Virus record (IMG/VR): IMGVR_UViG_3300028453_000030
Direction: 5' to 3' (one strand)
Source: a virus
Lineage: Duplodnaviria; Heunggongvirae; Uroviricota; Caudoviricetes
Length of the DNA: 4,607 nt
Shown here: in pieces, positions 1 to 4,607 of the stretch
Position numbering within the stretch: the stretch's first letter is position 1
How the letters are laid out: each line of letters begins with the position of its first letter
Position numbers and translations under genes: made by a program
The notes under the pieces: generated by a model
What the model was told of the DNA's origin: nothing
The model's input: the letters and a program-made list of their open reading frames with translations, nothing else
Databases searched by the model: none

Positions 1-53
1 ATAACACACCGAAAAAACTCACAATTAATAACCTATGATATACATACTGTTTA

Positions 54-173
54 TTATGGTTGAATAAGCCACTCGATATCTGGTGCTACGGAAGTGTCCA
101 CACGGTTTAGCAGCACCCGATACTTTTTCCAGGCTTCCAGCAACAAGTTTTCTTCCTCCGTTGCATATACAGC
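54..173 (-). pseudogene. tfa: 3' remnant of a tail fibre assembly gene (tfa): C-terminal 39 codons only, no start codon
   Basis: Minus-strand translation of 57-173 is [39 protein letters not shown], then TAA at 54-56. It is bounded upstream by an in-frame TGA (174-176) and has no ATG/GTG. The motif [24 protein letters not shown] matches the C-terminus of phage lambda Tfa as I recall it; this was not searched. Confidence 0.6.
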
Positions 174-183
174 TCACCTTTTT

Positions 184-477
184 TCACCCACGATTAACCA
201 ACAGCCAGACCAGCAGACACGCCACCACCGGCACAGCAAAATCCATCAGGCTTGCCACATCCCATGCACGTGTATCAAAACCGCCCCACCACGGCATATT
301 CATACGCTTGCCATGCCCGAACATTTCAATCCAGCGATATTCTGCCTGGGTGTGTTCACGCGCAATGAAGAACGTACAACCGGCTATCGCCCCGTAAGCC
401 CAGTTCCCGGTAAAAAGACCAATCAGTAGCTGCGCAGCCACAGCACAAAGCGCATGAAGGAAAGGTGTTATATCCAT
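184..477 (-). CDS. small integral membrane protein (~97 aa, three predicted transmembrane helices); function unknown, candidate prophage moron
   Basis: ORF 184-492 on the track. I prefer the ATG at 477-475 (MDITPF...) because AGGA sits 5 nt upstream; the track's TTG at 492 and the ATG at 483 lack a usable spacer. Hydrophobic stretches ITPFLHALCAVAAQLLIGLF, AYGAIAGCTFFIA and VASLMDFAVPVVACLLVWLLV suggest three helices. The antisense plus-strand ORFs are low-complexity. I do not recognise the family. Confidence 0.55.
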   Translation of the reverse strand: MDITPFLHALCAVAAQLLIGLFTGNWAYGAIAGCTFFIAREHTQAEYRWIEMFGHGKRMNMPWWGGFDTRAWDVASLMDFAVPVVACLLVWLLVNRG

Positions 478-490
478 TTTCATCCTACCC

Positions 491-513
491 AATAAAACGG
501 GGCGCTCGGCCCC
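491..513 (-). terminator. putative rho-independent terminator after the 346-aa gene
   Basis: On the minus strand, 2 nt after the TAA stop (522-520) lies GGGGC-cgagc-GCCCC (plus 499-513, 5-bp GC stem, 5-nt loop) followed by GTTTTATT. The stem is short, so strength is uncertain. Confidence 0.4.
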
Positions 514-519
514 TTAATA

Positions 520-1560
520 TTATTTAGACGCAAGCGCCGCCTCAATTGCAGATAATCTTTGTCTTAATTCTGCGTTTTCTTCTTCCAGTGCTGTTATTCT
601 GTCATCTGACTCTCTGGCTACCTGAACAAGCAAGCCAGTAACACCAGAATAATCTACTGTGTAATAACGTTCACCTTCTTCACCTTCCGATCCGCTTGCA
701 CCGTCCTGATATTTCATTGCGGAACCTACAACTTCTGGGATTGCTTCCAGAGCTTCCTGTGCAATGACACCAGCATAGGGCATACCGTTTTCTTTAAGCG
801 TGTATGTATAGCCGTTCATTTTACGGATGCGGTCGGTTGCATTATCGATCACCTGAATGTTGTCTTTCAGATCCCGGTCGGAATGCTGGTTAAATGTGGT
901 GGCATGACATGCACCATTAACGCTTAACATATAGGTGTTATCGGTATTTTTCTGCGCATAGAACATATAAGCGCCACCATCAACACCGACTTCATAAACA
1001 ACAGGACGGCTGGAGTTGCCCCACAATTGAGCAGTAACACCAGCATAAGCGGTTCCCTGTGTGTTTAATGTCATGGTTGACCCATGATTGGCATATTTGA
1101 TCTGTAATGTGTCGGTGTAATCAAATTTAATAAGCGCGTTACTTCCACGCTTGCTGTATGACATAAGGCAGTTACCCATTTTGAGGTATCCGCTGTCACC
1201 GGGAAAAATCATCGTACCGCCATAAAGGTTGGTAAAGTCCCAGCAAATGTTTGTCCCGTTATCGTTCAGGTTAAGGCGCGCCATTGCGTTACCTGGACTG
1301 TCTATCCATTTTTTGAGGTATAGTTCGCAATACGCATCCTCAACACCTGCCGTCCTGTGAGTTGAGCGGAGTTTTCTCCCAAATATAGCTCCGCTAGTTG
1401 GCAATACCTGCTGATACCATGAAACAGACCAGTCACCAACGATTTCATCTTTGCTGTCTACATATAATTTTGTTGCGTAGCTTCCTTGATCGTTTTTTAA
1501 TTTGCTAACGTCGGATTTTAGCGTTTTGATGTCATCAGGAATTACTGTCGATGTAGCCAT
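520..1560 (-). CDS. tail fibre / tailspike-like protein with C-terminal intramolecular chaperone (peptidase S74-type, endosialidase-chaperone) domain
   Basis: 346-aa ORF with RBS GAGG 7 nt upstream of the ATG at 1560. Residues ~227-346 (plus 523-882) read SDRDLKDNIQVIDNATDRIRKMNGYTYTLKENGMPYAGVIAQEALEAIPEVV...YYTVDYSGVTGLLVQVARESDDRITALEEENAELRQRLSAIEAAL. This is the S-D-x-x-x-K ... IAQE ... terminal coiled-coil pattern of self-cleaving C-terminal chaperone domains of phage fibres (K1F endosialidase, T5 pb1). The N-terminal ~226 aa are beta-rich with a short coiled-coil-like start. Confidence 0.85.
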   Translation of the reverse strand: MATSTVIPDDIKTLKSDVSKLKNDQGSYATKLYVDSKDEIVGDWSVSWYQQVLPTSGAIFGRKLRSTHRTAGVEDAYCELYLKKWIDSPGNAMARLNLNDNGTNICWDFTNLYGGTMIFPGDSGYLKMGNCLMSYSKRGSNALIKFDYTDTLQIKYANHGSTMTLNTQGTAYAGVTAQLWGNSSRPVVYEVGVDGGAYMFYAQKNTDNTYMLSVNGACHATTFNQHSDRDLKDNIQVIDNATDRIRKMNGYTYTLKENGMPYAGVIAQEALEAIPEVVGSAMKYQDGASGSEGEEGERYYTVDYSGVTGLLVQVARESDDRITALEEENAELRQRLSAIEAALASK

Positions 1561-1569
1561 TTTTCTTCC

Positions 1570-1851
1570 TCACATCCAGCCACGAAGTTGATGCTCAACA
1601 GCAACCACGTATTCATCGAATATTGACGATATTTGCGAATCATTAATGATGCGCACGTTTACAAAATATCCGTCTTCCTTAACACATACCGGTTCGCCAT
1701 CTTCAGTCAGTTCTCCGGTTTCTTTGTACACATTACCTATCACGTCAATAAGAATATCATCCTGCATCGACTCGTCATCATAATAGCCAATGCTCTCCAT
1801 AAAGGCCGAAAAGTCGGCCCTGTCTGCAAATTTGAGTGTTAAATCTTTCAT
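1570..1851 (-). CDS. small acidic hypothetical protein (93 aa), translationally coupled to the tail fibre gene; possible fibre chaperone or accessory protein
   Basis: The ATG at 1851-1849 overlaps the stf TGA stop (1850-1848) as ATGA, and GGAG lies 8 nt upstream inside the stf 3' end. The protein is D/E-rich (MKDLTLKFADRADFSAFMESIGYYDDESMQDD...). It has no resemblance to lambda Tfa; family not recognised. Confidence 0.55.
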   Translation of the reverse strand: MKDLTLKFADRADFSAFMESIGYYDDESMQDDILIDVIGNVYKETGELTEDGEPVCVKEDGYFVNVRIINDSQISSIFDEYVVAVEHQLRGWM

Positions 1852-4244
1852 TTAATACTCTCCCCCATTTGCGCATCAGTTAATTCTTTATGCCAGAGAC
1901 GAAGATTTCTCAAATGGCCGAATAGATGACGAGTTCCCGATGTGGCTTGACCTCCAATTCGAATAAAGGTCCGTGTTTTTACGCCCGTCCACTCCGTTTT
2001 CATAGTTTTAGTAGCCTCACCGTTAGAAACTACTCGTTTAGTACCATCAGAATAAATATTAAAACCACCAATGAATTTTCGAACATCAGTTCGACCAGCA
2101 AACACACTAGAAACGTAAGTACTTGTCGACGCTTTATAAGTTTGTATATAAAGCTGACCGTAATATTTCTCAGTTGTGTTAAAAGCGTATGTAATTGACT
2201 CAATAGGTGGCACACCAGAAAAATCAAAAATACGCGGTGCTACATTAGGAGGAATATCGCCCCAATTTCTATTGACCTCGACAAGACACGTAAGCGGTCT
2301 ATTATAGATATTATTTTCAGTTGGGATCGTCACCATATCACTGGAGCGGGTTGCGGGTGCAGTTGTCGTAATAACAAAAGATGAAGCACATCCGCCGTTT
2401 TCAAATTGTGGTGTTGCAAGGTAAATATAATCTCCCGCTTCAGTTATACCACCTTTTTTCGGCGCATACTGAATCATTGCGCCAATTAAGGCTTCACCTT
2501 CAACAGCTTCTATAGTTGCCTCATAGAAAATCCACCCTGTAACCGGATCTTTAGTTGCAGTAGCTGCTATTCTATTGGCTGCTCCGCCAGTTTTTTCTAT
2601 TATCAGAGTTCCGAAAGTTAAATAAGCATCTCCTAAAAATGTATAAACCGACCCATCGTATTTTTCAAAACGCAAACGACAACGAAGACCATCAGGAGCT
2701 TTAACCCTGCATGAAACAGTGCAATACTTATTATCGCCACTAACATCAATCCCCCGGGATGCACTGCATGTATGCAGACTAAGTGCAGATGATTGTCCTG
2801 TCATATTATCTTTTGTTCGCATTTTGGCATATAAAAAACCAAATTCATCAACACCATTATTAGTTTTATCGATATTGCTGGTACTCGTCCATTCAGCGGG
2901 AGTATTGGATTTAACAAAATAGTTAGTGCGCTGTCCTTCAATCAATAAACCTTCTTTTTCAAATCGTGGCTCATCAATTTTAGCAACACTAAATACGCCT
3001 GATTTATTGATATATGTGGCAGTTGATGCGCGTTTAAACTTAACAACCTTGTCGCCAGGCATCGTTATTTCATCATCACCAATAACAATTTTTTTATATG
3101 ACGGCGAAAAGCCCGTAATCATATCCAGTGAATCGTTAAACGGTATCCACACATCAGGCAGTGGCTGTAAGACATATTTATACGGCTCTGCTGCCTGACT
3201 TGCATACTCTCTGGCTGCGTCTTCACTTGCTTTAGCTGCTGTCTGGCTTGCTGCCGATGCTTTCGCCGAGTTCGCCGCTGCAGTCTCGCTTGTCTTTGCA
3301 TTGGTTTCACTGGTTTTTGCCGCTTTTTGACTGTTGGCTGATGCAGTGGCAGAAGCAGCCGCCGCGCTTGCAGAACCAGCTGCCGCGCTCTCGCTTTGGG
3401 CTGCTGCAACCTGGCTGTTTTTCGCCGCAGTTTCGCTGGCTTTGGCATTCGTTTCGCTGGTCTTCGCTGCCGTCTGGCTGGACTTTGCGTTAGTTTCACT
3501 CGTCTTCGCAGCTTTCTGGCTGTTAGCCGCAGCAGTTGCTGATCCAGCTGCTGAAGTCGCAGAACCGGCTGCCGCGCTCTCGCTTTGGGCTGCTGCAACC
3601 TGGCTGTTTTTTGCCGCAGTTTCACTGGCTTTGGCATTCGTTTCGCTGGTTTTCGCTGCCGTCTGGCTGGACTTTGCGTTGGTTTCGCTCGTCTTTGCGG
3701 CTGTCTCGCTATTTTTCGCGTTGGTTTCTGATTTTTTGGCTGCTGTCGCGGAGTTTGCCGATGCAGTCTTTGAGGTCGCTGCCGCCTGTGCACTATTAGC
3801 TGCATTCGTTTCTGAGGTTTTCGCCGCGTTCTTTGATGATGCCGCTGCAGTTTCGGATTTCTTTGCCGCCGCTGCGCTCTGAGAGGCGGCTTCGGCGTTG
3901 CGTGCCGCTTCTTCCACCATTACCTCAAAACGACGCAATGCCTCCGGCATGACATCCTCTTCCGTCATGGCACCGAGAAAATCATTCAGCGTGCCTGGTC
4001 TGGAACCTTCATAGACGGTAATGGTCCCGGCATGTGAAGGCGGAAAACCTTCAACCAGCAGGGTGACGCTGTACTGGCCATACTCAACATCCATGCTGTA
4101 ACGCCCGGCTTCATCCGGATTTTCAGAGGCCACCGTATTCACCAGTACCGTGGTGCTGTTACGCTTTGCTTTGAGCTGAATAGTGCAGTTCTGTATTGGT
4201 TTTCCTGCACCGTCTTTCAGCACGCCTGAAATCTGTACTGCCAT
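1848..4244 (-). CDS. stf: side tail fibre protein (Stf-like, 798 aa): lambda-type N-terminal domain, heptad-repeat Ala/Ser/Thr shaft, divergent C-terminal receptor-binding region
   Basis: ORF 1848-4250 on the track. I place the start at the ATG 4244-4242 (MAVQISGVLKDGAGKPIQNCTIQLKAKRNSTTV...), which has GGAG 5 nt upstream; the track's GTG at 4250 would add two residues. The N-terminal ~115 aa closely match lambda Stf (MAVKISGVLKDGTGKPVQNCTIQLKA..., recalled). Residues ~117-346 are AK.SETN-type heptads. The C-terminal ~450 aa (plus 1851-3212) are unlike lambda Stf and end ...FIRIGGQATSGTRHLFGHLRNLRLWHKELTDAQM, reminiscent of a LamG/concanavalin-like jelly-roll C-terminus. Confidence 0.9.
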   Translation of the reverse strand: MAVQISGVLKDGAGKPIQNCTIQLKAKRNSTTVLVNTVASENPDEAGRYSMDVEYGQYSVTLLVEGFPPSHAGTITVYEGSRPGTLNDFLGAMTEEDVMPEALRRFEVMVEEAARNAEAASQSAAAAKKSETAAASSKNAAKTSETNAANSAQAAATSKTASANSATAAKKSETNAKNSETAAKTSETNAKSSQTAAKTSETNAKASETAAKNSQVAAAQSESAAAGSATSAAGSATAAANSQKAAKTSETNAKSSQTAAKTSETNAKASETAAKNSQVAAAQSESAAAGSASAAAASATASANSQKAAKTSETNAKTSETAAANSAKASAASQTAAKASEDAAREYASQAAEPYKYVLQPLPDVWIPFNDSLDMITGFSPSYKKIVIGDDEITMPGDKVVKFKRASTATYINKSGVFSVAKIDEPRFEKEGLLIEGQRTNYFVKSNTPAEWTSTSNIDKTNNGVDEFGFLYAKMRTKDNMTGQSSALSLHTCSASRGIDVSGDNKYCTVSCRVKAPDGLRCRLRFEKYDGSVYTFLGDAYLTFGTLIIEKTGGAANRIAATATKDPVTGWIFYEATIEAVEGEALIGAMIQYAPKKGGITEAGDYIYLATPQFENGGCASSFVITTTAPATRSSDMVTIPTENNIYNRPLTCLVEVNRNWGDIPPNVAPRIFDFSGVPPIESITYAFNTTEKYYGQLYIQTYKASTSTYVSSVFAGRTDVRKFIGGFNIYSDGTKRVVSNGEATKTMKTEWTGVKTRTFIRIGGQATSGTRHLFGHLRNLRLWHKELTDAQMGESIK
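3213..3902 (-). repeat. coding 21-bp (heptad) periodic repeat region forming the fibre shaft
   Basis: The protein reads as consecutive heptads (AKTSETN, AKSSQTA, AKASETA, AKNSQVA, AAQSESA, AAGSATS ...). The DNA shows recurring gctttggc / gtttcgctgg / ctttgcg units. Confidence 0.7.
3370..3704 (-). repeat. in-frame tandem duplication, period 189 bp (63 aa, nine heptads), about 94% identical over ~146 bp per copy
   Basis: Copy 1 at 3370-3515 and copy 2 at 3559-3704 align with an offset of exactly 189 bp and about eight transition differences. The protein segment AKTSETNAKSSQTAAKTSETNAKASETAAKNSQVAAAQSESAAAGSA occurs twice. Confidence 0.85.
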
Positions 4245-4259
4245 ATTCACTCCACAAAT

Positions 4260-4290
4260 AAAAAAGGCGCCATTTCTGGCGCCCGTATTT
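4260..4290 (-). terminator. rho-independent terminator between the J remnant and stf
   Basis: Plus 4266-4283 is GGCGCCA-tttc-TGGCGCC (7-bp GC-rich stem, 4-nt loop). On the minus strand the hairpin is followed by TTTTTT (plus 4260-4265), then ATTTGTGGAGTGAAT-ATG of stf. The plus-strand side has only a weak T tract (cgtattt), so it works mainly for minus-strand transcripts. Confidence 0.6.
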
Positions 4291-4302
4291 GGGTTATAAA
4301 AC

Positions 4303-4480
4303 TCAACTGATACTGATACCGGCTGTTGATTTCTTCATCACGACAACAAGAAGGTCGCTGATACTGGTCGTTGGCGTCCAGTTATTAGCACCATATGAAG
4401 AAACATTGAAAGTCAGGGTGACATGACCGTGTCCGGCAGGCATATCAATGACGGATGAAAATACCCTGCTGACATCCGTC
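4303..4480 (-). pseudogene. J: 3' fragment of the host-specificity / central tail fibre gene J (last ~58 codons), truncated at its 5' side by the IS insertion
   Basis: Minus-strand translation of 4306-4479 is [58 protein letters not shown], with TGA at 4305-4303. Lambda J ends ...VFSRIVDMPAGRGNVILTFTLTSTRHSADIPPYTFASDVQVMVIKKQALGISVV (recalled), giving the same VxDMPAG.G.V.LTF ... SD..V.V.KK...GIS pattern. The frame runs straight into the IS terminal repeat at 4481. The internal ATG at 4443 has no RBS. Confidence 0.7.

Positions 4481-4607
<127 letters not shown>

Follow-up and report, generated by a model that had tools for sequence, protein, structure and literature searches.

Organization of the tail-fibre locus

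The window, a 4,607-nucleotide stretch of the Caudoviricetes record IMGVR_UViG_3300028453_000030, most likely belongs to a defective lambdoid prophage in a DLP12-type position, adjoining appY/ompT, and represents its distal tail end with the tail-fibre (host-recognition) genes. It carries a standard phage-21-type side-tail-fibre module in place of the lambda Stf/Tfa module. All genes lie on the minus strand, and the features are as follows.

4481..4607, minus: 3′ end of an IS3-family insertion sequence (terminal TGTAGTGG at 4481-4488, read on the plus strand)
4303..4480, minus: tail-tip protein J, C-terminal 59 codons and stop (Ig_GpJ_C, lambda_TipJ)
4265..4284, minus: terminator-like GC hairpin followed by a T-run, in the J-stf gap (consensus scan)
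1848..4244, minus: stf (fibre A), 798 aa, ATG at 4244 (PF08400)
3276..3710, minus: tandem duplication in the Stf shaft, 189-bp (63-aa) unit, 2.3 copies, 85% identity
1960..2920, minus: variable core of the Stf head, about aa 442-762, with a predicted ConA/LamG-like β-sandwich
1570..1851, minus: p93, 93 aa, acidic (pI 4.05), ATG overlapping the stf stop (ATGA)
1501..1960, minus: conserved linker, spanning the final ~37 aa of Stf (FGHLRNLRLWHKELTDAQMGESIK tail), the complete p93 and the N-terminal ~16-20 aa of fibre B (MATSTVIPDDIKTLKSDVSK)
520..1560, minus: fibre B, short tail fibre, 346 aa (PF13884, phrog_4563)
523-882, minus: S74 chaperone of fibre B, aa 227-346, predicted cleavage H226|S227
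499..513, minus: terminator-like hairpin GGGGCCGAGCGCCCC, then GTTTTATT, between fibre B and p97 (consensus scan)
184..477, minus: p97, 97-aa membrane protein (phrog_1443, 3.3e-58)
54..173, minus: tfa remnant, last 39 codons and stop (Caudo_TAP)

The original prediction had listed a J C-terminal fragment, no lom, a lambda-type stf N terminus, an acidic 93-aa protein, an S74 fibre, a membrane protein and a tfa remnant, and each was found where it had been placed.

The translation of 4306-4482 comprises 59 residues, with the stop codon at 4303-4305. It matches Pfam Ig_GpJ_C (1.9e-16) and positions 1106-1163 of 1163 of NCBIfam lambda_TipJ (2.3e-19). The fragment is indeed a J C terminus, but it shares only 46% identity with lambda J and 100% with J of phage 21 and Lambda_4B5. 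Judged by sequence, it is the phage-21/Jouyvirus receptor-binding allele. Homology to J ceases exactly at 4480. In L094, an annotated IS3-family transposase element ends in a sequence 99% identical to the adjoining 127 nt; the insertion truncates or interrupts J. The fragment abuts the terminal TGTAGTGG of the element and reflects an IS truncation; J does not bracket a swap, contrary to the original prediction. A hairpin (4284-4265) separates J from stf. It sits where lambda has lom, and phage 21 is annotated with a terminator at the same place. The absence of lom, which had been counted among the departures from lambda, is an ordinary variant; phage 21, Tritos and about ten IMG/VR loci lack the gene too.

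Stf is preceded by GGAG 6 nt upstream of the ATG at 4244, with an alternative GTG at 4250. The protein is sequentially composed of a tail-attachment domain, a lambda-type Ala/Ser/Thr-rich shaft and a LamG/ConA-like head, and it matches phrog_1419 over its full length. The N terminus matches PF08400 (1.6e-66), and residues 3-96 match lambda Stf in PDB 9e7m/9mgh (1e-48). Identity to lambda Stf is ~88% over the first ~118 residues, which form the attachment domain. Stf had been described as reduced to this domain; however, the alignment extends over 342 residues, including the shaft, at 58% identity. Many Stf relatives have 735-736 residues versus 798-800 here, a difference that may correspond to one copy of the shaft repeat.

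A LamG/ConA-like fold of the Stf tip, as suggested before, is supported by profile and model searches. NCBIfam GTA_spike_fiber matches aa 436-636 with 57.5 bits (cutoff 36). A Foldseek search with the predicted head returns laminin LG4-5, CBM40, toxin Hc domains, fibre chains of Pa193/E217 and viral proteins labelled 'Concanavalin A-like lectin'. The AlphaFold2 model has a pLDDT of 80-93 in the head core, whereas the whole head is modelled only moderately (mean pLDDT 60), and the N- and C-terminal segments, where conservation is highest, poorly.

The p93 protein matches phrog_1361 (1.5e-46) and has no match in Pfam, NCBIfam, PDB or PADLOC. No relation to Tfa was detected by hhalign (probability 0.15%), and structure prediction gives no usable fold (pLDDT 43).

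Fibre B starts with a docking-type motif, followed by a variable body, and ends in an S74 intramolecular chaperone. Residues 227-278 match PF13884 (4.8e-14), and the protein aligns to phage S16 gp37 (6f45) across the SDRxxK site. It matches phrog_4563 over its full length. The N-terminal motif is kept in all fibre B alleles. A tblastn search at E ≤ 0.1 found no match for the N terminus in DT57C or phiEco32.

Hydropathy analysis places hydrophobic segments of p97 at about aa 3-24 and 72-95, flanking a Trp-rich middle; the protein is 95% identical to a 'putative membrane protein' of phage 21. The tfa remnant begins 10 nt past the p97 stop, and relatives, including phage 21, have the same scar after p97. 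Its codons span 57-173 with the stop at 54-56, and an in-frame stop lies just upstream without a start codon. The translation matches positions 95-130 of 131 of Caudo_TAP (8.6e-15), in line with its earlier assignment to Tfa, and is 81% identical to residues 156-191 of lambda Tfa. RefSeq labels it an incomplete tail fiber assembly protein.

Distribution and relatives of the cassette

Lambda has the Ala/Ser/Thr shaft and the position of stf downstream of J in common with the window, but possesses its own C-terminal receptor-binding part and a full Tfa. Nucleotide similarity between the two is confined to the stf 5′ end (3895-4261) and the tfa 3′ end (68-165), at 84.7% each. [quoted passage not shown] Tfa had been thought to be replaced by four genes. 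Most of tfa is lost, but the replacement consists of a new C-terminal half of Stf and three genes.

A singular, undescribed host-range swap between J and tfa in this genome had been proposed, and the similarity to lambda, which stops inside stf and resumes in tfa, speaks for it. We nevertheless regard such an event as highly improbable. The order stf, p93, fibre B, p97 and tfa scar is conserved and widespread; it characterizes a large lambdoid family of coliphages and prophages, the classical phage 21 among them. Each of the four proteins has a full-length PHROG family, the J boundary is an IS insertion, and the 10-nt p97/tfa junction is common to relatives. Hundreds of genomes, as well as isolated phages, contain an identical cassette with identical junctions. 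Synteny and prevalence lead us to reject a swap specific to this genome; the cassette is real but ordinary.

At ~98-99% identity, 47 complete E. coli genomes contain at least 80% of the window. About a fifth of the complete E. coli genomes (988 of 5,426) have the p93 gene, and 512 have fibre B at a coverage of at least 80%. Positions 1-140 are 100% identical in ~800 genomes and adjoin appY/ompT in a B strain. Isolated phages with the cassette are Tritos, 2G7b, PhiR49_1, PhiR63_1 and HannyBb.

Phage 21 (OL657228, Jouyvirus) and its relatives Lambda_4B5/2E9 share the J C-terminal allele (58/58 aa) and lack lom. Like the window, phage 21 has a terminator between J and stf. Its Stf combines a lambda-type N terminus with a LamG-type head (52% identity), and its p92 is 54% identical to p93. 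Unlike the window, it has an intact J and no fibre B gene, and the sitABCD island has shortened its tfa scar to 23 codons. The full gene order is found in Tritos, 2G7b (Nesevirus), PhiR63_1, PhiR49_1 and E. coli prophages in the DLP12 position. The four named phages are complete and have an intact J, in contrast to the window. Tritos also lacks lom and has the same J/stf junction. In this group, p93, fibre B and p97 are 96-100% identical to those of the window (Tritos: 96%, 99% and 99%; PhiR63_1 p97: 100%). Tritos and 2G7b possess another Stf head allele (55% identity). PhiR49_1 has the same head, and is the only one of these phages to match stf over the whole gene (98.4% nucleotide identity), but carries a 234-aa fibre B allele.

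These comparisons bear on whether the cassette is a functionless relic, drifting DNA in a defective prophage whose host does not use fibre genes. J is cut at the IS3-family end, and the exact IS/J junction has no match among the 5,426 complete genomes. In E. coli B and K-12, the prophages at the DLP12 position are known remnants; a B strain has J fused beside the terminase small subunit gene. Since J is disrupted, the cassette may not build virions in this genome. However, all four ORFs are intact, and three of the products nearly equal those of the plaque-forming phages Tritos and PhiR63_1, and stf is matched as a whole gene in PhiR49_1. Transfer of side-tail-fibre genes from defective prophages to infecting lambdoid phages has also been documented (PMC3945230). 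A relic would concern the host context and would not contradict a role of the module in a phage. We consider this explanation quite unlikely.

Exchangeable blocks within the cassette

An identity profile and alignment breakpoints were derived from 80 related IMG/VR loci, the threshold for a shared allele being at least 90% identity. Two blocks, the head core of Stf and the body of fibre B, are exchanged independently between phages and have a conserved linker between them. The allele of the head core, the first receptor-binding block, is shared by only 23-24% of the loci and is bounded by recurrent breakpoints at ~2920 and ~1960. The linker is aligned in 94-100% of the loci and reaches the threshold in 76-80%, with breakpoints at ~1960 and ~1510. 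StfC alleles (42-99% identity) pair freely with fibre B alleles, while p93 remains constant at 93-100%. The linker could be merely a block of homology for recombination.

The core of the cassette recurs in virulent siphoviruses. The lateral fibre loci of Nonagvirus ESCO3/JenP1, Drexlerviridae SLUR29 (Warwickvirus) and Tequintavirus L6jm contain a fibre A with a StfC-type head, an overlapping p93 and an S74 fibre B; ESCO3 is ~90% identical to the window in nucleotides over the three genes. The heads of ESCO3, SLUR29, L6jm and Vequintavirus nimi are 37-56% identical to that of the window, each followed by p93 with a start/stop overlap. Fibre B comes next in the first three, with an N terminus of the form MAT(S/V)TVIP...LK (MVTKTVIP in L6jm), and is missing in nimi. 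The N-terminal anchors in the siphovirus loci fit their own tails, and neither p97 nor a tfa scar is present.

A putative two-receptor side fibre

The literature searched contains no characterization of the function of the cassette. The explanation that we find best, and rather probable, is a phage-21-type module encoding a side fibre with two receptor-binding proteins that no longer needs Tfa. The lambda-type N-terminal domain and shaft would anchor Stf trimers at the tail tip, and the lectin-like head would bind a surface glycan. p93, always found with this head type, would be translationally coupled to stf and serve as an assembly factor of the head or an adaptor. Fibre B would fold by means of its own S74 chaperone, which would then be cleaved off at H226|S227. 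Its N-terminal peptide may dock at the fibre A/p93 junction and provide a second specificity in a branched or two-protein fibre. Tfa would be dispensable because fibre A brings p93 and fibre B chaperones itself. The tfa scar would be the leftover of one ancestral replacement.

A similar design is known from the T5-like phages DT57C and DT571/2, in which LtfA and LtfB, products of two adjacent genes, form branched, L-shaped fibres (PMC4728585, PMC10713586). The first protein is anchored to the tail, the second is attached through the first, and each has an O-antigen receptor-binding part and an autocleavable S74 chaperone (PMC4728585, PMC10713586). S74 is present at both fibre ends of DT57C, whereas fibre A of the window ends in a LamG-type head accompanied by a separate p93. 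The DT57C locus was compared through papers, and those searched do not mention a p93-like gene for it. It has also been remarked that lateral fibres may consist of one or several polypeptides (BASEL; PMC8594841).

Alternatively, the cassette may encode two independent, unbranched fibres. Stf with its LamG head would be a complete side fibre, p93 a chaperone that replaces Tfa and stays out of the virion, and fibre B would attach elsewhere on the tail tip by its N-terminal peptide. The start/stop overlap of stf and p93 suggests co-translation, and fibre B alleles reassort regardless of the Stf head. Moreover, p93 follows a StfC-type head with no fibre B gene after it in phage 21, Lambda_4B5, ev243 and nimi, and so cannot be an adaptor for fibre B only. 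On the other hand, fibre B is found only directly after a StfC-type fibre and p93 in four lineages with unrelated tail tips (lambdoid, T1-like, T5-like and 9g-like), which points to a partner within the module rather than on the tail tip. In addition, one conserved block comprises the C-terminal tail of Stf, p93 and the N terminus of fibre B. Two independent fibres appear unlikely, though less so than a relic. For the two-receptor fibre, we propose p93 as an accessory factor coupled to fibre A, either a chaperone or an adaptor; its homologues lie directly 3′ of StfC-type fibre genes in lambdoid, T1-like, T5-like, 9g-like and rV5-like phages.

The remaining gene of the cassette encodes p97. Virulent phages with the fibre module have no p97, and the cassette-linked gene is found only in temperate phages. 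Judging from its distribution and position, p97 is probably a moron-type membrane protein, possibly involved in superinfection exclusion.

Gene order and relation to phage lambda

All coding sequence in the window lies on the minus strand. The features, in the direction of transcription, are:

4481–4607, minus strand: final 127 nt of an insertion sequence of the IS3 family, matching the end of an annotated element of that family at 99% identity; terminal TGTAGTGG at 4481
4303–4480, minus strand: last 59 codons of the tail-tip gene J (Pfam Ig_GpJ_C, 1.9e-16; NCBIfam lambda_TipJ positions 1106–1163 of 1163)
4284–4265, minus strand: terminator-like hairpin in the J/stf interval, from a sequence scan
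1848–4244, minus strand: stf, side fibre of 798 aa from an ATG behind GGAG; the mechanical ORF begins two codons earlier at a GTG
1570–1851, minus strand: p93, an acidic protein of 93 aa (pI 4.05), whose ATG overlaps the stf stop as ATGA
520–1560, minus strand: fibre B, 346 aa, starting 9 nt past the p93 stop
513–499, minus strand: second terminator-like hairpin, between fibre B and p97
184–477, minus strand: p97, a membrane protein of 97 aa
54–173, minus strand: last 39 codons of the fibre chaperone gene tfa, 10 nt past the p97 stop, startless and closely preceded by an in-frame stop

A gene-by-gene check of the window upholds the coordinates and feature list of the original prediction, and the observation as such is confirmed. 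Its reading as a modular swap of host-range determinants is also right in kind. Blastn similarity to lambda is found only at 3895–4261 (stf 5′ end) and 68–165 (tfa 3′ end), at 84.7% identity each; it stops within stf and restarts in the 3′ end of tfa.

Stf belongs to the lambda side-fibre family by its N terminus. PF08400 matches with 222.9 bits (cutoff 26.6), and residues 3–96 match the solved N-terminal domain of lambda Stf (PDB 9e7m/9mgh, residues 1–94) at 1e-48. The gene lies downstream of J (J 4303–4480, stf from 4244), as in the late tail operon, syntenic with lambda, phage 21, and Tritos. Identity to lambda Stf is ~88% over the first ~118 residues, and the Ala/Ser/Thr-rich "KTSETNA" shaft is common to both proteins. 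Because the alignment with lambda Stf includes the shaft (58% identity over 342 residues), the exchange point relative to lambda is placed after the shaft, near residues 345–360, and not right behind the attachment domain. The proposal that only the N-terminal domain is of lambda type thus does not hold.

The tfa remnant is as predicted: it covers positions 95–130 of the 131 in the Caudo_TAP profile and is 81% identical to residues 156–191 of lambda Tfa. This startless fragment, with its upstream in-frame stop, is all that follows of Tfa; there is no intact Tfa gene after stf in the window. A candidate sRNA, Rfam IS009 at 88–186 (minus strand), appears to overlap the remnant. It was rejected as evidence for an sRNA: at 57.6 bits, the sequence-only match stays below the gathering score (117), the Rfam model is without base pairs, and the 3′ part of the model matches the conserved tfa 3′ coding sequence.

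J had been described as lambda-like and as the second bracket of the swap. The fragment is present and matches lambda_TipJ, but it shares only 46% identity with lambda J and is 100% identical to the J C terminus of phage 21 and Lambda_4B5. The end of the IS3-family element at 4481–4607 abuts the 59th codon from the end of J. As homology to J stops exactly at the IS terminus, the J "remnant" is an IS truncation or interruption, unrelated to the swap of fibre genes. The exact IS/J junction is absent from all 5,426 complete E. coli genomes searched and so looks strain-specific. With J cut by the IS, the cassette probably cannot build particles in the present genome. Even so, side-fibre genes are documented to pass from defective prophages to infecting lambdoid phages (PMC3945230).

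Distribution among lambdoid phages and prophages

The original prediction did not recognise the arrangement as a described one. The comparisons do not support a claim of novelty: on gene order and sequence identity, the cassette is the ordinary side-fibre cassette of the phage-21/DLP12 type. At least 80% of the window recurs at ~98–99% identity in 47 complete E. coli genomes. Near-identical genomes carry the annotated series tail fiber N-terminal domain protein, hypothetical protein, tail fiber domain protein, hypothetical protein, and incomplete tail fiber assembly protein. The p93 gene is present in 988 of the 5,426 complete genomes, in up to five copies each, and fibre B at 80% coverage or more in 512. 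The exact p93 and p97 protein sequences each occur on ~1,000 contigs. All four proteins have full-length PHROG matches (phrog_1419, phrog_1361, phrog_4563, and phrog_1443).

Isolated phages carrying the cassette are Tritos, 2G7b (Nesevirus), PhiR63_1, HannyBb, and PhiR49_1. Tritos also lacks lom, the gene between J and stf in lambda, and has the same J/stf junction as the window. Phage 21 contains, in order, J, a terminator, stf (686 aa), p92, p97, a tfa scar of 23 codons, and the sit operon, and lacks both lom and fibre B. This short version is shared by Lambda_4B5/2E9 and ev243. The gene order is thus common and conserved across related prophages rather than singular: stf with a LamG-type head, a p93 homolog, an optional fibre B, p97, and a tfa 3′ scar ~10 nt past the p97 stop. 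This last spacing is 10 nt wherever contigs extend, which points to a single ancestral replacement, not an event in the present genome. The cassette looks foreign beside lambda, yet lambdoid prophages of E. coli have two or three standard side-fibre modules and it is one of them, and the main use of the finding is as a calibration case.

Window positions 1–140 are 100% identical in ~800 E. coli genomes, strains C and B among them. The region past the tfa scar leads towards appY and ompT and adjoins both in a B-lineage strain (window 1–53; locus L095, 5759–7164), which places the window at a DLP12-type prophage site. Several relatives have, besides the scar next to p97, another tfa fragment on the far side of a ybcY-like methyltransferase gene (L003, 10792–10926; L005, 9428–9726; L009, 7577–7882). 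They mirror the K-12 DLP12 layout, tfaD/ybcY/tfaX.

The Stf head, fibre B, and modular exchange

The fibre tip had been called LamG-like, and profile and structure searches bear this out. NCBIfam NF048003 (GTA_spike_fiber, a head-spike fibre domain of gene transfer agents) matches Stf residues 436–636 with 57.5 bits (curated cutoff 36). An AlphaFold2 model of residues 372–800 has a moderate mean pLDDT of 60, with a core at 80–93. Foldseek matches this model to laminin LG4-5 (5.9e-6), CBM40 sialic-acid-binding modules (1e-4), clostridial toxin Hc domains, neurexin LNS, and fibre chains of Pseudomonas phages Pa193/E217. Matches in a viral library are coliphage tail fibres and, at 2e-10, many "Concanavalin A-like lectin/glucanase" proteins. 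The head is thus modelled with a β-sandwich (jelly-roll) fold similar to LamG/ConA-like domains, on a model of moderate overall quality, and a putative glycan receptor is the natural inference.

The best-conserved segments of the head are the first ~75 and last ~35 modelled residues (~372–442 and ~762–798; window 2920–3137 and 1851–1960). These are also the worst predicted in the monomer model, with pLDDT below 50. Folding of these ends only upon trimerisation, or in contact with a partner (p93, for example), would fit.

Modularity was assessed across 80 IMG/VR loci encoding p93.

Share of the 80 loci carrying the window's allele at ≥90% nucleotide identity
2920–4260, stf N terminus, shaft, and neck: 58–70% (90–99% align)
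1960–2920, Stf head core, residues ~442–762: 23–24%
~1500–1960, last ~37 residues of Stf, p93, and first ~16 residues of fibre B: 76–80% (94–100% align)
520–1500, fibre B body: ~50%
200–400, p97: 75%

Head alleles of 99, 76, 55, 50, 45, and 42% identity combine freely with fibre B alleles, with p93 at 93–100% throughout. Every fibre B allele starts with MAT(S/V)TVIPxDIxxLK. The mapped exchange points, near Stf residues 442 and 762 and fibre B residue 16, are natural splice sites that could guide the design of chimeric lambda-type fibres. A module without need of Tfa would make fibre engineering simpler, if p93 proves to be the sole accessory factor.

The Stf shaft contains a 189-bp (63-residue) tandem duplication at 3276–3710, with 2.3 copies at 85% identity. 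Many related Stf proteins are 735–736 aa long, compared with 798–800 aa here. A copy-number difference altering fibre length would fit these length classes.

Fibre B carries a Peptidase_S74 domain (PF13884) at residues 227–278 (4.8e-14, 52.8 bits, cutoff 22). Its S227-D-R-D-L-K aligns with S-D-R-R-I-K of phage S16 gp37 (6f45), an SDxxxK-type site. By homology, the chaperone (residues 227–346) is predicted to be cleaved off, leaving a mature fibre of 226 residues. Short fibre B alleles of 234–245 aa also contain S74. A reading of the 234-aa allele as a non-S74 form was rejected: the Pfam scan gives S74 at 27.3 bits, though tblastn with the window's chaperone domain had missed it.

The p93 and p97 families and a proposed model for the module

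Homologs of p93 are found in 186 phage records at 37–54% identity, and at 93% in ESCO3. They occur in Nonagvirus (ESCO3 and JenP1), Drexlerviridae (e.g., SLUR29), Dhillonvirus, Tequintavirus L6jm, and Vequintavirus nimi. Where the locus was read (five records), p93 comes directly after a fibre gene, with a start/stop overlap, and that fibre resembles the Stf head over its last ~430 residues (37–56% identity). For the remaining records listed, the p93 match overlaps or adjoins a gene whose annotation is tail fibre or tail protein. In ESCO3, SLUR29, and L6jm, an S74 fibre with the same N-terminal motif comes next.

The head, p93, and fibre B of the virulent Nonagvirus vB_EcoS_ESCO3 (locus L008, 5031–7642) share ~90% nucleotide identity with the window; ESCO3 p93 is 93% identical, as is the N-terminal part of its fibre B. 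The nucleotide identity indicates a recent exchange of the tail-fibre module between virulent and temperate lineages, as judged from sequence comparison. The virulent phages carrying this core module contain neither p97 nor the tfa scar.

The p93 family is narrow. An exhaustive HMMER search of 1.84 billion proteins returns 51 cluster representatives only, and the matches listed for the profile search are all close Escherichia homologs. AlphaFold2, on a shallow alignment of 16 sequences at 81–92% identity, reaches a pLDDT of 43, too low for a usable p93 model. A relationship to Tfa was rejected, hhalign giving a probability of 0.15% against lambda Tfa. Searches with p93 and p97 yield chance-level matches among PDB sequences and nothing significant in Pfam, NCBIfam, or PADLOC; none of the four proteins has a PADLOC defence match at E ≤ 0.01. 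Literature searches found no functional account of p93, p97, or the cassette. Both proteins are abundant and have a clear genomic context, and the remaining interest lies with them.

The order of the genes, their conservation, the exchange of modules, and the identities of the domains are shown by the data; from here on we infer how the module most likely works. Stf trimers would sit on the tail tip as in lambda, displaying a lectin-type head. p93, presumably co-translated with Stf and tied to the Stf head type in five phage lineages, may be the assembly factor or adaptor of the head. Fibre B would fold with its own cleavable chaperone and dock through its conserved N-terminal peptide at the conserved junction of the Stf tail and p93, adding a second specificity. 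Since the module would bring its own folding help, Tfa would be redundant, with the scar alone left.

The branched LtfA/LtfB fibres of phage DT57C provide a parallel (PMC4728585, PMC10713586), and lateral fibres built from one or several polypeptides, as described for the BASEL collection (PMC8594841), also fit. Fibre B differs from the DT57C-type system in lacking an LtfB-type N terminus (phiEco32 gp15/DT57C LtfB): tblastn with residues 1–45 at E ≤ 0.1 matches only lambdoid, Nonagvirus, and T1-like phages, and neither DT57C nor phiEco32. The linkage seen between fibre B and Stf consists of the conserved sequence block only. The main rival to docking makes fibre B an independent fibre, with p93 as a chaperone only; this is the less probable reading, but the occurrence of p93 without fibre B speaks for it.

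We consider it quite possible, if short of probable, that p93 founds a family of its own: small acidic proteins, uncharacterised and narrow in distribution, whose coupling to LamG-type heads of lateral fibres is obligatory in five enterobacterial phage lineages. As part of this tentative proposal, p93 may be a fibre accessory of a new type, with no relation to Tfa: a chaperone dedicated to the head, or else a structural adaptor plugging a self-chaperoned S74 fibre onto the head to form a branched fibre with two specificities, and p97 may be the matching, temperate-only membrane protein that protects lysogens from phages with the module.

By hydropathy, p97 is hydrophobic in its N- and C-terminal segments; its middle is rich in Trp. 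It accompanies the module only in temperate phages, behind a terminator-like hairpin; our best guess is a moron-type membrane protein, perhaps acting in superinfection exclusion. A promoter scan returned fewer sites than shuffled sequence did, and on the minus strand it placed none ahead of p97. All full-length homologs (at least 77% identity) come from Escherichia phages of ~39–50 kb genome size, mostly recognisably lambdoid or Stx-converting. Distant homologs of 36–47% identity occur in marine and Aeromonas phages (Halomonas phage phiHAP-1, record H163, 13853–14122; Aeromonas phages, records H164–H167). The phiHAP-1 homolog adjoins a putative tail fibre assembly gene, a hint that outside E. 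coli, too, this family of membrane proteins may have a role linked to fibres.

Follow-up and report, generated by a model that had tools for sequence, protein, structure and literature searches.

The intervals that follow tail fibre genes, the tailspike-int interval and the G-FI interval of P2 hold exclusion or lysogenic-conversion genes, among them cor, llp, gtrABC and the P2 gene fun(Z). T4 Imm, HK97 gp15 and P22 SieA are small phage-encoded integral inner-membrane proteins that act alone, from genes beside tail or ejection genes, and block entry at a post-adsorption step; all three are lineage-restricted, and gp15 and SieA are expressed from the prophage. T5 Llp and the Cor proteins of phi80, N15 and T1 are outer-membrane lipoproteins directed at one receptor, FhuA, and P22 carries gtrABC between tailspike and int. 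Lysis genes may occupy similar positions, many phages having a holin-endolysin cassette after their tail fibre genes, with T4 t following gene 38. Beyond phage genomes, the three-helix immunity proteins of pore-forming colicins (E1/Ia type) are ~100-aa inner-membrane proteins whose gene lies beside that of the envelope-attacking protein, and they recognise a specific pore domain through helix-helix contacts.

The gene described here, a member of PHROG 1443, resembles T4 Imm, HK97 gp15 and P22 SieA in predicted membrane location, small size, single-gene organisation and genomic position, and a post-adsorption block like theirs is an effect that we propose for it by analogy. It shows no detectable sequence or fold relationship to these proteins, and it differs from them in its phylum-wide distribution, its invariant motif, its co-transcription with fibre genes and its background level in lysogens grown in LB. 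With Llp and Cor it shares the genomic logic of a small envelope-protein gene beside a receptor-binding gene, and T1-like phages carry Cor/Llp-type genes where one of them, HC6, has a PHROG 1443 remnant; unlike Llp and Cor, however, the window protein has no lipobox, shows no co-variation with the fibre and, by prediction, folds as a helical bundle. We examined it in a window of 4,607 nt, the whole stretch of caudoviral DNA analysed (IMG/VR record IMGVR_UViG_3300028453_000030), the features of which are as follows.

54..164, minus strand: C-terminal remnant of tfa (RefSeq pseudogene "tail fiber assembly protein, missing N-terminus")
184..477, minus strand: coding sequence of a predicted 97-aa membrane protein, PHROG 1443/"Ybl63" (stop TGA 184-186, start ATG 475-477)
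483..486, minus strand: Shine-Dalgarno AGGA, 5 nt before the ATG, read from the sequence
491..513, minus strand: intrinsic terminator from a terminator scan, with a 5-bp all-GC stem and 5-nt loop (499-513) followed by GUUUUAUU (491-498)
520..1560, minus strand: 346-aa tail fibre with a C-terminal Peptidase_S74 intramolecular chaperone (PF13884, E=4.8e-14; PHROG 4563, E=2e-220)
1570..1851, minus strand: 93-aa acidic protein that follows stf, PHROG 1361 (unknown function) by profile match
1851..4250, minus strand: Stf, with a phage_tail_N N-terminus and a GTA-spike-fibre-like C-terminal region (PF08400, E=1.6e-66; NF048003; PHROG 1419); the RefSeq CDS covers 1851-4226

The 184-477 frame is a genuine protein-coding gene under purifying selection. 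The minus-strand ORF ending at 184 opens mechanically at TTG 492, which gives 102 aa, and RefSeq places the CDS at 184-477 (97 aa, WP_000355602.1); homologues begin at the ATG at 477, and the PHROG 1443 alignment opens at ORF residue 6. In other arrangements, AAAGGAGG replaces AGGA at an equal distance from the ATG. Since homologues are numerous, pN/pS among E. coli alleles is low (~0.10-0.12) and stops break up the antisense frames of diverged homologues, the ORF is not a product of chance, and the first-pass annotation was right to read it as a real small gene of about 97 codons, the membrane character of its product being predicted. That annotation had mentioned a plus-strand antisense ORF as a possible alternative. 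Two such ORFs (83-397 and 94-429) are indeed open over 104-111 codons in the window, but they pick up 2-4 stops in diverged homologues, amino-acid conservation across phyla follows the minus frame, and the minus-frame protein is annotated by RefSeq and in all phage records, so that the antisense reading is effectively refuted, with a negligible chance of being correct, and the minus-strand gene stands. Homologue stops and cross-phylum conservation were used for this purpose because a codon-position test is blind to the 83-397 ORF, since its third codon positions are also those of the minus frame.

Residues 6-101 of the 102-aa ORF align with positions 1-96 of the 97 in the PHROG 1443 profile (E=3.3e-58, 194.8 bits), a family annotated as being of unknown function and named "Ybl63" in UniRef. 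A word-indexed search returned 453 homologues, and clustering at 50% identity gives 432 representatives; the family consists of stand-alone proteins of ~95-110 aa from alpha-, beta-, gamma- and delta-proteobacteria and their phages. Those of phage 21 (CPT_21_24, "putative membrane protein"), wild lambda-like isolates and prophage Tritos are 95-100% identical to the window protein. Pfam profiles gave nothing significant (PhoR appeared below threshold, at E=0.08), neither NCBIfam nor the PADLOC defence models matched the small protein, and a PDB sequence search with a 35-sequence profile returned nothing at E<=10, in keeping with the earlier failure to match it to a characterised family. Comparison of the predicted structure with known folds yielded no significant match. 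BFVD rows naming DUF2585 and a CAAX protease (E>5, TM<=0.5) were discarded as noise, and the motifs EExxxR, FxxxH and HxxxN, which define CPBP/CAAX proteases, are absent from the small protein. Source databases name the family only "hypothetical protein" or "Ybl63", and literature searches on the family, its accessions, "ybl63" and fibre-adjacent exclusion proteins retrieved nothing specific to it.

AlphaFold2 predicts a three-helix bundle (helices 4-23, 26-52 and 74-96; mean pLDDT 90.6). The three helices proposed initially are therefore recovered, but not their uniformly hydrophobic character: only residues 4-24 and 74-96 are strongly hydrophobic, 25-39 being moderately so, and in the phage 21 record TMHMM assigns only 2 TMDs. 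From alpha- to delta-proteobacteria, the family keeps a near-invariant motif, R40-E41..Q44.E46.R48 … P62-W63 … W72 … D79…P83, plus H8, and Q16 also belongs to the near-invariant polar and aromatic residues, which lie along a single face of every helix and in the connecting segment of 34 residues. This loop is better conserved (mean pairwise identity 63%) than the helices (38%), which differ among homologues. Topology is ambiguous under the positive-inside rule: the 5.4 K+R per sequence in the conserved loop would place it in the cytoplasm, whereas a periplasmic loop would follow from the Arg-rich C-terminal tails found in alphaproteobacteria and from the TMHMM annotation of the phage 21 record. 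The C-terminal tail of the window protein is only NRG. Its N-terminus (MD...) lacks a basic n-region, and C11, in the context L-H-A-L-C, is replaced by A, I or V in homologues, so that the lipobox cysteine of Cor/Llp-type lipoproteins is absent.

In phages, the small gene lies immediately 3' of a receptor-binding gene, irrespective of phage morphology and of the kind of receptor-binding protein encoded. This arrangement was found in more than 20 contexts, frequently with a 4-bp overlap, and 73 phage records contain the gene, spanning lambdoid, P22-like, P2/HP1-like, DGR-bearing and large virulent phages. Phage 21 has the order stf, 92-aa gene, small gene, and adjoining receptor-binding genes also occur in Tritos, in the phage-plasmid PhiR41_1 and in an Stx2k phage. 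Among P22-like phages, JEP4 shows tailspike, 4-bp overlap, small gene and then int, and the same tailspike-int slot holds the gene in Gally and in 611R6, where it lies beside an OafA/YrhL O-acetylase gene. An Aeromonas P2/HP1-like prophage has a PF12571 fibre gene overlapping the small gene by 4 bp, phiHAP-1 has the order tfa, small gene, sheath, and in Desulfovibrio a tailspike gene precedes the small gene with a gap of 0. Further instances lie between the tailspike genes of Cobetia phage Carin-5, beside tail fibre genes in Chelativorans and Leclercia, next to a J-like protein gene in Comamonas, next to tail protein genes in Comamonas, Pantoea and Halomonas, and between an mtd-like gene and avd in DGR loci. 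An Enterobacter/E. coli prophage near ompW carries the gene, as do virulent phages, and the family is present in sphingomonads; at a single locus, in Acidovorax (L025), an endolysin-like gene lies downstream. Virulent T1-like phages retain degraded family remnants behind an intact S74 fibre gene.

The small gene is a single-gene module without a conserved partner. When small neighbours were compared all against all by BLAST, and Pfam and PHROG families were tallied for 64 neighbours upstream and 64 downstream, no companion proved to be conserved other than the 93-aa gene of E. coli lambdoids; its homologues precede the small gene only in phage 21, PhiR41_1 and the loci L003, L004 and L006. Non-phage chromosomal copies also exist, with the locus kept across species of Leclercia, Aeromonas and Silvania. 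Within E. coli, 1918 of 5426 complete genomes (35%) contain the gene, with a median of 2 and up to 7 near-identical copies, which places it among the commonest unannotated E. coli prophage genes.

At the window junction, the terminator-like hairpin reported before the small gene was confirmed by terminator scan and folding: GGGGCCGAGCGCCCC at 499-513 is followed by the tail GUUUUAUU at 491-498 on the minus strand, and the local fold reaches -16.9 kcal/mol (z -1.8). The pseudogene at 54-164 lies directly 3' of the small gene, which thus abuts a vestigial tfa, as had been noted, and the same remnant follows it in phage 21, L003 and L004. The first-pass annotation had the small gene inserted between the fibre genes and the tfa remnant; its position is as described, but the junction between small gene and remnant is conserved in phage 21 and other lambdoids, and it is the fibre gene that varies. 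The slot before the small gene is empty in phage 21, L004 and prophage Perceval, holds a 234-aa protein in L006, and contains the 346-aa S74 fibre and the hairpin in the window, Tritos and L003. The S74 fibre gene and its own terminator therefore form a cassette, which occupies the variable position separating the 93-aa gene from the small gene. The hairpin is present in 36-38 of the 80 closest IMG/VR copies, each time with the junction of the window; in Tritos, a prophage of strain LF82, hairpin sequence and junction are exactly the same.

Transcription signals argue against an autonomous gene. The 42-nt spacer, filled by the hairpin and the Shine-Dalgarno sequence, contains no sigma-70-like promoter, as first observed; the sole minus-strand promoter-like site nearby, a 9/12 match, lies inside the fibre gene ~365-395 nt upstream of the ATG, and the region has 2 such sites against 3.3±1.7 in shuffled sequences. 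No minus-strand terminator-like site was found downstream of the small gene, between 1 and 184. In RNA-seq of LF82, a strain other than that of the window and sampled in five conditions, but the only transcriptome for this exact arrangement, the three copies TRITO_22, PERCE_24 and GALLYPH_17 do not rise above prophage background in LB, and the authors list none of them as a moron (PMC9928086 Table 1, S1/S4). TRITO_22 stays flat across all five conditions (1-17 raw reads per sample, log2FC 0.21) while the Tritos fibre gene upstream of it rises ~70-fold (log2FC 6.2), the signal falling across the hairpin from log2 ~7.0 (fibre) to ~3.4 (small gene); the Perceval and Gally copies, which lack the hairpin, are co-induced with the fibre or tailspike gene (PMC9928086 S1/S4). 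When nothing intervenes, the small gene is thus co-transcribed with the receptor-binding gene. Its designation as a classic prophage moron is not upheld, because it has neither promoter nor downstream terminator, often overlaps or abuts the receptor-binding gene, and is at background in LB in LF82; nor is it the inserted element. Likewise, the LF82 copies give no sign of transcription independent of the late operon. The window copy is then the opposite of what was first read into it, silent in the only available data.

One explanation specific to this copy is that the inserted fibre cassette has shut it off from transcription, leaving a silent passenger of no use to the prophage. The lack of a promoter, the terminator directly upstream and the near absence of expression of the identically arranged Tritos copy while its fibre gene rises all favour this, but we consider it rather unlikely: all 36 IMG/VR copies behind the exact hairpin (36/36) have intact ORFs, and their pN/pS of 0.12 equals that of hairpin-free copies, so that no decay is visible. 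Moreover, Q-modified late transcription passes intrinsic terminators, as in lambda, and the window copy could be reachable only by such terminator-resistant transcription. In the LF82 conditions, Tritos was never fully induced to lytic growth, and its remaining late genes were silent.

As to what the protein does, superinfection exclusion is a reasonable hypothesis, mainly from the position of the gene. Our leading proposal, held tentatively, is a generic inner-membrane block of phage entry conferring post-adsorption superinfection immunity. The protein would insert in the inner membrane, where its invariant interfacial pocket would engage an envelope component conserved across Proteobacteria and so block a post-adsorption step of entry, giving a generic immunity like that of T4 Imm, HK97 gp15 and P22 SieA. 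It would be produced alongside the fibres at a late stage of infection, some prophages would also express it in certain lysogenic conditions, and it would have spread by hitch-hiking on highly mobile receptor-binding modules. The retention of non-phage chromosomal copies at the same locus across species points to a cell-protective rather than a virion or lysis role, and the absence of a conserved neighbour fits a self-sufficient single protein. Against an entry block, searches of Pfam, NCBIfam and PADLOC revealed no homology to exclusion families, and exclusion proteins are usually fast-evolving, whereas this motif is invariant across phyla. A resident copy is evidently no bar to further prophages with the same gene, since several near-identical copies can share one E. 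coli genome (median 2, maximum 7); protection of the lysogen by the window copy is doubtful, the Tritos-type arrangement being silent in all five conditions. Masking of a receptor tied to the neighbouring fibre, which had also been suggested, is unlikely, because the protein is 77-99% identical beside unrelated fibres and tailspikes and its motif is common to phages of hosts as distant as Desulfovibrio and sphingomonads.

The invariance of the polar face and loop across the phylum looks more like that of a ligand-binding or active site than of a phage-specific interface, and it leads to another reading, in which the pocket would bind or modify a universal envelope intermediate, such as undecaprenyl-(pyro)phosphate-linked glycans or lipid II, or the protein would regulate enzymes that use these intermediates; either way, it would alter O-antigen, capsule or another polymer recognised by the fibre or tailspike. 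Linkage to receptor-binding proteins directed at polysaccharides (tailspikes, S74 fibres and GTA-spike-like Stf) is consistent with this, as are the tailspike-int slot of P22-like phages, which is the gtrABC site in P22, and the O-acetylase neighbour in 611R6; sphingomonads lack LPS yet carry the family, which would make the target more general than LPS. The small protein shares this slot, in JEP4, Gally and 611R6, and a membrane location with GtrABC and Oac/OafA, but it has no similarity to GtrA, GtrB or acyltransferase_3, is far smaller and also occurs in virulent phages. We give this reading a low probability. Improbable, too, is a holin-like, viroporin or lysis-timing protein that would be made late, oligomerise, and depolarise or permeabilise the inner membrane or modulate the true holin. 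Class I holins (lambda S105 type) are, like PHROG 1443 proteins, ~100 aa long, made late and predicted to have three helices, cassettes 3' of tail fibre genes and the endolysin-like gene of Acidovorax L025 provide positional parallels, the conserved in-helix H8, Q16 and D79 could line a pore, and alphaproteobacterial members have basic C-terminal tails. Of the three predicted helices, the second is only moderately hydrophobic. Yet the E. coli protein almost lacks a charged tail, the invariant soluble loop is atypical of holins, and no Pfam holin family was matched; the gene lies outside the lysis cassette, which lambdoid (lambda, phage 21), P22-like and P2/HP1-like carriers have elsewhere (LysC in L072), and stable chromosomal copies in housekeeping contexts are hard to square with a lethal pore. 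The chaperone position of the gene, after a P2-type fibre (L072), after tfa (phiHAP-1) and over deleted tfa (lambdoids), and its translational coupling to the receptor-binding gene in several phages would suit a membrane-anchored factor that helps the neighbouring fibre or tailspike to assemble or mature, replacing the Tfa whose gene it displaced. This is quite improbable: the same protein accompanies unrelated receptor-binding proteins, including S74 fibres with their own chaperone, chromosomal copies lie far from any fibre gene, T1-like phages keep degraded remnants behind intact S74 fibre genes, and to our knowledge no fibre chaperone is an integral membrane protein. Pfam gave no match to a Tfa/gpG-type family (Caudo_TAP, DUF4376) either, and the protein is predicted to be membrane-embedded, not soluble.

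Whether it blocks entry, alters the envelope or times lysis, the small protein probably accompanies the host-recognition modules of phages as a portable accessory of general use. It recurs by host-range genes in phages of hosts from Desulfovibrio to sphingomonads, with a motif far stricter than the fibres that it accompanies, and thus has a bearing on phage therapy, the engineering of host range and the phage resistance that prophages mediate. More speculatively, and with the odds clearly against it, PHROG 1443 could represent an unrecognised pan-proteobacterial class of envelope effectors linked to receptor-binding genes, minimal proteins of ~97 aa in which the pocket formed by H/RE/Q/E/R/PW/W/D/P would bind or chemically act on some universal part of the envelope, such as a core machine of the inner membrane or intermediates linked to Und-P(P). 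If so, phages of all three tail morphologies would deploy such an effector together with their fibres, some bacteria would have domesticated it, and the mechanism would be new, not one more lineage-specific exclusion protein. In size, helices and gene position, the family also resembles the colicin E1/Ia-type immunity proteins, a likeness that we regard as an analogy only.

The small minus-strand ORF of the window is a real gene. The search of a 5.8-billion-protein index returned 453 homologues, all of them stand-alone proteins of about 90-130 aa, and the family comprises 432 representatives at 50% clustering. The minus-frame protein is kept across phyla, and its E. coli prophage alleles display a pN/pS of 0.10-0.12. 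The two plus-strand antisense ORFs, considered since the first-pass annotation as an alternative gene, were rejected, their frames gaining 2-4 stops in diverged homologues and not being conserved. The small gene is present in 1918 of 5426 complete E. coli genomes (median 2, up to 7 copies; 57 on plasmids), in 73 phage records of INPHARED, in >568 IMG/VR contigs and at 68 loci in GTDB (one genome per species), the latter in Escherichia, Leclercia, Silvania, Pantoea, Aeromonas, Halomonas, Comamonas, Acidovorax, Pigmentiphaga, Chelativorans, Devosia, Desulfovibrio and many sphingomonads. Its family, made up of very common and widely conserved membrane proteins of phages and bacteria, is completely uncharacterised.

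The window is 100% identical to E. coli SB0258h1 (NZ_CP071954.1) and represents the right end of a lambdoid prophage at the DLP12 site, with the minus-strand order J, lom, stf, 93-aa gene, 346-aa fibre, small ORF, tfa remnant, appY and ompT. The features around the small gene are the following.

491-513, minus strand: terminator hairpin from a terminator scan, GGGGCCGAGCGCCCC (stem-loop 499-513) then GUUUUAUU (tail 491-498)
184-492, minus strand: mechanical ORF, TTG start, 102 aa
184-477, minus strand: small gene CDS, RefSeq WP_000355602.1, 97 aa
54-164, minus strand: tfa remnant, directly 3' of the small ORF

The start at 477 is backed by the PHROG 1443 alignment, which begins at residue 6 of the 102-aa ORF, where homologues also start, and AGGA lies 5 nt upstream of the ATG. 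The local fold at the hairpin reaches -16.9 kcal/mol (z = -1.8). The 42-nt spacer before the small gene has room for nothing promoter-like, and around the gene such matches occur no more often than in shuffled sequence. What the first-pass annotation had observed, namely a preceding terminator, an abutting vestigial tfa and the lack of a convincing sigma70 promoter upstream, is essentially correct. In SB0258h1 (L001 4236-7208), the neighbouring nfrA, the gene of the phage N4 adsorption protein, contains an internal stop and bears a pseudogene annotation; upstream of nrfB there is an ISEc1 transposase.

Comparison of prophages reverses the proposed direction of insertion. The 3' junction between the small gene and the tfa remnant is identical in the window, in phage 21 and in loci L003 (346-aa fibre present) and L004 (slot empty), while the 5' side varies. 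The slot, at window 478-1569 between the 93-aa gene and the small gene (compared with L004, L006 and L073), is empty in phage 21, L004 and Perceval, where 12 nt separate the stop of the 92-aa gene from the ATG and the SD is strong; it holds a 234-aa protein in L006-type prophages, and the 346-aa S74 fibre plus hairpin in the window, L003 and Tritos. The hairpin junction occurs in 36-38 of the 80 closest IMG/VR copies, the 234-aa type in about 36 and the phage-21 type in 6. Given the common 3' junction and the varying 5' side, it is the fibre with its terminator that occupies a variable slot as a cassette; the small gene stays fixed and is not an insertion between the fibre genes and the tfa remnant. 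The 234-aa and 346-aa proteins are alike in their first ~32 residues only, pointing to a shared attachment module whose distal domains are exchangeable, i.e. a putative branched fibre. The tfa C-terminal remnant (window 54-186; L073 4794-4900; L003, L004) is not peculiar to the DLP12-site prophage: phage 21 and other lambdoids have it too, 3' of the small gene. Apparently, when a new module of stf-C, 93-aa gene and small gene took the place of stf-C/tfa in an ancestor, the tfa 3' end remained.

Three copies of the small gene are present in E. coli LF82, in its prophages Tritos, Perceval and Gally (PMC9928086). The Tritos junction is exactly that of the window, that of Perceval is of the phage-21 type, and Gally is a P22-like prophage. 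Expression values were taken from tables S1 and S4 of Misson et al., PLoS Pathog 2023 (PMC9928086).

Table. Expression in LF82 prophages, as log2(fpkm+5) with a floor of 2.32 (PMC9928086).
Gene; LB overnight; macrophage 6 h; log2FC
TRITO_22 (small gene); 2.82/3.79; 3.29/3.55; 0.21 (q 0.22)
TRITO_21 (S74 fibre); 2.88/2.54; 7.05/7.04; 6.2
TRITO_20 (93-aa); 2.84/2.32; 8.19/8.27; 7.85
TRITO_19 (stf); 2.65/2.42; 5.33/5.47; 5.37
PERCE_24 (small gene); 3.19/3.79; 5.92/5.58; 3.0
GALLYPH_17 (small gene); 3.75/4.53; 8.38/8.72; 4.9

TRITO_22 received 1-17 raw reads per sample; PERCE_24 varies in parallel with PERCE_22 and PERCE_23, and GALLYPH_17 with the tailspike gene (PMC9928086). Where nothing lies between them, the small gene and the receptor-binding gene are transcribed together; the hairpin acts as a terminator for ordinary transcription, so that the window's arrangement is silent in the LF82 conditions sampled. 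Q-modified late transcription may read through it. The copies behind the hairpin are not obviously decaying, since 36/36 are intact and their pN/pS equals that of the other copies. The small gene had been proposed to be a prophage moron, with prophage-state RNA-seq as a check for independent transcription. This interpretation is not supported: the gene lacks a promoter, and the authors' moron list (at least 5-fold above prophage background in LB) includes none of the three LF82 copies (PMC9928086). In LB, it is therefore no autonomous moron. The stf, 93-aa and S74 fibre genes (TRITO_19-21; cf. window 520-4250) are induced 40- to 200-fold in macrophages while J and all other late and tail genes of Tritos stay at the floor, J and the tail genes at about 2.3-3.9 (PMC9928086). 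The fibre block therefore behaves as a transcription unit that is autonomous, depends on the conditions and terminates at the hairpin. Perceval shows the same for stf and the 92-aa gene, and Gally for mnt and the tailspike gene (PMC9928086). A search of the minus strand upstream of the 93-aa gene gave no convincing sigma-70 promoter.

Phage copies lie directly 3' of a receptor-binding gene, whatever its type.

Table. Neighbourhoods of the small gene.
Lambdoids (phage 21, Tritos, Lambda_ev087, phage-plasmid PhiR41_1, an Stx2k phage): stf, 92/93-aa gene, small gene
P22-like podoviruses (JEP4, with a 4-bp overlap; Gally; 611R6, where it adjoins an OafA-type O-acetylase): tailspike, small gene, int
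Aeromonas P2/HP1-like prophage: PF12571 fibre, small gene (4-bp overlap)
phiHAP-1: tfa, small gene, sheath
Comamonas: 2520-aa J-like protein, 72-aa gene, small gene
Enterobacter/E. coli prophage near ompW: small gene 3' of the receptor-binding gene
Cobetia phage Carin-5: small gene between tailspike genes
Desulfovibrio: tailspike, small gene (zero gap)
Chelativorans, Leclercia, Comamonas, Pantoea, Halomonas: small gene at tail proteins
Two DGR loci, L031 and L033, 4785-8054 (Comamonas nitrativorans, Pigmentiphaga humi): mtd-like variable-protein gene, small gene, avd
Escherichia phage HC6 and four similar virulent T1-like phages (L080 3965-4120): truncated, unannotated remnant (residues ~41-93), directly 3' of an 859-aa S74-type fibre gene

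A further family fragment, of 42 aa and from phage anhysbys, is present in BFVD. Neighbour comparison found no conserved partner gene outside the E. coli lambdoid lineage, and the tight linkage to receptor-binding genes deserves experiments. In Carin-5, an unrelated marine phage, a terminator-like hairpin (GUGGAGG-UACUG-CCUCCAC plus UUUAUU; L079 3900-3952) separates the tailspike and family genes, so that the E. coli S74 cassette is not alone in having a hairpin ahead of the small gene.

Non-phage chromosomal copies of the family exist as well. Some of them, stand-alone and with C-terminal tails that are longer and basic or Ser-rich, are kept at the same locus across species within a genus, which suggests domestication. 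In Leclercia (L008, L015-L017, L020), the chromosomal copies are flanked by a Peptidase_M3 gene and by a MetE-like gene with an ABC transporter; they lie next to pirin in Aeromonas (L009, L011, L014, L019), next to a porin and PFOR in Silvania (Silvania/Leclercia MAG L010, L013, L022), and next to ligA and other housekeeping genes in sphingomonads.

AlphaFold2, from a 35-sequence alignment, predicts helices at 4-23, 26-52 and 74-96 (mean pLDDT 90.6). By hydropathy, only 4-24 and 74-96 are strongly hydrophobic; 25-39 is moderately so and runs on into an amphipathic, polar stretch, and TMHMM gives 2 TMDs in the phage 21 record. Mean pairwise identity is 38% in the helices and 63% in segment 40-73, a pattern inverted relative to most small membrane proteins. 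Across distant members (phiHAP-1, Carin-5, Aeromonas jumbo phage PS1, Desulfovibrio, sphingomonads), R40, E41, Q44, E46, W72, D79 and P83 are invariant and H8, R48, P62 and W63 nearly so. By helical periodicity, the conserved residues would occupy one face of each helix, with H8, R40/E41/Q44 and D79 probably at about equal depth near one membrane surface, beneath the NMPWWGGFD loop. The loop's K+R content (5.4 per sequence) suggests a cytoplasmic location; N-out/C-in, with the loop in the periplasm, is suggested by the acidic N-terminus and by the Arg-rich C-terminal tails that alphaproteobacterial members have.

The small gene occupies the slots of cor, llp, gtrABC, oac and P2 fun(Z), a position favouring an exclusion or conversion-type accessory. 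Phylum-wide invariance and indifference to fibre type argue against masking of a specific receptor and favour a conserved envelope component as the target. The reading ranked first, a tentative possibility, is a generic block of phage entry at the inner membrane; any exclusion would have to be generic, and both the several near-identical copies per genome and the lack of expression in LB lysogens speak against it. An effector acting on envelope glycans or a carrier lipid comes second and is rather unlikely. Holin-like and chaperone roles rank lower still, each being improbable, as the domesticated chromosomal copies speak for protection of the cell or a function in the envelope, and against a part in the virion, chaperoning or a lethal pore.

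Within stf, a 189-bp tandem repeat (window 3276-3710; 2.3 copies, 85% match) codes for Ala/Ser/Thr/Glu-rich SETNAK-type repeats and is also the source of long spurious ORFs, in other frames as well as on the plus strand, e.g. 3119-3805 and 3334-3882.

Follow-up and report, generated by a model that had tools for sequence, protein, structure and literature searches.

A lambda-like prophage of E. coli, represented here by a stretch of 4,607 nucleotides (hereafter, the window), encodes a short, 346-amino-acid side-tail-fibre protein that is probably the distal receptor-binding subunit of the fibre. The N-terminal motif of this protein would plug into a joint formed by the C-terminal domain of the upstream Stf fibre and a 93-amino-acid protein, and its C-terminal chaperone domain would trimerise the chains and cleave them between His226 and Ser227. 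The principle of the two-part lateral fibre has already been described for T5-like phages, and the window locus belongs to that known kind. What is gained is the extension of the two-part fibre to the lambdoid phages, with the putative plug narrowed down to 15 residues, the strict association of this plug with the 93-aa gene and the Stf C-terminal domain across phage lineages, and the exact boundaries of the cassette that is exchanged.

All the relevant genes of the window lie on the minus strand, so that the locus is read from the high coordinates downwards. The 3' end of an IS3-family element (4481–4607) is followed by the final ~60 codons of the tail-tip gene J (4303–4480), a terminator-like hairpin between J and stf (4265–4284, minus strand; a terminator is annotated at the matching position in the record of phage 21), the gene for the 800-aa Stf-type proximal fibre (1848–4250, minus strand, delineated by the ORF and Pfam domain PF08400), the 93-aa gene (1570–1851, minus strand; PHROG 1361, function unknown) and the target gene, i.e. 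the 346-aa side-tail-fibre ORF (520–1560, minus strand; PHROG 4563 and PF13884). A second terminator-like hairpin, GGGGCCGAGCGCCCC with a T-rich tail (499–513, minus strand), is located 7 nt past the stop codon of the target gene; further on are a gene for a 97-aa membrane protein (184–477) and the 3' remnant of a lambda-type tfa gene (65–184). Annotations of E. coli prophages and of the lambdoid phage Tritos show the same order, with J, (Lom), Stf, 93-aa protein, ‘tail fiber protein' and small hypothetical protein. In the genome from which the window comes, J is interrupted by the IS element, so the fibre may never be used in this particular genome.

The Stf protein combines an anchor of the lambda type with an end domain of a different type. 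The anchor (3852–4244, minus strand) matches PF08400 with an E-value of 1.6e-66, and the N-terminus is 90% identical to the resolved fragment of lambda Stf (PDB 9e7m, E 1e-48); both the type of tail anchor and the position after J are those of the lambda Stf/Tfa system. Between the anchor and the C-terminal domain lies a shaft of Ala/Ser/Thr-rich repeats. The conserved C-terminal domain of 440 aa (1851–3170, minus strand) shares, over its last ~435 residues, 48–58% identity with fibres from five other groups of phages, and it matches the NCBIfam family GTA_spike_fiber (the GTA head-spike-fibre; E 1.2e-16) and PDB 6tb9 (E 4.8e-10); the Pfam search of the window Stf gave no S74 match. Whereas lambda Stf requires a separate Tfa protein and reaches the receptor as a single chain, the window Stf has a different end domain and is accompanied by a second fibre gene.

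The last 4 nt of stf are shared with the start of the 93-aa gene, which occupies the position of tfa; of tfa itself, the locus has no intact copy, only the 3' remnant. Homologues of the 93-aa protein are detected by tblastn in 181 phage records from lambdoid, T1-like, T5-like, Dhillonvirus, Nonagvirus and rV5-like phages, in every case inspected directly behind a fibre gene with the Stf-type C-terminal domain. The first-pass annotation called the Stf Tfa-independent; with this gene in the tfa position and in constant company with the C-terminal domain, phage 21 included, that description is not supported. The window protein is 38–54% identical to its homologues in IrisVonRoten, phage 21, KarlBarth and tuinn. 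Its AlphaFold model (pLDDT 84) is a small alpha/beta fold, and the structural search with this model returned no informative match. We propose that the protein is an assembly factor or a component of the joint. In phage 21, Lambda_2G7a and the rV5-like phage nimi, the C-terminal domain and the small protein are present with no second fibre. Because the two are kept in phage 21 and rV5-like phages on their own, the joint appears to have a role of its own, and the second fibre can be regarded as an optional add-on to a constant joint.

The target protein begins with a motif, MATSTVIPDDIKTLKS (residues 1–16; 1513–1560, minus strand), that we propose to be a docking peptide. Judging by the sequences, its first ~15 residues, MATSTVIPDDIKTLK in the window, represent a motif common to the second fibres of lambdoid, T1-like, T5-like, Dhillonvirus and Nonagvirus phages. 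The consensus M[AV]T.T.IP.DI..LK opens the second-fibre proteins of five other phage groups; thus, the N-terminus reads MATVTVIPSDITKLK in the T1-like phage tuinn, MVTKTVIPTDITKLK in Gp24 of the T5-like phage IrisVonRoten, MVTKTNIPADITALK in the Dhillonvirus KarlBarth and MVTKTIIPTDITTLK in the Nonagvirus JenP1. The motif is also found at the start of the second-fibre gene of PhiR49_1 and is retained by stand-alone S74 homologues that are only ~40% identical to the target overall; in many homologues, it is followed on the C-terminal side by a variable number of short LK.DVS-type repeats. The degenerate DNA pattern of the motif has an expectation of 0.00 chance matches in the window. In the AlphaFold model, residues 11–29 are predicted to be helical. 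The first-pass annotation of this locus, made from the DNA sequence alone, described the protein as lacking a recognisable virion-anchor domain. This description holds as far as the Stf N-terminal domain is concerned, given that the Pfam search finds PF08400 in the upstream 800-aa gene and not in the 346-aa protein, and has to be amended to include the conserved ~15-residue motif, which always lies behind a 93-aa homologue.

The linkage of the motif with the two upstream genes is strict. In 79 of the 80 viral loci with a close homologue of the 93-aa protein, the next ORF begins with MATSTVIP; conversely, among the 120 viral contigs retrieved with the motif DNA pattern alone, all have a 93-aa homologue directly upstream and 119 have the Stf C-terminal domain upstream, the one remaining locus having less than 300 nt of upstream sequence, although among both the 120 and the 80 loci many are closely related and hence do not count as independent. 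The same three-gene set is mounted on unrelated tail anchors in the Nonagviruses ESCO3 and JenP1, the T1-like phage tuinn, the Dhillonvirus KarlBarth and the T5-like phage IrisVonRoten. In addition, two metagenomic homologues that are 40% identical to the target are located in T1-like contigs, behind genes for 646–653-aa fibres and 91–92-aa proteins.

This pattern bears directly on the strongest competing explanation, namely, that the target is an independent second fibre attached to the tail tip or the tail tube, which only shares an operon with Stf and the 93-aa protein. The target contains no domain known to mediate docking, multiple independent receptor-binding proteins are common in phages (10.1101/2024.09.12.612763), and contact cannot be proved from gene linkage alone. 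Nevertheless, the motif gene follows the C-terminal domain and the 93-aa gene despite the unrelated anchors (lambda-type PF08400, T5 pb1-type, T1-like and Dhillonvirus), the C-terminal domain and the small protein are the only parts that these phages have in common, and not one of the 120 contigs has the motif gene without its upstream partners (with the single short locus, in which the C-terminal domain is not seen, as noted above). An independent fibre therefore seems improbable, and the reading of the target as a subunit carried by Stf is preferred. The first-pass annotation had likewise suggested a protein that docks on Stf, or else a distal tip provided in trans; the tight gene linkage to Stf is what such a subunit predicts, and physical docking itself is a step that we infer from this linkage.

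The fine structure of the linkage shows where the exchange occurs. Compared with PhiR49_1, the window DNA is 98% identical from position 4261 down to 1517, i.e. codon 15 of the target gene, and the identity resumes at 478, after the gene. Between 1517 and 478, PhiR49_1 encodes a different protein of 234 aa, which has the same first 15 residues and contains SSIRYK with the Ser-x4-Lys spacing. The fibre body thus behaves as a cassette that can be swapped, homology being lost at codon 15 and regained past the gene. Among the 120 contigs, bodies of ~346 aa and of ~230 aa each occur with both variants of the motif, ATS and VTK (residues 2–4), and the motif variant perfectly tracks the type of the 93-aa protein. 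The covariation of the motif and the 93-aa protein was considered as a sign of contact and set aside: fewer than 20 nt separate the two sequences, and DNA linkage explains the pattern equally well. Their co-inheritance could thus reflect proximity in the DNA rather than protein contact, and the tracking of motif variants with 93-aa types is treated here as a marker of where recombination falls.

At the other end of the protein, the identification as an S74-type chaperone made in the first-pass annotation for the C-terminal 120 residues is borne out, including by the profile comparison proposed there. The Peptidase_S74 intramolecular chaperone domain, PF13884 (residues 227–346; 523–882, minus strand), is matched over residues 227–278 with an E-value of 4.8e-14 and 52.8 bits (cutoff 22). 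The signature recognised at the outset is present, with SDRDLKDNI at residues 227–235 and IAQE at residues 266–269. In a profile comparison (E 2.7e-7), HSDRDLK of the target aligns with SSDRRIK of the phage S16 gp37 chaperone (PDB 6f45). The catalytic pair is intact: in the alignment of 66 homologues, Ser227 (codon at 880–882, minus strand) and Lys232 (865–867, minus strand) are each conserved in at least 90% of the sequences. The domain ends in a long C-terminal helix (residues 304–345; 526–651, minus strand) predicted by AlphaFold in a block with pLDDT 67–89, in agreement with the coiled coil anticipated in the first-pass annotation. In T5 pb1, Lys1269 activates the scissile Ser1264, and cleavage falls at the Thr1263-Ser1264 bond (PMC4690869). 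The Ser-x4-Lys spacing of Ser227 and Lys232 equals that of the T5 pair, hence the predicted cleavage at His226|Ser227. By this analogy, the predicted mature chain consists of residues 1–226 (25.0 kDa), and the predicted released part of residues 227–346 (13.2 kDa).

The body between the motif and the chaperone comprises two regions. Residues 31–155 (1096–1470, minus strand) form a beta-rich middle region, in which AlphaFold places beta strands with moderate confidence. Residues 156–226 (883–1095, minus strand) constitute a conserved fibre domain, directly followed by the S74 domain, that ends at the predicted cleavage site and is related to a repeat found in gp34, the proximal long tail fibre of T4 (PDB 4uxe, 5nxf and 5nxh, E 7e-9 to 2e-8 in profile comparison). 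In the 66-homologue alignment, W180, G181 and R185 of this domain are invariant, and it is also the best-predicted block of the AlphaFold model (pLDDT 85–92). Within the 346-aa class, the per-position conservation is 0.75–0.86 for residues 31–110 and at least 0.94 over most of the remaining residues; thus, the most variable stretch lies near the N-terminus and not beside the chaperone, where the tips of the T5 type are located.

Structure prediction for the protein as a whole is of limited precision. The AlphaFold2 monomer, built with the 66 homologues, has low overall confidence (pLDDT 63, pTM 0.36), and a Foldseek search of the PDB with this model returned nothing at E ≤ 0.001, the best match being T4 gp34 with a TM-score of 0.15–0.18. 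The single-sequence search of the PDB yielded S16 gp37 (E 0.001) and weak gp34 matches only; the profile search raised the scores of both and did not reach the K1F and T5 chains. At the sequence level, PHROG tail-fibre families include single-chain fibres of 1,210 and 1,567 aa whose C-termini match residues 92–342. The unit consisting of the tip and the chaperone therefore exists in two forms, in one chain with an anchor and as a short protein of its own.

The makeup of the protein also argues against the possibility that the target is a non-structural chaperone that acts on Stf in trans. One GenBank record, that of phage ESCO3, labels the homologue ‘endosialidase chaperone', and the locus has no intact tfa. 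However, the chaperone domain accounts for residues 227–346 only, S74 domains act on their own chain in the characterised cases (PMC4690869), residues 92–342 correspond to the ends of long single-chain fibres, and phage 21 and the rV5-like phages make the Stf C-terminal domain with no target gene at all. A role in trans is accordingly very unlikely, and the target is best considered a fibre subunit that carries its own chaperone.

The gene that encodes this subunit is complete. The ORF is a single intact frame with an ATG start, located 9 nt past the stop codon of the 93-aa gene and preceded by an AGGA ribosome-binding site 8 nt 5' of the ATG. PHROG 4563 (‘tail fiber protein') matches the target over 346 of 346 positions with an E-value of 2e-220, and homologues are labelled ‘tail fiber (domain-containing) protein' in phage Tritos and in RefSeq. 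A length of ~346 aa together with the identical start is found in about 40 of the 80 related viral loci. The reading as a remnant, with the ORF as what is left at the 3' end of a longer fibre gene after a split or disruption, a potential objection listed in the first-pass annotation itself, is rejected as hardly credible: the locus is mosaic, with the tfa remnant and the IS element nearby, fibres of 1,210–1,567 aa end in homologous sequence and shorter, 254-aa versions appear in database annotation, but the gene starts with a ribosome-binding site and an ATG of its own behind an intact 93-aa gene, its start and length recur in those loci and in isolated plaque-forming phages, its N-terminal motif is kept in homologues down to 40% identity, and the 254-aa entries fit a start call at the internal Met93 (346 - 92 = 254).

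Among the known systems, the closest is that of IrisVonRoten (Bas32 of the BASEL collection, T5-like), in which Gp22, Gp23 and Gp24 are encoded by three homologous genes in the same order as in the window. The C-terminal ~435 residues of its proximal fibre share 52% identity with the corresponding part of the window Stf, its 92-aa protein is 38% identical to the 93-aa protein, and Gp24, like the target, opens with the motif and ends in an S74 chaperone. The window thus has the full gene complement of the IrisVonRoten type, namely, the ~435-aa C-terminal domain, the gene for a ~92-aa protein and the motif-led distal gene. AlphaFold-Multimer has placed IrisVonRoten Gp24, with its IMC, on the proximal Gp22, which has a lectin-like C-terminal domain (10.1101/2024.09.12.612763). 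The differences are in the anchor, which is of the T5 pb1 type in the IrisVonRoten proximal fibre and of the lambda Stf type in the window, and in the distal protein: Gp24 consists of 574 aa with two predicted receptor-binding domains (‘T-shaped'), compared with 346 aa for the target, which matches Gp24 only over the first 17 residues and residues 203–336.

The L-shaped LtfA/LtfB fibres of the T5-like phages DT57C and DT571/2 are a second precedent for a fibre that has no anchor and is carried by another fibre, as proposed for the window. The branched LtfA/LtfB fibre of DT57C is supported by genetics (PMC4728585); both of its proteins bear autocleavable pfam13884 domains, and O-antigens are recognised (PMC4728585; PMC10713586). 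Unlike the window Stf, which ends in a spike-fibre/lectin-like domain without S74, the carrier LtfA ends in S74; LtfB docks by a 45-residue N-terminus related to phiEco32 gp15, whereas the window motif is of another type; and a 93-aa gene, present in the window, is not described for DT57C. The LtfA/LtfB system is therefore a functional analogue of the window locus and not a member of the same family.

The chaperone itself has well-characterised counterparts in T5 pb1 and the K1F endosialidase (S74 in MEROPS and Pfam), where the C-terminal domain similarly starts with Ser-x4-Lys and ends in a helical coiled coil; the chaperone of the T5 pb1 type is released by self-cleavage after the trimer has folded (PMC4690869). 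Both are long single chains with their own virion anchor, in contrast to the short target, and are too dissimilar to it for a direct PDB sequence match, which was obtained for the S16 gp37 chaperone alone. The literature search found no described S74 second fibre in lambdoid phages, where these genes are routinely annotated as tail fibre proteins.

Taken in order, the assembly would proceed as follows. The 800-aa Stf, which ends in the 440-aa C-terminal domain, would be fixed to the tail by its lambda-type N-terminal domain. The 93-aa protein, whose gene overlaps stf by 4 nt, would be made along with Stf and form the joint together with the C-terminal domain. The 346-aa chains would trimerise with the aid of their own C-terminal S74 chaperone and, once correctly folded, each chain would cut itself at His226|Ser227, with Ser227 activated by Lys232. 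This cut would free the 13-kDa chaperone and leave a mature chain of 25 kDa. The mature trimer would then be held by its N-terminal ~15 residues, followed by the short helical stretch, in the joint formed by the Stf C-terminal domain, the 93-aa protein, or both. We infer trimerisation, cleavage and docking, and likewise the partner contacted, the arrangement (branched or extended in line) and the receptor, from these comparisons. The exchangeable body would set the surface structure that is bound first, most likely the O-antigen or another glycan, by analogy with the T5-like lateral fibres, which bind O-antigens (PMC4728585; 10.1101/2021.03.08.434280).

A more general version of this scheme, which we consider possible and put forward only tentatively, is that the Stf C-terminal domain, the 93-aa protein and the 15-residue motif constitute a plug-and-socket joint that is portable and common to at least six lineages of coliphages. 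The 93-aa protein would serve as the structural adaptor for the plug, and any body that follows codon 15 could be mounted on a lambda-type tail.

Far from being unusual for a lambdoid tail, as assumed in the first-pass annotation, the arrangement is widespread. The target is covered over at least 80% of its length in 512 of the 5,426 complete E. coli genomes, with some match in 771; the nearest protein cluster (90%) includes 2,132 sequences of 346 aa; and the gene is present in the isolated lambdoid phages Tritos, 2G7b and HannyBb as well as in Nonagvirus phages.

The range of E. coli surface types within reach of a lambda-like phage, or of a lambda-based delivery particle, is set by the side tail fibres. 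The locus described here points to a modular design of the lambdoid fibre, in which a constant anchor and shaft and a constant joint would be combined with a short, exchangeable fibre that folds and is trimmed without a separate chaperone. Both boundaries of the exchange are sharp, one falling at codon 15 and the other at the gene end, and the putative joint recurs in T1-like, T5-like, Dhillonvirus and Nonagvirus phages. A joint that works in the proposed way would make distal fibres movable by design between very different phages and, should the plug-and-socket scheme be true, these phages would possess a natural, ready-made system for the exchange of host range.

The Stf gene encodes the 800-aa proximal fibre. 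In its shaft, the Ala/Ser/Thr-rich SETNAK-type repeat region (window 3276–3710, minus strand) contains a 63-aa (189-nt) tandem repeat in 2.3 copies with an 85% match, along with shorter periodicities of 21 and 42 nt. The G+C content is 0.55–0.58 across the Stf anchor and shaft and drops to 0.37–0.45 from the start of the C-terminal domain downwards, the change falling at ~3000–3300. The homology to Nonagvirus ESCO3 starts at the same boundary, its upper segment spanning 2920–3167, and the shaft/C-terminal domain boundary (~3000–3300) looks like a mosaic joint.

The Stf C-terminal domain (residues 361–800; 1851–3170, minus strand) contains a match to NCBIfam NF048003, ‘GTA head spike fiber’ (E-value 1.2e-16), and is related to the head spike fibre Rcc01080 of the Rhodobacter gene-transfer agent (PDB 6tb9, E-value 4.8e-10). 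Between phage groups, this domain is 48–58% identical, an unusually high conservation for a fibre end.

The slot of the S74 gene is occupied by a second, shorter class of distal fibres (227–241 aa) in phage PhiR49_1 (positions 3340–4044 of its locus, L003) and in about 28 of the 80 related viral loci, i.e. those with a close homologue of the 93-aa gene. The proteins of this class share the first 15 residues, the proposed docking peptide, with the S74 protein, have an unrelated body, and contain the sequence SSIRYK, with the same Ser-x4-Lys spacing as in the S74 protein. In the T1-like phage tuinn, the homologous distal-fibre gene appears to be split into ORFs of 166 and 45 aa.

Beyond the terminator-like hairpin downstream of the S74 gene lies a gene for a 97-aa protein (184–477, minus strand) with two predicted membrane spans, according to the phage 21 annotation; given this position, it could possibly be expressed separately from the fibre genes. 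Its DNA sequence is 93–94% identical to the counterparts in PhiR49_1 and phage 21, and in the latter, the counterpart is located directly 3′ of the 93-aa gene.

The tail-tip gene J is interrupted (4303–4607, minus strand): its 3′ end (4290–4480, minus strand), a 100% match to intact gpJ genes, abuts an IS3-family element, represented here by its 3′ end, which encodes the transposase C-terminus (4481–4607, minus strand). Given that J is cut by this element, the prophage is probably defective, and the fibre genes may therefore be unused in this genome.

At the opposite end, the 3′ part of a tfa (tail fibre assembly) gene of the lambda type survives as a remnant (65–184, minus strand), for which RefSeq gives the label ‘tail fiber assembly protein, missing N-terminus’. 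This remnant suggests that an older stf-3′/tfa region was replaced by the present block, which consists of the Stf C-terminal domain, the 93-aa gene, the S74 gene and the membrane-protein gene.

Follow-up and report, generated by a model that had tools for sequence, protein, structure and literature searches.

A putative mosaic side tail fibre of an Escherichia coli lambdoid prophage, with a lambda-type anchor and a head predicted to comprise two lectin-like domains

The locus analysed here raises the question of what is carried at the tip of a side tail fibre (Stf) that begins like that of phage lambda and ends unlike it. The window, i.e. the whole stretch of 4,607 nucleotides of the virus record IMGVR_UViG_3300028453_000030, had been described in an earlier note as encoding a chimeric fibre, in which a lambda Stf anchor is fused to a non-lambda distal domain with a LamG-like C-terminus. 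The features collected in Table 1 are best explained if Stf belongs to a lambdoid prophage of E. coli and is, in agreement with that note, naturally mosaic: the anchor is recognised by Pfam PF08400 and is 83% identical to lambda, and the distal part is unrelated to lambda.

Table 1. Features of the stf locus, in window coordinates
Feature	Position	Strand	Description
Side tail fibre (Stf) gene	1848..4244	-	798 aa; TGA stop overlaps ATG of p93 gene
Lambda-type N-terminal anchor domain	3852..4244	-	ORF residues 3-133; Pfam PF08400 phage_tail_N
Ala/Ser/Thr/Lys-rich shaft	3213..3851	-	~34 uninterrupted heptads
Tandem repeat in shaft	3276-3710		189-bp (63-aa) unit, 2.3 copies; Tandem Repeats Finder
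Neck of distal module	2913..3212	-	Distal residues 1-100; motif RASTATY...EPRFE..GLLIEGQ.TN
Head domain 1, GTA head-spike-fibre type (predicted beta-sandwich)	2343..2945	-	ORF residues 436-636
Head domain 2, Laminin_G_3-like (predicted ConA-like jelly roll)	1851..2312	-	Distal residues ~301-454
Pfam PF13385 Laminin_G_3 match	1869-2057		Distal residues 386-448, profile positions 87-149 of 151
p93	1570..1851	-	Acidic, 93 aa, pI 4.05; ATG overlaps stf TGA (ATGA); phrog_1361
Second short tail fibre (fibre 2)	520..1560	-	346 aa; phrog_4563 tail fibre
Fibre 2 C-terminal intramolecular chaperone domain	727-882		Residues 227-278; Pfam Peptidase_S74, E 4.8e-14
p102	184..492	-	Small hydrophobic protein; phrog_1443; RefSeq start Met6, 97 aa

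The program-made open reading frame covers positions 1848-4250 on the minus strand and opens at a GTG at 4250. The start of stf is likely the ATG at 4244 (MAVQISG...), which has a GGAG just 5' of it and yields the 798-residue protein; counting from this ATG reproduces the residue numbering of the earlier note. Stf matches phrog_1419 ('tail protein') over its full length and bears the RefSeq label 'prophage tail fiber N-terminal domain-containing protein'. The gene annotated 'side tail fiber protein' in the infectious phage PhiR49_1, whose host is ECOR13, is 98.4% identical to stf at the DNA level, which speaks for a functional fibre. Positions 4255-4480 correspond to the 3' end of gpJ (100% identity by BLAST), with stf directly downstream. 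The same BLAST result ruled out positions 4262-4480 as a lom remnant. In relatives and in PhiR49_1 the order is J - lom - stf, followed by other fibre genes; lom is absent from the window. In the source prophage gpJ is broken by an IS element, and the fibre may therefore never be used there.

The similarity to lambda was quantified along the protein. PF08400 aligns to the anchor with an E-value of 1.6e-66 (222.9 bits for a cut-off of 26.6), and the first 115 residues, already described as near-identical in pattern to lambda Stf, share the 83% identity given above with orf-401, the N-terminal part of lambda Stf. Detectable similarity extends to about residue 274 at 61% identity (tblastn E 7e-74). 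Within the shaft, the residue autocorrelation reaches 0.48-0.52 at lags 7, 14, 21 and 28, compared with about 0.15 elsewhere. Such heptad periodicity is compatible with a coiled coil without proving it, and we infer that the shaft is a coiled-coil trimer.

Beyond the shaft, the minus strand of positions 1851-3212 translates into a distal module of 454 residues, REYASQAAEPYKYVLQPLPDVW...HLFGHLRNLRLWHKELTDAQMGESIK. The resemblance to lambda had been proposed to cease at about residue 345. Consistently, searching this module against lambda positions 15000-23500 returned nothing significant (the lowest E-value, 0.36, came from an unrelated frame), and no similarity was found to orf-401, orf-314 or tfa; a standard Tfa-dependent Stf tip, the alternative that the earlier note had raised, was thus not seen. 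The Gly/His-rich distal repeats of lambda, also predicted to be lacking, are indeed absent: the module contains 4 His in all, whereas orf-314 is composed of 5.1% His and 11.7% Gly. At E<=0.001 the module retrieves 1900 representative homologues, and it is present with at least 80% coverage in 224 of the 5426 complete E. coli genomes (~4%), so that it is no chance feature; about a third of these genomes contain it in part. A scan of contigs with one narrow pattern recovered 10 loci, which gives a lower bound on the taxonomic breadth. The fibre type is very common in prophages and is already covered by phrog_1419 and an NCBIfam domain.

The fold of the 454 residues was predicted as a single chain with AlphaFold2, resulting in an all-beta head with a pLDDT of 91.1. 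The top Foldseek match to this model was the tandem laminin LG4-5, followed by many ConA-like lectins and carbohydrate-binding modules (CBMs). The fold searches as a whole point to the concanavalin A-like lectin/glucanase class (laminin LG4-5, CBM40, pentraxins, BoNT Hc-N, and domain 4 of AbnA, which we take to be a carbohydrate-binding module). The jelly-roll or lectin fold suspected in the earlier note is thus borne out by the model, with the difference that the modelled head is made of two tandem jelly-roll (ConA-like beta-sandwich) domains where one had been seen. A regular-expression search of the 454-residue head detected no GH16-type ExDx(x)E catalytic motif.

Domain 1 is recognised by the NCBIfam model NF048003 (GTA_spike_fiber) with 57.5 bits for a cut-off of 36 (E 2.4e-15), the alignment covering profile positions 1-181 out of 182. 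A profile built from the family matched Rcc01080, the head spike fibre of the Rhodobacter gene transfer agent RcGTA, with an E-value of 9.1e-40 over chain residues 45-280. This match depended on the use of a family profile: searching the PDB sequences with the single sequence gave a marginal Rcc01080 match (E 0.031). In RcGTA, the head spike fibre attaches to capsular polysaccharide (PMC10218006, PMC7296036), a property known within NF048003 only for this agent (PMC10218006).

Domain 2 is assigned to the Laminin_G_3 type through its family. With default cut-offs, Pfam applied to the whole Stf reported no match in the distal part, and the LamG signal emerged only when the head alone and its homologues were searched. 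In the Laminin_G_3 check suggested in the earlier note, the window's own domain 2 scores 19 bits against PF13385, below the gathering score of 27.6 (E 0.0016); however, 32 of 48 homologues match the model at E<=0.01 (best 1.9e-11), so that the family belongs to Laminin_G_3 by transitivity although the sequence itself is sub-threshold. The C-terminal motif that had been likened to a LamG strand does fall inside this match. The family profile over the same stretch retrieved 4qvs (2.4e-5), BoNT/D Hc-N (0.012) and a pentraxin (0.022). Domain 2 resembles, in its predicted beta-sandwich fold, the Laminin_G_3/ConA-like superfamily (LamG, pentraxin, CBM40, BoNT Hc-N).

We then compared alleles of the head. 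Among prophages whose anchor, p93 and p102 are at least 90% identical, identity falls to 25-70% in domain 1 and to 5-50% in domain 2. The two domains vary independently, locus L028 having a different domain 1 with the same domain 2 and locus L032 the same domain 1 with a different domain 2. In domain 2 the hypervariable part lies at distal residues 341-420, and the last 34 residues are conserved. Neck residues 1-60 are 95-100% identical even where the head domains of the alleles share only 10-60% identity, and further conserved positions across the distal-module family are found at 59-97. Independent variation of the two head domains is the pattern expected of receptor-binding parts and supports such a role. 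Together with the homology of domain 1 to the capsule-binding RcGTA fibre, this hypervariability is consistent with the lectin-like receptor-binding tip postulated in the earlier note.

The genes downstream of stf were also analysed. Among the 79 IMG/VR loci that reach p93, 78 encode a p93 at least 81% identical (mostly at least 90%), whatever the head allele. Its homologues, 1026 in number, include none with a name. A p93 homologue adjoins the 3' end of stf in relatives from Buttiauxella, Leclercia, Plesiomonas, Aeromonas and Enterobacter; from E. coli to Aeromonas and Plesiomonas it lies directly 3', with stop and start codons mostly overlapping, and searches starting from p93 recover the same gene layout. 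We propose that p93 is an assembly or accessory factor. Of tfa, the only trace downstream is a 39-codon remnant of the Tfa C-terminus. Fibre 2 exists in an alternative type of 234 residues, which has only residues 1-32 in common with it (66-72% identity) and also carries the S74 domain. The p102 protein travels with the cassette, being about 90-100% identical in most loci, and gave no match in Pfam, NCBIfam or PADLOC.

Taken together, we estimate at roughly two in three the probability that Stf is a mosaic fibre with a lambda-type anchor, a heptad shaft and a two-domain lectin head that binds surface polysaccharide, p93 being its partner and fibre 2 providing a second specificity. In this mechanism, the N-terminal domain would fix Stf to the tail tip, and the ~34 continuous heptads would build a long helical shaft, presumably a trimer. 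The head, made of the neck and domains 1 and 2, would stand in for the Tfa-dependent tip and would most likely act as a non-enzymatic lectin for a surface polysaccharide (O-antigen, capsule or LPS core) during the first, reversible adsorption; glycan binding is suggested here by analogy with the related folds and with RcGTA. With a trimeric shaft, the number of binding domains per fibre could be as high as six. Host range would shift by the swap of either head domain, with recombination at the neck, at the domain junction or in the conserved last strands. The translationally coupled p93 may be a dedicated partner occupying the position that Tfa has in lambda, and fibre 2, with its own chaperone domain, may supply the second specificity. 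A more far-reaching version, which we consider rather doubtful, is that Stf, p93 and fibre 2 form one conserved host-range cassette that builds, on lambda-like tails, a branched side fibre with two specificities, in which the shaft ends in two independently exchangeable lectin domains, p93 represents a new class of assembly or adaptor protein in Tfa's stead, and fibre 2 is plugged in by its conserved 32-residue N-terminus.

Against the lectin reading, ConA-like domains may also bind proteins or act as glycanases. The side fibres of siphophages are in general directed at polysaccharides, which weighs against the idea that the head recognises a protein receptor, such as an outer-membrane porin, which we regard as unlikely. 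The fold matches do include protein-binding examples (LamG/LNS, BoNT Hc), and OmpC has been suggested for the Ur-lambda Stf (PMC11990801); however, the nearest relative in sequence for which a ligand is known binds to capsular polysaccharide (PMC10218006), the best fold matches include several carbohydrate-binding modules (CBM40 and domain 4 of AbnA), and related alleles match CBM_4_9 weakly. A ConA-fold glycanase or depolymerase of the GH16/GH7 type, which would cut the surface polysaccharide, is less probable still, and we rejected this reading because the catalytic motif is absent and the fold scores are weaker.

About as improbable as a protein receptor is a head that serves as a docking platform, or branching adaptor, for fibre 2, the latter being the true receptor-binding part and the lectin-like domains being structural. 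The conserved 32-residue N-terminus of fibre 2, with its freely exchanged remainder, is what a plug into a conserved socket would look like, and the order fibre - p93 - second fibre recurs in relatives from Leclercia, Enterobacter and Aeromonas. Moreover, the proteins Pa193 gp46 and Sf11 Dit gp17, which contain domain 1, bear fibres or tailspikes. Their attachments are nevertheless made through other parts than the homologous domain (loop 80-113 of gp46; a helix of gp17, with contacts at 129-152). A socket should not be hypervariable, yet both head domains are so among near-identical cassettes; fibre 2 type and head allele do not co-vary, and Lambda_2E9 and Escherichia ruysiae have stf-p93-p97 without fibre 2. 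The polysaccharide-binding head remains our preferred reading.

The strains within reach of a lambda-like phage, or of a delivery particle based on lambda, are decided by side tail fibres, and the present fibre type, common in E. coli, is named only generically in databases. Our literature search on the fibre type, PhiR49_1 and the ECOR phages found nothing specific, nor any binding or host-range experiment for Stf or a close relative. Lambda-derived particles have already been engineered with other Stf chimeras (PMC11338833). The engineered chimeras built on P2, K1F, K5 and KL106 do without the present module. For such engineering, the analysis offers two separately exchangeable lectin-like domains and conserved recombination seams as guidance, and co-expression of p93 would probably be needed. 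The analysis further connects a coliphage fibre with the head spike by which a gene transfer agent binds the capsule. The general view of phage adsorption is unchanged; a well-defined module is added to the catalogue.

With lambda (Ur-lambda) Stf, the protein shares the PF08400 anchor, the Ala/Ser-rich heptad shaft and the place downstream of J. It differs from the lambda Stf/Tfa system by its unrelated distal 454 residues, devoid of a Gly/His-rich tip, and by the unrelated 93-codon gene that follows stf where lambda has a functional tfa. Gifsy-1 Stf, which binds Gal II of the LPS core, was discarded as a studied relative, being a lambda-Stf orthologue throughout with another head type. With Rcc01080 of the R. 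capsulatus GTA, for which a beta protein with two lobes, 'as in lectins', is predicted (PMC10218006), homology extends over domain 1 and its flanking motifs. Rcc01080 is, however, a single chain of 325 residues anchored to the capsid through an N-terminal peptide of 10 residues, whereas here domain 1 sits at the end of a long tail fibre; the LamG-type domain that comes after it gave no alignment to Rcc01080 in the profile search. Domain 1 also has relatives among the peripheral domains of the baseplate wedge proteins E217 gp45 and Pa193 gp46 of Pseudomonas phages and of gp17 of Shigella phage Sf11. In the solved Pa193 gp46 and Sf11 gp17 the domain decorates structural attachment proteins without a known ligand or an assigned function, which counts against the lectin reading. 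In Sf11 gp17 the counterpart of domain 1 is unresolved in the map, whereas in the present Stf the domain belongs to the tip of the fibre and is hypervariable.

The side tail fibre gene stf likely starts at the ATG at 4244 (MAVQISG), which is preceded by GGAG and yields the 798 residues numbered in the first reading. The lambda Stf-type anchor proposed there was recovered with Pfam (PF08400, residues 3-133, E 1.6e-66), and the first 115 residues share 83% identity with lambda orf-401. Similarity to lambda faded by about residue 274. Residues ~110-346 (Ala 36%, Ser 19%, Thr 13%, Lys 10%) follow a 7-residue periodicity of about 34 uninterrupted heptads reaching the start of the distal part. This shaft contains a 189-bp tandem repeat (63 aa, nine heptads; 2.3 copies, 85% match, window 3276-3710), consistent with the range of homologue lengths (694-795 aa). 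Changes in its copy number probably explain these differences and alter fibre length. For the distal 454 residues (window 1851-3212), no similarity was detected in any frame of the lambda J-to-ea47 region (best E 0.36). The distal part is thus non-lambda, as the earlier note had claimed, and His-poor; a standard Tfa-dependent tip, the outcome set against that claim, is not what was found.

Relatives of this distal head were searched at several levels. Whole Stf matches phrog_1419 end to end, and residues 436-636 match the NCBIfam model NF048003 "GTA_spike_fiber" (57.5 bits, cut-off 36). A search with the 454-residue module gave 1900 representative homologues; where the module aligns over its full length, its end lies no more than a few residues from the protein's C-terminus. 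A profile of 48 diverse module members (A1), searched against the PDB sequences, matched the Rhodobacter RcGTA head spike fibre Rcc01080 (E 9.1e-40), the Shigella phage Sf11 distal tail protein gp17 (residues 217-411, E 1.1e-16) and the baseplate wedge proteins gp45 of Pseudomonas phage E217 (E 3.9e-15) and gp46 of Pseudomonas phage Pa193 (E 1e-14). The C-terminal domain of the module matched the S-layer-domain protein 4qvs (E 2.4e-5), BoNT/D Hc-N (E 0.012) and a pentraxin (E 0.022).

The AlphaFold2 monomer model of the head, calculated with A1, is all-beta (pLDDT 91.1, pTM 0.88). With Foldseek, tandem laminin LG4-5 ranked top, followed by the Pa193/E217 wedge proteins, CBM40, neurexin LNS, pentraxins and BoNT Hc. 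Together, the profile and Pfam matches and these structural comparisons lead to a predicted head made of a neck and two tandem concanavalin A (ConA)-like beta-sandwiches: domain 1, of the GTA spike fibre type, and domain 2, C-terminal. The LamG-like C-terminus suspected in the earlier note is upheld for domain 2 by the fold comparison and at family level, where 32 of the 48 profile sequences match Pfam Laminin_G_3 (E down to 1.9e-11); the window's own domain scores under the gathering threshold (E 0.0016). The head-coding DNA (window 1851-3150) is AT-rich, with a GC of 0.37-0.43 against 0.53-0.58 for shaft and anchor (3150-4050). This fits a separate origin of the head, although Ala codons raise the GC of the shaft.

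Head alleles were compared among 80 IMG/VR loci. The anchor and the products of p93 and p102, two genes downstream of stf, are ~90-100% identical across them; the head occurs as alleles of 100, 78, 71 and ~58-61% identity. Block-wise, the neck (distal residues 1-60) is 95-100% identical in most alleles, domain 1 (101-300) 25-75% between alleles and ~70-95% where the allele is shared, and domain 2 (301-420) 5-55%; for the final 34 residues the range is 70-100%. Domain 1 and domain 2 vary independently of each other between loci: domain 2 is identical and domain 1 different in L028, and domain 1 is nearly unchanged and domain 2 different in L032. Across the family, conserved positions are concentrated in the strands at the ends of each sandwich (distal 59-97, 269-292 and 420-448), so that the cores are kept and the remainder is free to vary. 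Such a pattern would be expected of receptor-binding domains that can be exchanged by recombination at conserved seams.

Among the relatives, a ligand is known only for the RcGTA head spike fibre: it binds capsular polysaccharide, and its AlphaFold model has been characterised as lectin-like with two lobes (PMC10218006, PMC7296036). In Sf11 gp17 the domain 1 homologue forms an "extra appendage" that the map does not resolve, that of Pa193 gp46 was given no function in its paper, and both proteins attach fibres via other segments; the allele data are more telling on function than these homologues. No GH16-type catalytic motif was found in the 454-residue head. The RcGTA ligand, the allele pattern and the lack of this motif lead us to favour a non-enzymatic, glycan-binding adsorption head.

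All sizeable genes of the window lie on the minus strand (table below).

Features of the window, from high to low coordinates
Feature	Position	Strand	Remark
IS3-family-like transposase C-terminus	~4481 to window end (4607)	-	abuts gpJ remnant
gpJ, last 59 codons	stop 4303-4305, up to ~4480	-	
Terminator-like GC-rich hairpin, then T-run	4265-4284	-	just upstream of stf start
stf ORF, 800 codons	1848-4250	-	
p93 ORF, 93 codons	1570-1851	-	ATG overlaps stf TGA
Second tail fibre gene (fibre 2), 346 codons	520-1560	-	
Second GC-rich hairpin, then T-run	499-513	-	just past fibre 2 stop
p102 hydrophobic ORF, 102 codons	184-492	-	
Tfa C-terminus remnant, 39 codons	54-173	-	lambda-type; incomplete tfa in relatives' RefSeq annotation

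The region is the tail end of an E. coli lambdoid prophage; 47 complete genomes carry at least 80% of the window at 98-99% identity. Window 4255-4480 is 100% identical to gpJ gene 3' ends (BLAST), and lom is absent between J and stf. Judging from the sequence, gpJ seems interrupted by an IS element and the prophage is probably defective; with gpJ cut, the Stf fibre may be idle here. The infectious phage PhiR49_1 carries a "side tail fiber protein" gene 98.4% identical to stf. Since hairpins bracket stf, p93 and fibre 2, these three genes are suggested to be transcribed together as a separate unit inside the late region. The persisting tfa remnant suggests that the head-p93-fibre 2-p102 block took the place of an ancestral stf tip and tfa.

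The p93 product (pI 4.05) had no annotated relative among its homologues and no informative match in a fold search. A p93 homologue lies directly downstream in relatives of 24-46% head identity (Escherichia ruysiae, Buttiauxella, Leclercia, Plesiomonas, Aeromonas), most with the stf stop/p93 start overlap. Entering from p93 homologues, we again found J, head-bearing fibre, p93 and second fibre in Leclercia-/Enterobacter-type prophages, with 28-34% head identity. The fibres of four Leclercia/Enterobacter prophages (L095, L098, L088, L093) have a different N-terminal anchor (MATLDDDLAKAV...). Retained in these prophages are the KTSETNA-type heptad shaft, the head with its two domains, p93 and a second fibre, whose short conserved N-terminus is lineage-specific. 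The position of p93 and its coupling to stf suggest that it is an assembly or accessory factor in the place held by Tfa in lambda. Fibre 2 bears a Peptidase_S74 intramolecular chaperone (Pfam) and occurs in at least two types with only the first 32 residues in common, which suggests docking on a conserved partner. That stf, p93 and fibre 2 form a branched cassette, with p93 as a new class of fibre accessory, is a rather unlikely extension. Lambda_2E9 and E. ruysiae keep stf-p93-p97 and lack fibre 2, so that carrying it is not the head's sole reason to exist. The p102 product (phrog_1443), encoded beyond the hairpin after fibre 2, has extended hydrophobic segments and may be a membrane protein; it had no match in Pfam, NCBIfam or PADLOC. 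It could be a lysogen-expressed moron, e.g. for superinfection exclusion.

Among known systems, an NCBIfam model for the domain 1 family and a PHROG for the full protein already exist, and ConA-like domains on phage fibres were noted earlier (e.g. PMC11058221); our literature search turned up no publication on this kind of Stf. NF048003 includes domain 1, and both the family-level matches and the predicted fold place domain 2 in the Laminin_G_3/ConA-like clan. The protein has the N-terminal half of lambda Stf and resembles it in working, but lacks its Tfa-dependent tip.

Follow-up and report, generated by a model that had tools for sequence, protein, structure and literature searches.

The side tail fibre protein gpStf of phage Ur-lambda has a collar domain homologous to that of the fibre considered here, the two being approximately 85% identical over 94 amino acids (PDB 9e7m/9mgh; Yu et al. 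2025, PMC12617516). The collar domain attaches the fibre at the junction of the tail tube and tip, and residues 102–393 of Ur-lambda gpStf have been modelled as a proximal trimeric coiled coil (PMC12617516). In both proteins a linker leads into a long heptad region rich in alanine, serine and threonine, and in both the gene comes after J, and usually after lom. The lambda shaft sequence is more heterogeneous and lacks the 63-residue tandem duplication described below. In lambda the shaft is succeeded by a hinge, a distal gp37-like region and an OmpC-binding tip, with Tfa as the chaperone, whereas the gene in the 4607-nt stretch of viral DNA analysed here (hereafter, the window) continues into a C-terminus of some 440 residues with a weak concanavalin-like match; after it come a 93-aa ORF and the gene of a second fibre protein, which has an S74 chaperone domain.

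Hollingshead, Fischetti and Scott are said to have found in 1987 that the size of the streptococcal M protein varies by homologous recombination between intragenic tandem repeats. The likeness lies in a surface alpha-helical coiled-coil fibril whose in-frame repeat blocks, set in heptad register, recombine to give length variants. M protein is bacterial, has many repeat blocks, varies frequently and is linked to immune escape, whereas the window fibre has two copies only, contracts rarely and shows no expansion in its best matches. For phage T4, Tetart and co-workers reportedly established in 1996 that duplications in the tail-fibre adhesin gp37 extend host range. These, too, are in-frame tandem duplications in a phage fibre gene, formed by recombination between short repeated motifs; however, they lie in the distal part that binds the receptor, were obtained by laboratory selection and changed specificity, while that in the window is in the proximal shaft, apparently ancient and without known effect on specificity. 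In the motif shuffling and mosaicism of fibre genes, homologous exchange takes place at repeated motifs (Haggard-Ljungquist et al. 1992; Sandmeier 1994; De Paepe et al. 2014, PMC3945230), and the heptad array considered here is likewise the place at which alternative C-terminal modules are attached. Those studies concern exchange between genes and phages, whereas the feature in the window is an intragenic change of copy number. We consider it very probable that nine heptads were duplicated long ago, in tandem and in frame, in the shaft of this lambda-type prophage Stf, and that the copies still recombine, with rare loss of one unit.

The N-terminal region of the gene product (Table 1) matches the prophage tail fibre N-terminal family PF08400 with an E-value of 1.6e-66 (222.9 bits, the cut-off being 26.6), and the PDB chains identified by phmmer comprise residues 1–94 of the Ur-lambda tail fibre protein. 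The match to phrog_1419, a 793-position profile annotated 'tail protein', is full length and spans both repeat copies, and the names attached in RefSeq and phage annotation are 'prophage tail fiber N-terminal domain-containing protein' or 'side tail fiber protein Stf'. The ORF list places the start at a GTG at position 4250, two codons before the ATG at 4244; we prefer the ATG, from which residues are numbered here, because the GTG overlaps a GGAG ribosome-binding site. Just upstream are the last 48 or so codons of a J-like gene (4306–4455). The order J–lom–stf is found in the genomes CB209, MSB1_4I and AVS0655 and in phage PhiR49_1, and J–stf in the allele L086. The window has a single trace of a mobile element, at its edge, where an IS3-family transposase gene is represented by its last 38 codons.

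Table 1. Positions of the fibre gene and its parts in the window
Feature	Position	Strand	Evidence or detail
Side tail fibre (Stf-type) gene, 798 aa	1848–4244	minus	ORF list, PF08400, phrog_1419, RefSeq/phage annotation
N-terminal collar domain, aa 1–94	3963–4244	minus	phmmer against PDB 9e7m/9mgh, E 1e-48
Alpha-helical shaft (predicted), 33 uninterrupted heptads, aa 126–356	3177–3869	minus	heptad layout, periodicity, AlphaFold2
Copy 1, heptad-registered 63-aa unit	3513–3701	minus	aa 182–244, high-identity core 3559–3695
Copy 1 heptads			AAKTSET NAKSSQT AAKTSET NAKASET AAKNSQV AAAQSES AAAGSAT SAAGSAT AAANSQK
Copy 2, heptad-registered 63-aa unit	3324–3512	minus	aa 245–307, high-identity core 3370–3506
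44-nt tract in copy 2 with copy-1-type bases, unit positions 95–129	3379–3422	minus	diagnostic-site pattern
Diverged partial third unit, AAKTSET NAKTSET AAANSAK	3261–3323	minus	Tandem Repeats Finder (2.3 copies), heptad layout, L085 junction
C-terminal region, ~440 aa (442 aa)	1851–3176	minus	presumed receptor-binding part

Phages of the lambda group align over the N-terminal 29% or so of the gene only. Alignment, domain search and inspection of neighbouring genes found neither a lambda-like distal part nor a downstream tfa for the window gene, and the match to Laminin_G_3 at residues 374–436 of the C-terminal segment is weak (E = 0.0015, under the curated cut-off). The same shaft carries several alternative C-terminal modules in different alleles. 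Judged from sequence comparison, the C-terminal region is unrelated to the distal part of lambda Stf, and the N-terminus and shaft evidently make the gene an Stf, one whose putative receptor-binding module is of another kind. A search of the window for recombinase and reverse-transcriptase genes found none. Programmed diversification (invertase, DGR or phase variation) is unsupported in the window, the repeated unit being long and in frame; a phase-variable contingency locus was also rejected, as it needs a unit of 1–9 nt that shifts the reading frame or promoter spacing, and the unit here is of 189 nt and in frame.

Self-comparison of positions 3200–3900 at offsets of 3–399 nt gave, at an offset of 189 nt, a best ungapped segment pairing 3370–3506 with 3559–3695 and scoring 113; all other offsets scored 13 or less. 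In this 137-nt core, identity at an offset of exactly 189 nt is 131/137 (95.6%), and when the comparison is extended to 3370–3515 against 3559–3704 it is 137/146 (93.8%), in agreement with the original prediction of about 94% at exactly 189 bp. Tandem Repeats Finder, together with a separate repeat finder, describes a period of 189 nt over 3276–3710, with 2.3 copies and 85% matches. The copies are thus head-to-tail direct repeats similar enough to pair. The longer 21-bp periodic region in which the repeat had been placed is also real: over the 693 nt that encode the shaft, the mean identity is 48% when the offset is a multiple of 21, 33% for the other multiples of 3 and 25% for the remaining offsets, and reaches 66% at an offset of 189. 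When the 21-nt blocks were shuffled 300 times, the best local score averaged 26 and was at most 57. Set against the observed 113, this means that the repeat far exceeds what heptad periodicity alone would give.

The differences between the copies had been described as transitions throughout. This holds for the six in the core, whereas over the 146-nt span eight of nine are transitions and the other is a T/G transversion at position 3514. All six core differences fall at third codon positions in the minus-strand reading frame. We rejected this silence as proof of the coding strand, because a plus-strand shadow ORF (3334–3882) shares the wobble positions and the differences are silent in both frames; it is homology, to PF08400 and PDB 9e7m, that decides for the minus strand. 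The expectation that the repeat would confound short-read assembly was overstated, as the longest exact run common to both copies is 44 nt and many draft assemblies carry both.

The heptads of the shaft are rich in alanine and serine and follow the consensus x-A-A-x-S-x-x. The copy 2 protein sequence is that of copy 1 over the first 6.5 heptads, after which its tail differs (AAAGSAS AAAASAT ASANSQK). Since the unit is made up of complete heptads, its duplication can lengthen the rod without disturbing the coiled-coil register. Structure prediction for the shaft, proposed at the outset as a check, yields alpha-helical heptads over residues 99–351: the AlphaFold2 monomer model is helical at residues 99–228 and 236–351 (approximately 250 residues, mean pLDDT 76), with a fold-back at Gly-bearing heptads that is probably artefactual. 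From this model and the lambda homologue, the shaft is presumably a trimeric coiled coil, and at approximately 0.148 nm per residue one unit would add some 9 nm to a shaft of some 34 nm. The heptad array itself matched no Pfam family, and beyond the N-terminal domain sequence searches of the PDB gave marginal matches only (E ~1e-3), to an Ala/Ser/Lys-rich stretch in the depolymerase chains 7lzj, 7vyv and 7vz3. A paper on chimeric lambda STF (Nature 2024, PMC11338833) is silent on shaft repeats.

The two-copy form is present in dozens of complete Escherichia coli genomes, at 55 IMG/VR loci and in the isolated phage PhiR49_1, which matches the whole gene in one piece at 98.5%. The gene has the same length in 47 complete genomes covering at least 80% of the window, and the span across the shaft is 901 nt in nearly all complete genomes among the matches listed. 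Comparison of 56 two-copy alleles revealed that copy 1 and copy 2 have different bases at unit positions 6 and 144 in every allele, and at position 21 in 55 of the 56. The mean distance between orthologous copies in this set is 4.0–4.4% and that between paralogous copies 8.8–9.0%, the latter being equal within and between alleles. In the window allele, nine synonymous differences and no non-synonymous ones separate the copies over the initial 48 codons, corresponding to a Ks of approximately 0.34.

These data bear on the suggestion that the duplication is an assembly artefact or the product of very recent, strain-specific slippage. Tandem repeats may be mis-assembled and the two copies are highly similar; nevertheless, a duplicate of either kind should show little or no divergence and be confined to one genome. 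The suggestion, which we consider extremely improbable, is refuted by the occurrence of both copies in complete genomes, in an isolated phage and across the IMG/VR loci, and by copy-specific substitutions fixed across alleles at the Ks given above. We conclude that the duplication is evidently ancient, of single origin and conserved, and neither recent nor strain-specific. Both copies are, on the pattern of substitution, under purifying selection, and two copies are apparently the norm in this allele family.

Shaft length does vary between strains, as the original prediction had supposed. When homologous stf genes were compared for the 63-aa indels it envisaged, proteins of 735–737 residues were found beside the 798–799 residues of two-copy alleles, with a shaft exactly 63 residues shorter (180 rather than 243 residues between fixed markers). 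Three distinct complete genomes, CB209, MSB1_4I and AVS0655, have one-piece matches of 712 or 707 nt. Each carries a different one-copy allele. Some 920 complete genomes carry the shaft, and these three are the one-copy examples among the matches listed (up to 60 per search), which gives a rough figure for their rarity. Allele classes with other tails would confound any count based on matches to the copy-1 and copy-2 tails. Across 29 diagnostic sites, the single unit switches cleanly from copy-1 to copy-2 states, save at known polymorphic sites. The breakpoints, which are known as intervals and among diagnostic sites that are in part polymorphic, are of at least three kinds, at unit positions 22–89, 79–98 or beyond 186. 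The corresponding patterns are 1111-2222... in L081–L083, 111111-2...2 in L086 and L087, and copy-1 states throughout followed by post-copy-2 sequence in L085; L085 and L087 are on short draft contigs and may be assembly collapses. The class that keeps the whole of copy 1 has L085 as its one representative, and at the L085 junction the partial third unit provides the downstream homology for such a deletion. The flanks of the one-copy alleles match those of two-copy alleles at 97.4–100% identity, and the two-copy alleles so matched represent four different C-terminal types.

It might be supposed that a single copy was the original state, that a few lineages have kept it and that no deletion has taken place. 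Most one-copy units do have a copy-2-type tail, and their amino acid sequence is compatible with a simple ancestor. However, in an ancestral unit the states of the two copies would be expected to be mixed at random, where we see one clean switch whose place varies by allele, and flanks matching present two-copy alleles at up to 100%, on four module types, are unexpected for relicts older than a duplication with a Ks of approximately 0.3. We judge this origin very unlikely. The clean 1-to-2 switch argues that the one-copy alleles are derived, and the evidence points to deletions that have recurred, through homologous recombination or through slippage. That the repeats would be substrates for recombination is borne out to this extent: the single units are copy-1/copy-2 chimeras, as unequal recombination or slippage predicts.

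In the reading we prefer, an old duplication of nine heptads (63 residues, 189 nt) would have lengthened the coiled-coil shaft, leaving copies similar enough to recombine. Short conversion-like tracts would homogenise parts of them and, rarely, exactly one unit would be lost when the two copies undergo homologous recombination, single-strand annealing or slippage during replication, to leave a fibre 63 residues shorter. The deletions may be the work of RecA, of Red/RecT-type annealing or of slippage; stf genes are documented substrates of homologous recombination driven by phage recombinases (PMC3945230). The window allele itself contains a 44-nt tract, which is also the longest exact run common to its two copies, that looks like a gene-conversion tract. 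Its diagnostic-site pattern in copy 2, 2222222-11111-222..., is shared with L005 and L008, and the copy-1 state is found in copy 2 at positions 99, 104, 126 and 129 in only 5–6 of the 56 alleles and at position 95 in 24 of them. In other alleles, the heads of the units (the first 140 nt) are typically some 88–93% identical between copies; the higher identity in the window would be due to the partial homogenisation brought about by this tract.

A synthetic three-copy DNA query recovered no three-copy allele, the best 40 complete E. coli records being all two-copy, and a synthetic three-copy protein compared with 5.8 billion proteins gave none longer than 802 residues among the best 120 matches. 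The lack of three-copy alleles fits deletion-only mechanisms or selection, and is at odds with simple reciprocal unequal crossing-over of which the products are neutral. Across the family, shaft indels are nearly all whole multiples of the heptad (−63, −28, −7 and −105 residues), and all length variants seen keep the reading frame. The 817-nt span of EFF60 (H99), considered as an intermediate copy number, proved to be an 84-nt (four-heptad) deletion inside copy 1; the locus is annotated as fragmented in RefSeq and was left out of the unit-wise evidence.

Shaft length, 24 or 33 heptads, could itself be a selected polymorphism, the reach of the fibre being tuned to the thickness of the capsule or O-antigen and the repeat acting as a length switch. 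The preponderance of heptad multiples, the independent occurrence of one-copy alleles on four C-terminal backgrounds, the lack of a three-copy allele in the best matches, which could reflect an upper limit on length, and the role of the side fibres in making first contact with the cell in Ur-lambda (PMC12617516) are all in keeping with such tuning. However, heptad multiples are expected in any case, because the DNA repeats that recombine follow the heptad register and selection would act against products that break it. The one-copy alleles are rare singletons, and their protein clusters have one member each against hundreds to thousands for two-copy clusters, a pattern resembling sporadic deletions that do not spread. 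Moreover, no particular C-terminal module or downstream gene goes with either copy number. Overall, we think a selected polymorphism clearly unlikely. Copy number may have some effect on adsorption. A related and rather unlikely idea is that the two-copy shaft is kept at a preferred length and that the rare one-copy forms are functional short fibres, with adsorption altered according to capsule or O-antigen thickness. If this were true, the repeat would be a natural one-way length switch of a phage receptor-binding fibre, the lack of three-copy alleles following from a deletion-only annealing mechanism or from an upper length limit.

That repeats can alter the length of coiled-coil surface fibres, and that phage fibre genes recombine internally, is already well known; the occasional removal of a copy by recombination is ordinary behaviour for a phage fibre gene, and the repeat opens no new question. 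In practical terms, the repeat can be trusted in assemblies, and differences of 63 residues in the length of stf products are real biology and not error. For the design of chimeric lambda-type side fibres of varied length, the nine-heptad block is a natural unit that keeps the register. For the fibre family, the shaft offers a small, clean case of coiled-coil fibre evolution, in which an old duplication would have been followed by purifying selection, occasional conversion and rare, recurrent deletion.

Self-comparison of positions 3200–3900 of the window at all offsets from 3 to 399 nt revealed a sole outlier at 189 nt, with a score of 113, every other offset scoring 13 or less. Over the span originally predicted, 3370–3515 against 3559–3704, the two copies are identical at 137 of 146 positions (93.8%), in keeping with the ~94% foreseen. 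The further statement that all differences between the copies are transitions holds for the six in the 137-nt core; over the longer span transitions account for eight of nine, the exception being a T/G transversion at 3514. Tandem Repeats Finder reports a 189-nt period over 3276–3710 (2.3 copies, 85% matches), and a second repeat search of the window gives the same period. As predicted, the repeat is embedded in a longer region of 21-bp periodicity: in 3177–3869 mean self-identity is 48% at 21-nt multiples, against 33% at the remaining multiples of three and 25% for all other offsets. When the 21-nt blocks were permuted 300 times and the best local score recorded, this averaged 26 and reached at most 57, far below the observed 113, so the 189-nt repeat is not a product of the heptad periodicity.

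The repeat lies in stf, whose start is the ATG at 4244, giving a protein of 798 residues; GGAG precedes this ATG, and an upstream GTG overlaps the GGAG ribosome-binding site. The product opens with MAVQISGVL, as does lambda Stf. Residues 1–131 match the Pfam family PF08400 'Prophage tail fibre N-terminal' (E = 1.6e-66), residues 1–94 are homologous to Ur-lambda gpStf and match its solved tail fibre chains 9e7m/9mgh (E = 1e-48), and the whole protein gives an end-to-end match to PHROG 1419 'tail protein'. The N-terminus, the shaft and the position of the gene make the product a side tail fibre of the lambda type, but its distal part is not lambda Stf: alignment to lambda is confined to the initial ~29% of the gene, and lambda tfa has no counterpart 3′ of stf. 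It is homology that assigns stf to the minus strand. Silent differences between the copies were rejected as evidence of the coding strand, because a 182-residue plus-strand ORF at 3334–3882, spanning the Ala-codon-rich shaft, shares wobble positions with the stf frame and the differences are silent in both; this antisense shadow ORF shows no sign of being a gene.

In gpStf of Ur-lambda, a collar domain (1–91) and a flexible linker are followed by a proximal trimeric coiled coil (102–393), a hinge and a distal part (PMC12617516). Residues 126–356 of the window protein form 33 unbroken heptads of the type x-A-A-x-S-x-x, many of which, alternate ones through much of the array, carry Asn at the first position. 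In an AlphaFold2 monomer model of residues 95–398, a helix runs from residue 99 to 351 with a mean pLDDT of 76. The original assignment of the repeat to a fibre shaft is correct, as PF08400, the Ur-lambda chain matches, the heptad array and the helical model attest; of the coiled-coil and beta-helix structures proposed, the monomer model, being alpha-helical, speaks against the latter. The helix is broken once, by a fold-back of the chain at Gly-bearing heptads; in the model (ma16b943d1813), the break is exactly at AAAGSAT SAAGSAT in the tail of copy 1 (residues 229–235, in the region of 3540–3560). Monomer models of trimeric rods tend to fold back, and the break is probably such an artefact; it could also mark a flexible point of the rod. 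The copies encode the same protein sequence for six and a half heptads from their start and differ in their tails, which read AAAGSAT SAAGSAT AAANSQK in copy 1 and AAAGSAS AAAASAT ASANSQK in copy 2. Shaft residues 180–220 give marginal matches (E about 1e-3) to the Ala/Ser/Lys/Glu-rich N-terminal stretch of phage depolymerases of solved structure (PDB 7lzj_A, 7vyv_A and 7vz3_A), a hint that this heptad type may also form the stalk of other phage fibres or spikes.

Coordinates of the repeat and of neighbouring features in the window
Feature	Position	Strand	Remarks
Hydrophobic 102-aa ORF	184-492	minus	phrog_1443 (unknown function); no Pfam match
Second fibre protein, 346 aa	after 93-aa ORF, within 520-1851	minus	phrog_4563; C-terminal Peptidase_S74 intramolecular chaperone domain
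93-aa ORF	downstream of stf; start codon 1849-1851	minus	phrog_1361 (unknown function)
Repeat-bearing ORF	1848-4250	minus	extent in ORF listing
Copy 2	3324-3512	minus	aa 245-307; nine heptads exactly
Copy 1	3513-3701	minus	aa 182-244; nine heptads exactly
Best ungapped pair at offset 189	3370-3506 vs 3559-3695		131/137 identical (95.6%)
Copy-1-type tract in copy 2	3379-3422		longest exact run common to both copies, 44 nt
Terminator-like hairpin	4265-4284	minus	8-bp stem then T run; between J stop and stf start
J-like tail-tip gene, last ~48 codons	4306 to about 4455	minus	adjoins transposase remnant at about 4455
IS3-family transposase, last 38 aa	4491-4607	minus	weak rve_3/rve_2 matches

The duplication is neither an artefact nor a recent event. 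At least 80% of the window is present, at the same length, in 47 complete E. coli genomes; the isolated phage PhiR49_1 carries the whole stf gene at 98.5% in a single piece; and nearly all complete genomes among the matches listed for a synthetic one-copy query (712 nt) span 901 nt. Two units 63 residues apart occur in 55 of the 80 IMG/VR loci fetched with N-terminus and shaft. Across these 55 loci and the window (56 alleles), the copies differ at unit positions (nucleotides within one unit) 6 and 144 in every allele and at 21 in 55. Over the unit's initial 140 nt, mean distances are 4.0–4.4% for the same copy in different alleles, and 8.8% and 9.0% for the two copies in the same and in different alleles, respectively, the signature of a single old duplication that the whole family inherited, with little concerted evolution. 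Codons 1–48 of the unit in the window allele hold nine synonymous and no non-synonymous differences (Ks about 0.34), so purifying selection acts on both copies. The in-frame tandem duplication of nine heptads originally proposed is confirmed in both copies, with the correction that it is old and conserved across the allele family. The concern that it would confound short-read assembly was overstated: the copies share no exact stretch longer than 44 nt, so assembly is not seriously at risk.

Shaft length does vary between strains, as had been anticipated, through rare contractions only. Of the 120 best-matching protein clusters of the same architecture, most are of 798–799 residues and about twenty of 735–737 residues or fragments thereof; fixed markers flanking the shaft are spaced 243 or 180 residues apart, a difference of exactly 63 that matches the indel sought in homologous stf genes. 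One-copy alleles occur in at least three different complete genomes (CB209, MSB1_4I and AVS0655), each of which matches in a single piece, of 712 or 707 nt. Were these relics of an ancestral single copy, interleaved copy-1 and copy-2 states would be expected. In nucleotide sequence, the one unit present is cleanly chimeric, opening with copy-1 states and continuing in copy-2 states, and we rejected that origin since one switch and no interleaved mixture is seen. The switch falls at unit positions 22–89 in loci L081–L083 and 79–98 in L086 and L087; in L085, the one locus to keep the whole of copy 1 and, like L087, a short draft contig that may be an assembly collapse, it falls beyond position 186, joining copy 1 to sequence that normally follows copy 2. 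These differing breakpoints bear out the view of the repeat as a substrate for recombination. The flanks of one-copy alleles are 99.3–100% (upstream) and 97.4–99.9% (downstream) identical to those of present-day two-copy alleles representing four different C-terminal module types; the one-copy alleles are thus recurrent, fairly recent deletions.

Among the matches listed (40–60 records per query, drawn from about 920 complete genomes with the shaft), only the three genomes named are one-copy, each with a different allele, and the one-copy protein clusters are all singletons, against up to thousands of members in two-copy clusters. No three-copy allele was found with a synthetic three-copy DNA query, the best 40 records all being two-copy, or with a synthetic three-copy protein searched against 5.8 billion proteins, the best 120 all having 802 residues or fewer. 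Copy number varies rarely and in one direction only, that of contraction.

Identity between the two units over their first 140 nt ranges from 88 to 95% among the alleles, with the window at the top (94.3%). Its copies are unusually alike because copy 2, here and in loci L005 and L008, is of the copy-1 type at unit positions 95–129 and of the copy-2 type on either side. Of the 56 alleles, only five or six have a copy-1-type base in copy 2 at positions 99, 104, 126 and 129, and 24 have one at position 95. The simplest reading of this pattern is a short gene conversion or a double crossover between the copies.

Other shaft variants differ mostly by whole heptads. In a 785-residue class (IMG/VR loci L041–L055) copy 2 consists of eight heptads only, the shaft of a 686-residue class has 18 heptads and lacks the duplicated block, and L084, from E. 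coli EFF60 (NZ_CP086678.1), shows a deletion of 84 nt (four heptads) between two short repeats, AAKNSQ and AAANSQ, within copy 1; the L084 stf locus contains IS elements and is fragmented in the RefSeq annotation. Indels that are not whole heptads occur in only two sequences, the proteins P0117 (−5 residues; 794) and P0001 (+3; 802); these would break the coiled-coil register, or may be sequencing errors.

Upstream of stf, the tail-tip gene appears to have been cut by an IS, so that the window prophage is probably defective. No lom lies between J and stf (4245–4310), as in L086; lom is present there in the CB209, MSB1_4I and PhiR49_1 loci. Downstream, ATGA (1848–1851) overlaps the start codon of the 93-residue ORF with the last sense codon and stop of stf, and in related loci a 234-residue version replaces the 346-residue second fibre protein. 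Whereas lambda has an Stf/Tfa pair, the 93-residue ORF and S74-chaperone fibre protein that follow stf here suggest a two-protein, possibly branched, side fibre.

Exactly one unit has been lost, repeatedly, at different homologous breakpoints, and the copies exchange short tracts. The deletions would arise by homologous pairing of copy 1 with copy 2; their occurrence without triplications fits intramolecular recombination, replication slippage or single-strand annealing by phage Red/RecT-type proteins, and is compatible with selection against longer fibres. In this the repeat resembles that of streptococcal M protein, a classical case of repeat-mediated size variation in a coiled-coil surface fibril, and duplications in the fibre gene product T4 gp37. 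Red/RecT-type proteins drive exchange in stf genes (PMC3945230), and the window repeat fits the role that repeated motifs have long been recognised to play in fibre-gene recombination (references cited in PMC3945230). We found no description of the 63-residue stf polymorphism; events of this kind are familiar. The nine-heptad unit would lengthen the putative trimeric coiled coil, a rod of ~34 nm, by ~9 nm with its register unchanged, taking ~0.148 nm for each of its 63 residues. Similarity to the window ends at about 3357, in the copy 2 tail, in several phages (PhiR47_1, PhiR11_1 and PhiR55_1), and a different C-terminus begins just past copy 2 in the 785-residue class; the heptad array seems to double as a junction for the exchange of receptor-binding modules.
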